This document shows, piece by piece, positions 1 to 64,000 of a stretch of DNA of 64,000 nt. The notes beneath the pieces were generated by a model that made no database searches, was not told the DNA's origin, and was given only the letters and a program-made list of their open reading frames with translations. The DNA comes from Mytilus trossulus. Its lineage: Eukaryota. Each line of letters starts with the position of its first letter. Position 1 is the stretch's first letter. The stretch is from contig NC_086382.1 in assembly GCF_036588685.1 (NCBI RefSeq), positions 48,360,001 through 48,424,000 on the forward strand, in the 5' to 3' direction. The translations under genes were made by a program, and so were the position numbers.

Positions 1-714
1 TTTAAAATATTTTGTATATAATATATATTTGATTAAATAAGTGTCCCATTGACGTACACTTTTGGTCTTCAGCCTTTTACATCTTACCGGATTAACTGGT
101 TTGTAATTGGTTTAAGATATTTGTATAAATGTTACTTTTAATTGTCAACAAATTTGCTCGTGGCGAACAAACCAAGATCATTTGAGTTTTTTCCTCTAGA
201 AAACGGGGAGGAGTGTTGTGCCGTTGGATGATTGATACACCGCTTAAGCGGTTCTCCCATATAGGAGGAATAAGCCATATCCTGTGACAGATCGATGTGT
301 GTAACAGCGCACCTCAATAACAAATTACAATGTACGAACAAACTGTAACAATTAGCCTAAAAGTTGGAAATGTCAGATTCATGAATTAGCACAAAGCATA
401 AAATAAAACAAAAAGCCCACAAAACACAACAAAGCCACCATACAAAACATAGCCACCAATAAGTAACTGCAGTATCTAAAAGCTTGTTAAAAACTCAATA
501 AAAAAAATTGTGGTCTGGCATTCCAACATCGAAATTATCGGGGATGTTAAAAAAAAAAGGAAATGACAGACAGATGAATACATGACGTGCGCTATGGGCT
601 TTCTCATTGTTCAAGATAGTACGGTGATATATATCTGTTAACGTCTATGGCGTTTGATCTCTAATGGGGATTTGTTGTAATTAGCAAATGTACCACATCT
701 CTTTAAAAAATTCA

Positions 715-1255
715 GGGTGTGGTTCGGCTTAGTTTTTTTTTAATTTGGTCCAAAGTTGGGGTCGGACACCCTACCCCACCCTTACGGAAATGTTAATAAA
801 AAATGTTCTATGGCAATACTTTTTTCGCCACTAGATGCAATATGAAACTGAATACCCAAGGTCTATTTGAGAAAAAATCCAAGGTGTGGTTCGGCTTAGT
901 TTTTTTTTTAATTTGGTCAAAAGTTGGGGTCTTACACCCTACCCCACCCTTACGGAAATGTTAATAAAACAATGTTATACGGCAATACTTTTTTCGCCAC
1001 TAGGTGCAATTGGAAGCTGAATACCCAAGGTCTACTTGATAAAAACCAGGGGTATGGCTTATTTTTTTTTAAAATTTGGTTCAAAGTTTGGGTTGGACAC
1101 TCTATTCCACCCTTACGGAAATGTTTATACAAAATGTTCTATGGCAATACTTTTTTCGCCTCTAGGTGCAATGTAAAGCTGAATAGCGAAGGTCTACTTG
1201 AGAAAAAATCCAGGGTGTTGTTCGACTGATATTTTTTTTTAAATTTGGTCAAAAG
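715..1255. repeat. Short satellite-like tandem array, ~163-168-bp unit, ~3.3 copies
   Basis: CTTACGGAAA recurs at 781, 949 and 1112, each within the same context (atggcaatacttttttcgcc, gaatacccaaggtcta). Confidence 0.9.
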
Positions 1256-1817
1256 TTTTTTTCCTTTTTTTTTTATAAGGTTACAAATACTTAAGTTATC
1301 TTGCCAACCATACTTTGCGTACAAAACTTAAACCTTCCGTCTAATCAAAAGTAAGCGATATTCGCTGCCTCAGAACAATAATAACTTTTCAGGATCATTG
1401 ATAGGATGACGAGAATATGGAAAGCCATTTGACACAATATCACAAAATTAATTTGTGATTTCAATGTCAATTCCCTGTTACACGCAATTTTGTAAGCATT
1501 TGAATAATTTTAATACATGTTTACCATTCAATGTACACTCAAAACAGTTGACTATAAAAATTAAAAGCTGGGAGCAGGCTGTTTTTGGTATATTGACATC
1601 GATCACTATTGTCTTAAATCAATGAACAGAACTAAATATCTTTAAATCATCGAATAGTTCTCCGATTGCTTTATTATATACTAAACACTAATAATACACT
1701 GGTTATATATCAATAAAAGCATTTTGAGTACGTTTGAATCTTAGGCAATTTTTTGGTTCATAGACATATCCGAAAAGTGGCTGATAGCTTGAGCCTTGTT
1801 AATCTATACAAAATCTG

Positions 1818-2108
1818 TCAATTTGGAACAGACTGTAGCATGAAAATAAGCCCTGTAACCCACTCTTTTCATAAATTTTTTAATGCATGATATAAACTAC
1901 ATTTTGGTAAATCATTAAAAAAAAATCTATGGATAATAATTTAGACACCCCATCTACCTTAACTTCTAAATGTGTTGATTTACTTACCAGGCTCAAGCTA
2001 GCATTTTTTAATAATTTGCCAAAATGTAGTTTATATCATGTTTTAAAACAAAATAATGAAAAGAGTGGGTTACAGGGCTTATTTTCATGATAGTCTGTTC
2101 AAAATTGA
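1818..2108. repeat. Fold-back inverted repeat (MITE-like), ~105-bp arms and ~80-bp spacer
   Basis: 1839-1872 (catgaaaataagccctgtaacccactcttttcat) is the exact reverse complement of 2056-2089; similarity extends over 1818-1925 and 2003-2108. Confidence 0.8.
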
Positions 2109-4732
2109 ACGGATGGTCCGGCGGACGCCCACTAACATGTTTAATCTTATCTCATTATTATGATTGCGCCTGTCCAAACTTCGGAGCCTGTCATTTAGTG
2201 TTTCTCGTTTGTTGCTGTGTTACTTTTTTTGTTTCGTTCATTTTTTTTTTTTTTTTTTTGCATAAAGTAAGCCATTTAGTTTTCTCGTTTGAATTGTTTA
2301 ACATATGTCAATTCGGGCCTTTTATAGCTGACTATGCGCTATGGGTTTTGCGTAATGTTGAAGCCGTACGGCGACACATACATTTGTATTTGGTTAATTT
2401 CTTGTTATTTGGTCTCTTGTAAATTGTTGTCTCATTAGAAGACTTGCTTCTATTCCCTTTCTTTTATTTATTTATTTCTTACTTTAATATTTATATGTTT
2501 ACTGATTGTCCTCTGCAGATGTCAGTATATTGGTAATCTCCTAGTTATAGCAGTAAAATTGTTAAAGGGTCAAAATTGAAAAAAAGGGACATGCAGCATG
2601 GCTATCTCATTGGCAATCCTTCCAAATCTGTTTTTTTTTTTATTAATATATATAAAGATATAAAATTTAAAAAAAAAACTAATCGGAAAACCACACGTAC
2701 TCTACTTGTTGGTTAAAGTTTATATTTGATGCTTCAAAACTCAAAACACAACAAAAAACTGAATAGAAACTTGAAAAATATATAATATATGATTAAATAA
2801 AATTGATATAACAAAAATTTTGAGTACAAAGTGCGACAGTAACCATGGTAACCATACGACACAAAAAAAATAATAACATTAAGCATATCATGTCAGCATA
2901 CGAAATTCACCTTCTGATTAAAAGACTGGCAATCATATCACATTTCTTCATTTGTATGTGGAGTCTGGTACTATACGTCTAAAACTAAAACGTCACAAAG
3001 TCTATCATGGTGTAATAAATGTAATTGAGACTATTCAAGATCTGCCAGCAACACTTAATATTAAGTACTATCTTAACACACTTTGGAAATTGTAATTCAT
3101 AAAACGCTCAGGGCATAAAATAACCTAAACACAACTAAAACCTTGTCTGAGAATGGAAAAACAATAGTAATTGTAAAAGCAATAATAAAAAAAAGGCATC
3201 GAGTTATAAATCACTTTTTATAAGTTGATGTAACAGTACATGTGTGAAACTTTATCACAGATAAAACCATCAAATTGCATCACTGTGATGTTTACTGATA
3301 AATAAGAGAGTGCATTATGATTATGTATACTGTTGTGTATGGTGATCATGTTCTTGATTTATAAGTGCAACAGTCTACGAACGTCTGTCATCACATATGA
3401 AGGTAATTAACGTGGGGTTTGATAGTCTTAAGGAAGTATAATTATTAAACTGACTCGGACCAGATATAATCTATTCCAGACGTTAATTTAAGGCGTATTG
3501 TAAAATAAAAATGTAATTTGTGGACTGGAGTGGTAAACTGGTTTAAAGAGTATTACTACCGAATACCAAAAAACGCTAACCGGTTAATCGGACCTTTTTA
3601 AAATTTTAATCAAATTGATATAAATGTGTACTGAAATCATTTGTAAATAATGTGAAATGATTGTATGAATAGAGTGGTACTTGATTAGACAGATCAATAG
3701 TTCAGTTTATTGATTAATCTTCTTAACCTTGAAAACATTTAAATTTCATTACTTAATAAGCACAAAGACAACTTGTCTGTCAACTCCATAAAACAAACAG
3801 ACAAACAATAGTATACATTACACAACAGAGAAAACTAAAGACTGGGGGCTCTCATGTGCTCCGGAAGGGTAAGTTGATTGATTGATTGATTGTTGGTTGC
3901 TTAACGTCCAGTGGCAAATATTTCATGCATATTCAGGACGAGAACAAGATCCTGCTCCATATGTGGCACGCGTCGTGTTCCTCATGTTACTCATGTTATT
4001 ACAAACCCGGTTGATAGTCTAATTCGGTAGATCACATTCATGAAAAGGGAAGGGGATTGTAGTTACGACGTAAGGAACATACATGTATCCGATATTATCT
4101 GTGAAACGGTTATTCCATAACAGTCAACCAACAAAAATATGGAATTCAATTAAACAAATCAGTACGACATTACCAGTATCAATTGATTTATCGTATACAG
4201 TTGTTTTCTTTAAAATCTTTAGATTACTAATAATTTACATATTAAATAACATTGCATTTCTTATAATGCACAGACACATTAGATAGTAAACTCCGATAGG
4301 AATCGAAAGTCACTGATTGTTATCCATGTTGTATATTGTCTGTCACAGTTTTTACACTATGCCAAAGCGATCTTTTTCATGTTGCATTCCAATCATAAAC
4401 ATCGAAGTCGTTTTCTAATTTTCTTATTACAAATAAATATTTTTTAGTTGTATAAACATAAATCGTTGCTTGATTGAAGTGTGCGGGTGTCAAAAATTCA
4501 AGGATTTTGAGATATGAACTGGATATTTATTGAATTAAACAAGAAAGTTAACAGAAGCACGTGAGATGCTAGAAAGAATGTGATTGTTCTATTTTCACTT
4601 TCGGATAATCAGAGGATGCATTCTTGAAATTTGTAGGTTTGTAGTGAGAGAATCAGTAATTAGTCTACATTAAGTGTGTATAATACAAAAACAATAAATC
4701 GAAATGCATAATTACGGCTCAATAATATCAAA

Positions 4733-7700
4733 ATGGGCCAAAATGTGGTGAAACGTGAAGTTAAAAAAGGTTTAGAACTTTATGAATTACGGAAACTAGA
4801 AAGTGCAATCGATGAATGGAATAAAGCTTTACACAGACTGAATGGAACTGGAGATAATCCTACTAAATTCGTCATTCTAGGGCATGTTTGTTGTGCTTAT
4901 TTTGATATGGGAAAGTATAGGTGTATAATAACGTATGCAAGGAAACAACTTGAAGTTGCAGAAACAATAGAACAGGAAACGGAAGCCTGTTTAAATTTAT
5001 CTAGAGCATACGAACGTTTAGGCGAGTATAGTATAGCGGAGGAGTACTGCAAAAAATGTCTCAGTCGTGACAGAAAGGACTCCAAGTGGGTCAAATATGC
5101 GTTTTTATTATACGGCAGACTTTATTTTAAACAGTGCCAATTTTACAAAGGACTTAAGAATCTTGAAGAAGCTAAAGCTTTTGAAAAATTGAGTAATGAT
5201 ATTGCATTTAGGATACTTGTAAATATATCATATGGGCAGTTTTACACATTTGTTAACGATATGGAGACAGGGTGTATGTATATACTTAAATGCATTGAAA
5301 TTTTAGAAACAAATACAGATTCATACATTACTAAGAAATTTCATAAAAGTATACAATTGGAACTTGCAAAGATTCATTTAGAAAATTCACGATTGAACGA
5401 AGCATTAGACACATGTGAGGTTAGTATTTTGTACTGAGTAGCTTATATTTTCTTTCATATACCTATGTGTTTCAAATGTCATCCCCCCAAAAAAAACAAA
5501 TCAAATGGTAGCACTTTACCCTCGCAGAAAAATAACGTCTTGTGTCTATTAATTAGCACTTTTTACATGTTCTGAATGCATTAAAGACAATTTATAAGCT
5601 CAGTGTATAAGTAGCTTTGATGTAAAGAAGCTGACTCAGTAAATTGAAGTACAAAGACCAGAAAGTGTTATGTAGAATTGATTTAAATAACACAAATTTC
5701 TGGCATTCTTTCATTCACATCTTGTGGTTAATTTCACCTGCTGGCAGAAATCGTTGCATGAAATTATCCTTGACAGACGATCGATGCTAACATTTACTAT
5801 AGTCATTCTGCCTTTTCTCATTTAGAACAAAAGTGTTAATTGTGCAATGTGGACATGTATTCTGTTTGTCATTAATAGTTGTTATAATTACGTAATTATG
5901 TGTTCAACGTAGAATATCTACTTATCAACAAATGCACTCAGTTTACTTTCATATGAAACTTTTAAGATATAGTTGTTAGTAGCCTTGTATATTATTGTTA
6001 TACGAAACAACGTTAAATTATGCATTTTCATAGAAATAACAGAAAATAGTGAGACGAAATACTTTGTTATTTTCCTAGTCCATTGTTATTCGAAAAAAAA
6101 CATGTTTTATTATTCAGATGATTTAATCCTCATAGTTGATGGAAATTAGCATGATTGCTAATTTTAAATTTGTTTATTTCTTTTCAAGTCTAGTTAATCT
6201 TTATCTGATGTAAATCGTTGTAAAGACTTTTAATTTACTCTGGAATATATCATGTTTTTAATTTACACTAAGAAGCATTGAAAAGAGTGATGAAAGATAC
6301 ATACATGCATGTAAAAGACACTATGTAAAAAAACTCGAAGTCGAAACTGAATAGACAACACAATGGCTAAAAAGAAAATAACCAAAAGACGAACAATAGT
6401 ACACAAAACACAACGCTTAAAACTAAAGATTCAATAATTGGGGGTGAGGGTGGTGAAATTCGTTCAACAATTTAGCCTTATCAAATGTTTAATAGCTTAA
6501 TGAGTAAAAAAGAAGATGTGGTATGATTGCCAATGAGTCAACTGTCTACAAAAGACAAAATGACACAGACTTTAAAACAACTATAGGTCACCGTACGGCC
6601 TTCAACAATGAGCAAAGCCCATACCGCAAAGTCAGCTATAAAAGGCCCGATAAGACAATGTAAAACAATTCAAACAAGAAAACTAACGGTCTTATTTATA
6701 TATAAAAAAAATTAACGAAAAACAAATATGTAACACATAAACAAACGACAACCACTGAATTACAGGATCCTGACTTGGGACAGACACATACATAAATAAT
6801 GTGGCGGAGTTAAACATGTTAGCGGGATTCCAACCCCCCTAACCTGGGACAGTTCAACGTAAGAACGAAGTTAGACAAAATGCAGGACATATAGATTTAA
6901 TGCCATCATAGTGGAAGTACATTTCTACATGTACTGAGTAAATGTCAAATGAACAAAAATAACTAGTTTCTGGCATCGATTTTCATATATGATGCATTGC
7001 AAATAAAATATTTCCCTAAAGTGTATTGTTTGCAGATTTCAAACACACTGCCTCTGGTTTATATTGTATATCATTGTCTGACATCTGGTGTTATAGAATG
7101 TGCATCACTGTATGTGTTGCATCTCGCAAAAGTTATTTACATATCATTATGTACATATGAATCAGTAGACAGTAGACATAAGCGGGAAGCTGGATAATTG
7201 AGGGCATTCTACTTTTGAAACTTAGCAGAAATAAATTGGTAGCGATAATTGAAACTTTAACCCGAAACTATGGAAAGCTATGACATTTTATGTTTATTGT
7301 CAAATATTACAGAAAATTATATATCTTTATACGCCTCCGTTATATTTTAGAATGTAATGAAGGACGCCATGGAAAGTCGAGATCGACAACTTCAGGGGGA
7401 ATGTCTGTATGTCTTTGCTGAAATCCACAGAAGAAGCAGAAGTTTTGAGGTACAAAAAATGTATACACATTTGATAATTTTTACATCAGTGAAGATGAGA
7501 CCAAAAATGACTTAGCCTACCCTATAATAAAGGACAAGGTTCACTTGCCAAAAACACAAACATTATCATAAAACATAAAAAAGGTCACAATTTTGTTCGT
7601 AAATGGGTCTTTTTCAAAAGCCCTTATACTATATAAATCAGTTTTTCATCATAAACTATCAAATTCTCGAAAGAAAGCCATTTTGGAAATTACTTTGCAC

Positions 7701-10700
7701 AAGAAGCAACGTATTGTTCTTTCGAAACAAAATTTAAAAAAAGCTTCATTTTGCTATCTCCATATTTATTACAATAAAAACGTGTTGTAAACTTTATCAG
7801 GAAAATACATGTACATTAATATACAGTAATAGATTCTATTTGTCTTTTTTAGAGAGCAAGTCCTAGATATGAATCAGCATATGCCATATTTACTGAAATA
7901 GGAGACAGATACGGTCTGATGCAAGTCTTATATGGAATGGCTAAAACAACGTGTCTTCAGCAAGATTTTGATCAGGTAAATATTCGTTTCTTCTTTAACA
8001 TGTGGTTGCTTGGTGTCTTCACTAAAACAAAACATAGCACATTGCATAGGCTACAACATATCGCATTTGAAGAACCGCACACATATTGATGTATTTCATA
8101 CACTTCAATGTACATGTCAATTCTTCAGATGATTTATGTGTACTTTGTCTACCAAATAGGTTTTTCTCATATTAAGATTGATTGATGAAAGCACATGCAC
8201 CAAATAATAGATATTGGTAAAATCTATTTATTGTGTATGTTTGTTCTATCAATATAATACAAAATCTTTGAATTCCTAATTGTTTTATATTTCAAGTTAC
8301 GGGCATATTTCAGTTGTCTTAGAGATATTTATATTCTGACTTTATTGATCTTTTAATTTTGTCACTTCATGCTATATAGCTTGATTTATGTATTTTCCAA
8401 GTGTTGTTTGGATTTTGCTCGCATAAATAGTCTTGATATTGTACATTAATCTCTACGGTTGTAATTGGACTTTTGTTTTAAAGAACCTTGGGTAGGTATG
8501 TTTTATCACTTTATCCAATCTATGGTAAAGTTTAGGAGGAAGATGTCTAATTTCAGTCTACAAGACCTTCTCTACCTGCTAGAACTCTTTAACTAATTGT
8601 CACAGCTACCACTTCCGTCTCTTTCGCTCTGACCGCATTTCTTCGGTATTCGACATTTATAGTTTTCAGTTTTTCTCATCCAGAGTCAGGTCTTTCTTAA
8701 TGATTGAATGATTGGAAATGCATGTTTTATGCATTATTAATTTGTTCATGTTATGCTTAAAAAAAATTAAAAAGATTGAACAGCTTGACCTTCTATATCG
8801 AGGGCACACATCAAGTGTATTGTTTGTTTTTCTTATTAACATCCATTGGCATATGTGTCATGCATAAACAAGTAAACACTGCGAAGTTAGTTGTATTGTG
8901 TTAATGGCTGGACATGTGCTGACACTAGAATAAAAGGGGGGGGCATTTGCAAAGATAACGCTTTTATAAGTAGAATAGTTTTCACTGTGGTTCTTAAAAC
9001 ACAACAATTTTAGTGACATTATAATAAATACACGATACTTGATATATTTATATTATGCAATATTTCAGTTCAGAAACACGTGCACTTACTGTTCAAAAAG
9101 AGTAAAATTATATTTTAATCGTGTACATGCATTACGAAAATGTTAAGGTAAATACAGATGCAGACGCTGCATTAGATGAAGACATTATGTCGTCGAACGA
9201 ACGATATATCAGTATAACAAGACTATAGCAAACAGCAGTTGTAAATTACCTAATCACATATCTCAATCAACTCCTCAGTATACAGTAATTAATCACTGCT
9301 ACCTTCTCCAATCTGACAGTGAAAAAAGTACAGTTATCAAATCATGCAACGGCATGTTTGCTGCATGTTAACTGTTTTAGTGGGTACAAATCGCAAGGGA
9401 AATATTGTAGAATTCTGAAATGCAATGTTTTTTAAAGTAGAAAAAGTATACAGTATACATGTATGTATGGAATTGAAATATGTGATATTCTTATCACCCG
9501 ACTTTCATATTTTATTGCAAAAGTAAAGACATTTTTATTACATTAAACAAAACCATCTGTTGTTTTCATATTATGTATATTGCAATATCGTCACTACCAA
9601 TTCTCACATTATTAGAATAAATCTGTTATTAATGCATTATGAATATGGGACACTCCTTAATTCGGAGGTTGGTTAGCTGGGGTTTTCATTAAGAGTCGCA
9701 GCTTTCATGTTATCAACTCATTTGTAATGTTGTGAAGAGTTAATACACTGTTAGATTCACTTCTCGATTGAATAAGGAAAGTCAAATACGGTTCCCTGTC
9801 TGTGTATGTGTAAATGAGGGACGTTTGTTTTAATTTACTTCGTACATGTAGGTAGTATCCAAAGGAAAATTTCAAAATAACACTACACACATGCCCTTTC
9901 CTATGTGACTTCTCTTTTTTTAATTACCTTCTGATCAAATTGTGTAACATACTGAAGTTTTATATAGTTCTGAAAGAGTCGCTGGTTTTAAAGGAATATG
10001 TACACTTATAAGTAGAAAACAAACTAACAATGCCATGGTAAAACAGGAAAAAAACAAAAGAGACAAACAGTATACAAAAACAAAACATTGAAAACTAAAG
10101 ACTGAGCAACACGAACCCCACTAAAAACTCGGCATGGTCTCAAGTGATCCTGCTCTACATATGTCAACCATTCGTGTTGCATATGCAAGTACACATCCGA
10201 TGATTAGTCTTTTTCGATAGGTCAAATACGTACTATAAATACCTGCCACATTTATGACTTAAGAAAAAACAGTCAATTTTAAATGTTAACAGCTAGAGGA
10301 ATATTACTTTTTTAGGCCATTGATCTGTTTAAGAAGACTTTGGATGCAGCCCAGGAAATCGGAAATAAGGTAAGTTTATTCTAATGAAGGCTGAAAGTTC
10401 CAATTATTATTATAAACCTTTGATGAACATTTATTCTCTCTTCTTTTTGCTGTTAGTAATAACAGAAATTCTTTCATGTAAAACTTCAAATAGAAAGTTA
10501 CTTGTAAACGCACACTTTACAACAGTACAAACCTCTTCCCAAACATTTGATAGTCTCGTAAAGTAGCGTTCTTACAACGAGAACTGCATGAATTGGATTT
10601 TCTGTTTATGATACTGAGTAGAAGTAAAACCGTAAAACGTATAAACCTCTAAATACTTTGTTTAATGGAATATCAAGACTTCATTTCATTAGTTTATACT

Positions 10701-12632
10701 TCTGAAACTCACGGAATGGTCCTTGCTGCTTTTTATTAAAATGCATGTGTTTGTTCAATATTTAAATAATATGTGTTTACTTTTTCCAGATGTATGCAGT
10801 TAAATGTTGTGTGAACTTGATAGATTTGTGTGACACTGGGTCAGTCGAGTCTACACAATCGTATGAACAGTTGTTAGATGACCTACTAGAACAAATGGGA
10901 TTGTACTGTGGTGTCTGTAGCGAGGCTATAGGAAAAACAAAGGAACAATTAGACATGCTACCATGTTGCCATCTCATTCATACCAGGTACAATATTCCTT
11001 ATTCGTATTTTTTTGTGCATAATTATATGTTTCAGATCAGTTGATTGATTTGTATTGTTGTTTTAAGCGTTTACATATCAAAACTATATGCTCTTAAAAG
11101 CCCGTTTATGAGCATCTTCAATTTAAAATTAAAATTAAAATAATTCCCAAAAAGACAACTTTTTCCCAAAGAGTGCAGTCTCATTAGTAATTGTGCATGA
11201 ATACAAACTGAAAAACACTCATTTAAACAATTGTCTCGCCTAAACTGACTATATGTGCACATTTGAGGGTCTATTTATGTATCATCACTCATAAAATGGA
11301 GTCTTATTCTAAAGCAGGGTTTGCCTCATGAAAATGGCTCTGTAAATTAAAGTTTCATTTAAATTCACGGTTTATTTTACCCAATTTGATGAAAATGACG
11401 CATATTTTCACAATAAAAAAGGGTAGAGGTAGTTTTGAAAAAAGCCAACGATATAACTGAACATGATTGATTCATTAAAGTTATATATGGCATTTGAAAC
11501 ACGTTTTTTTTACAAGCTTTGCCTTTCTACAGAAATTATTAAAGCTGGAGCGAAAAAGTAGAGACAGCAAAGAAATCAGTCAGCAAAATAAGATCTATAA
11601 ATAAGGCAAAACATGAAACAGGAAGCTTAATATTAAAGTGTTGTCAAATCTTTAACTTTTCTCTAACCAGTTACTCGGACAATCGTTCGACCGATTAACC
11701 GGTTAAGCGGTTACCGTAGTTTAAGTTGATGTTTGAAGGCCTTATATATAGTACCCTACACATAGATATAAGAAGATGTGGTATAAGTGTCAATGTGACA
11801 ACCTTTCATCCAAGTCATACATTTACGTTTTTATAATCATTTTTTTTCTTAAAATGTCCTGTACTAAGTCAGGAATATGGCCACTGTTCTATTATAGTTC
11901 ATTTCTGTGTGTGTTACATTTTAAGGTTGTGTTTCTGTTGTGTCCTTTTTCTCCTTTTATATGTGATGCGCTTCCCTCAGTTAAATAGTTTGTAACCCGG
12001 ATTTTTTTTTTCTCAATCGATTTATGCGTTTCGAATAGCGGTATACTACTGTTGCCTTTATTATTCTCCTCCATACTGTAGAAATTCTCAAGTGGTACCA
12101 TTGGTCAAGAATAATGTATTCGGAATGGGCGTGACTTTAATCAACCGATAGATGGCGCAACATTGTTATAACAAATGTTGGCTTAATCTGCAAAGGGAAG
12201 AGAGGAGGAGAGTGTATCGTTACCCTTGGCTAGCGAAGATAGGGACAACGTGATTGATTCATTATAGTTATATATGGCATTTGGAACACTGTTTTTTTAA
12301 CAAGTTTTGCCTTTCTGCAGAAGTTATAAAAACTAGAGAGAAAAAGTAGAAACAGCAAAGAAATCAGTCAGCAAAATAAGATCTATAAATAAGGCAAAAA
12401 ATGAAACAGAAAAGTAAATATACCTACGTTACAGCTACTGTCGAGCAGCAAGAATCAATAATTGATCATATTGATATTGTTTATGCCTTTATTTACGAAA
12501 AAAAATCAGTTGTTTCTTTATTTATATTGTAGGTGTGCTTGCCATTTAGCTAGATACACTTGGGGAAGGAAGGAAAAAATGAGACCTTGTCCAACATGCA
12601 GGAAGCTGTCTTCATCAAATCCTATGTTGTGA
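4733..12632 (+). CDS. RAPSN: Rapsyn-like protein (43 kDa receptor-associated protein of the synapse), 419 aa; exons 4733-5419, 7351-7449, 7853-7975, 10316-10369, 10790-10986, 12533-12632
   Basis: MGQ myristoylation start and TPR repeats. Exon peptides DRQLQGECLYVFAEIHR, PRYESAYAIFTEIGDRYG and AQEIGNK match rapsyn. C-terminal RING-H2 reads CGVC..LPCCHLIHTRC..CPTC. All introns are GT-AG and phases join into an open 1260-nt CDS. Confidence 0.9.
6511..6870 (+). mobile_element. Copy of an abundant interspersed repeat (aagatgtggtatgattgccaatgagacaac family)
   Basis: Near-identical to 12918-13260 and, in reverse, 27900-28260; further fragments near 590-700, 2160-2440, 20060-20740, 29075-29225 and 46315-46540. 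Confidence 0.8.
11463..12415. repeat. ~165-bp direct repeat pair in rapsyn intron 5 (11463-11626 and 12251-12415)
   Basis: tgattgattcatta..gttatatatggcatttg..cagcaaagaaatcagtcagcaaaataagatctataaataaggcaaaa occurs twice, with other repeat fragments between the copies. Confidence 0.8.
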
Positions 12633-12917
12633 ATATTGTAAAGTGTTATACATCATAAAACGGTTGAAGTTTTAACCGTGGATGTTTGGGACCAAATGAT
12701 TTGATATCATTCCGGACGATCTTGATAAAAAGGAAAAGCGTGCAAAAAAATACGCTTATGTATTTTTAATATCGTAATCTGGCGTTTATTGTATTGTTTT
12801 TAAATCTGCAATAAAGTGTCCGATGTAACCATTATATATATACATGTTTTTGAAATAGTTTATACATGTGAATAAGCTAATTTTAAAAACTTACAATGAG
12901 TGTACAATATAAAAAAA

Positions 12918-13600
12918 AGATGTGGTATGATTGTCAATGAGACAACTGTCCACAAGACACCAAACTGACACAGACTTTAACAACTAAAGGTCACCGTACG
13001 GCCTTCAACAATGAGCAAAGCCCATACCGCATAGTCAGCTACAAAAGGCCCCGATATAACGAATGTAAAACAATTCAAACGAGAAAACAAACGGCCTTTT
13101 TTAAATAAAAAAAAATGAATGAAAAACAAATATGTAACACAAAAACAAACGACAACCACTGAATTACAGGCTCCTGACTTGGGACAGGCACATATATAAA
13201 TAATGCGGCGGGGTTAAACATGTTTACGGGATCCCAACACTCTTCCTAACCTGGGACAGTGGTGTAACAGTACAACATAAGAACAAACTATAAAAATCAG
13301 TTGAAAAAGGCTTAAGTCATCAGATGGACAAAAATACAAGTGGACGTGGCCGGGCACTTGTACATCCCGACAACATTAATCAATAGGAACAGATCTGAGA
13401 GTACTCGCAGTTATCTAATACATGTAGCTAGCTAACAACTAATAAAAAAAAATCATACATCTAAGACTAAACTATCAATCCGTACACATCCAACATCCAA
13501 TTGATTAAGGATAAAGACGTCATAAACAGTCAGAGAAAAACATGACCGTGTGCAATGCCAGTTTCAGGTATCGACAGATTGTAGATAACATGAATGTATA
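12918..13600 (+). mobile_element. Long copy of the abundant interspersed repeat; its recognisable homology runs up to the Ginger2-like element at 13601
   Basis: Matches 6511-6870 and 27690-28260 (reverse). Confidence 0.75.
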
Positions 13601-15271
13601 TGTCGTGTACATTTTATTATTTTGTACAGGTTATTACTTGTACAAAAACTTTGTACAAGTAATTACTTGTATGATGCCATCATATAGGTTATTACTTGTA
13701 TAAATATAATTGTACAAGTAATAACCTGTACAAATTTTGTTGAGAAAAAGATAATAATTTGTACAACTCACTAGCTTTCATATTTTTTTTAATTTATATT
13801 GTATTTGTTTTTCTGTTCTTATTTTCAAGTGTTTATCAGTATTATTTTTGAAATGTTAGAAGTTTACAGATGAACGAAGGACGCAAAGTAATAACATAAG
13901 CTAACATGACACCTTGTGCAAATTTAGCTAAACAGCTAGATGCCACGTAAATACGGACTTCTGGTGCAAAGTGATATTGTCGTTATAATCAAAAATAAAT
14001 TGGTACCCTTCATTCATTTATTTTCAAACATACATCATGACAAAAAATTGCATACATAATATCATACATTGGAAATAAAAGTCAAGCCTAAGGGATTAAA
14101 AAACGTAATTGTTTGCACAAGACATGGAAACATGCGACTTGAATTACACAATACGTTCATTTTTTTGCATTTACGTTTGCCTGTTTTAAAGCCCCCGACA
14201 ACTGCAGAAAACATGACATTGGCCAACTCTTAAAGAAAACAATTGTACTGCTTTGATGACGTTAACCTCTGTGTTCTCTGGTACGTCCAATATTGTCAAT
14301 TCCTTTCTGTAAATCTTTTCAATTTGATTTCATCTCATGAAACCAATCATGATTCCAACTTTTGCACCTATTTTATATCCATTGTCTGCAATATCAAGCA
14401 CAACACCTTTGATGATTTTACAGTACATTGGACCACGGTCTACTCTGTGTACTGGTATTATGACATTATCCCCAATTTCTAAATCTTTTAATCGTTTTTG
14501 AAAGAAGACAATATCTCATCGGCTTGTATTTGTTGGCCTGAAAGGGCTCGTTTTCTGGCACGTATTATTTGGAAATTTGTGTCTGTGTCAAGCGCAATTT
14601 CAGTGCTCGTTCTATTTAAAACATTTATTTCAGTGTTTTTGTCCAAATTAATTTCGGTTTCAGGGTTTGTGTCCAGATTGGTTTCAGTTTCAGTGTTTGT
14701 GTCAAGATCTGTTTCCTTTTCAGTGTTTGTGTCAAGATCGGTTTCCGTTTTAGTGTGTGTGTCAAGATCAGTGTTTGTGTCAAGACCAGTTTCTGTCTTA
14801 TATTTGTTCTGACATTGTCGTCACTGGTAACAGTTGTCAATGCAATTAAATCTTCTTCAGTTTCTAGAGTGTTGAGTATTTCTTTTGGAATGGCTGACAA
14901 TGACAAGCCAACTTTAGGGTCACTTCCGAATAAAGCTTTATACGGCGACTGATCAATTGTTCTATGGTGTGACCTGTATTTGATATATTAAATGTTCTCA
15001 CATATTGAGAGTTTATACCTTAAGGCAAAGTAAATAATTATATATTATTATGTTGAAAGGAAAACAATTTGTTGTGAACTTCAAATAGGCCAAGGTAAAA
15101 CAATGAGTTGTACGAGTTATTATCTTTTTCTCCACAATTTGTACAGGTTATTACTTGTACAAATATATTTATACAAGTAATAACCTGTATGATGGCATCA
15201 TACATGTAATTACTTGTATGAAAATTTTGTACAAGTAATAACCTGTACAAAATAATAACATGTACACGACA
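13601..15271 (-). mobile_element. Internally deleted Ginger2/TDD-like (KRBA2/SCAND3-type integrase) DNA transposon
   Basis: ~170-bp TIRs (13601-13770 and 15104-15271), TGTCG...CGACA termini, TATA on both sides (13597-13600 and 15272-15275), and an internal degenerate integrase C-terminal exon. Confidence 0.8.
14105..14973 (-). pseudogene. Degenerate KRBA2/SCAND3-like integrase C-terminal exon
   Basis: After an AG acceptor it reads SHHRTIDQSPYKALFGSDPKVGL...IGDNVIIPVHRVDRGP...YKIG...GQCHVFCSC, ending in a Cys-rich tail. It contains frameshifts and stops, and a 30-bp tandem repeat at ~14575-14790. Confidence 0.75.
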
Positions 15272-16012
15272 TATATAAGTATATTACATACTAGTAATAT
15301 TTAGTTTGCTTTTAATTTACTAATAACAAAATCAATATTTTTACCAATAAAATAATATTCAATGATCTTATTACAGTTATTGTCATGTGCAAGGCTCCGT
15401 ATACATTCTATAAACAATCTTTTATTTAACAAAGCTTCAATTGAACTAGGTCAAAACTAGTTATAAGAAACTCAGTTGTTGTATTTAGTCCGATGCTTTG
15501 CTTTTGTGCATATTGGTTTCTCATTTTGTGCTAAATCATTTTATGTGTGCCAACTATGAAATTTTTAAGTCGCTAATGAAATATAACCTTATAATGCTTA
15601 TGTAATACTGCATATAAAAAAAAATGGCGCAAATGTAACGCGCCCCGATTAATCCAATGACATTTTGTTTTCATTCTGAAGTTATTTATAGATTTAGATT
15701 TATATAGACACCTGACTATTGTTGAAATCATTGACCGAAAAATGTTTAATTCCCTTTTGTTTCATTGTGGTCTCAAGTGACGAATGACGTGGTTTCGACT
15801 GCAGATTGAGAAAAAGAATAAGAACTTTAAGATTGGTTCTTCTCCGCAGCAAATGTGGTATTTATGAGTCCTTAAGCAGAAAGCAATTTTCTCGGTTAAA
15901 GATTAAATTTACTATTTCGGTAGCCTTAACCTTCTGATTTCAATTGATATCAAAGTTGCAATGCTCTTCAACTTCGTACTTTATTTGGCATTTTAAACTT
16001 TTTTGGATTCGA

Positions 16013-16056
16013 GCGTCACTGATGAGTCTTTAGTAGACGAAACGCGCATTTGGCGT
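16013..16056 (+). ncRNA. Type I hammerhead ribozyme motif, probably degraded, within a retrozyme/Penelope-type repeat fragment
   Basis: gcgtca-CTGATGA-gtct ttagt agac-GAAA-cgcgca-TT-tggcgt: core, stem I and stem II are intact; stem III has a C-A mismatch. Confidence 0.7.
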
Positions 16057-17083
16057 ATATACTAAATTTAGTCCTGGTGTATCTATGATGAGTTTATTTT
16101 GAAGGTGTATGATCGATAATAAATTTGATATCTGAATTGTTTAATTTCGAATGGAATTTGGACCGAACGAACTTCCGTTTAGATAGAAGTAAGTATAACA
16201 TTTGATTATGGATCTAGCATTAGTATGTATACCACTGATACACTGATTGGTCAAAAAGTACGGATATCGATGAACTAGAAAGCAGATACATAAATAATTT
16301 GACTCTGCACGTGCGACCTTAATTGTGTTATGGTGACCTCTATGTGCCATAGGTTGCTTATATATTGGAGCATCAACATCCTATGCTGCTTACAAGATCG
16401 GTACTGCTCCATTTTAAATCATTATAATTATGGATCACGCATTGATCTCCATTTAGCTTGGTAATGCCACAAGGTCATTAATCATTGACTCATTGGTGTA
16501 TTATGTCCCTTATCAACTTTTGTTTACAAGCTCAAAAAGTTAAAAAGTTAGGTCTTTCACACTTTGGACATACTAGATGCAGTTTCATGACTCTTTGACA
16601 TTAACGTCTTTTCGTACGGGGAATGATTTTTTATATAGTAATATTGAATTGCTTCCTAAACTGGATTTGCCAAAACAAATCAAGTTTCAAGAACATCCGC
16701 ACAAAATGGATGGCATCGGATTTTAAGTCACTTTGAAATTACCTTACAACTGTGTTTCATACAGTACCTGTACCTGTGACGATCACAATGAATTTTAAAA
16801 ATGTTTGAAAACCACACAACTTCAACAAGGTACAAAAAACAAACAACGTATATGTTCAACGAAAACTTTGTACTATACTGTAGTAAAAAATAACTTCATT
16901 TATAAATGATGTACAGTAACACAGATAAAAAAAACTAATAATATATAAACAAATCTTACTATTCATTCAATATATTGTTTTATAAATGCATAAGTTATAT
17001 GATATTTTCGTTGTTGACTAGAAAAAAACATAGTTAATTTTCACTTAATCATCACTGAAATTGGCAAGAAACACATACTAATT

Positions 17084-18031
17084 TCATTCATCTGTTCTTT
17101 GACTGATGAAAGTTTTTACTTTGTTTTGAACAAATTCTTGGCGCCCTTCGTTTATTTTTACCTTTAGCTCGTGGATGCTTTGTCTCTTTGCGGACACGCT
17201 CATAGGCGCCGAACTTAATCGATTTTGAATGAGTTGATTTTTCCAAGCACTGGCTGATAAAGTCGGCTGAGGTTGATTGAGAATTTCTGATATTCCAGCA
17301 TTTCGCCTGAGACCACCAGAATGTGAATTGTCTTTCCTATTAGAATCTGGAGTTTCTAGAGCTTGTAACTGTACAGTTAAGGAGCTTAAATCAAATCCTG
17401 CACTATGACGACGAATTTTTCTCTGTCTTTCATGTAAACCGCGTTTGAACACCGGCACACCTTCTTTTGCTTTTAAGAGTTTTTTAGTGAGTGCATTAGT
17501 TTGATCCATCCATGCTGGTTTAGAACTAGTCGTGCTACCGGAAGAACTACTTAAAGTTACATCTGAAATACAACTCTCAGCGTCGGAGTCTTTGATTGGA
17601 CCATTGAGTCCTCTGCGCACAGGACTGCTCTGTGGTCGAATTTGTACGGAAGCAAGTGATGCTGAAAAGTCGCTATCTGATTTGCGACGTCTTGAACCAG
17701 CATACATCGCTGATTGTGGCCGTTTTATACGTCGCCTTTTACGACTAATTATTCGTTGACCATACATAAAGAAAGGTCCTTCGTCCTCTTTTTCTTTTAT
17801 CATTTCTTCCTTAGGCGCAAGTCCTTCTGGACTATGACCACTGCATGAATTGATATAATCCAACGTCAGAGATATAAGCCGGATATCTTGATTTGTCACT
17901 CTAACAGCATGTACCTTTTCTTTCTCTAACAAATGTAGTTTTCCCTGTAAACGTGTATTTTCAATGTTATTAATGCGATAAGCTCGTTGCATCCGAGATG
18001 AATTATAATTTGGATTTTCGTTCGACGGCAT
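17084..18031 (-). CDS. Uncharacterised 315-aa basic, Ser/Arg-rich protein with a predicted N-terminal coiled coil (single coding exon)
   Basis: 948-nt ATG-initiated open frame with higher GC than its flanks; a possible 5'UTR splice acceptor (atttcag) lies near 18196. Confidence 0.75.
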   Translation of the reverse strand: MPSNENPNYNSSRMQRAYRINNIENTRLQGKLHLLEKEKVHAVRVTNQDIRLISLTLDYINSCSGHSPEGLAPKEEMIKEKEDEGPFFMYGQRIISRKRRRIKRPQSAMYAGSRRRKSDSDFSASLASVQIRPQSSPVRRGLNGPIKDSDAESCISDVTLSSSSGSTTSSKPAWMDQTNALTKKLLKAKEGVPVFKRGLHERQRKIRRHSAGFDLSSLTVQLQALETPDSNRKDNSHSGGLRRNAGISEILNQPQPTLSASAWKNQLIQNRLSSAPMSVSAKRQSIHELKVKINEGRQEFVQNKVKTFISQRTDE

Positions 18032-21000
18032 GGTATTTTAGTATTACTTTGGGTGTCTTACTGAATACAATGTTCAATGTTTTGAAGATTTTATCACTTC
18101 GATTATAATCTGCCTTGCACTAAACATTGTAATTGTCTTTAGAAACACCACTGTTAGCCAGATATATATCCAAATCTGTTTTCATTCAATCAAGTCTGAA
18201 ATAGATAATAAAATAAGTAAATCCCCAAATTGTTGAAACTTCTGAAGTATTTACATTCCAAATATACTAATGATTTATACCCACTTATCTAGTCCCCAAG
18301 TAGTACATATTGCATTTTGACACTCCAGTCTGCTATAGTTACCAGGCATCAGAGAACACAAATCACTTAAAAAATATCCACATGCGTAGCACTGCAGATC
18401 GATTCATCCTTTTTAGTAGCCAATTCTATAAGTCTTATGTCATACAGATGAAAGGAATAAAAACCTACGATTAATGATATACTGGTATTTATCTTTCAAA
18501 TCCAATATACCTTTTAAAAGTATTGACCTGTTTTCTGTCAAGAAATCGACTGGTTTTACTGATGTTGTGAGATGACATCAATAAAATATATAATTTGTTA
18601 ACCATCAACAATCAATTAATGTTAGATTTGTAAAATAATTGCATTGAAAAATATTTAATATTACATAATCATCTGCGTTGATATGTGTTGTCATGTTTGG
18701 AGATAGTTTGCTTCCATGTTTTATATAAAGACTTTACGGTAGATGCATTGTTTGTGTTCGCAATGAAAATGGACGTTCAATATGCTTGTCGAATAATGAT
18801 ATATGATGAAATTTACTACTAAACTTTAATTATAATAATTGTTAGGAATTTCAATGATTTTTTGTTAATGTTGGTTTGTTTGTATGCAACAGTAGTTATA
18901 TCTCAGGGGCGTATTCAGGATTTTTTTTAAAGGGGACGTAATACTATTAGACCGCAAAAAAATACAGCTGATCTTAGCGAAAGCGGAAAAATTCTGGGCG
19001 ATTTTATGCTAAAATTGTAATGTTTTCAAATCAAAGTGGATGTAGGCCCTCTACGCCCCCTCGAATCTGCCACATAGTCTATATATACTCGTTTCTCAGA
19101 GGAGATTTCTCTTCAGGTATATAGTACTGGTATATACGATCATATACTGTTTTGTTTGCTCAATATGTATTACCTGTTCTCATATTAAGTATTTGTGTCA
19201 ACAAATCTGTCTTTTAAAGTGTCTCAATTCAATTTTATTATTTACGATGCAAAACGTATGCAAATAATACTGAATAGATTTGCAATGTATATTGGCATTC
19301 AATTAAATAATACAAATGTTCACATTATCGAGGCTTGTGAACGGCAACATTGTTCATCATTATATCCAATTTCTACAAAGTTTTCTTATATACAGTGATA
19401 GCTATATATACGCATTTGACCTTTGTACTCAAATCACTTTTATATATTTTATTGCAGAAAAAGTTATTTGATGTGAGTGAAAAGCCTATAAACGCTGATA
19501 TCGTTTATTAGATTTTTAAAGTAAGTTGATTTTAATTGAAATGAAAAGATAAATCTGAACTGTGAAATTCATTCGCCAGTTTCATTCAATATATATTACT
19601 TAATATTTTCCACACCTTACTTTTTATTGATAAAATTTGTAAGAAATACGTTTCATGCGCTTGAAATGCAAATTAGATATTGCGGTTATTTATTTCTAGT
19701 GCATTTATATATTTCATTGAAAGAAGTTTCATAATATTTGCGCATGTTTCTGAAACTGCGATAGCTGAAGCAAAGGTTGTATAGTGAATGTTAACTTTTT
19801 TCTGGATCAAATTTTAACAGCAAACTACCTGATTGTATATATGTATTATAACTGAGTTGTTTTGTTTGTCATCCTTTTAAAAATTATCACTCTTCATCTC
19901 AATATTCTAAGAGATTAGTTGGTTTGGTAAATTTTTGATTTTATTAGAGGTCAACCAAGATTAGTGCGATATTGCTCTAAGGTGTAAGGACTTTAGATGT
20001 TTGACGTCAGATCTCAGTCCATGGAGAAAAGATGGAAATAGGCGCTTTTAAACGAGTTTAACCTCGCAACATTATGTATGCGGCTGCCCAAAATCAGGAA
20101 GCTATTATTCAGTAGTCTTTGTTTGTTGCTGTGCAACATATTTGTTTTTCGGTCAATATATTTTGTACAAAAATTACGTCATTAGTTTTCTCGTTCAATT
20201 GTTTAAAAAACATTGTCATTTCGAGACATGCTATTACTAAGCGGTTAGTGTCATTTTGACTCTTGTGGATAGTAGTCTCATTGGCAATCATACCACATCT
20301 TTGTATTTTTATAACTTCATCGCCATCTTGTATTTTAACGTTTTTAAAACCACTTATTACTTTTTCGTTGTTAAAGCTTAAGGAGCATTTTAAACTTTTA
20401 TTTTCCTTTTTGTTTTCGACTTTAAATTTAAACAAAATCAGTGACAGCTCCAACCGAAAGACGAGGTTCTACATTCTCATTTTCAAACTAATTGCTAATT
20501 TACAAAGCATGAGTAGATTATTCTTTTCTAGATATAAGAAGATGTGGTATGAGTGCCGCCAATGAGACAACTCTCCATCCAAGTTACAATTTGTTAAAAG
20601 TAAACCAGTATAGGTCAAGGTACGGTCTTCAACACAGAGCCCTAGCTCACACCGAACATCAAGTTATAAAGGGCCTCAGAAGTGATTAGTGTAAAACCAT
20701 TCAAACGGGGAAACCAACGGTCTAATCTACACGTATATTATAAAAAATAAATTGCATGCTGCATTTAACGTCTAAAGTGTATGAGTTCGTCCATGATTGC
20801 AATCACTGACAGTCTCAATATACATGTTTGAACATTTATTGCAGATCTTAATAAAAAAAATCAATCATCAAAAATATGAGGTCACTTTATGAAAGCTTAA
20901 CTTTAACAAGCCCCCTTTTGAAGTGTGGATTTAAAGCGAACATAGGAAGACTATAAGCTAATCAGAATTTCGTGACGTTAACAGTACAACAAATTCATAT

Positions 21001-21626
21001 TTACCCGAAAACATCCTGTGTCACTAATGCAATATACTATAGAATTTTCACGTCTCTATGCATTACTGTGATGATTTTAATATATCCTTTCGATCATTTA
21101 AAACCTTCATCGATTTCCATATTGAAATATAATCTAACAAACAACAGAAATGTCAATTGTTTACGGCAAATGTAAGTCTATAATCCTCTTTTATCAAAAT
21201 CGATTTTACTTTATAAACAAACGAACGTAAACGCAATATTTTGATTTAGTAGATATTAAAATTAGTCCACTAGACCATATAATCAGTAACGTATAACGAG
21301 TAATTTATAATTGTTCATTGAAAAGTTTAAATATCATTTTTCAATTAGCAAAATATCAAACTTAACGACAGATTTACGATTATTGATTTCCGTAAAATGT
21401 TTTCCGTGATTGCTCTGTTTGAACAAACATTTTCTATATATCAGAGACGTATTATACAATATTATAATATTGCTGTTTATATAAACTATTAATTGGATTA
21501 TAGGATTAAATTTAAACTCTGAAAATGACTGCTTTAGCGAAGCGACTCGTCGATTATAGACGAATCAAAAATGAATATTTGCGAATAGAATGTTTTATAA
21601 ATGCTTGCTGTTGATTGATATTCCAA

Positions 21627-22193
21627 AGGAGTAGGTCCGGTAATGACCCGTTTTGGCCTCAAATTTCAGGTTCATCTAACGAAAGTTTTTGGACATTTTA
21701 TAAATACTTAAGTGTTTATTTCAATTGATTCGAATAGTGTATGTGAACGATTTTAACTGATTTAGTCATTAAAAACGCTCTGATTCAAGTTTAAATATAA
21801 AAAAACCTATCAAATATGCCAAAAAACGTCACTTTTTAGTTGGTTTTTGTTAAAAATGAAAGTGGCCGCATCCTTGTTTATACTCAACCTTTATATACGT
21901 TTTGTATTATCATCAAATATACAACTTACATTTCAATATTATGAATGGTCACGAATGCGGACACTTTCATTGTATACGGTAGCCGTCAAAAAATTAACCA
22001 AAATGCTAAAATTTTGAAGATTTCAGTAATTTAGCATGACTTAATTAAATGATGCCAGAACGCGATATTTGTGCATTGTATTCTCGAAAACAGCTCATAT
22101 TTATATAGCAGAAGCATTTTACTTTCCAAAATATAGCTTAATGGTTACATTTTCACAATTTTCTAAAACTGCTATATTTTGGAACCTACTCCT
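21627..22193. mobile_element. ~570-bp non-autonomous TIR element (MITE) with AGG...CCT termini
   Basis: aaaggagtaggtcc at 21625 and ggaacctactccttt ending 22195 are inverted copies; flanks CCAA and TTAT resemble a decayed TTAA. Confidence 0.55.
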
Positions 22194-25100
22194 TTATGAA
22201 TATTTTTTTTTTTTTTTTTTTTTTAAATATTTTGAAATAAATGAACGAAAGGATACCGAACTACTGCTACCATTAAACTGATATAATATAACAGTAGACA
22301 GAGACAATTGATTGGTTGATGGTTGGTTGCTTAATGCCCAGTGGCAAATATTACATGCATGTTTTAAACGATAGGTATTATTCAAGAACAAATATAAATG
22401 ATGTTTTATAAGACATACATTATATGCAAATGTATAGCTAACGAGCCCACGAAGGGTGGACAGTAACTAGACTCGTTCCTCAAGAAGTACCGATAAAGTT
22501 TCTAACAGCATACACAAGAATCAAGAAGGAAGTAGAGGAATGGACTCCCGACTATAACACATAAAAATGTCCATGGTAATTGATGAAAACTATTGAGTAA
22601 CGGTCTACCAGATCATGATGTCGAAATTGTGCATGTAAATTTAGAATTTGACTATTCAACTTTACCATGTAAAGAAACCCTTAAAACTGTTTGTTCAATC
22701 TAAAATATATTTCAAAAGTTATATTTAAAGACAGAGTCACTGATGAAGTTCCAAATCGAAACACGTATATTAACAATAATGAAATGTTTCCGTACGTAAT
22801 TTCAATTGATAACTTTATCAATACATTCCGGTAAATGTTCGAAAGTAAGAAATTCATCAATACTTTCAAATCAATACAATTAATTCCCTCTTATCCTATG
22901 TGCAGAAGAATCTAGAAATATTGCCTTTTAACCTATCTTCGTATATTTGTCCTTTACTGATTGGCATGTATATATATACGAAGTTAATATGTCTATATAT
23001 ATATATATATATATATCTTTATTCTCACAAACCAAATTACAAAGGTATAGAGATAATTATACATATTTCAAAATTACATAAATAAATAATGTACGAAAGT
23101 AGATAGAGGCATTCACAATTGTTCACCCAGAAAAATTCAATTTGTTATTGATCTCCTTAATAAGTTTACATAGTTCGTTCAGATCTGAACATTTTTTTGA
23201 ATTTTTTTGAATTCATTAAGTCATAAAACTTCAATGTATTTGGACTATTTCTATAGTAAAATACAATACATTGTTTTCTACAGTTATCAAAAGCTGAACA
23301 ATTAAAAATGTAATGGTATTCATCACCGATGGCATCTGAATTACATAATACACATTTTCTGTTTTCTCTTTCTATTTTTTGCCATCTTCCAGTCCAGACT
23401 GGCTGGTTACATTATGAATCATGATCATGTAGCTTGTGAGAGACTTACATTGTATATGACATTTATAATAATATATTTACATAAAAGTTTACTTCGTATA
23501 TATCTTTTTGAGTACAGTGTATGCAGTAAAAGTGTTCATTTCTATTTCTATGTTGATTCAGGAAGTTCAATATTTACAAAGTTCAAATATCATCGCCAAT
23601 GATATACATATGATAAATACTTTGAACAAAGCTGGTAGGCGATACTAGACGCACATGTATCTCTTGCTGACGTCACATCCCTCTGCATTTTGTATATTTA
23701 TTGTCAAAAAACAATATTTTATTTAAACTGGAATATTGGATAAAAAATTGAAAATTAACATCGGGAATGTTTCAAAGAGACAACCACCCGACCAAATAGC
23801 AGAAACAGCTCAAAGCCAACAATGGATCTTCTATTCAGCGAAAAATTCCCGCACCCGGAGGCCGGCTTTAGGAGGCCAATAAACAAAAATGTGTACTATT
23901 TCAGTGAAATTGGACGATATGACTATTTTAATTCTTACCTGCACTAAAGAACTCATTACAGAATCCAAATGTATATGTTACAGCATCAATCATACACAGA
24001 AATTACTATGCAAAAAGACTGTAGTTAGATTTTACTTATTTGTTTGTGTAGTTAAATTCGTAATCGGTTGTTAAGAACATGTAGTTTCGAGTCTCATAAC
24101 TTCCCTTCAGTTTTTATCAGGTACACTTTGACGTATTTAGATAAGCGAAACAAACCTTCCGTACGTGATTTAACCGTTTAAATGTGTGTTAGTTTAAGAG
24201 AGTTCGCTAAGATTTAAATTATAGATATTTCTGTTATGTTCAAATATGAACCAGATTGAAACAGAAAATTATTGAGGTTTCCTCTTTATATATTACTTTT
24301 AATTCATTTTTTTCTGAATAGCCTTTTGTACTTCATTCAAAATTGACAAATTACTAGGTTGAATGGCAAATGAAATTAACAAAGAATAATATAACATGTC
24401 ACACTATTCCGTTTCATTGTGAAAACAACATCAAACATATGAGGTTAAAAAATTGGCAGCAAACATTTTTTCAGTCAATACAATTGTTAAAGGTTAAATT
24501 GCTCAAATCAGAAAAGAAATAATTGATAGGAGTAAAAAGTCAGAGTATGTCAATATTATCTGGTGAATATTCAATAACGGATAGTTATTTCATTTAAAAA
24601 TTGGATCAAAATAGGTTTTCCCAAAGATAATAGATAAGTAAACACTCTATGCTTATTCTTACATAGACACTCTTCTTTACATTAAACAGACGTGCAAAGA
24701 AAGGATTTAGTTGCGCAACCTAGTTGTAAAGTCATATATTAAGTAAGTTAAAAAAATCTGACCCCAAAGGAAACATTTAGTTCATGTATATATTTTTTTA
24801 TATTAGTTGCTGAATGGTCATTATCCGATATTCCTTAAATAAACAGTGTCCCAGGACCAATACTGAGCGTCATTCTTCATAACAAGGACTGAGACACATA
24901 TTATATGTTCAAGGTTTATAAATATCTATACCTGAACCGAACTTGCAATATTTGTATTGTGAATTCACAACGAGAAGCATGTATTCCACTGAATACTCCC
25001 AAAGATCAGTCTTTAGGTAAGAACTTAAGAAAAAGACATTCAAAATTCAGCCTTTCATTTTGTAATATTATGTTGTACGGTTCATTAAACGGATACAAAC

Positions 25101-25823
25101 CATGCTACAATCTAGAGTAAACATATAGTTATATTGTGTGGTGGGTAGCTACATGTATGTCATTTATATATAGCTCCGCATCTTCCTTCATTCATGTACG
25201 AAATGTTAATAAATACTAAAGGAAGAGTTTACAATAATAACTTTATCTATTGGCAAAACTTTTTATTATTCTAGTCCAAAGTAGAAATAAAAAAACCTTA
25301 AAAGAAAAATGAAAAAAGAGCTATTAACTTACCTTCAAACATTTAAAACCGTTGAAAAGAATAAACAAAACCGTTTTATCATTCAGCATAAATAAGGTTT
25401 CTTATCATCCACGACGTTATTACGTTGAAAGGATGAATCCAATTTAAATGTGAAACCAAACGTGATATTTAACCACTTATATTCTCGTCAACAAAGTGAA
25501 ACTGATCGTAAATTCTACTTTTATGTTAAAAATGGATATCTAAGTGAATTTATAACCTGCAATATAACTGCCATATTTAAATATTTTCATTCCTTTAAAT
25601 ATACATAAAAAAGAGTAATTGTTATTTTATTTAACTTTTGCTTGATTTGAAGTGAGAAATTTATGAAATTAAACCTTTTAATATTTAAATACGTATGTGT
25701 ATTCTTAAACTGGTCCAAATTTTAAAGGTCGATGCAGAGTTTATTGCCTTTTACTCTGCCGGAGAAATTGGACACACCCCATACTGATAATTGGGTTGTG
25801 TATACGATATTTCATCTTTCAAT

Positions 25824-28765
25824 GGTCGAGTTCACTCGAAACTCTCGAGTTAACTTTACTTACTCGGGTTTCAACAATACGATTTTACTTGAACCTCTCG
25901 AGTTAACCCCTCGTTCTCTTGTTCAAACCCTCACCGAACCAGGGTTAAACTCGAAAAACTCTTGAATGACGACAAACCAATGTTAATATTTAATTTTTTT
26001 ATGTTTGGTCAGGCTTAACCCTAGAGTTACTTAGAGTTGTTCCGAATGGTTACACGCCATTATTTCGACAGTCCATTAGTCCGACAGCCCAAATGGTCCG
26101 ACAACCCATTAGTCCGACAACCCATTAGTCCGACAACCCAAAAGTCCGACAACCCATTGCTCCGACAGCCCAAAACTCCGACAACCCATAAGTCCGACAC
26201 TGATGGTATCAGGGGAAAATAAAATGTGTCTGTCTGTATTATTACGTTTAGATATGTAATAACATATTTTAAGAAATAATCCCGTATATATAACATGAGG
26301 CTAAGGTAGTTCGAATACTTTCTATATATACTCAATTCGAAATCTGTATATATATAGAATAAAACAGAAAAGAATATGTCATTTTCCAAGTTAAAGGATC
26401 TTAAAGAGCATACATGTATAAATCAAGAACAACCATTGGTGGTACGAGCTACTGATGACAACCCCGCCCAAACATTTTGGTAGACAGGAAGTGTTTGAGT
26501 TGTGAATCTGAAAAAGCATCACACAGTATAACTGACTTATATAAATATTGAAATCAAATTTCAGAAATAATTTCTTGTAGTTCCTGAGTAAAATGTGACG
26601 ACAGTTTTCAACTTGGCTGTCACATGTAATGCGTAATGAATTTGAAAAAGTATCACACGCCACAGCCGACTTCAATTAACCTTTCAGAAATCCTTGTAAT
26701 GTAGTTCATGAAAAAAGATGGAACGAAAATATTTATGGGACGGACGGACAAACTGACGGATGGACGGTTAGACGATACGACAGACAGAGGTAAAACAGTC
26801 TAACCCAACTTTTTCGAAGCGGCGGTCTAATGATTGGGTCAACATTCATGACATTAAAACATTACAATACTAATATGATATAATTATCTTTATAGCCTCG
26901 GTCACAATCGGAGCCAAGACAAAATAGAAAAAAAACCAACTAACACATGGATATCAAATAACAGTCAGTATCAAGACATGTAATCCATAATTCAAAAGAA
27001 CTAACAAATTGAATGTAATCATCATTTTCCCCCATAATAGAAAAGTTTTCTTGTGTTAACAAAATTTATCTTCTTTATCTTACTTTTTAAAGTTCTTACA
27101 TGTGCTAGAAATGATGGTGAAAGAGTTCCACCCTCAAATTATTATGAAGTGAGCATTCGATTGAAAAAAAACTCCCATCCTCAACTTTATCAGCTGTACA
27201 AAACGATTTTTTTAGTATCGAGCATTTCCAATTCTTAATGTAATGGAAGAGCACCGATTGTGAATTAACATATGACCTACCTTTCTTAAAATCAATAATA
27301 TCTAAATATTTTTCTTCTTCTTGAAAAATGCTTTAAATGAAGAACAAATGTCAAATTTCCAACAAAACACATAATGTACTAAGTTTTTAAAATTAGACAA
27401 TATGACAAAGACACAAGCAGGACAAGAATGTCACACATTGTCTTAGATTTTTTACTAGTTTGTTATTGACTTTCATACTGCACTCATTCTATTTGAGCAT
27501 TAAAATGCGTTGACTGTATATTTCTGCAACAAATTTAATTTAAATAAAACTCAGATGAGTGATACAAGGAGAGAAAGCGTTGCGAACAAAAACGGCGGGT
27601 AGTGTCATCAAACTCCGATATATTTATTTTATATGTAGTTAATAGTGGGGAAAACATCACTCCCCTGATACGCAAAAAGGTGGAGCCGAAGATCTAGTTC
27701 AAAAGTCTTAGATGCATGATTTTTTTTATTAGTTGTTAGTGGCTATGAACTACAGTGCTTTCAGATAACTCCGAATACTCTCAGATATGTTCCTAGTGTC
27801 TTTTTGTTGTCGGGATGTACATGTTCCCAGCCACATTCACTTGTTTTATTGTCCATCTGATGAGTTAGGCCTTTTTCAACTGATTTTTATAGTTCGTTCT
27901 TATGTTGAACTGTTATACCACTGTCCCAGGTTAGGGGAGGGTTAGGATCCCGCTATCATGTTTAACCCCGCCACATTATTTATGTATCTGCCTGTCCCAA
28001 GTCAGGAGCCTGTTATTCAGTGGTTGTCGTTTGTTTCTGTGTTACATATTTGTTTTTCGTTCATTTTTTATACAAATAAGGCCTTTAGTTTTCTCGTTTG
28101 AATTGTTTTACATTGTCATATCGGGGCCTTTTTTAGTGGACTATGCTGTATGGGCTTTGCTCATTGTTGAAGGTGTACGGTGACCTATAGTTGTTAATGT
28201 CTGCCATGTTGGTCTCTTGTGGATGATTGTGTTATTTGCAATCATACCACATCTTCTTTTTTATAAAGAAGGTAGATCGAGACACACATGCGAAAAAATA
28301 GCGAACTAGAACAGCACAGACTGATGGTGGACACACAAACAACGAAATATTAAGATAGATAAAGTACCTTTCCACTTAAAACGAATATGGGACGTGGGTA
28401 AAGACTGAGCAGTTGCCATCAGCATGTGTATTAACTCCAATATACTGAGACAAATATCCAGCATGGAAAAAGTAATTGTAATCAAGACGGACAACCACAC
28501 ATATCATAAAGAACGGAGTTGGTCTTTTTAAAGAAAATTTACCAATACACATAAGAAAAACGCATTGTCGGAATAATGGGCTGTCGGAGTAATGGGTTGT
28601 CGTAATAATGGGCTGTCGGAGTAATGGGCTGTCGGAATAATGGGCTGTCGGAATAATGGTTGTCGGACTAATGGGATGTCACAGTTCCGAAAATCAACTC
28701 GAGTGCGTACACGTGATAATCTATTAACTCTGAAGTCGATTGAAGAGTTTCAAGTGAACTCGGCC
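25824..28765. mobile_element. Harbinger-like MITE with 3-bp AAT TSD, split by a 2.6-kb insertion
   Basis: Left end ggtcgagttcactcgaaactct versus right end (reverse complement) ggccgagttcacttgaaactct; AAT on both sides; actcgag motifs on both sides of the inner insertion. Confidence 0.6.
26048..28683. mobile_element. Non-autonomous Mutator/foldback-like element with subterminal 15-bp tandem arrays and ~9-bp TSD
   Basis: (cccattagtccgaca)n-type array at 26057-26199 is mirrored by (tgtcggaataatggg)n at 28566-28675. Flanks are gttccgaat (26039-26047) and gttccgaaa (28684-28692). Confidence 0.7.
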
Positions 28766-29299
28766 AATGTGTTTCTGTATGCTTATTTGTATAAAATGAT
28801 CTAATTGTGTTTTATTTCGTCTTAGAAATATTTTCATTTCAATTTTCGGATGTAGATAATTATTTGTATCAATAGTTTACTCATTGTCGAGGTAAAGTAT
28901 AATGTAAGGTAGATCATAGTTATCGAATGGTATTCTGAACTAGATATTGTACGTCACTAGCATAATTTGTATCTAAGTTGATTCACGATTTTAGGTGGGG
29001 TAAATATTACTGAGTTGAAGATTTTCTTGGTTGTGTTAGAAAGACTGTTGTTTGTCTTTAGTTTTAAAATTAGAAGATGTGATATGATTGCCAATGAGAT
29101 AAGTTAACTCTCAACAAGTTACATGTGACCAAATGACAAATATATTTTATTAACAACTACAGGTCAGCATACTACACTCAACAATGAATATAACAGTATC
29201 GCATGCCCAGCTATAAAAGGCCCGAAATGTTGTTATGGACTTGTTGGTCTATAATGTTCTTGGATACAAAGTTATCAAACATTTTTGCTTTTATTTGCC

Positions 29300-29610
29300 G
29301 TTTGGGTCTGTGGAATTTAATAAGATCGTCCAGTGGAAGCGCTGGTATCTTCCCCTCAAACACTTTGAAAAGAAAATCAGTCGTTGTTGTTGTCTTCTTG
29401 ATTGTAGAGACGGGAGCTGAAGTTGTGATAGCATTGTAGTCATATATCCTTCATCCGTTGATTTGTAGTCTTTTGTAATAAATCTCGCTCCTCTTTTTTG
29501 TATAAATATATCAATGTCTTTTTGGGTATATAGGTCCGAAATAATTGCTCCATACTCTATAATAGATCTTACGAGAACTATATATGCTGTTTTCTGTCAT
29601 CCCATAGGGC
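29300..29610 (-). pseudogene. Non-LTR retrotransposon (CR1/L2-like) ORF2 C-terminal fragment
   Basis: The minus strand reads KTAYIVLVRSIIEYGAII..QKDID..ARFITKDY..MTTMLSQLQLPSLQSRRQQQRLIFF, typical of the post-RT region. Confidence 0.65.
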
Positions 29611-30360
29611 AATGTTGTAGAGTTTTCCCTGTAAAACCACTTGGTCGATCGATTCCGCTGTATCACCGTACTATTCTTCCTACGGAATTATTTTTATTGT
29701 TGCTAGTTCGCCTCGGAGATACACGGTCATATGTTTGGTCCCCTGTGAGGTCAATCCAAAGACTTTAACATGATTGTTTTTTGCTACATTGCATTAAGGA
29801 ATCCGATAGAATACGCCTGTCCGAAAAACAATGTTTACTGATACCTTATAACCATGCTATTGTCATGAAAAGGCATGTTATATTTCTAGCGACACACCAT
29901 GTTCCAAAATGATTAATCTATGTTTGGGTTCCAAACTTCCGCACTATTAAATTACAAACATTTTAGTATTTTTTTTATTTATTTTCTTTGTAATTCATTT
30001 TTTTCTTTTTTACTTGTCATGGTCTCTGATTTATGATTATAATGGTTGTCTTCTTACCTTTTTGCGCTTTGACAATATTTCGATTATTACTTTATTTCAC
30101 TAATACTATATACTTCAATTTAGGATCTCCACGAACATTTCATACATTAATTTAAGATATTTCTAGTTAGAGCATACAAAAATAAAAAATTAAGGTTTCC
30201 ACTGTCAAAATATTATTTCTTCCTAACTTTATTTGTTCTTTCATTTTGATTGAATGTCTCATTTACTCAGTGTCCTGGAAGTGTTTGAGGGAAATGTATG
30301 GGGACGCAAATGATATGTTACATTATTTGATGGATCTTCCATTAGGTACTTTATCATATA

Positions 30361-30978
30361 TTATCACATATTTTGTACTGATATGAACGTTTTTGCATGG
30401 CCAATAATATTCGGAAGTCAAGGTTGGTTATCAGCCCTAGGGGCCGATATCGATATCAGCCCTCGAAATCCATATCAAGCCCCTGAGTTTAACTTCCGGT
30501 GACCTGTCAATCAAAGGCCACTTGTAAACAAGTTAAACACAATGAAAAGAAATTTAGAAAGTTACAAATGTGCTGTAGAAGAATTTGTAATGTAACACTT
30601 TAAAGTCGTTTAATATTTGCAATTCTTAAAATTAATATATTTATTGTTAATCTATTTCTGAAACTTTTCACAAAACGTTGTTAACCAACTGTGATATGAA
30701 CTTTTTTTAACTCAACGGCACAGTGATACATTTATTTATTGTTTTCGTTAAATATCTTTTTGATTTTTGATGAAATATCAAACATAATTTGGTGTAAGCT
30801 ATTTGTTTTCTCCTGCTTGAAAATATGTGATAAATAGATTATAACATGTCATTTTCCATATAGCCCATGGTATCAGCCCACGACCCATATCAAGCCCTCG
30901 GGCTAAAACCCTCTGGCTTGATATGGGAGTCTTGGGCTGATACCAGGGCCATATGGAAAATGCCATGTAATAATCTAT
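30361..30978. mobile_element. Non-autonomous element with a short inverted repeat and a long terminal hairpin (Crypton-like architecture)
   Basis: 14-bp IR at 30361-30374 and 30820-30833, followed directly by a ~145-bp palindrome at 30834-30978. Confidence 0.55.
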
Positions 30979-31077
30979 AATGATTTGAGTAAAATACGTG
31001 TATGCCCGCATTAGTTCTTGTTCTAAATGAGTTACGCAATGTTATTTTGCAATAAAATTAACGGTACCAATTTTCTT

Positions 31078-31121
31078 GCACCAGATGCGCATTTCGACCA
31101 TACATGTCTCGTCAGTGATGC
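31078..31121 (-). ncRNA. Type I hammerhead ribozyme 1
   Basis: Minus strand: GCAUCA-CUGACGA-GAC auguaug GUC-GAAA-U gcgc A-UC^-UGGUGC. Confidence 0.85.
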
Positions 31122-31429
31122 TCGTGGCCAAAATATTTGAAATCCAAAGCTTATTTAAAAGATGAAGAGCTATAATCCAAAAGGTTCAAAAAGTAAAGCC
31201 AAATCCGTGAAAGGAATCAGAGCTTTTTGCATGAGGGAGATACATTCCTTAATTTATAATAATTTCTAATATTTTGTAACAGCAAATTTTAATAACACAA
31301 AAAAATCCGTATTTCATGCCAGTACCGAAGTACTGGCTACTGGGCTGGTGATACCCTCGGGGACTAATAGTCCACCAGCAGAGGCATCGACCCAGTGGTA
31401 GTAATAAAATTAACGGTACCAATTTTCTT

Positions 31430-31479
31430 GCACCAGATGCGCATTTCGACCATACATGTACATGTCTCGTCAGTGATGC
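31430..31479 (-). ncRNA. Type I hammerhead ribozyme 2, with a 6-nt duplication in loop 2
   Basis: Same core as ribozyme 1; the plus strand has catacatgtacatgtc. Confidence 0.8.
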
Positions 31480-31785
31480 TCGTGGCCAAAATATTTGAAA
31501 TCCAAAGCTTATATAAAAGATGAAGAGCTATAATCCAAAAGGTTCAAAAAGTAAAGCCAAATCCGTGAAAGGAATCAGAGCTTTGCATGAGGGAGATACA
31601 TTCCTTAATTTATAATAATTTCTAATATTTTGTAACAGCAAATTTTAATAACACAAAAAATCCGTATTTCATGCCAGTACCGAAGTACTGGCTACTGGGC
31701 TGGTGATACCCTCGGGGACTAATAGTCCACCAGCAGAGGCATCGACCCAGTGCTAGTTATAAAATTAAACGGTACCAATTTTCTT

Positions 31786-31829
31786 GCACCAGATGCGCAT
31801 TTCGACCATACATGTCTCGTCAGTGATGC
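31786..31829 (-). ncRNA. Type I hammerhead ribozyme 3
   Basis: Identical core to ribozyme 1; array homology ends at its stem I. Confidence 0.85.
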
Positions 31830-32403
31830 AACCTGATTCGTCATTCGATTTCTTATGCTACGATTTATTCTGTCTTCCTTAATGCCGAGATATACTGTAG
31901 CCAATTTTGTAACACTGTTTATAAATCTTTCTATATATATCGAACATAAATCATTAAACGACAATTTATGTACGATAAACAAACAATGATTCCGTACCTT
32001 AAGTGTCTACCTGAGCATTCCAATATATTGCAGAAAAAGTAATAAATTGAGAAAGTAAATCGCATACCACATTCGTCAAATGAATAAGAAATCGATATGT
32101 AAAATGTATTAGAAAACAATTTTATTAAATATCAGTTAAAAGATACATAATATTGTATACAAGTACATAACAAAAGGACAGAACAAGATTTTTTACAGAG
32201 AATTTACTACTATGCAATCAAATAATCAATTTAATAACATTAACTAAAAGCAACAGTAGTATACCGCTGTTCGAAATTCATAAATCGATAGAGCGAAAAC
32301 AAATCGGAGTTACAAACCAGAACTGAGTAATTTAAAAACGCATCAAATAAAAGAGAACTCTAACTTTGTAATTCATCAGGTTTTTTTTTAATATGGATCA
32401 GTT

Positions 32404-35400
32404 TCAAACAAATACCATCACCTCTGCCAGTTGAAGATGGTTAGTTCCGTTGATAGATACTTTAACATATTGACCGCTCATATTCTGGTTACAATGGAAT
32501 ACCAGGTGCTCACCGGTCAGACCCGGACCTGTGTAGTGAATGCACAATGCCATGTCATTTATAGATGGTCCAACAGTGATGTCAAGGTTTCGAAGACGTT
32601 CGCCTGTATAAAGAAAAGGAAGTTTTGAATTCAAAACCTTTTTAACTTAATGATATGGACCAAAAACTTTTTAAAGCTCATGGCTACCATATAAAAACTA
32701 CCAGAATAGTAAAATGAATAGCCATTTACCACAAATATAGAACATAGTTGTATCTATTTCTTTTATTCAAAGGAAAGATTGACTCGTTTAATATACTCAA
32801 AATTTACAAAGGAGCATCGAAATCACAAGTTGTCGCTGAACAGATAACCAAACAGCCCCATACGAGTGGGGGATAGGGATAACAATTAATCAACATGTTC
32901 ATACTACACGTAAAGATCATAAACAATCATATACCAATAACTTTCGATTTCGATTTCCGCAAAAAACTTTTGGTTTTAGTGAAAATCATTTGTGCGCTTA
33001 GGGACATCGTCACTTCTATTCCCATGTTGTCAGTTTGTTTTATATTTACGAGTTTGACTGTCCCTTTGGTATCTTTCGTCCCTCTTTTTTTGAGCCAGTG
33101 GTTTGAAAACTGTGATGCTATATAATTACATGAATTATTTGGCAAATTGAATTATCGAAATTGACAATAAGCACTGCTGTCATTAGAGACTTTTGATAAA
33201 GTACCTACAGAACAAACACAATTTCTAGTTAATCCAGCAGAGACGGCATGCATAAAGTTGAGTCCACAAACGTAACGTCTTCAAATTACCGAACTCATTT
33301 ACGAGGTCGGCATTTCCCCCAAGATATCGTAAGCGTAACAAAAACACGGGATACTTAGTTAATAACATAATTTTAAACATAAACGTTCAACATATTTCTT
33401 TTTTTCGAACAACAAATCACAGCAAATGCACACTCTGGAAATCTTAATAAAAATTATGCTTAGAGCAGTGTAATGGAAATAATAAACGACTGTGCCCTGA
33501 ACCCTATTCAGAAAATAGCGTTTTAATGTCATTTATTTTAACTGTGATAGATAGCTGGACACGTAAAAAATTGAAGTACAATCAATTTGAAACTTAGTAA
33601 ACATGTTCCCTATGATATGATATGTCTAATTGTAATGCAACTTGAGAGACTTTCCCCAATTTTCACGGTCAATTGAACCTAGAAAATGATAGTGCGGATG
33701 GGGCATCCGTGTACTTGGGACACATTCTTGTTTTATATTTTATAGATTTAATTTTGATAATCCTTTTGATTTTTTGGATTTTAATGGAAAGCTTGAATCA
33801 TTTGATCATAAAAATAAAAAAAAACTTTAAGAGGAGAACCACGACACAACGGGAACACAACATAAATATTCAACACACACAGAAACGAACTATACTATAT
33901 CAATGGCCTTTTTCCTGATGTGGTACAGGACATTTTAATAAAATTAAATTGAGGTTTGGATGTGGTTTTGTTGCATGCCAAACATCCCGCTTGTATGGCA
34001 ATGTAGAAATGTATACCATACAAATAAATGGGAGAACCTTTAAGACAGAGAATTTACAATAATTCATACTTTTGCAAGCAGTTAATTTTTATACAATGAC
34101 TATAATTTTTTAAAGATATACATGATAAAACCGAAGTAGTGACTAACTACAGGATAAAAACGGATACACAAAATATCTTTAACCAGCTCATAAAACTTCG
34201 CAGCCGAGTTAGCCAAAGTGATAAACGCACAACGTGACGTCACATTTGAATTTCTATAAATTTTTCAAAAATATGATAGAATTAGGATAAAATTCAAGAC
34301 TTGTGGTAGTAATAAAATAATTAATTTTATTATCTAGCTGTGTCGGCGTTTCTTTTAAATCAAACTGTAAACAAAATAAACTCGAAAGTGGTCTATTTAT
34401 ATTGGAATCCGTACACTGTTTGAATACTATTTCAATATTTGATCTTTATCATACAAAACATAAGTTTAACATCATCATCAGAAGCGACTATCATCTATAT
34501 AAGAAAATGCCAGCTTCAGAATTTTGTTGCGACTAGACGATATATCTGCATATTGCAGGTGATTCCGGAATGCTGTTGTAAAGAATATTAAGTTCAGTAA
34601 CATAGTAATGGGAAAGTTAAAGTCCTCTCTTGATGTAATGGGCTTTATTGATTTCCAGATGTGAGAAACAGACATAACTATATTAGTGGCGCTTAAAACA
34701 AAACGGTCGAAATGACAAACATTTGCGATGTTTAAAAGCATTAGACACCAAATATCCTAAAACAAATATCAATACAAAATTGATGAGTACTGGACTAATG
34801 ATGCCATCGGGTAACCGAACTCACGAAGTGGTATTAAATCGACCCCGTTATAAATCATTAAACTCAATTGTACAGTGTGTGATAACGTTTTGATTGCTTT
34901 ATATGTACGACTCCATTTGACCGCACATTATGATCCCAAGGGTGACTGGGGAATAGATATATGGTCACTTGGTCTTCTCCCGACCGTCAGTAAAATGCTT
35001 CCCGAAGTGGGGCGTCCGTTTTGGCTGTGCGGGATGTATCAATTTTGCAGTCACGTCCGGTCAGAATGGAGACGTTAAAGATTTGCTCTTTGCACGTTAA
35101 GAAACCTTGCAACAACTCTTTGAGGGGTCTGTAGGTGGCCTGTTGCAAGGCAAAATATCTGTCCTTTACCAATATACCCTCATTTTCCAGTGGCAGTCCA
35201 AATTTCCCCGACTATCATCCCGAATGGCCTCTATTTTGGCAAGACCTACCTATTGTATTTATTGATAATTTGTTATCGTCCTGAATATGCATGAACTATT
35301 TGCCACTGGACGTTAAGCAAATAAAACCATTTGAACGCACTTTAGAACAATACCAGGAAAATAATCTATGATTCTTTTCGCAGTGTTTGTAGAAATAAAC

Positions 35401-38400
35401 TTTGTGTCCATGTATCATTCATGAAAGGACGAATTTTCGGTATAAAGTCAATAACTTTGTACAATTTTGTAGTCCAAACTTTCTATTGCTTTAAAGGGGC
35501 ACTAGCTACGAGATGAAGAAAAATATAAAATATAACTTGTTTTTGTTAAATCAATAATGGAAGTGAAATACAAATTCGCTTCAAGCAGCCAATTTAATAC
35601 AAGTCTCACGGTGGGTATGGTTGTCCTGCGAGAGAACGTACTGTGCTGGTGATTCGGTCCTGACGGGTGCTGGTGGGTCCTGATTCTGTGCTGGTGGGTT
35701 TGTTTACATTGTATCAGAACGGCAATAAAACGACTGTTTTGTTGCTTAATTTTTCTCTGATGCGTCATAAGTACCATGCAAAGTATATTACAACAATATT
35801 ATATTGCAAAAGTCGTGCAAGTTCGTTTAACGGAATTGTCCTGACGCGGTGCTGGTGATAAGAAAAACGGTCCTGGTTCTGTGCTCCGATGTCCTGGTTC
35901 TGTGCCTTTATATTTTAGTTAAAAGTGGCATATATTCAAGATCATTGATGCTTTACTGTTATTGACTAATTAACTGTTGCCTGCTTTCTTGAAATTAACA
36001 TTGTTTTGAATCCGTTTACTGTTATTATGCAAGAAAAAATACCCCTATTTTTTAAATTTTTTTTTAAATTAACTGTTATCTTATTTATTGGCCTGTTAAT
36101 TGAACCCTTCTTGTCCCCTTTTAAGATAAGAAAATGTGTTTACGATTTTCGGGATTACGATCATTTTGCAAGATCACCAAAATACGTTGTAATTTATACA
36201 ATACTTATATAAAGTAGATGATGTGCTATGTTTGTTGTCAATGAACAAATTTCCATAAGAAACCAAAGGAAGTATATGTTAATAACCATACGTCATCGTA
36301 ATACCTTCAACAACCCATTAAATAAAAATGTAAAAGGTTTTGCATAAAAATGGAGAGCAAAAATATAGAACAAAGAACTTTCTGAGCGTTTGAATCATAT
36401 GTCTTTAGCAGCTTAAATCACATTTTTTTCTGAACAATTGAGTGCTGACTATAAAAATGACAATAGTATTGCGGGTTTGTTTGGGTTTTTTTTGGGTTTT
36501 TTTTTGTGGGGGGGGGGGGGGGGTGATGGGGATAAGTAAGAGCGAGGTTGCAGTAAAAGTTTTAAGCTTGGAATAGTTTCCCGTAAGATTAAAAAGTTGT
36601 ATTTTAAAAGAAAAATGTATCTTATACCCATTAATAATCACTTGCTGTATCTGTAAGATTTTTTCAACATAACTTTTTTGTCTGAACGGTTATCAGGTGT
36701 TTTTTTTCGAAAGTTCGATAGAACACTAAAGCAAATCACTATTTTATGAAAGGGCAGACTAGACTATATCAGAGAATGAAGACGAGATAACCTAGAGACC
36801 ACTATAAACAAAACTAAGATTTCTTAGCTTTTTCATTTCAAAATTTCAAAATAAATAAATATTTTTGATAAAGAATTACGGGGGAGGAAGTGAACAATGT
36901 GTCCTACTTTACTATATTTAAATATTTTTATGAATAAAAATCAAATGTGCCTTAATTATAATTGAAAATGAGTAAATGGAAAAAATACATAACTAAAATA
37001 CACTTTTATTTTAATATTGGTAATATCACTAAGCTAGCTTTTAAGTTTTGTGTGTCAAACACACCATCTCTGTAGTAATGACTCCATACTAATTTTTTCA
37101 CTTCATCCATTTTTTTCTGCATTTTTTTATATTGTGAATTCTTAGTATTATAATATTTAAATGTAGCCTTAATTTATGTTTAAAAAAAACGAATCTAAAG
37201 CCAGATATATCAAACATTTTTGTTTCCATCTATCCGTTTTCAGGACAGTAACAATCAATGTAAACACGCCTGGAAAGTAAAATGCGTACTTGGCTGTCTG
37301 TCATCGATCATTTTTAGACACCCTCCTAAAAAACAAACCGGGGTGGGGGTTCAGAGATGCAAATTAAGTACTCAGATCAATATTTTATCTTTTCGTGTAT
37401 GGTTATGACCCCTTCTGTGGCTTGTCAATTACGAAATGTGCAAACTGCAAAAGTATTAAAACAGCACAGACAATGAATAATAGAGACATAATTTTGTACA
37501 TATATCAAGGGGAAACTTCTTGCAAAGCATTATTATTTATAGTTCATTACTGTTTTTAGTAGAAAAAGAGAATTTGGTGAAAAGAAAATCACTTTTTTTG
37601 TAGAAAATTCACAGACGTTTGTAAAGAGACTTTTGTTATGTTTAGCATTGGATCAACGCAAGGGTACATTATCCTTAAAAATCTATTTAAAAGTATTTGA
37701 AACTAACGTTTGCTTTGTTAATTGTGCATTTCAAAAATCCCTAAGGGTTACTGGGAAATAGAGATATGGTCACTTGGTCTTCTCCTGACCGGCAGTAAAA
37801 CGCTTGTCGAAGTGGGTTGTCCGTTTGGCTGTGCGGGATGTATCAAGTTCGCAGTCGCGTCCGGTCAGAATGGGGACGTTAAATCCGATGTCTCGTGTAA
37901 AGAGAGTGCCACGCTCTTTGCACGTTAATAACCCTTGCAGCAACTCTTTGAGGGGTCTGTAGGTGGCCTGCTGCAAGGCAAAATTTCTGTTCCTATCCAA
38001 TACATCCTCATTTTCCAGTGGCAGTCCAAAATTCCACGACTATTGGCCTCTTTTATGACAAGTCCTACCTATTGTATTTATTGTGAACTTGTTCTCGTCC
38101 TGAATATGCATGAAATATTTGCCACTGGACGTTAAGCAACCAACAATCAATCAATCAATAGCTTCATACTACGAATTGAGTTTAAAAAAGAAATTCTTAG
38201 ATTAAACACCTACATTTAACTTTAAAAGGTCATAACAGTTTAAAACAATACAAATCTACACACACACAAAAACTGGCTTAATTTCAAATAATTACATTAG
38301 ATGTATGTTTCATTATGATACTTTATTCTGATTGGCTAACTGGACATAACGTGTTATTCCGTAAGCAATTGCATTGCTCAATAAAACTTTTCATTCATGA

Positions 38401-41400
38401 TAACACGTGGTCCCAAAATAAAGTGCACAGGTGAATTAAATAAAACAATAATAAAATTCGTGTTTTCATGATCCTGCATTTGTAGCTAAAAGAAATGTAA
38501 TTATAAGTATTGAATGCTTCTTTTTGTAACTTTATAGGGTTGTAAAAGCGTTGACCGTGTGCACATTTTTAGAATGAAGCGCTTCCGCGCTTCATACAAA
38601 ATGTACTACGGTCAACGCTTTTACACCCCAATAAATTTACAAAAAGAAGCATTCAATTCTTAAATGGTTATCAACCTGAATCGCTATAAGATCATATATA
38701 AGCTCACCTGTGTCGAGGGGTCGTGTGAGGTTCATGTATTGTCTTGGCGTCCGCAATTACAAAAAGATCTTTTCTGAAATTACTTGACCAAATGTTACCA
38801 AATGATTTTTCAAGAGTGAATCTAGAAAAAACAATATTCATCAACAAACATGACCACTGTCTGTTAAAATGTATTCGAGTATTTAGTTACAGCCGATGCC
38901 ATCGAGTATATAGGCAAACATAATATCTTTGGTTAGCTTGCTTGTGAGCTAAACCGTATCCTCCTTTCGAAGTAGCCTGGTCCTACAGACAGAAAGATGT
39001 GTCATTTGTCGGACTAGTATACTCTTAAAGTAGGGTAGTTTACATAACCTAACAATGACTTTTCTGTTCATCAAGCAATATAACCAAAGATATTCCCTTT
39101 GTCTTCACACTCATTGAAATCGGCTTTAATATTGCAAAAGTTCAAGCAATTAGGGCAAAACTTTCCGAGTAAAAAAAATCAAAATGTCTATCCACCTTGC
39201 ACATTTCAGAACATTCAGATCAGATAACGAAACTGGGTCCAGCAAAAATTTATAAGCAATTTAAGATTTTGACCCTCACAGTTTCCATTCACCTTCCATT
39301 CATGATAATTAAATTGAACTGTAAAACATTTCTTGGTACCTTCTTAATTCCTTTATAAGTCTCATGTAAACATAATTATGACAATAACTGTTATGAGCAC
39401 AAGATTCACTGCACACTTTTAAAGTTCTGCTTCATCAAACATTAAAATGTGAACTTAAGTTTTGACACGATTGAGATTTTTGTATATGTGAACATGGTTT
39501 ATCTACTAGTTGAAAATGTGGCTTTGAACTAGCGTTCAGTACCTGCGAGCATTGATTTTGTTGTTCAATAATGTGTGTCTTTGTGTAATTATTTAATGTG
39601 ATATATTGTTGTTTTGGTACACCACTGTAACAATGAAGGAGGAAATGAGGAGGGTTGGTTGGGTGGAAGTGGGGAGGGGTATGCGGAGCGCTGACAAACA
39701 TGTCTATGCGGCATGGGCTTTGATTATTGTTGAGGCATCAATGTAAGGGGCATTTAATATCTTAATAAAACTATTCTTATTTTATATACTATATATTGTT
39801 CTCTGATATTGGACGAAAGATGTTGCCCTTTTATGTAATTATGTTATACAAGTTACGATCATTTGAAAACACATATTAAACAGCCAAATGGATGCACAAG
39901 AGCTAAATAGGAGTAATAGATCCTATTGACAACAATTATCTGCCCAATTTTATTGATTTTGTAACATTTGTTTCAAATATGACCAACTTCTAATCCAAAA
40001 TCACCAGCACCGTATCAGGACCCACCAGCACAATGACAGGACCCACCAGCACAGTATCAGGACATGAGAAAATTGAGAAAATGCTATTTTTTTATAAATT
40101 GCAATGTTTTTTTTACAAAATAGTTTTGTCGTGTGGATTGCGGTATAGAAAGCGGACTCTATGAGCATTTTTGTTTTATTTTTTCAGTTCAAGATTTTCT
40201 GAAAATGAGCATTTTTGTGTTACGCTTACTGAAACAGTTTAGAGGGTCAACTTTTCAATGGTTTCTATATGAACCCATAAGAAATAAAATTGAAAAATCT
40301 CAACTGTTTTCTTTCATTTTTTATTAGTGAAAACGTCAAAAATCATCATTTTCGTCTTTGTTTACATTTTTTCATTGATCACCAGCACCCGTCAGGACCG
40401 AATCACCAGCACAGTACGTTATCTCGCAGGACAACCATACCCACCGTGAGTCTGCAAAGCATGCACAACAAAGAAAACTAAACTTTATCAAAACAAACCT
40501 CACCATCAATCGGGGATGATATAAGACGCCCCGGATGGTTAACTATACTTTATCTACACGTATCATTCGTCGAGTAGATCATGCAAATACAAGAGATATT
40601 AATGATACCAAAGGTACACGGCAGTCAACTAATATAACATTGATTGCGTCCGTAAAATTTTGTGAGGAATTATTGCAATTTCACCACTTTGGACTCTTGC
40701 TTAAATATCATTGTAAGCAGCAAACCTCCATGGTAGAGAGTGCAGTCTCTTAAATATCAACTCGGAGATACAGACTCCATGTGCAAGCGCTGCCGGAATG
40801 TTGATATACAGAAATATAAAGCTCACTGTTGGGAAGCTTAAATGACCTATCGTGTCATGAAGCTTATTTCTCAACCGACTCTCATTAGCAACCCTTAAAT
40901 CTAAAATAATGAGATATGGTATGAAGAGTTCTGATGTGGTAGCAACCTCATTTGAATAAAAGAACAACTCGTTAAGAAGAGAATACAGTTCAGTACTATG
41001 GGAATTCCGATGTTTTTAAGTGTTTCGAACCTTACAACTGTGTTGTCAATACTGAAAACAAACGATAATCTTGATAGTATTGATTCAGATAGTTTTTTTG
41101 TTTAAAAAAAGGTTATGTTTTACAAAGTACGATTGATCCTTTTCTAAAATAATATACCTTTATCTACGTTTGCCATTCTTTTTAATGTCACGTGCATAAG
41201 ATCAATTTCTATCAGACACTGATCAATTTATCATTTCAAAGGCTGAAATGACAAACCTCCTTTTACTGTAATTAATTTGTCTTAAAATTGATACTAATAT
41301 TCATTTTGTACATCACAATGACTCAATTTGTACTGAAGTTTTCACAGGTATTCACCTCTGTTAGAAGCATGTATCATAACGTGTTCGCTCACCTTATTTT

Positions 41401-44400
41401 ATTCCATACAATTTACTCACCACAACAATCAGGTCTGTTCATTATTTCAATCCGTTTAATGTTATATACCAGCCCCAGATCTACCCACCAATATGGTAGA
41501 TATTCAAAGCTGGTACTAGAGAAAGTAGCTGGGTTTCCATCAATTGCATAGTCTGTAGAGCAACATGTATTGTTTCTCCAGGAAGTTGTGTTACTCCAGA
41601 GGGAACTTTGATTACTTCCTTTTAGTAGTGCAACGTTTGAAATACCATCATCTTGTCCTTGCAAGTCTATGAAATAAAAGGATACTAGTCTTTGCATCTA
41701 AATAAAATATTATTTTCATGATTCATCAAACCATGAATGTATCAAAGTTATTTTACCGGGAAATCTAAATTCCCTGGTTTCTTTCACTGGATATATGTTT
41801 TCACCAATTTCATCAATGGTACAAAGAAATTTCTGTAATTAATTTTATGAAACACCTAATGATGTTATTTCTGTCCTTCATCTTTATGGTTTTACTCTGC
41901 TCAATAAACATGTGAATGTTATATCCGAATCTTCACGTAGGCTTCTATAAGAAATAATACTTTGCAAAAAGTCTTTCAAGGAAAGCATGTATTCCCTATT
42001 CATTTAACAAATCCTCATTTCCAGTAATATTTCAAAGGAGTAAGTGTTGTGAGGGCCTTAATTGGCTATTATTTCAAATCTTTTATTTGAGAGTGAAAAC
42101 ATTTTACTTTTTAATAAAATTTGATCTGTGAAGATGCATTACTCTTTGATAAACCCAAAACAGTGTATAAATAGGCCAAAAACTGCCAAAGTGTTGTTCA
42201 AGCCTGCTGCTTAGGGTGTGCCTCTTTCTAGAGTACACTGTCTAGCTATACAACTAAGTCTGATTTTTTTAAGTTTCAGTGTTATGATGACGCTAATGAC
42301 GACGTGACGAAGAAGACAATGTGATAAGAGACGTTCCCCCTAGAAAAAAAACCAACAAACATCTTACTCTTTGTGAAGAGACGAGAAATTTATGTCTGGT
42401 TAAAATAGTTACCTAGTTATCAAAGGTGACAGGATCATAATTTAATGCCCAAAGAAAGGTACCAGGATTATTATTAAATACGCAAGACGTGCGTTTCGTC
42501 TTCATAAGACTTATTAGTGACAATCATATCAAAAAAGTTAAAAAGGCAAACAAGTAAATGTTGAGGAGCATTAAGGAACCAAAATTCCAAAAAGATGTGC
42601 CAAATACGGATAAGGTAATCTACTCCTGGGATAAGAAAATCCTTAGTTTTTCGAAAAATTCAAAGTTTTGTCACCTGTTAATTTATAAAAATGACCACAT
42701 AATTGATATTCATGTCAACCGAATTGCTGAAAAGTGTGCCCCACCAATACATGAGAGGTTGTTAATGAATATATCTGATTGAAAAATTGAATTAAAGATG
42801 GCCAAATTATTTATATTCATGTCAAAACCAACGTGTTGACTATATGGCTGGTTATACCCTCGGGGACGAAACGTCTACCAGCAGTGGTATCAACCCAGTG
42901 GTGTAAATAGTTATCAAAGGTACCGGGATTAAAGTGATATGACAATAACCTTTTGTGGGCGTCAAATAATTATTTATTTCAAATAAATTGTAAAGTTTTA
43001 TTATTGATGAATTGAAATTTTGACATCTTGCTCATTATTCAATATTTTATGAGATATAGATACAATGGATAAGCGTTGATTCTTAAATAGTTATCTCACT
43101 CGGACTTGGTGTGTCAGTGTAAGATCACCCCGATGGGCGGAGGCTAACTAGGGATAACTATTTTACATCCCAGCTGTTTTAGATTAGACGATAAAACATT
43201 TACAATTCATAAAATGTCGTTTAGAACGCCACACAACCATTATTTTATACTTTATATATTACTTTATGATTTATACCCTTTATGACCCTCGAACACGATA
43301 AGAAGATGTCAAACAATGCCACCTCGCCCCACTGGTTGTTCTGGTGTAGTGGTATGTGTCGTTCCCAAGGATTCAAACTCAAGACCTTAAATACATGCTT
43401 GAATTCGAACTCAAGACCTTAAATACATGCTTGGATTCGAACTCAAGACCTTTAGCATATCAAGGCACGACACATACCACTACACCAGGACGACTCGATA
43501 CGAGTAATTTAACATACGTAAAGGAAGCAACATGTATTTATTAGTGGGGCGAGTTGTCAGACCTATATTCAGTGGGGGTTACACCCTTTTCATTTATAAG
43601 TAAGTTGTCAGACTGAGTATTTAATTTTATTATACAATTTTTCAAAAGTGGGGCGAGTTGGTAAAAAGAGTGGGTCAATTTTTTTGAAATAAAGTGGCGA
43701 TCAAGTATGGGCCGATTGTCCAGTGGGGCGACTTTCCATTGTTTATTTCTACTCATCGTGTTCGGGGTTATACAGGGTATACATTTACATTTATAGTAAT
43801 ATATAAACATATTACGTGGAATGTACCTTGTATGACCACCTCTTGCATTTATGACCGCCTGACACCTCCACCGCATGGAATCAATAAGACATCGAATAAA
43901 ATCTTGAGGTATGTTGTTCCATTCCCTGAAAAGTGCTGTTCGGAGCTGGGCTAGCGTTTCCGTTGTATTTTGGCTATTTCTAATTCGTCGTCCAAGTTCA
44001 TCCCGAAAATGTTTAATTGTTGATTTAATCTGGAGACATTGCTGGCCAAGGCAATACACGAATATGGTTATTCACCAAAAATGTCATCGAAATGTGTGTC
44101 ACGTGACAACGGGCGTTGTCTTGCTGAAAAAAGTGGTAAAAACGATGTCTTTGGAGAAACGGAAATCAAAGACATATGAAAATCTAAAATATGACCTTGA
44201 ACTTTGACCTTGACCTATTTTTCTAAGTTTGGACCCAGGGGACTCAAATAAAAACATTCCAGGGTTATACGGTTAACAACTAAAGCCAGAATTTCGTCCC
44301 TATACCTTGTTGCATTTAGGTGTACCAACGATGATTTTGAGTTCGGGGTTTTCCTGGTAGGTAATTCCGCCCCGTTCCATGATTCCGCCACCAACAAACC

Positions 44401-47376
44401 GATCTGTTTCCAGCACGCACGCATCAGAAAATCGTTCATTGCGTCTCCGGAAGACCCTGACCCTGCCGTCACTGAATTTCAAGTTGAATTTAGCCTGTGG
44501 CGCGACTGCGCATGCGTAAGGATAGGTCCCTTCAATGGACGACGAGCTCTTAGACCAACTTGATGTACATATGTAATCTGTTACGAACTGTTTGATCAGA
44601 AATTCTGTTGTTATGTCTTTCGTGGATTTGTCGTACAGCTTGTGACGCGTTTACAAATCGATTTCGAAGATGAATGATGCGGATGTGTTTGTCTTGACCG
44701 TAACGTCGTTTCACGTGGCCTGTCACTACGGGGGCGATCATTTGTTTTGCTAGTATCTCTAAGACGAGTCTTAAGCCTAACAATAGTCATTCGAGAGACA
44801 TTAAAATGATTTGCACTTGCCAACATCCCAATAGCTCGTTCTCTCTCATTTAGGCGTAGACGGGGCATTGTTTTACGTGTAACTTTTCAATTTTTCAATG
44901 CCACCTTTTGTTCACAATCGTGTTCGTGTTCGACACACTTTAAATGACAAAAAGGACAACTCGATTCCAACTTTATACGGGCAAATATTTGAAAAAAAGG
45001 TTATTTGTTTGAAATCAGAAAAATTACGTCATGTCATTTCCGATATTTATATAAATGAGTAAATTTGATAGATAACTTATTCAGGTTACTAGTTTTAATC
45101 ATGAAAATATTTGAAATTAATATATTTTCAAATTAAAAACCAATGTAACGTTCATTTTTTTTGCCTAGTATATAATGGTTGTGTGGTGTTCTAAACTAGA
45201 TTTTATGAATTGTAAATGGGTTTTCGTCTAATCTTAAATAGCGGGGATGTAAAATAGTTATCACATTTGGACTTGGTGTGTCAGTGTTAAATCACCCTCT
45301 GGAATCTGGCCATCGGGTGATCTTACACTGACACACCGCGTCCTTGTTGGATAACTATTACAGAATCCTTGGTAAATGAATAGGCTGACGTCACCACAAT
45401 GGTTTATTACATTTTCCTTCTGTTTTGAATAATATTGTAAAGAAATACTAGTATCGATTCTCTGAAATGGAACTTGATTTCCCTTAACGTGTGTGATGAC
45501 GTTTTTTTTAATTGTATTGATAATACTTTGTAGTAACTATTGTCCGTTTTAATAATTTAGGTACTAGTATTTATCTACATTGGAACTGGTAGGGTGGGGT
45601 GCCATATCTTTCCATGTTTTCTTCAGTTTATATTCAGGTCTTGATGTTTTTGAAGTATACTGATATTTCTATATGAAGATAACTTCAAATGCAAAATATT
45701 CTTAGCTTGAAAACGTGTTTGTTTTGAGTAAAATCATTTGAAAAGTTGGATTAAATTTAAAATTATTTTTTTGTCAACGGGGGACACATATTCGCCGTTT
45801 TTACATATCTATTTAAAACCAAATAACTGCAGCTTTAAACAATATTTATCAAATAAATTTCATTATAGACGAATAGCAGACATTTGCAAGGTGTAAAAAA
45901 ACTAAAATTTAGGGCAATCAGTCAAAGAATTACTAAGAAATGCTTTTTTGAAATCGTTTTTTCATTCATGAAATTGGCCGAAAATCGTTGTCCATTTTTC
46001 GGTCCTTTGCCGTAAGTGCCGAAATTTAGTCTCATTTTCAAAAATAATCATATTTGTTATAAAAATATAATTTAACGGCATATTTCTCCCATTTATGATT
46101 TCAACCATCCTTTGAAGTTTTTACACCTCAAAATCATAAAACGGCGAAATTGTGTCCACGGCGAATATGAGCCCCCCACTCTAAATGGTAATTTAAATCG
46201 GTAAATTGGTTTACCTAAGAATAAATACGGCGGATAATACAGATAATACTTCAGCAATATTTTACCAGTAGCAAGTAACACATGCCAACGCCGAGCTATT
46301 TCAATATAATAGATATAAGAATATGTGGTATGAGTGCCAATGAGACAACGCTCCATCCGAGTTCAATTTTTAAAAGTAAACCGTTATAGGCCAAGGTATG
46401 CCGTCAACACGCAGCCTTGTCTGACACCGAACAGCAAGTTATAAAGAGCCCCAAAATTACTAGTGTAAACAATTTTAAATGGGAAAATAAATGGTATAAT
46501 CTATATAAAAATTAAAAACGAGAAACACGTATGAAGCACATAAAGTATAGATAGAATATACCAGACCAAGCAGTACGAGGAGACTATGTCCATAAAATGT
46601 GGATATATTAATTATTTTACAAATGAAACTTAAAAAATACTTTACAACGAATCTTTTGATATTGAGTTTTACCATTTGCCGATTTCGAAATTTCCAACTA
46701 GTAAACTATCAAGTATACTTTTCTACTATCTAGTTTCTTTAATTCAAGATAGAAAGTTGATGATATATATTTTTTTAGACTAGAATACTGTTAAGTTATA
46801 TAATATTTATATGTACTGTGGAATGCATATCAAAGTAACTATAAGTTAATTTCCTTTTAAAAAGTTTATTATTTTTACAAACATCGATACGGTAGGTTTC
46901 TATCAGAAAACCTGTACTCCAATCTATCCTTTTATATGAAAGTCATTACCTTACCAGATGATACAACCTTTCCAGGGTGTATACAGATTACCAGGTTACC
47001 ACGATATCAGAGTCAGACGCTACCAAAGAAGGGTAACCAGTTCTAACTTTTAGTTCTTATATACTCGTACAATCTAACAAAACATATTTTCATAACAACA
47101 CACTAAGGGATAAACAAGAGTTTAACACTAAGACCTAACCGCTCGGTTTTCGTTACATCATGTTTTGTGTAATTTATTTTGATTAATTATACCCCATTAA
47201 CTTTGTCTAGCGCTCTACATTTGGAGAAAATAGTTAAAATTTTCAAATTGACCTTTGAGAGTGAAACTTTATTTGTACCTCATCGTGTTTAACTTAAATA
47301 CAAAAAATCAGCCCAATATCTAAAGACGTTTAGAAAAAAAATTCGTATAACAATGATTTTGTGTGGACGGCAACTA

Positions 47377-47434
<58 letters not shown>

Positions 47435-47733
47435 TAATGTATACTTACCAATTGTATAACATTTAGCAGAGGTTTTAGTTGTGACTGTATAACTGTTCAA
47501 TCCTGAAGTATCCATAATACATTCGGTAGTATTTTATTATATGCGACAACTCTGCAAAAATCTTTCTTAATGCATTCGTCGAGACACTGTATCAAAGATA
47601 TCTTCTTTATAGAGAGCAAATTTATCGAAGTCAATGCACAGTCGCCAACAGTTTCAAAGTTTGCGAAGTGCAATAAACACTCCGACATATACAAGTTGAA
47701 AACAAATAGATGAATACTTTCAAGATACTTCAT
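32404..47733 (-). CDS. Putative secreted PAN/apple + F-type lectin (fucolectin) domain protein; exons 47733-47449, 41666-41421, 32603-32404; 1-nt frameshift in exon 1
   Basis: FTLD motifs NVALLKGSNQSS, AIDGN, PYWWVDLG, NRPDCCG|ERL, GQYVKV and LQLAEVMV, joined by phase-1 GT-AG introns. Exon 1 has a hydrophobic leader and C..EC...FC..V.YN..T.EC once one A is restored near 47532-47535. Confidence 0.75.
34480..34660 (-). pseudogene. Penelope-like element reverse transcriptase fragment
   Basis: REDFNFPI motif followed by a degenerate SNI..AYG..SQL-like region. Confidence 0.45.
34930..35322 (+). mobile_element. SINE-like interspersed repeat, 5'-truncated
   Basis: Matches 37735-38160 along its length and ends in gccactggacgttaagcaa; tail-only copies occur reversed at ~3873-3948 and ~22307-22360. 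Confidence 0.7.
37735..38160 (+). mobile_element. SINE-like repeat with (CAAT)n tail, nested in the 4.8-kb element
   Basis: Paralog of 34930-35322; ends gccactggacgttaagcaaccaacaatcaatcaatcaat. Confidence 0.7.
38288..38662. mobile_element. Short IR plus long terminal hairpin element (Crypton-like architecture)
   Basis: 11-bp IR at 38288-38298 and 38494-38504, followed by a ~160-bp palindrome at 38504-38662. Confidence 0.55.
40640..40960 (-). pseudogene. Penelope-like element reverse transcriptase fragment
   Basis: RLRNKLHDTIGHLSFPTVSFIFLYINIPAALAHGVCISELI resembles the PLE RT C-terminal motif KLYDKRDDFNFPIVNFPFLxSNIPAAPAYGVYISQLI. Confidence 0.65.
42455..42930 (-). mobile_element. Degenerate monomer of a second retrozyme-like family
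   Basis: aaaggtacc.ggatt occurs at both ends. It has a decayed hammerhead at 42479-42521 (core CTAATAA instead of CTGATGA) and shares the gctggt.ataccctcggggac..accagcag..cccagtgg box with the 31-kb array. Confidence 0.65.
43820..45170 (-). mobile_element. Degenerate Tc1/mariner transposon; transposase pseudogene 44868-~43820
   Basis: MPRLRLNERERAIGML..HFNVSRMTIVRL..DRPRS.RPRETT (HTH), FSDGRVRVFRRRNERF, LNATRYRDEIL, EWNNIPQDFIRCLIDSMRWRCQAVINARGGHTRY. Multiple frameshifts. One TIR-like end flanked by TA near 45170. Confidence 0.85.
47378..47434. repeat. (ATT)n microsatellite next to the lectin exon 1 donor site
   Basis: Uninterrupted TAT/ATT run. Confidence 0.95.
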
Positions 47734-48410
47734 TCTATTTACACTCACAAAAGTCTAATAGATGTTCTATAACAGTGAATAAGTTTCACTGTGTTACAGA
47801 CTATTAAAAAATTTCGTTTAGCGAATCAAATCAATTTTCCTTATTAAATGAAAATATTTTGTAAATGTTTATAATATCAGATTAACAATTGATACCTTTA
47901 ATAATAAAATTATAAATTGGTTTTAAGTCACTTATATTTTATGTATGGTAACGGAAATATGAAACCATTATTTGAGTCTTATATTTTACATGTATGTATA
48001 GAAACGGAATAATGAATCCCTTATTTGAGATAAATACTCACATTTTCCTTTTTGATTTCGTACTAAAAAAAAATTAATCAAATTCAGTTCAAGGAAGTTG
48101 TGTTATAAAAACAATTGATTATTCAATTTTTGAAATTAAAGGACACCGGCCACTTCAAACAATCATTTGTAAAATAAATCGTAATGGGATGTAAACATCG
48201 TTAATTTCGTAGATAAGAGTGTAACACATATCGTATGTCTATAAAAACAGGTTGTATCAGCTTGAAATAATCCTTCTCCGGACATTGCCGATAATTGCCG
48301 ACATTTAATAAGCAACTTCCCGAAGGAGTGCGTGACGTCACTTGTGTTGTTTACATCCGCTAGACCACGAGAATCCTACTATTTCTAACTAAAATTTAAC
48401 AAAGTATACA

Positions 48411-49745
48411 ATGGATTTCGACGGACAGGACAGCGGCGATGAGCCATTTATAACTGCTGTTGATAATATTCAACCGTATCAGTTCGAGCCTGTTGTTCAT
48501 ATTGAACAAAACGAAGTGAGCAGTCAAAACCAATCGGACTCCTCTGAGGAAAATTCTGAAGCTGAATCTGACTCCTCTGACCTGCAAGACAGCCGGATGG
48601 ATAACTTGGCATGGTATGATTGATTGTCTAATACTGTCTAACATGATTAAATACTTCACATTACCAAGCCTCCTAGATGTAAACGTTTTCGTTCGTTTTT
48701 TGTTCTTCAACAAAAAAAGGGGGGTTGGCATGTATATCATACACATGTGCCTACAGTACTATACAGTCGCATATTTAACACTTCCTTACCTACATATAGA
48801 GTCAAATAAGACATAGAAACTATAAGTTTTAATTCAAAAAAAATATTCAATTGACACAATAATATTGAATTGATGTTAAAATGCATCATGCTATTCTTTT
48901 CACATTGATGCATTGTAACTTTTTTTTATGAATTACTTGACAGTTTTTTTTTTATAAATTTACATGATAATAGATCTTACTGAGGATTTATTGTAAAATA
49001 GTCAAATCTACATGTACGTTGTACAATAAATTTCCCAGGTGTGACTGTAACCACTGCGCTGCAATGCCCACTGTGGATGAATGCCTCTGTTGCAAGGAAG
49101 TTGGTCCAGTTGCAGAAAAAATGGAAGATGAGGACCTCGATTGTATTACAGATCATGAGGGGTTCACTGGAAACTGTTTAAATAGACATGTCATTGAGGT
49201 CTCTTTGTATGACTTTGTTGAAAGGCAGGGACCAATAGACGACAATGAACCAATTCATGAGTAAGTCCAATTTAATATTGATGATTAAAAATAAATTTAA
49301 CTTCACAACTATCATTTTTTATTTACAATTTTAATCATAAACAATATAAAAAAAAAGTCAAGACCAAGCTGATGATGAATTGCAAAAAGCTTAAGGCTAA
49401 ATAAATAAATCTGAGTAAACATACAAAATATACATGTATCATCATGAAAATATGAACTCTCATCTTGATCACTTTTTTAAGCATACTGATATATCAGTTA
49501 AAATAATATCCTTGTTCAAGCTTTGAGTATCACTGTATCACTTTGTAAAAAGAATATGAATAATTTGTTTAATATGCTATTTTTTCAGATTATATAGATA
49601 TGTTGCTTACAGACGGTTCACTCGTTGGATCTGGCATATACTTGGCAAAAAAAGAAGAAAGGTGATACCAGCATGTGCAGTATTAAAAATTAGGGAGGCA
49701 TTCCCGTCTGAGGACTTTACTGGATTCAAATATGCCAGGCCATGA
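48411..49745 (+). CDS. Kolobok second protein (KolX-like), P2X7 ballast-like Cys-rich domain, 193 aa; exons 48411-48613, 49039-49260, 49589-49745
   Basis: Spliced product: acidic leader with IQPYQFEP, then WCDCNHC..ECLCCKE..CITDHEGF..CLNRHVI..LYRYVAYRRFTRWIW..LGKKRRKVIPACAVLKIREAFPSEDFTGFK. Both introns are GT-AG, phase 2; the 582-nt CDS is open. Confidence 0.88.
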
Positions 49746-49929
49746 TCATTTGAAAAAAAATCATTGTGGTTAAAATCTTGGTAAATTTCATGTTTCCACA
49801 AACAGAGCTTTGAAAGATAAAAACACTCGACTACATGATGTAAATTGTGGTAAATACAATTCAAATGGTGAAGAGTTATATGGAACAAAGATCGCAAAAC
49901 ATATTTAAACAAATGTACGAGAAATGATG

Positions 49930-52900
49930 TCAGTTTCTAGCAAAACGACTTGTTCGATGTCTTATTAGCTCCTCCTTATCAAATTGAGGGTTTGATGCTG
50001 TTAGTGGAGGGAGTCTCTGATATACAATGTTAAAGTCCTCTAAGGCTTCTTTAATGCTTGATAAGTTATTTCGTCTGTCAAAAGTTCTTTTCAGAAGAGC
50101 TCCAACATAATCTACAAGACAAATAGAAACTATATGTAATAGCTCAGCCTCTAATTTACATAATTAACCGTGCAAATTTATAGATGCAATGACATTACTT
50201 GGATGTGCAGTCTGCATTTTTAGAATATTAACTTTTTCGATTCCAATAGTACAAAAAGAGATTCATAATACTGTAAATAAACCAACATTATTACAAAATA
50301 AATGTCTTGCTTACTGCTTTTTATGTTTTATTATTGAACCAGAAAGTTGAACGAAATTTTACCATAGGTCGCTTGAACTTTCTGCGGTTTGACAACACAT
50401 TGCTCTCCTTTTTTTGCTTTAGGGTACGACTTTTTCCATTTCAGGATGCCTGCTTTTGTGACAGCTTGCTGTCTATTTCCATTCTCATTGTAATGCAATG
50501 CAGCAATATAAATTCTGGAGAAGAAGAAAAAACATTACAAAATTATTATCAAATTTTAAGATAAGGAACCTACTAAACTTTTAATTTATTGCTTCAAAGT
50601 TTAAAATTAGCCACTGATGAGTTTATGTGTATACTATGTGGTGACCATGATTACAGTACAGGTATACACCTTTCATTAATTTGTTTGGTATAGGTTATTT
50701 TGACATATTGTACACAATCAATTACCTTGCTTTCATTGCATATTGGAAGAAGTGGGTGTTCTTTGGTGCATACTGGTTCACAAGAGAGTGATACACCTCG
50801 AGGCCATATGTCTGGTGCACTGGTGACAGCTTTTTTAAATCTTTTAGCAAGTATTTGCTTTCGATTACTTCCAGAACAAGTTTATGAGATTTGGAACCTA
50901 AAAATTAAAATAAAATATAATTTATTAAAACGATAATTTGGGCTAGATGCAAACGTTTAAACATATATGGCTACAAATGATGAGGCATTTTCTCAAAAAT
51001 AGTACAAAGCCATGAAACACAACAAGTGTCCCTTTTTCATAGAACATGAAAACCATTTGTACTTAAGATATTTGTTTACCTTGTTTAAGCCAAGCTCTTT
51101 GTTCCTCAAGCTCTCCATGGATACATTGCGGAAATACATCAGACTCATGGACATGTTTATTCATGATGTGGTTTGAAATTGATGTCCATTTGTGTATTTT
51201 TTCGTTCTGATCTTCCCCACTTGATGCAGCCACCCAATATGTATGGTTAACAATGCTCTTTATCCATGGTCTTATGTCTCCTGTGTCTTTTTTTTTGGCT
51301 CTGGTTTCCAACTTTTTTGATATTCCTGCAAGTAATGGAATAAAGAAAACATTTTGAAATGTATTTTTTATCAACAGCCTAAGAGTATTGCAGATTTATA
51401 AAATATGATTTATTCACAACTTGATAAGATAATACAATTAGTTCTAGTATGAAATTAATTGAGTAATACCTTTTGCTATATGCCATACATCGAAATAATG
51501 ATTTATTTCTGGATGGTTGTCCTTCATGAACTTCTTAATCATAACATGTCTATCTGTGACAAGTGTTGAGACTTCAATATGGTTAGTGTCTATAAGAAGA
51601 GATAAACCCCTCTTAAGTCCTTCCAATTCCATATGGGTTGACCCCTTAACTTCATTGGACTGAAAAAAATAAGCAAACACTGAAATTATTTGTCAACATG
51701 ATTTATGAAAACAATAAGATTTGGGGGAAATTCATGAAATACTGGCCACTGGACAACATCGATAAATCTGTAGTAAGTGTGTTTAACTATTTCCTTCTAA
51801 GCATTTATACAGATCTTATTTAAATCTGAAATATATATACATATAAACAATGAGATTTGGGTTATATTCATGAAATACTTGCCACTGGACAGCAACAATC
51901 AATCCATTTTAAGTAGTATGCATGTTAAGCTGTATTTATTTGTAATCATTTTAATACAGATCTAATTTAGATTTAAATTGAGAAATCCATCAAGAGTTAA
52001 TTAATGCAAACCTGAACAAGCTGAATGTCCAATATTTTATTTGTGTTCAAGTCCATCAGAGTGTAACTGCCATATTTAGCACTATAACCAGGACTGTCGC
52101 ACCTTCCGTCGCCACCAAGTACTACTTGTTTATCTGGACCTGCAATATTAAAAAGGGTAATGCGTGAAGATTATAACACTCTTATTCATATAATTAACAA
52201 TAAAATTATTCTGTACAGAATATATATTAACAAGATACCTAATTTGACAGAGGGAGAAAATGAGGATAGAAATAAACATATTCCAAGAATAAATAAAAAG
52301 ATACGTGTATTCCAGGAAATAAATAAAAAGATATGTGAGTATATTAAAAGAGGTGACACTACGAAGAAATATACATACCTTGCAAGGAAGCTATTAGATC
52401 TGCTTGCTGGGAGTCGAATTCATAGATAACTGCACATGATGTGTATGCTGTTTGCAGTCTTCTAACCGAGCGTTCACTAATGCCTTTCAGTTTCATTTGA
52501 TCAAACAGTCTTACAATCTTTGCTGTATTATTCCCGCTAAACATTATGGCACTTGCAAGCAAAAGATTTCCCCATGGTAGTCTTTCATGACAGTTTTGGG
52601 ATTTCCACTTGTAGACGTGTCCAAAAGCACATACAGAAGATGTAGATATCATTGTCCCTCTACTGAATTCAATAATTGGAATGCATCGATTGTTACACTC
52701 TCTACATACTGATAGTAACTGAAATAGTGCTGTTTCAGAGACCATGTAATACTTTTCTTCAACTGGATCATTACATTCTTCCATTCTGTAATTGCTTGTT
52801 TCTTCCTCATCGTCAGATCCATACTCATCGTCTCCATCTTCTTCCTCGGACTCGTTATAAATATAATCCGGATCATTATCATATTCATCTACATCATCTT

Positions 52901-54155
52901 CATCATCATCACTCTCATCATTGTCATCCTTGTTTTGTTCGGTCGCTGCCGGTGCAAGGCTACTGCTTGTAATTTTTCCGATTATCGTTCTGTTCTTCGA
53001 TGTGGCGACTTTACTTGCTGAATCAATATCTGAAGGGTTACACTGAATGCCTTTAGACTTTCTCTTGGGTTTTAATGTTTGGTTTCTTCTAGTTCTCTGC
53101 GGAATGGGATCTGTTTGATTTTTCTGTATTTTCATGTTTGTGTAATCGGTGTTAAAAGATTTTGACACAAATGTTTTTGGTATATCTACCGGAATTTCTA
53201 CCTCTTCCTGAATCTCCATACTGTCAGCTGCGGGTGGCGATTCAGTTTCAGTGTCAATGGAGTCGACGGACTTATCTAATGATTCATTAAAGGCCTCTTG
53301 AAGAACCTATAGTAAAATTAAATTTTTATTTTAAAAATTGCTTTCATCAATAAATTATACATGTATAATTCACCTTTTTGGTCGTTGTATTCGGGAAAGG
53401 ACCGGGTCGTAGATTTCCTGTGGAATTGAATTTGTTTTCTTTAGTTAGACTCACGAAACCTTTACTCGTTTATTTTATTTTATAATAGATTTAGAATGTC
53501 AATATACGGACTTCTTCTACAAGCGACTGATTTCAGAAAAAAAAAGTTTACGAGAAAAATATAAATCCCAGAAGTCCTGAACATTTTAGTATGACTTTGA
53601 TAATGTTTTATTGGATCGTTATATAATGTAAATGGATGTATATACCTTTTCATGTAAATAAAATAAATGCTTTGACAATTTTTACTTGAACCAAAACGGG
53701 AAGAAAGATATACAAATATAATAAATAATAATAATTAAAACCATACAGATAAAACCAAAAACATATTTTTCACAAAAGTTTCAATGGATAATAAAGAGAA
53801 TCAATTGTACCTGACGTTTCTGTCTTTTTTCGAAGGCCGACCTAGGCTTTTTAGGAGAAGATGGTCCTTTTTCTGCATCTACAACTACAGGAATGTCGGG
53901 CATGGCGTCATCTTTTAGAGCTGCCTTTGCACCCGGATATCCCAATTCTGAAAGTCTTTCAGGGTGCCTGCTATACTGATTTAGGGTAAAATGTTTAGAA
54001 CAAATTCTGCTGTGCTTAGACGGTGTAAAGTCCTGTCGTTTACAATAGTGAACCCAAGAACGATTTCTCTGAGAATCTTTCGGAAAAGTAAACCAATATA
54101 TATTTTTGTCACATTGAGAATTGCTATTGCAACCGTAAACCACACAATACGGCAT
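49930..54155 (-). CDS. Kolobok transposase with N-terminal THAP zinc finger and DDE core, 780 aa; exons 54155-53811, 53306-52379, 52139-52012, 51659-51470, 51325-51080, 50897-50726, 50514-50363, 50111-49930
   Basis: THAP CVVYGC..FP..W..ICSKHF..AMP; acidic linker; CREC..CAFGH; catalytic motifs GDGRCDSPGYSAKYG, VTDRH, FDVWH and TYGLEVYHS; LHYNEN; C-terminal SRF. All seven introns are GT-AG with consistent phase, giving an open 2343-nt CDS. Confidence 0.9.
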
Positions 54156-57014
54156 ATTTACACTTATATTTACGAAATAAAAAAATAATTACTTCTTACT
54201 TTTAAATAATTCTACTACGTGAAGATTTGTATTACATAAAACTAAAACATGGATGTAATATGAGACATGAATGGAACCCTATACTCATGGAATTTCTGTA
54301 TTATCTATATAGTATTACCACTGAGAATATACAGCTGGTAACACAAGTGATGTCATAGCCGTGAGCCTCGTTATCATGTCTGAAAATATGCATACAAGGG
54401 CGATCAAGGCCATCTGTGTATACATTACTGATTATCACATTCCCTGATAAGAAATACACATAACAACATGAAGATATCGATTTTATTAACTATAAAGGTT
54501 TTATTTTACACATGATTGTTTGAAGTGGCCGGTGTCCTTTAAAACCAAATAAAAATAAGCTACTGCTTTTTTCTGAAGTTTTTATACTCACAACTGAATT
54601 TTACGTCGTTTTTATGAAAAAAATCAGAATCGCTGTACATTTCAAGTTTTAAATATTGCATGTTCTTTTTTCTTTTGCTTATAAAATTGCAGCTTTGTTT
54701 TTATGCTTTTTATTCTTCATATAGTTGAAGCGTTTCCCTCGAGTTTGGTCTGTAACCTGGGTTTGTTTTTTTCTCAATCGATAAATGACTTCTAAACACC
54801 GGTATACTAGTACTGTTGCATTTTTTTCGATAAAAGTACATTTCTCTCAATGTATCCTCTCACATTGCACTGATGAAACTTAGTTGGTAATATATGGCCA
54901 TTTTACTTAAAACAGATTCAGTACTAAGAAATTTTTCAAGACCGTATGTGGGTTGCTGTGTTATAAGCAAATAGCATATGGACCAGAACGACTATCTCAA
55001 AAAGTCAAATAAAAACACAGCTGAAGGTCATACGATACAGTTTTGATCCCACGTTGAACTTATTTTACAAACATGTGCATACAAGCTCTTTTTCACCTTA
55101 ATGTTTTAAGAATGTAATAAACACAACCGGATGTTTTCCTGCAGATGTCGAATCATGATCAGTTGCGCAAGTATGGACACTACATTTAAGCTTACGACAG
55201 CTCTACATTTGGATTGTGAATGAATATTTAAAATAGATTATTATCTAATTAATAAAAAAAATATGTAAGCAAATCTGAACCACAAACACGATTATGTAAA
55301 CAATAAACATTAACACACGTAACAAAAATATGATACCATATAGCAACTGTGACATCTACCTCAATTTAACACTCATGTCATATCTAGTGCCCCTTTAAGA
55401 CATTTTGATGTTATTATTACGGGTTCATTGGATAAGTTTGAGTTATTTTCCTTTGAATATAAAAATGGTTTTACATAGTACACTTACATTAGAAATGATA
55501 AAATTAATGAAAAAAGTCTAAATTAGATTTGATGTAATACAATGTATATCTATTTTCGAGTTATAATAATAGTTCCAAATATTTTTTCTTTCTTTTATCG
55601 CACACTAATATAGATGTCACAAACTTAATCTACACAATGTAATGTAATGAAACATATTCTTTAATAAGATATATATTATTTTCTAGATAAAAGAATAAAC
55701 TTCATAATCAGAGCTCTACTTCATAATTTTATTTATTCATATGTATAGCATTATGAAAATTTGTTTATACATAATACTAAATAATCCGACCAAAATTCTT
55801 TAAACAATTTACCAAAGTGAAGGGAAAACATCAAAATGTTATCTATCATTTAATACGATGTCTTTTAAAATGACTTATATCCCCTTGTACAGAAATGGAT
55901 GAATTCATCAAAACTTGAATTCATTCGAAAGGAAATTAACTCAACAACAAGAAAAGCGAAAATCTTGAAAATTGAACTTGATCTTCATTTAGGCACTGGA
56001 AACAAAATATATAAACTAATAAAAAATCTTTAAAGCGTTCTCATGTCCATGAAGAAACACTGTTTGGCAAAAAGACTGCCCGCCCGCCCGATAGCCCAAC
56101 CGCCTGCCCGATAGCCCACCCACTAGCCTGACATCCCCAAATCAATAACCGACTATTTTTTCTTCGACAATCCGGTTTAAATTATGACTTCATGTGCTAC
56201 GTTAAATAAATTGGATAGACATTTAAGGTTTCTACTTATTTTTTTTTCTTTTCAGTCCGACTGATAAAAATCAGTTGAAAAAAATGCATCTTTTCCTGAT
56301 ATGTAGTGTCGTATTTCTCCTCTTATATTTGATGTGTTTCCCTCAGTTTTAGTGTGTAACCCGGACTTGTATTTTTTTCTCAATCGATTTATGAAATCGA
56401 ACAGCGGTATACTACTGTTGCCTTTGTTTATGTCATAGTTTGACGTCGCGAAAAATAACAATTAATATTGGCAACGTAATTAGCTCCCCTGTGGCTTTAT
56501 CGGTTGCCAAATTTACACACTGTTGTTTGACATCAGTTTAGAACTTTTGCTTAGAAATACCTCGTGATCTTTAATCTTTGTTTATAAATAAGAGAAAATA
56601 CATTGGAAATACTAATAATTTCTTGTGTACAATATGGAAATTAGTATGGCGTTAATTATCACTGAACTAGTATATATTTGTTGAGGGGCCAGCTAAAGGA
56701 CGCCTCCGGGTGCGGGAATTTCTCGCTATATACATTGAAGACCTGTTGGTGAACTTCTGCTGTTGTTTTTTCTATGGTCGGGTTGTTGTCTCTTTGACAC
56801 ATTCCCCAGGTCCATTCTCAATTTTAGAGTTGTCCTTCTTGTCATACTAACAGTTCACGATAACTACCAAAGAATGACAACATAAATACTACATTTAAAC
56901 AGTAATCAACTAAAAATTTACACCTCACGTGTACATGGAAATAATTGCGTTTCATATGTGTCAGATTTGGCAAGCAAATTCAAACACTATGAGGGTAACG
57001 GACATATATTTTAG

Positions 57015-58560
57015 TACTGCATCTACTTTCTATATTTCAGTGTGTTAAGTAGGATAACGTAACTATCACTGCTTCCTATATTTCATAGTTTCCGGTAGGA
57101 TAAGGTAACTAACACTGCTTTCTATGTTTCAGAGTTTCCAGAAGAATGTTAAGGTAACTAACGCTGTTTCTTATATTTCAGAGTGTCCAGTAGGATAATT
57201 TAAGTAACACTGCTCCCTATATTTTTAGAGTATGCAGTAGGATAAGGTAAGTAATACTGCTTCCTATATTTCAGAGTCTCCAGTAAGATAAGGTAACAAA
57301 CACTGCTTCCTATATTTCAGTCTCCAGTAGGATAAAGTAATTAAGACTGCTTTCTATATTTCAGAGTCTCCAGTAGGATAAGTAATTAACAATGATTCCT
57401 TTATTTCAGTGTCCGGTAGGATAAGTTATTAATAATGCTTCCTATATTTCAGAGTGTCCTTTTAAGGTTGCCTTTGATTTGGTTATTAAAACTGCTTCCT
57501 ATATTTCAGATCTAGAGTGTTCAGTATGATAAGGTAACTAATACTGCTTCCTATATTTCAGAGTCTCCAGTAAGATAAGGTAACTAACACTGCTTCCTAT
57601 ATTTCAGTCTCCAGTTGGATAAGGTAATTAACACTGCTTTCTATGTTTCAGGGTGTCCAGTAAGATACGGTTACTAACACTGCTCCCTATATTTTTAGAG
57701 TATGCAGTAGGATAAGGTAAGTAATACTGCTTCCTATATTTCAGAGTCTCCAGTAAGATAAGGTAACAAACACTGCTTCCTATATTTCAGTCTCCAGTAG
57801 GATAAAGTAATTAAGACTGCTTTCTATGTTTCAGAGTCTCCAGTAGGATAAGTAATTAACAATGATTCCTTTATTTCAGTGTCCGGTAGGATAAGTTATT
57901 AATAATGCTTCCTATATTTCAGAGTGTCCTTTTAAGGTTGCCTTTGAATTGGTTATTAAAACTGCTTCCTATATTTCAGAGTGTTCAGTATGATAAGGTA
58001 ACTAATACTGCTTCCTATATTTCAGAGTCTCCAGTAAGATAAGGTAACTAACACTGCTTCCTATATTTCAGTATCCAGTTGGATAAGGTAATTAACACTG
58101 CTTTCTATGTTTCAGGGTGTCCAGTAAGATACGGTTACTAACGCTGCTCCCTATATTTTTAGAGTATGCAGTAGGATAAGGTAAGTAATACTGCTTCCTA
58201 TATTTCAGAGTCTCCAGTAAGATAAGGTAACAAACACTGCTTCCTATATTTCAGTCTCCAGTAGGATAAAGTAATTAAGACTGCTTTCTATGTTTCAGAG
58301 TCTCCAGTAGGATAAGTAATTAACAATGATTCCTTTATTTCACTGTCCGGTAGGATAAGTTATTAATAATGCTTCCTATATTTCAGAGTGTCCTTTTAAG
58401 GTTGCCTTTGATTTAGTTATTAAAACTGCTTTCTTTATTACAGTTTGTTCTAGATAATTAGGTAATTAATGACGCTCCTGTTACTCGGATTGGCCAGGAG
58501 GATAATGTAATAAACACTGCATCCTATAATTCAGAATGTTCTGGAGGATTATGTAACTTA
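57015..58560. repeat. ~46-bp minisatellite organised as a ~464-bp 10-monomer higher-order repeat
   Basis: Monomer tgcttcctatatttcagagtctccagtaagataaggtaactaacac; the diagnostic variant tgctccctatatttttagagtatgcag recurs at 57211, 57681 and 58145. Confidence 0.92.
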
Positions 58561-61508
58561 ACATAACATTGAGAATGGAAATGGGGAATGTATCGGAGAG
58601 ACAACAAACCGACCATAGAAAAAACAACAACGGAAGGTCACCAACGGTCTTCAATGTAACAAGAAATTCCCGAACACGGAGGTGTCGATCAGCTTGCCCC
58701 TAAACAAATATATACTAGTTATGTATATCACTGACTCCACTATCTATAGCCACACCTAAGGCATATGCTGCATCACGCTTATCGAGAAAGTAGCGGGCAG
58801 AATGTAACGTAAAAGGTAACGTATCGGACGCACCACTACAAGACTACATATAGCTTATGGTTTTTATACCTTAACGATATCAAGATGGTCAGCCGCAAGT
58901 CAAATTGCAACCATGTTATGTATGCACAGCGAACAAGCGTAAATCAGTGCCTGTCTTAGCTGTCTCAACGGTTGTATTATCAAACCACATCTCTTTACTT
59001 TTTAAGGATACAAATATAATATAATCTTACTAGTCGCAGATGAACATAAAACAAATAATAAAAAAAACCACTTACACTAGAATTATTTGTTGTGCTATAT
59101 AGGGAAACAACAGCCCATTATATAAAGCTAAGATATTGGAAGAGGGCGACTGTTTATATATTCATTATAATTTTATCAAAGAAAGAAAGTTCATATGAAT
59201 GCACGTTATGAGCCAGTAGCGGACACATGGCTATATCATTATATATAGGCAACGGTCTGATCAAGTACCTGTTTATAACTAGATAATATCAGTGATTGGG
59301 TGCTTCTTTAAAGTTTACCGTTTGAAATCAGGATATCATTCGAATTATTAACAGTAATAGACATATTAAATGTATCTATTATGTCCAAATTTAATTTTTT
59401 TTCATATAAAGTCTGTAGATTAAATAGGTTTTGATTTTGTGTTATTATTATCTTTCGGTAGATATAGTTGTACTTCAGTTAGTCAATTTTGGCTCTTATA
59501 CATCCTGTCATTCTGGTATTATACTTTGCTACATTTGTGTATTTTTGTCTTTAATTTTTCTAATATGATTGGTATATATGCCATTTTGTGCTTCTTTGAT
59601 GACTGATGTACCCATATTTTGACTATTTTTATTTATTGTGTCAATTTATTTAACGCATCAATGTAAATATAACGGAATTTGATGAGACTGGTTTAATCAA
59701 CCATGTTTTACATTTGAAAATGTCTGTACCAAGTCAGGAATATGACAGTTATCCATTCGTTTTTGATGCGTTTTGTTATTTGATTTTGCCATGTTATTAT
59801 GGACTTTCCGAACTGATTTTCCTCTAAGTTCAGTATTTTTTTATTTTACTTTTTATTATATATTTGCAGTGATTAAGATTATAACACAAACGAATGTTGA
59901 CTGCTATACCACTAGATTTGACATTTTTACCTATTACGTCTGGTTTTTTTTTACAAACATCGTTGTCAATAGAATGAAATTTGATGCGACTGTCATACAA
60001 TTGAGAGGTTTTGAAAGCTTTAAAATGAAGTCCAACCCACTATTTTCCCCCCTAAAATGTCCTGTATGAAGTTAAGAAAATGGTAATTGTTATCTTATAG
60101 TTCGTTTCTGTGTATGGTATATATTGTTGTTTAGTTTTTGTTGCACTTTATATTAGTGTTTCTATTGTTTCTTTGTTTTCCTCTTATAGTTGGTATGTTT
60201 CCATCGATTTTAGTTTGTAATCCGGATTTGTTTTTATCTCTATCGATTTATGACGTTCGAACAGCGGTATAGTACGGTTGCATTTATTAATCGACCATTT
60301 GCTACTTATGTAGTACCAAGTCAGCAATATGAAAGTTGTTATCAATTTGTTTGATGTGTTCTAGTTTTTAATTTTCCCATTTGATAACGAACTTTCCGTT
60401 TTGAATATAACTCGGAGTTTGTTTATATTTTTGTTATTTGTAATTCTTTTATTCATTTATCAAAGATATATTGCTTATAATCACTATATATAGTTTCATG
60501 TTTTGTTTTTTTTAAGTTTGAAAATTAATCAACATCAAGTTCACAATTCATTATTAATATTGAGAGAACATTTTCCCTCTGCTTTTAACTTATAGGGTTT
60601 TATTTTTACCATCCATGCTTTTTACATAGTTATATTAAATAAAGTTCCTCCTGTTGTATCCTGTAAAATTCAACTGATTTAACCCGGTTGATAATCTGTG
60701 GCCTTGTAACCAACGCAGTTTCAATACTAGGACATTACCAAAGACCATCTTTAGATTGCACTGTTATAAGCAAATATTCTTCCATCCAGAATGACGAATT
60801 CATACACTTTCCATTGGAGAAACATTTTGTTTGAAGGCAGTTTAGAACCTATTCTAGAAATAAACTGTAATTTCTATAAAAAAAATTGCGGCACCGGCAA
60901 TCTCACAATGCATTTCAAAATGCTAGAGTTGTCCTTCTTGTCATACTAACAATAGTATATGATAACAAACAAAAATGTTCTAAAAAGGATATTTAATTAT
61001 AATGCAGTTCAAGATAACTTCCAAACGAATAGTAATAACTATCTGGTAAAGAATGACAACAATATAACATTGAAATAGAACTCAAATAGAAATTTACACC
61101 TCAACATGTACAAATAGAATAATGACATTTTTGTTTTTCATACTGACTTTATCAGCAAGAATACCAAGAGAGCCATTATGCCTGTAATCGTCAGTTTTAG
61201 GGTTTCGGACTCACTGCACGGATACGTACTACTGTATATACTATAATGGTTTTTCTACCCATCGTTATCGTGAAAAGTCATTCGCTAGCCGCAATTTTAA
61301 CCTTTTCGTTATGCGCAGTGAACAAGAGTAAGGTTCCACATTGTATCAAGAGGCTAACTTATGTGTCTCAACAGCTATATTGTAACATAGTTAGTGGATT
61401 AAATATATTTTATTATGTAATAACAAAGTCAAGAAAGATACTAAAGTTCAAATGTTCGAATGTTCACAAACTGTCTTTAAAGTTGAATTGTTCAAATGTT
61501 CAATAAAT

Positions 61509-61996
61509 TGTCACACGGGCACATGATCGTATAGTGGTATAATTGTTCAGTCCTGATAGAATACGTTAGAATATAAAGCGCATGAGTTCTAGCCTACCCA
61601 CGAGGGGGAAGACCTTGACGGAATCTCCGGTACCAATAGCTTGTACCAATCTGTCCTCTCAAGTCCAAAGCTGGATCTTATATAGTCCGGTTGTCCATAA
61701 ACATTGGCTCATAGCTAATGAATGGCCGGTTACATATTAGTCTGAATGTTAGTCTATGGTTAATTGTCAAACTATGCAATTAACCCCTGAAGGATACATG
61801 TTATTTCACAGTGGACATGGTCATTTATTGGCTTCAGGCTATACATGGTATGTCTATAATATTTGACCAGATCCTTATTTAAAAGTGTCCAAAGCGTACA
61901 TGATTGTCATTGAATTGTTTAATTCCCTTTTAATAAATTTCCTAATTAATACTCCTTGATAATTAATAATATGGAACACCATGCAATTGTGTAACA
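61509..61996 (-). mobile_element. 3' LTR of an LTR retrotransposon, preceded by a polypurine tract; decayed internal sequence probably continues toward 64000
   Basis: Termini TGTTACAC...GTGTGACA (7/8 inverted match), GAGGGAAGGG PPT at 62001-62010 on the minus strand, and a TATATAA box near 61678-61684. Confidence 0.65.
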
Positions 61997-64000
61997 TAAT
62001 CCCTTCCCTCGCAATAAGAACGCAAGTTCGGAAAATACGATAATCCTTCTTCGTTTATGCTATTATGAATCCAGTAGTTCCTTGTTAAGTTTTTGGTAAC
62101 CATCACCACATATATAGTTCATAAAATTCGGCAAGTCTAACATCTGAATATAATAAGTTCATTACATTCATCAAGTCAAATAGCTTGATATATTTACACA
62201 TAGTTCATTCGAATCACAAGTTCAATATTTCGGTATACATAGTTCATGTTTTATTTCCGTCACCATCATAGTATGTTGTTCCTCAATATTTGGTAGTGTA
62301 CAAGTGTCGGTCATCATCATCTCCATTACGTAGTATTTGACGCATCTAGCTGGTTGGTTCGTCCTTTTTAAGAGTCTGTTAACATCTTCATTGTGTTAAG
62401 TTTGGTCCTTGATCAATGGCGCAGAGGAAGACATCTCTCTGGAATCAGTAACATCTATTCTAACCAATTGCGAAGACACCATTTTTTTTTTCAATTGTTC
62501 GTGGCATTAGAACCAGAACTCACAATATTCTTTTTGGCTAACCAAGATATATTCTTAATTAATTAACAGTACAAACATATGGCTATTCCAATGAAGATCG
62601 CACCTAAACCCACTGATAAACTTATCTCACTTTGGAAAAACTAAAACTTGTTTACTCCCCCTTATTTCTTTTTTTTATTTATCATCTATCCGATTATTGA
62701 TAGTTTGTTCACTCGCCTTGAGTTCGCAGGATTGTCCAAGCCTAACAATATTTTGCAAAACCAGTTCTCGATATAAATCAATACAATACGTTCTTTATTT
62801 ATATCGAATTATCCGTTTAAACAAAAAATAAATAAAATCGGGAATCTGTCGCATACAACTTCTACAAGTTTAGAAATCCTACATAATAAAAACCAAAAAA
62901 TATGTGTATTTACACAAGACGAAAAAAAAATCATTAATTTACAATAAAAAAAATTCAATTCGATCATGTTATATAACCCCTACACCTACATGATACTTAT
63001 AAAAAAAAAAACATTTATGACTACTTATGAACAAAACACATCGTAAAGAATCTTTTTTCAACTCCTTAATTAATTATTTCCTTTTTTTTTTTTATCTTAA
63101 TTTATAATAATAATCCTCCTGATTGCTTATGAAAATTTAAAGCTAGTCTTCCTTTTATATCTATTATATATTTCATTAACATTTTTGTCATTAGTTCTGA
63201 AGTTCATATGTCGCTCATTTTTTCTTTACAAAATCAGTCTACTGCAACAATACTAGTAAATCCCTAAGGGCAAACATATCCATGTTTTTCTTTAATGTGC
63301 TACTTTATGAAGATACTTCTCTTAATCTATTAACAATATGTAAATATGGCGTAATCTAACACCATAAACAACTTGCACCATTTAATAACTTAACATCACT
63401 TATGTTAATCATCCGAAGAAGGGGTTGGAATCTAAAATTATAGACTATTTGTTTTCTCTAAACAAATGTGCGTAAACACTACCCAACTGCGAAACCATCA
63501 CCCAATGGCTCTAACACGCAAACAATGTATCCTCAAAGTACCCTTAACTTCATCTACCAAAGGTTCTAAATCAACTTTTATTTACACCGGTGCTCTACTT
63601 ATTTTACGTAAAATACATATTTTCTAGAATAATTGAATGTATCTTCAAAAAACTAACTCATAATATGATCAAAACAAAAACCCAAAATACCTCCAAAAAA
63701 TGATATTGTATCAAGACATATTTACTTGTTTTTTTTTACATATTACTCTCAACAAAAACTAGCTTCTTCAAACTTAAAAAAAAATATATTTTTTAAGAAT
63801 CATATTATATAATTTATCCTATCTATTAAATAACAGCCGATAAAAATAACACTTAAAAAATAACCTTGTTCTCTAATAAAAAAAATGTGTATAATATTCA
63901 TAGTTTTTTAATCGACCTATAATACCTTCAAATATACCTAATAAAAACAATTTGTTCCTACCACAACTCGTGACAAAACTTCTGATTTTAAGCATTTTAA

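What the first reader, a model, noticed from the sequence alone, without database searches (positions are those of the whole stretch)
48140..54538. Intact two-gene Kolobok transposon: THAP-DDE transposase plus a partner protein, probably recently active
Seen: perfect TTAA TSD, 38/39 identical TIRs, and two multi-exon genes (8 and 3 exons) whose splice sites and phases all reconstruct into open frames (780 aa and 193 aa). This sits in a window where every other TE is decayed. The ORF track shows only disconnected fragments. Established: Kolobok elements have TTAA TSDs, RR...YY termini and encode a transposase plus a second protein, KolX, of unclear function. Inference: this is a young, possibly autonomous copy of a two-component transposition system, usable to test what the partner protein does.
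Basis: partly seen in the sequence, partly recalled or inferred. Interest (0 to 1): 0.85.

Follow-up and report, generated by a model that had tools for sequence, protein, structure and literature searches.

The report
Intact two-gene Kolobok transposon, mussel
This is a complete, transcribed and very recently mobile cut-and-paste transposon of the known Kolobok (Kol0) type in a Mytilus mussel. It carries a transposase gene and the known partner gene KolX, so it is an ordinary new member of a described family, but a convenient one for testing what KolX does.

Summary
A 6,399-bp element lies at 48140-54538, flanked by TTAA on both sides, with 39-bp inverted ends matching at 38 of 39 bases. It has two convergent genes: an 8-exon THAP-DDE transposase of 780 aa and a 3-exon partner of 193 aa. 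All nine introns are GT-AG, and all nine appear as exact joints in spliced contigs from three public runs.

A second copy 2.56 Mb away is 100% identical over all 6,399 bp. It sits in unrelated flanks with its own TTAA duplication, so the element moved very recently.

The interpretation also holds. The transposase has every Kolobok signature and reads almost like the curated Kol0 members Kolobok-1_BF and Kolobok-2_DR. The partner is KolX, a homologue of the P2X7 ballast domain. That link was published in 2022, and NCBI already lists this exact protein as "P2X purinoceptor 7-like" from Mytilus trossulus.

The element is not unique. The genome holds several other Kol0 families with the same layout, and the scan noted some of them on other DNA.

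The new lead is a conserved N-terminal Y-x-F-E-P motif in KolX. In a paralogous pair, a model docks it on the transposase (score 0.64, best control 0.36).

Verdict: new member of a known kind, moderate interest.

The parts
48136..48139 (.). Left target-site duplication, TTAA
   Evidence: The identical copy L002 has its own TTAA on both sides.
48140..48178 (+). Left terminal inverted repeat, 39 bp, starting AGGACACCGG
   Evidence: 38 of 39 bases match the right end. The first bases, AGGACA, are the same as those of Xenopus XKol A3/A4 ends listed in PMC6004289.
48333..48348 (+). Left subterminal motif TGACGTCACTTGTGTT. It contains the palindrome TGACGTCA, lies 193 bp inside the end and 63 bp upstream of the KolX ATG.
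   Evidence: (pair I23). An inverted copy lies at the mirror position near the right end. Its role as a promoter element or transposase-binding site is inferred.
48411..48613 (+). KolX exon 1: an acidic, Ser-rich N-terminus that carries the conserved motif PYQFEPV (residues 22-28)
   Evidence: The joint 48613|49039 is seen in X15.
49039..49260 (+). KolX exon 2: the zinc-cysteine blocks WCDCNHC, ECLCC and CIT
   Evidence: (P2RX7_C profile positions 82-127, weak), plus (block match to published KolX). The joint 49260|49589 is seen in X15 and X16.
49589..49745 (+). KolX exon 3 with the stop codon: AYRRF...LGKK...IPAC...IREAFP...GFKY
   Evidence: P2RX7_C E 4.2e-8, 33.8 bits against a cut-off of 23.5; only P2X7 chains are hit, at residues 546-594.
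49486..49929 (-). 3' untranslated region of the transposase transcript. It runs antisense across KolX exon 3, so the two transcripts converge and overlap.
   Evidence: contig X17 record 11 runs unspliced from 49486 to 50111 and then uses transposase intron 7; an ATTAAA signal on the - strand lies at 49568-49573. The strand of a contig is not shown, so the overlap is inferred.
49930..50111 (-). Transposase exon 8, including the stop codon
50363..50514 (-). Transposase exon 7
50726..50897 (-). Transposase exon 6, carrying the catalytic E646 (LEVYHS)
51080..51325 (-). Transposase exon 5: the PWIKSIVNH helix and the H2CH zinc finger (H588, H590, C598, H600)
51470..51659 (-). Transposase exon 4: the second catalytic D503 (TDRH) and the D-x-x-H signature (D524-H527)
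   Evidence: (weak MULE match, E 2.8e-4)
52012..52139 (-). Transposase exon 3: the first catalytic D435 (GGDGRCDSPG)
   Evidence: (80% identical to the scallop protein P0152)
52379..53306 (-). Transposase exon 2: a linker, an acidic tract, a C-x2-C...C-x3-H module and the start of the catalytic domain
   Evidence: 1,135 homologues at E <= 0.001.
53811..54155 (-). Transposase exon 1: the THAP domain (C4, C9, C52, H55) and basic KKPR/KRQK stretches
   Evidence: (THAP E 1.9e-15). The joint 53811|53306 is seen in X16.
54340..54355 (-). Right subterminal motif: an inverted copy of TGAC(G/A)TCACTTGTGTT, 183 bp inside the right end and upstream of the transposase ATG
54500..54538 (-). Right terminal inverted repeat, 39 bp
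54539..54542 (.). Right target-site duplication, TTAA

Best explanation
The stretch is an intact, probably autonomous DNA transposon of the Kolobok superfamily, Kol0 lineage, in a Mytilus mussel genome (M. trossulus by the database names). It moves by cut-and-paste into TTAA.

Transposase: the 780-aa protein should recognise the ends through its N-terminal THAP zinc finger. It should cut and rejoin DNA with an RNase-H-fold DDE core (D435, D503, E646). That core carries the D-x-x-H signature and an H2CH zinc finger in the helical insertion before the E.

Gene layout: the two genes are read inwards from the two ends and converge, with overlapping 3' ends.

KolX: the 193-aa partner is a stand-alone homologue of the zinc-binding, possibly guanine-nucleotide-binding ballast domain of the P2X7 receptor, behind an acidic tail. 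I infer that KolX is a direct cofactor or regulator of the transposase. It would dock through its conserved N-terminal Y-x-F-E-P motif onto the Kol0-specific helix (PWIxSIxNH) and zinc finger beside the active site.

Shown: the anatomy, the splicing, the family membership and recent transposition. Inferred: present activity, end binding by THAP, and the KolX-transposase contact.
For: Ends and TSD.

Gene models: open frames of 780 and 193 aa, with nine GT-AG introns. All nine joints are seen in spliced contigs of three runs from three studies. The KolX model is identical to NCBI protein P0228.

Recent movement: copy L002 is 100% identical over 6,399 bp, has unrelated flanks and its own TTAA on both sides.

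Transposase identity:
- THAP E 1.9e-15.
- The core reads block for block like Kolobok_1_BF1p, Kolobok_2_DR_1p and Kolobok_1_XT1p in the curated alignment.
- A 786-aa scallop homologue is colinear with all eight exons.
- The model of a paralogue's transposase (pLDDT 78) is closest to the ISCth4, P-element and Hermes transposases.

KolX identity:
- P2RX7_C at 33.8 bits, above its 23.5-bit cut-off.
- The KolX profile hits only P2X7 in the PDB, E 1.3e-14.
- The top 14 Foldseek matches are all P2X7.
- The blocks match published KolX.

Conserved layout: the same KolX -> <- transposase arrangement recurs in about ten further places in the genome, and two of these families have TTAA plus AGG... ends.

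Contact: complex prediction on the paralogous pair in L025 scored 0.64 in all three runs against a best control of 0.36. That mark was reached by 51 of 78 solved complexes and 2 of 108 mismatched pairs. The runs agree in at least 28% of contacts, and the partner's pLDDT is at least 73.

The interface peptide is the motif found in 65 of 79 KolX-like proteins, from cnidarians to fish. The transposase side falls largely on invariant or nearly invariant residues: W349, W374, N380, H381, H406, C421 and H423.
Against: No excision, empty site or new insertion was observed, so activity today is not shown.

The spliced contigs come from other animals and differ by about 1% from the window. Two of the three carry a one-base insertion in exon 5, as the broken chromosome-5 copies do. 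Expression of the intact copy itself is therefore not shown.

The family is tiny, with 12 ends in 1.3 Gb and no miniature derivatives, so it may be tightly silenced.

The contact rests on a model of a paralogous pair (about 27-68% identical per exon for the transposase, 39-48% for KolX), folded without alignments. The interface is a short acidic peptide, a class the test is not calibrated for. One control with KolX kept scored 0.36. The basic RKKK patch of that interface is not conserved in the window's transposase.
Confidence: 0.88

Rival explanations
1. The element is structurally intact but no longer mobile. It would be a young copy that is silenced or carries a subtle defect, and the second identical copy records its last jump.
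For: The copy number is very low and there are no miniature derivatives. The other copies are broken or fragmentary. Two of the three spliced transcript contigs carry the frame-shifting extra base seen in the dead copies.
Against: There are zero differences in 6,399 bp between the two copies. All catalytic and zinc residues are present. Both reading frames are open. The X15 contig has no extra base in exon 5.
Confidence: 0.3
2. The two identical copies arose by segmental duplication or gene conversion, not by transposition.
For: Both lie on the same chromosome, 2.56 Mb apart. The two chromosome-5 copies are indeed one insertion duplicated together with its flank.
Against: Identity between the two chromosome-10 copies stops exactly at the inverted repeats. 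The flanks are unrelated and each copy has its own TTAA on both sides. The window's left flank and most of its right flank occur once in the genome.
Confidence: 0.03
3. It is a piggyBac-type element, the other superfamily with TTAA duplications, or a domesticated THAP gene pair rather than a Kolobok transposon.
For: The TTAA duplication is shared with piggyBac. A few piggyBac families also carry KolX-like genes (PMC9587614).
Against: The termini are AG...CT, not the piggyBac type. No exon matches the piggyBac transposase family in Pfam, only weak MULE matches. The core matches curated Kolobok sequences. Inverted ends, a TSD and a second insertion argue against domestication.
Confidence: 0.02
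4. KolX does not touch the transposase. It would act on the host or on DNA independently, for example as a nucleotide- or zinc-dependent regulator or a silencing decoy, and the modelled interface would be an artefact of placing an acidic peptide on a conserved basic surface.
For: The control with KolX kept and the transposase replaced still scored 0.36. Peptide and disordered partners are outside the test's calibration. The ballast domain itself is not in the modelled interface.
Against: The complex score passes the mark. The motif is conserved across phyla. It lies outside the part aligned with P2X7, where the domain has left the transposon. The docking helix is a signature of the KolX-bearing Kol0 group in the curated alignment.
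Confidence: 0.45

Closest known systems
Kol0 lineage of the Kolobok superfamily (Kolobok-1_XT, Kolobok-1_BF, Kolobok-2_DR, Kolobok-1_NV; Kapitonov and Jurka 2007, as cited in Kojima and Bao 2022, PMC9587614)
   Same: - TTAA duplication and 5'-RR...YY-3' termini.
- THAP plus a DDE core with D-x-x-H and a zinc finger before the E.
- No CCHC finger after the first D.
- A second gene, KolX.
- Near-identical core blocks: GDGRCDSPG, LVQSNEV..S.HME.EGLKR, TDRH, FDVWH..KG.SKKLE, PWIKSI.NH, HVH...FP.C.H and LE.(Y/F)HS.
   Different: The host is a mytilid mussel; the paper's list for Kol0 names vertebrates, annelids, cnidarians and sponges. Both genes are split by introns, seven and two. The two genes converge with overlapping 3' ends. 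Two identical copies point to very recent movement.
Xenopus XKol / T2-MITE Kolobok elements (Hikosaka et al. 2018, PMC6004289)
   Same: TTAA target and AGG... termini. The window's AGGACA start equals that of XKol subfamilies A3 and A4. The THAP, DDE and H2CH motifs are shared.
   Different: Xenopus has huge miniature-element families and many domesticated transposases. Here the family has about seven loci and no miniature derivatives. The AVPTIF box of THAP is only partly kept, as AMPDI.
Cytoplasmic ballast domain of the P2X7 receptor (PDB 6U9V and relatives; Pfam PF20478) and zebrafish Nanor
   Same: - The zinc-coordinating cysteine blocks.
- The A-Y-R, I-P-x-C and F-P blocks.
- The equivalents of rat R546 and R578, the two GDP-contacting residues said to be conserved beyond deuterostomes.
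   Different: KolX is a free 193-aa protein, not a channel tail. It has an acidic N-terminus with the Y-x-F-E-P motif, which lies outside the part that aligns with P2X7. The equivalents of rat H547, R574 and K583 are Y, V and S.
PIF/Harbinger two-gene transposons (transposase plus a Myb-like partner that binds it); comparison from my own knowledge
   Same: A cut-and-paste element in which a second, separately encoded small protein is conserved beside the transposase, and is here predicted to bind it.
   Different: The superfamily, the target site and the partner fold are all different. The partner's role in Kolobok has not been tested.

Membership tests
Kolobok superfamily | [quoted passage not shown] | tested here: met
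   TTAA flanks both sides of the window copy and of the independent copy L002. All 12 ends in the genome lie next to TTAA.
Kolobok superfamily | Termini 5'-RR ... YY-3' (unlike piggyBac) | tested here: met
   The ends are AGGAC... and ...GTCCT. The definition is from PMC9587614.
Kolobok superfamily | [quoted passage not shown] | tested here: met
   D435, D503 and E646, with D524-V-W-H527. These residues are invariant or nearly so in a 30-sequence alignment. The model of a paralogue has an RNase-H fold closest to the ISCth4, P-element and Hermes transposases.
Kolobok superfamily | Zinc finger between C/DxxH and the catalytic E (present in all lineages but Kolobok1) | tested here: met
   H588-x-H590-x7-C598-x-H600. 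It is aligned with HTFRKN..C.H and HVHNN..C.H of the curated members.
Kolobok superfamily | Transposase groups with curated Kolobok transposases | tested here: inconclusive
   I compared it by eye with supplementary Data S5 of PMC9587614, and the blocks are nearly identical to Kolobok_1_BF1p and Kolobok_2_DR_1p. I built no tree, because the curated sequences have no reference usable in the tools.
Kol0 lineage | Encodes a second protein, KolX | tested here: met
   The 193-aa three-exon gene on the opposite strand matches the published KolX blocks.
Kol0 lineage | No CCHC zinc finger after the first catalytic D (that finger marks KolobokP, E, D and 5) | tested here: met
   Only one cysteine (C438) lies between D435 and D503.
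KolX / P2RX7_C (ballast) family | Sequence match to the family profile | tested here: met
   Exon 3 scores 33.8 bits against a cut-off of 23.5, E 4.2e-8, at profile positions 146-191. Exon 2 is colinear at positions 82-127 but weak. A KolX profile that includes these exons hits only P2X7 in the PDB, E 1.3e-14.
KolX / P2RX7_C (ballast) family | Seven conserved zinc-coordinating cysteines | tested here: met
   C69, C71, C74, C83, C85/C86, C103 and C171 fall in the WCxCxxC, ECxCC, CIT and IPxC blocks (Fig. S6).
KolX / P2RX7_C (ballast) family | Ballast fold | tested here: inconclusive
   A paralogous KolX was folded with low confidence (pLDDT 54). Even so, the top 14 Foldseek matches are all P2X7, with E 0.004-0.1.
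KolX / P2RX7_C (ballast) family | Binds two zinc ions and a guanine nucleotide | not testable with these tools
   Only the equivalents of rat R546 and R578 are kept.
piggyBac superfamily (considered) | piggyBac-type DDD transposase | tested here: not met
   No exon matches the piggyBac transposase family in Pfam; only THAP and weak MULE matches appear.
Autonomous, currently active transposon | Intact ends and intact genes | tested here: met
Autonomous, currently active transposon | Independent identical insertions | tested here: met
Autonomous, currently active transposon | Insertion polymorphism, empty sites or excision footprints | not tested
The assembly holds no empty allele.
Autonomous, currently active transposon | Transposition in an assay | not testable with these tools
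   This needs a bench experiment.

The most novel reading that the evidence does not exclude
KolX is a direct, motif-mediated partner of the Kolobok transposase. A short N-terminal peptide (consensus G-Y-x-F/L-E-P-E-Y-T-E-E-E-L; PYQFEPV in this element) is conserved from cnidarians to fish. It lies outside the part aligned with P2X7. It would dock onto the Kol0-specific helix (PWIxSIxNH) and the H2CH zinc finger next to the active site. The zinc- and nucleotide-binding ballast domain would thereby be tethered to the transposase, for example to gate cutting by nucleotide or metal state. I did not find this motif or contact in the two papers that treat KolX and ballast homologues.
Probability: 0.35. 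Interest if true: 0.6.

Novelty: new member of a known kind. Interest (0 to 1): 0.42.

Why it matters
To my knowledge, no Kolobok element has been shown to transpose in an assay, and the role of KolX is unknown. KolX matters beyond transposons because, according to Kojima and Bao (2022), it is the likely source of the ballast domain of the P2X7 receptor.

This locus gives a natural, unbroken, transcribed two-gene element with defined ends and defined coding sequences, and a sister copy with no differences. It therefore suits excision and integration assays with and without KolX.

The conserved Y-x-F-E-P motif and the modelled docking site give that experiment a specific prediction. As a genomic object it is otherwise ordinary: the family is described, the protein is already in NCBI, and the same genome holds several similar elements.

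Tried and rejected
Exons were searched by reference. The joined translation was made only inside local scripts, to check frame and length, to locate motifs and to test identity with P0228.
- Pfam on single transposase exons gave only THAP and a sub-threshold MULE match. No Pfam family names Kolobok, so classification rests on the curated alignment in a paper.
- PDB search with KolX exon 2 alone gave only a spurious hydrolase match.
Gene neighbourhoods of the scallop homologue could therefore not be read.
- No empty allele exists in the assembly; the left flank and most of the right flank occur once.
- There are no canonical AATAAA or ATTAAA signals downstream of the KolX stop on the + strand within 450 bp.
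- I found no inverted ends for the paralogous pair in L025 that was used for the complex model. Its boundaries are undetermined.
- The intact 780-aa transposase of the chromosome-10 copies was not among the listed database proteins. Only the truncated 557-aa product of the chromosome-5 copy (P0332) and close relatives from M. galloprovincialis and M. edulis (P0310, P0331) were there.
- The window's own KolX and transposase could not be tested as a complex.
- Searching the paper library for FEPEY together with P2X7 found nothing.
- Rejected readings: piggyBac, segmental duplication and domestication (see the rival explanations).

Full report
**What is there.** The window holds a 6,399-bp element at 48140-54538. 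TTAA lies directly outside both ends (48136-48139 and 54539-54542). The ends read AGGACACCGG... and ...CCGGTGTCCT, and they form a 39-bp inverted repeat with one mismatch at position 28. About 190 bp inside each end lies an inverted copy of TGAC(G/A)TCACTTGTGTT (48333-48348 and 54340-54355). On the left this motif contains the palindrome TGACGTCA. Each copy sits upstream of the gene that starts at that end, so it could be a shared promoter element or a transposase-binding site. That role is inference.

**Gene models.** On the - strand, eight open segments join through seven GT-AG introns into one frame of 780 aa. On the + strand, three segments join through two GT-AG introns into 193 aa. The joined frames were computed only in local scripts.

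**Transcript evidence.** Contigs of four public runs were laid on 48250-54249. All nine predicted introns appear as exact joints: 48613|49039 and 49260|49589 for the partner, and 50111|50363, 50514|50726, 50897|51080, 51325|51470, 51659|52012, 52139|52379 and 53306|53811 for the transposase.
- Six of the seven transposase joints are seen in X15, X16 and X17, which come from three studies. The seventh, 53306|53811, is seen in X16.
- The genome has no spliced copy, so these contigs derive from RNA.
- They are about 99% identical to the window, so they show how the family is spliced in other animals.
- X16 and X17 carry an extra T after 51287, the same frame-shifting change as the chromosome-5 copies. 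X15 does not.
- Contig X17-11 runs unspliced from 49486 into transposase exon 8, and a - strand ATTAAA lies at 49568. The transposase 3' UTR therefore probably runs antisense over KolX exon 3. This is inferred, since contigs carry no strand.

**Independent annotation.** The 193-aa model equals the NCBI protein P0228, "P2X purinoceptor 7-like [Mytilus trossulus]", residue for residue. The contig lengths reported for P0228, P0225 and P0179 equal those of this genome's contigs C10, C13 and C7. The genome is therefore the M. trossulus assembly, as earlier notes of the scan say.

**Copies and age.** The whole-genome search found these copies:
- A second copy on the same chromosome (C10:45843479-45849877, - strand) is 100% identical over all 6,399 bp. 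Its flanks are unrelated to the window's, and it has its own TTAA on each side. This is transposition, not duplication.
- Two 98% copies on chromosome 5 share one flank, so they are one insertion that was later duplicated. Both have KolX exon 1 interrupted by a nested insertion of about 8.7 kb and a one-base insertion in transposase exon 5 that ends the frame near residue 557-559. NCBI's 557-aa protein P0332 is that truncated product.
- The remaining loci are fragments at 88-96% identity.
- The end sequence occurs only 12 times in 1.3 Gb, so there has been no burst of miniature derivatives.

Zero differences between two 6.4-kb copies means the last jump was very recent. If one assumes a rate of a few changes per 10^9 sites per year, it happened within roughly 10^5 years. 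That figure is my rough inference, not a measurement.

Close relatives exist as proteins in M. galloprovincialis (P0310, about 99% in exon 2) and M. edulis (P0331). M. coruscus has one at about 91% (P0001). DNA runs under six organism labels hold 65-84% of the element's words.

**Classification of the transposase.** Exon 1 is a THAP domain (E 1.9e-15) with C4, C9, C52 and H55. The core has GGD435GRCDSPG, TD503RH, FD524VWH527, PWIKSIVNH, H588-x-H-x7-C-x-H600 and LE646VYHS.

Kojima and Bao (2022, PMC9587614) define Kolobok by three traits. These are TTAA duplications, RR...YY termini, and a DDD/E core with C/DxxH followed by a zinc finger before the E. Their Kol0 group is defined by a second protein, KolX. 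All of these are met here.

Their supplementary alignment lets the core be read side by side:
- Kolobok_1_BF1p has LLGDGRCDSPG, TDRH, YDVFH, LGPWIKFIKNHLWY, HTFRKN..C.H and LEVYHN.
- Kolobok_2_DR_1p has LQLIQSNEVGGSYHMEKEGLKRCL, FYDVWHFEKGLSKKLE, WLKSIKNHVYWSATSS and HVHNNPLFPKCEH.
- The window's protein reads almost the same.
- The CCHC finger that marks KolobokP, E and D is absent.

I could not build a tree, because those curated sequences have no reference usable in the tools.

Other support:
- An exhaustive profile search found 1,135 homologues.
- A 786-aa scallop protein is colinear with all eight exons, and the matches end close to the exon boundaries.
- A model of a paralogous transposase from this genome (pLDDT 78, above 90 in the core) is closest to the ISCth4 (IS256), P-element and Hermes transposases. 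This fits the published kinship of Kolobok with MuDR, P and hAT.

**The partner is KolX.**
- Exon 3 matches Pfam P2RX7_C above the curated cut-off (33.8 bits against 23.5). Exon 2 matches the preceding part of the profile weakly.
- Exon 3 alone hits only P2X7 chains in the PDB, at residues 546-594.
- A profile of mussel, oyster and sea-cucumber KolX-like proteins plus the window's exons hits only P2X7, E 1.3e-14, over P2X7 residues 459-597.
- The blocks WCxCxxC, (A/P)MPT, ECxCC, CIT, AYRxF, LGxxxR and IPxC match the published KolX alignment.
- The equivalents of rat R546 and R578 are kept, as in other invertebrate ballast homologues.
- That KolX has the ballast fold, and is the likely source of the P2X7 tail, is already published.

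**The element is one of several.** Searching the genome with P2RX7_C and with a transposase exon shows a repeated pattern. About ten further places have a KolX-like gene and a Kolobok transposase 3-4.5 kb apart on opposite, converging strands.
- One family (C6 type) is 10.9 kb long. It gave eight identical-scoring hits, and the two copies compared are 99.4% identical. It has TTAA and ends AGGAGAAGGAAACC, and the first twelve bases equal a Xenopus XKol A2 end.
- Another (C13 type) is about 5.7 kb long, with ends AGGAAAAGGCCATG.
- Earlier notes of the scan list such elements on other pieces of this genome.

The conserved layout argues that KolX is an integral part of the element, not a passenger.

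**How KolX might work.** A paralogous Kol0 pair without introns in the reading frames used (L025: KolX 199 aa, transposase 600 aa) allowed one complex prediction.
- It scored 0.64 in each of three runs against a best control of 0.36.
- That mark was reached by 51 of 78 solved complexes and 2 of 108 mismatched pairs.
- The runs agree in at least 28% of contacts, and the partner's pLDDT is at least 73.

The model supports binding but does not show it. The calibration is mainly microbial, peptides are untested, and one control that kept KolX reached 0.36.

The interface is not the ballast domain. On the KolX side it is residues 18-39, the peptide FDECGQFGYILEPEY. On the transposase side it comprises:
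- V348-W349 of D-x-x-H;
- the helix P373-R387 (PWIxSIxNH);
- H406;
- C421-H423 of the zinc finger;
- a basic patch at 432-435;
- residues 468 and 470, next to the catalytic E.

Most of these transposase positions are invariant or nearly so in 30 homologues, and most are kept in the window's protein. The basic patch is not.

The peptide motif [YF]-x-hydrophobic-E-P lies upstream of the cysteine block in 65 of 79 KolX-like proteins. These include ones from Clytia, Ciona, cyprinid fish and a sea cucumber. The window's KolX has PYQFEPV at residues 22-28. The motif lies outside the part aligned with P2X7. The docking helix is a signature of the Kol0 group in the curated alignment and is absent from lineages without KolX.

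I did not find the motif in the passages I read of the two relevant papers, or by a text search. This is a lead, not a finding.

**Verdict.** The kind is known: the Kol0 architecture dates from 2007, the KolX-ballast link from 2022, and the protein is already in NCBI. The value of the locus is practical. It is an unbroken, transcribed, just-moved natural copy with defined coding sequences, usable to test whether Kolobok transposes and what KolX contributes. It now comes with a specific prediction about a docking motif.

Noticed in passing
L013+L019 (G000:C6:20680011-20690951) and L014+L020 (G000:C7:9162100-9173049): A second Kol0 family of 10.9 kb. The two copies compared are 99.4% identical and lie in different flanks. 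It has TTAA and ends AGGAGAAGGAAACC. KolX has two exons, and the transposase open frame is 631 aa. Eight places in the genome gave identical scores.
   Followed up: partly
L015+L021 (G000:C13:36430943-36436611) and L016+L022 (G000:C10, about 10627637-10632719): A third Kol0 family of about 5.7 kb, with TTAA and ends AGGAAAAGGCCATG. The transposase is a single open frame of 637-686 aa. The two copies compared are about 99.3% identical.
   Followed up: partly
L025:1564-2163 (+) and L025:3491-5293 (-): An intronless KolX (199 aa) converges on a 600-aa Kolobok transposase frame that has no THAP domain in the same frame. No inverted ends were found within the 16 kb around it, so its status as element or domesticated pair is open.
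   Followed up: partly
Protein cluster of P0132: A 625-626-aa THAP protein, colinear with six of the window's eight transposase exons, is present once per genome in Poecilia, Xiphophorus, Gambusia and Poeciliopsis at 90% identity or more. This looks like a domesticated Kolobok transposase in poeciliid fishes.
   Followed up: no
window 52801-52928 (element positions 4662-4789): The acidic-tract coding part of transposase exon 2 matches, at about 70%, long tandem arrays with a 66-bp step on contigs C11, C22, C39, C14 and C10.
   Followed up: no
G000:C5:85488611-85497372 and C5:72373597-72382357: The two chromosome-5 copies carry the same nested insertion of about 8.7 kb in KolX exon 1, with about 160 bp of the element missing. 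I did not look at what the inserted DNA is.
   Followed up: no
Protein P0297: A KolX-like protein with the motif DGRPYLFEPEYTDEEL is filed under Vibrio parahaemolyticus. It closely resembles fish sequences in the same list (P0248, P0279), so it is probably host DNA in a bacterial assembly.
   Followed up: no
Proteins P0218 and P0220: Gene models in M. edulis (named ATP6D, with a V-ATPase subunit d domain) and M. coruscus (named as a reverse-transcriptase protein) contain a KolX N-terminus. They are probably chimeric annotations across a Kolobok insertion.
   Followed up: no
window 53096-53367: One contig of the metatranscriptome run X18 skips 270 bases here, with 12 other letters in between and no GT-AG ends. 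This is probably a deletion variant in another animal rather than an intron.
   Followed up: no

Follow-up and report, generated by a model that had tools for sequence, protein, structure and literature searches.

Kolobok transposons are recognised by TTAA target-site duplications, by ends of the form 5'-RR...YY-3' and by a transposase with a C/DxxH signature that is followed by a zinc finger (PMC9587614). In the Kol0 lineage, Kojima and Bao (Mob DNA 2022, PMC9587614) described a further protein, KolX, which resembles residues 476-595 of human P2X7 and has the ballast fold of that receptor with its seven cysteines. The same study derived P2X7 from a P2X4-like gene to which a KolX gene became fused, and identified zebrafish nanor as a KolX that had been domesticated. 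An earlier account of the stand-alone domain by Rump et al. (2020, PMC7016195) ranged across Metazoa, with oyster and limpet among the species, and left its presence in transposons unnoticed. Our literature search found no paper besides that of Kojima and Bao linking 'ballast' with transposons, and no study of, or experiment on, the function of KolX.

We have examined one such gene in a 64,000-nt window of the Mytilus trossulus genome; the window is the whole stretch that was analysed, and positions are counted from its first letter. A sequence-only reading had proposed that a small gene in this window is a transposon-borne, stand-alone homologue of the P2X7 ballast and that P2X7 may have acquired its ballast from such an element. 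This central inference is correct as to the homology and probably so as to the origin of P2X7, but it is already published, and the element adds no new concept to it; the caution that the link between KolX and the ballast might be in print was well placed, as it has been since 2022 (PMC9587614). The element occupies 48140-54538 (6,399 bp), with ends set by its inverted repeats:

48136-48139, no strand: left TTAA target-site duplication
48140-48178, plus strand: left terminal inverted repeat, beginning 5'-AGG, 38 of its 39 bases complementary to the right end
54500-54538, minus strand: right terminal inverted repeat, finishing ...CCT-3'
54539-54542, no strand: right TTAA target-site duplication

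The two 39-bp repeats thus differ by one mismatch, and a TTAA abuts each. The terminal sequence AGGACACCGGCCAC was found twice in the window, at 48140 (plus strand) and at 54538 (minus strand), against a chance expectation of 0.04, and TTAA adjoins the left repeat in four more copies, each with different flanks. The termini AGG...CCT fit the 5'-RR...YY-3' pattern, unlike those of piggyBac. Two convergent genes lie inside the repeats: a three-exon KolX on the plus strand, placed there also by the sequence-only reading, and an eight-exon THAP-DDE transposase on the minus strand. The TTAA duplications, the RR...YY termini, the DDE, DxxH and zinc-finger motifs and the second protein are hallmarks of the Kol0 lineage, and the small gene is, by these hallmark features, KolX, the second gene of an autonomous Kol0-type Kolobok cut-and-paste transposon. 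The arrangement shares with the published Kol0 elements a second gene beside a DDD/E transposase, the TTAA duplications, the 5'-RR...YY-3' ends, the similarity to P2X7 476-595 and the seven cysteines; it differs in its three-exon KolX, its eight-exon transposase and its convergent transcripts that abut or overlap. Elsewhere in the window, minus-strand frames at 43541-44868 resemble a decayed Tc1/mariner-type transposase, as judged by eye from the translations.

KolX extends over 48411-49745 and comprises 193 codons (67+1+73+1+51), with its stop codon at 49743-45:

48411-48613, plus strand: exon 1, with the start codon, the N-terminal peptide motif, an acidic Ser-rich tract and the first two bases of a W codon
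48468-48491, plus strand: N-terminal short motif IQPYQFEP (residues 20-27), present in 14 of 25 homologues and in three other families
49039-49260, plus strand: exon 2, encoding the opening helices of the ballast fold and all but one of the seven Zn cysteines (CxCxxC, CC, CIT)
49589-49745, plus strand: exon 3, with the last of the seven Zn cysteines, the FP and GFK motifs, the stop codon and the helices whose counterparts in P2X7 make up the GDP site

The tryptophan codon of WCDCNHC is divided TG|G by the joint between exons 1 and 2, and a GA|A codon spans the joint between exons 2 and 3. All of the motif strings that had been picked out by eye (WCDCNHC, CLCC, CIT, YRYVAYRRFTRW, IPACAVLKIREAFP and FTGFK) occur in the order given and in one spliced frame. 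The 193-residue spliced model was likewise borne out by transcript data: a 983-nt spliced contig from public run X1 maps to 48377-48612, 49038-49260 and 49589-50112 and reproduces both joints exactly, each bordered by GT..AG, the first of them at 48612/49038 (a cut shifted by +1). Run X2, which carries another species label, supports the second joint, 49260/49589, also with GT..AG. Seven CT..AC joints in the same runs mark introns of the gene on the opposite strand; the runs therefore contain spliced RNA, though their records are silent on that. The RNA reads of two 2026 runs (X20 and X23) amount to just 11 and 4 partial reads, which hold no information on strand or transcript ends. We conclude that KolX is spliced and expressed. 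The transcript contigs run unbroken from KolX exon 3 through the last coding exon of the transposase (49589-50112), one contig joining both genes, so the 3' ends of the convergent mRNAs abut or overlap. Such ends could yield double-stranded RNA; the contigs themselves are strandless. The claim that no channel domain is present also stands. The transcript-supported reading frame has 193 codons, P2RX7_C is the one Pfam domain in the KolX exons, and by these two measures the P2X ectodomain, the two membrane segments and the Cys anchor are absent.

The transposase gene comprises about 780 codons in eight exons, every one of which is bordered by AG/GT and open in phase:

53811-54155, minus strand: coding part of exon 1, THAP DNA-binding domain (Pfam THAP, E 1.9e-15)
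52379-53306, minus strand: exon 2, acidic linker and N-terminal zinc-finger region
52012-52139, minus strand: exon 3, first catalytic D (GGDGRCDSPG), 68% identical to the sister family L013
51470-51659, minus strand: exon 4, second catalytic D (VTDRH) and DxxH signature (DVWH), with a weak MULE match
51080-51325, minus strand: exon 5, PWIKSIVNHTYW helix and zinc finger, the insertion region that separates the second D from the E
50726-50897, minus strand: exon 6, catalytic E motif (LEVYH)
50363-50514, minus strand: exon 7, AG/GT-bordered and open in phase
49930-50111, minus strand: last coding exon, with the stop codon at 49930-49932

The motifs GGDGRCD, VTDRH, DVWH, the ..C.H finger and LEVYH, in exons 3-6, are collinear with those of the intronless 600-residue transposase of L013, another Kolobok family of this genome, and the catalytic, DxxH and finger residues are invariant in our transposase alignment (A2). 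Pfam holds no Kolobok model and the transposase core gave a weak MULE match only; a search by sequence with the transposase profile found no relative of solved structure. Modelled with AF2, the L013 transposase (core pLDDT 70-90) has the RNase H transposase fold, and the structures nearest to it are ISCth4 (IS256 family), Hermes and the P element transposase. A special structural kinship between the Kolobok transposase and the P element enzyme was considered and rejected, as ISCth4 and Hermes rank higher.

Homology of KolX to the P2X7 ballast was assessed with the exons taken separately, each as its own query or alignment row. Exon 3 alone scored 33.8 bits against Pfam P2RX7_C (PF20478; curated cut-off, 23.5 bits), with an E value of 4e-8 over profile positions 146-191; exon 2 gave a weak match of 12.9 bits at positions 82-127, collinear with that of exon 3, and the intronless paralogue in L013 scored 71.3 bits. 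Exon 3, searched against 1.8 billion cluster representatives, had 828 relatives at E <= 0.001, and the full-length ones have 150-240 residues and the same architecture. Searches of the PDB with single sequences were weak: exon 3 reached rat P2X7 at E 0.03, and exon 2 found an unrelated hydrolase only (E 0.057). A profile was therefore needed. Built from 19 full-length homologues and the three window exons as separate rows (alignment A1), it matched P2X7 alone among 177,635 PDB sequences, over rat residues 469-594 (E 5.3e-20). The fold was tested on a proxy, the closest full-length homologue (P0033, XP_035984146.1 of the fish Fundulus heteroclitus), which shares 49% identity with exon 2 and 61% with exon 3 of the window gene. 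In the AF2 model of this protein the core has a pLDDT of >90. With Foldseek, the top 14 matches to the model are all P2X7 (E 5e-5 to 2e-3) and the next lie above E 3; with VIA-align, P2X7 residues 413-595 gave a Z of 10.2-11.3 (117-122 residues superposed with an rmsd of 3.4-3.8 A), and the next-best fold a Z of 3.5. These profile and proxy-model results uphold the proposed homology: the C-terminal two thirds of KolX belong to the P2X7 ballast, or zinc-cysteine, domain family (PF20478, PTHR36981).

The residues of the metal and nucleotide sites were compared by means of the lists of Zn ligands and GDP contacts in PMC7016195 and PMC9587614. All seven Zn ligands of rat P2X7 (C477, C479, C482, C498, C499, C506 and C572) align with cysteines in KolX, as had been judged by eye. 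The retention of some pocket arginines was also correctly seen: with exon 3 aligned to rat P2X7 546-594, two of the five GDP contacts are kept (R546 and R578), while H547 is replaced by Y, R574 by V and K583 by S. Rump et al. (PMC7016195) found that, of the GDP residues, R546 and R578 alone are conserved in non-vertebrate members, and the pattern in KolX matches that of all the non-vertebrate members in their study. Y550 and F581-P582 are kept as well. Guanine-nucleotide binding by KolX, and the role as a nucleotide-sensing regulator that the sequence-only reading had suggested, are possible only. Set beside the rat ballast (6U9V/6U9W; PF20478), KolX has the same fold on the proxy model (Z about 11), the seven cysteines and R546, Y550, R578 and F581-P582, but neither the channel with its membrane segments and Cys anchor nor H547, R574 and K583. 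It has in addition an eighth cysteine, where rat P2X7 has E496 (family consensus ECxCC), a basic loop (GKKRRK) that corresponds to the GDP-facing loop of P2X7, an acidic tract and a peptide motif in its N terminus. Nanor and the NANOR-like proteins (PTHR36981; PMC7016195) are similarly short, with a C-terminal ballast domain and a variable N terminus. They have been described as host genes without mention of transposons, whereas the KolX of the window lies demonstrably in a transposon and has an N terminus with a conserved peptide.

Copies of the element and the pairing of its two genes were surveyed in this 1.3-Gb genome. A copy 2.5 Mb away (G000:C10:45,846,717-45,851,377) matches the window element at 100% wherever the two were compared (1,661 bp and the 858-bp transposase exon) and has unrelated flanks and its own TTAA. 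It points to very recent transposition, and on account of it we conclude that this Kolobok element is recently active in the M. trossulus genome. Two 99% copies (L003/L010 and L004/L009, at G000:C5:85.49 Mb and 72.37 Mb) have an insertion of about 8.8 kb in KolX exon 1 and premature stops; they have in common the exon 1 insertion, a stop in exon 2 and identical outer flanks, and are a duplicated segment or an assembly duplicate rather than two insertions. Other copies are 91% identical with frameshifts, 88% identical with exons 2 and 3 open, and 71% identical and decayed. In diverged copies the exons of KolX differ less than its introns (6.3% against 15.3%, P = 2e-5; 5.3% against 10.0%, P = 0.002), a difference that points to selective constraint on KolX, as far as sequence comparison can tell. 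Near-identical matches to 24-65% of the 31-mers of the element were seen in runs X1-X19, which carry five coded species labels, so the family is common to several closely related species or populations.

A second Kolobok family of this genome (L015) has eight copies with equal-scoring open transposase frames of 631 residues and a convergent KolX; its sites are G000:C9:63.27-63.30 Mb, C6:20.68, C7:9.16, C7:49.95, C10:15.74 and C14:41.05 Mb, with three copies within 35 kb on C9. This family, too, looks recently active.

The sequence-only reading had left room for a one-off capture of a host P2X7-like gene, and a host gene might also merely lie between two inverted repeats. The annotation of homologues in oyster, scallop, ark clam, ticks, killifish and coelacanth as 'P2X purinoceptor 7-like' would favour such an origin. 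The pairing survey decides against it. Pfam P2RX7_C has 84 matches in 67 loci genome-wide, and exon 2 of the window transposase, used as a probe, has 32; a ballast locus lies within 10 kb of 23 of these 32, in convergent orientation in 23 of 23 cases, where 0.03 pairs would be expected by chance. With a second probe, 25 of the 67 ballast loci are paired and 24 of the 25 pairs are convergent. The pairs span at least eight Kolobok families whose transposases are just 26-44% identical to that of the window, and the ballast gene is therefore a regular partner gene and not a one-off capture. A homologue in the tick Ixodes is named 'Putative kolobok-2 xt', the published descriptions of KolX agree (PMC9587614), and the 193-codon reading frame has no channel domain; we consider the capture of a host gene refuted by the survey and give it practically no weight. 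The label 'P2X purinoceptor 7-like' is, for homologues of KolX, a misnomer.

Two KolX genes with no transposase reading frame nearby (L018 and L019) both belong to the KolX family of L013. They were examined as examples of unpaired intact ballast reading frames that might be domesticated host genes, and are more likely deletion derivatives.

Two observations concern relatives in other species. The killifish KolX (P0033) is nearer to the window copy (49-61%) than are some KolX of the same genome, and the patchy distribution of KolX is as expected if Kolobok elements move between lineages. In an annotated protein of the coelacanth Latimeria chalumnae (P0020, XP_006001817.1), the last part of a KolX ballast domain is joined to the C-terminal half of a transposase of Kolobok type (NHxYW helix, zinc finger and LExxH); either the fusion is real or the gene model is chimeric.

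The N terminus of KolX has a conserved feature of its own. The peptide IQPYQFEP has the form hydrophobic-x-P-Y-x-F/Y-E/D-P and is followed by the acidic serine-rich tract. Of 25 full-length homologue representatives, 14 have the strict motif, where 1,000 shuffles gave 0.04 on average and 1 at most; KolX genes from three further Kolobok families of the genome have it too, and the tick homologues have a variant of it. A complex of KolX with its transposase was predicted for the intronless sister family L013 (transposase residues 120-599 with the 199-residue KolX), the transposase of which is 26-27% identical to that of the window, so that the result holds for a relative of the spliced window proteins. 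The prediction scored 0.66 in each of three runs, whereas the best control scored 0.00; the pLDDT of the partners was at least 73, and at least 55% of the contacts were common between runs. In the calibration of the mark used for docking, 51 of 78 solved complexes reached it, as did 2 of 108 mismatched pairs and 7 of 44 blind neighbouring gene pairs; the calibration covers classes of interface other than the disordered peptide predicted here. No like complex has been solved, so the prediction does not repeat a known structure. On the KolX side, the confident interface consists of residues 20, 23-34 and 39 only, which are equivalent to the conserved peptide. On the transposase side, it consists of V347-W348 (DVWH), the helix P372-R386, H405 and C420-H422 of the zinc finger, R431-K434, and H467 and G469, which lie shortly before the catalytic E472. 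A prediction of this kind had been suggested as a check; in the sister family it places the peptide on the transposase with confidence, but not the ballast domain. The transposases of Kolobok-like lineages that lack KolX (L021-L025) differ at the predicted contact helix by a seven-residue insertion, a comparison of two lineages only that carries little weight. Neither the PYxFEP peptide nor the predicted docking site appears in the account of Kojima and Bao, and the conserved peptide with its predicted site beside the catalytic site of the transposase is possibly new.

On these grounds we propose, at close to an even chance, that KolX is a two-part accessory subunit of the transposase, composed of a peptide anchor and a tethered ballast. 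The IQPYQFEP peptide would dock on the insertion region that bears the DxxH motif and the zinc finger, beside the catalytic glutamate; the acidic serine-rich linker, presumably flexible, would tether the ballast domain at or near the active site; and that domain, held by its two-zinc cluster, may act as a regulatory or cofactor-binding module. The P element transposase has a GTP-binding domain at the same insertion point, where GTP positions the transposon end (PMC7776569). The insertion domain of the Drosophila enzyme (6P5A) offers an analogy in how such a module might work and has an unrelated fold; it is part of the transposase chain, whereas the module of KolX would come from a separate protein. 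A bolder version of the proposal, and one that we hold to be somewhat unlikely, is that the PYxFEP peptide clamps a two-zinc and possibly nucleotide-binding ballast at the active site, in trans, in a position comparable to that of the GTP domain which the P element enzyme has in cis.

In P2X7 the ballast serves as a hub of signalling, for which proteins, lipids and nucleotides have been proposed as partners (PMC9859053), and KolX may instead act away from the transposase, through its ballast on host proteins, small molecules or silencing pathways, with its peptide docked on a host protein. That the ballast domain was left unplaced on the transposase in the predicted complex would fit this reading, as would the retention of KolX in L018 and L019, which lack a transposase frame nearby. 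These KolX-only copies, however, are members of L013 that appear to have arisen by deletion. The predicted interface between peptide and transposase (0.66, with controls at 0.00) and the strict convergent linkage across families with transposases only 26-44% identical also argue against a host-directed role, and we regard it as unlikely, at about one chance in four in our judgement. The position of the predicted contacts raises another alternative, in which KolX is a self-restraining inhibitor that occupies the insertion region by the catalytic glutamate and damps transposition. The contacts include the DxxH motif and the residues just before the catalytic E, the convergent transcripts abut or overlap, and P elements are an established case of transposons that encode their own repressors (PMC7776569). 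If KolX did nothing but inhibit, it would be easily lost; yet all the autonomous Kol0-type families seen here keep it under constraint, and the young copies have both genes intact, transposase and KolX together. We therefore consider an inhibitory role improbable. Taken as a whole, the best explanation of the locus, which we think probable though far from certain, is that the gene is the KolX of a recent and expressed Kol0-type element, that it belongs to the P2X7 ballast family and that it would serve as a two-part accessory subunit.

In summary, the gene models that annotations of molluscs, ticks and fish label 'P2X purinoceptor 7-like' are for the most part transposon genes. The element described here provides a clean natural system, being intact and expressed, with two genes, young copies, intronless sister families and a testable peptide contact, and this system lets one ask what the ballast domain does in its probable ancestral setting. 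If the bolder version of the proposed role of KolX is true, the ancestral job of the P2X7 ballast would have been to serve a transposase.
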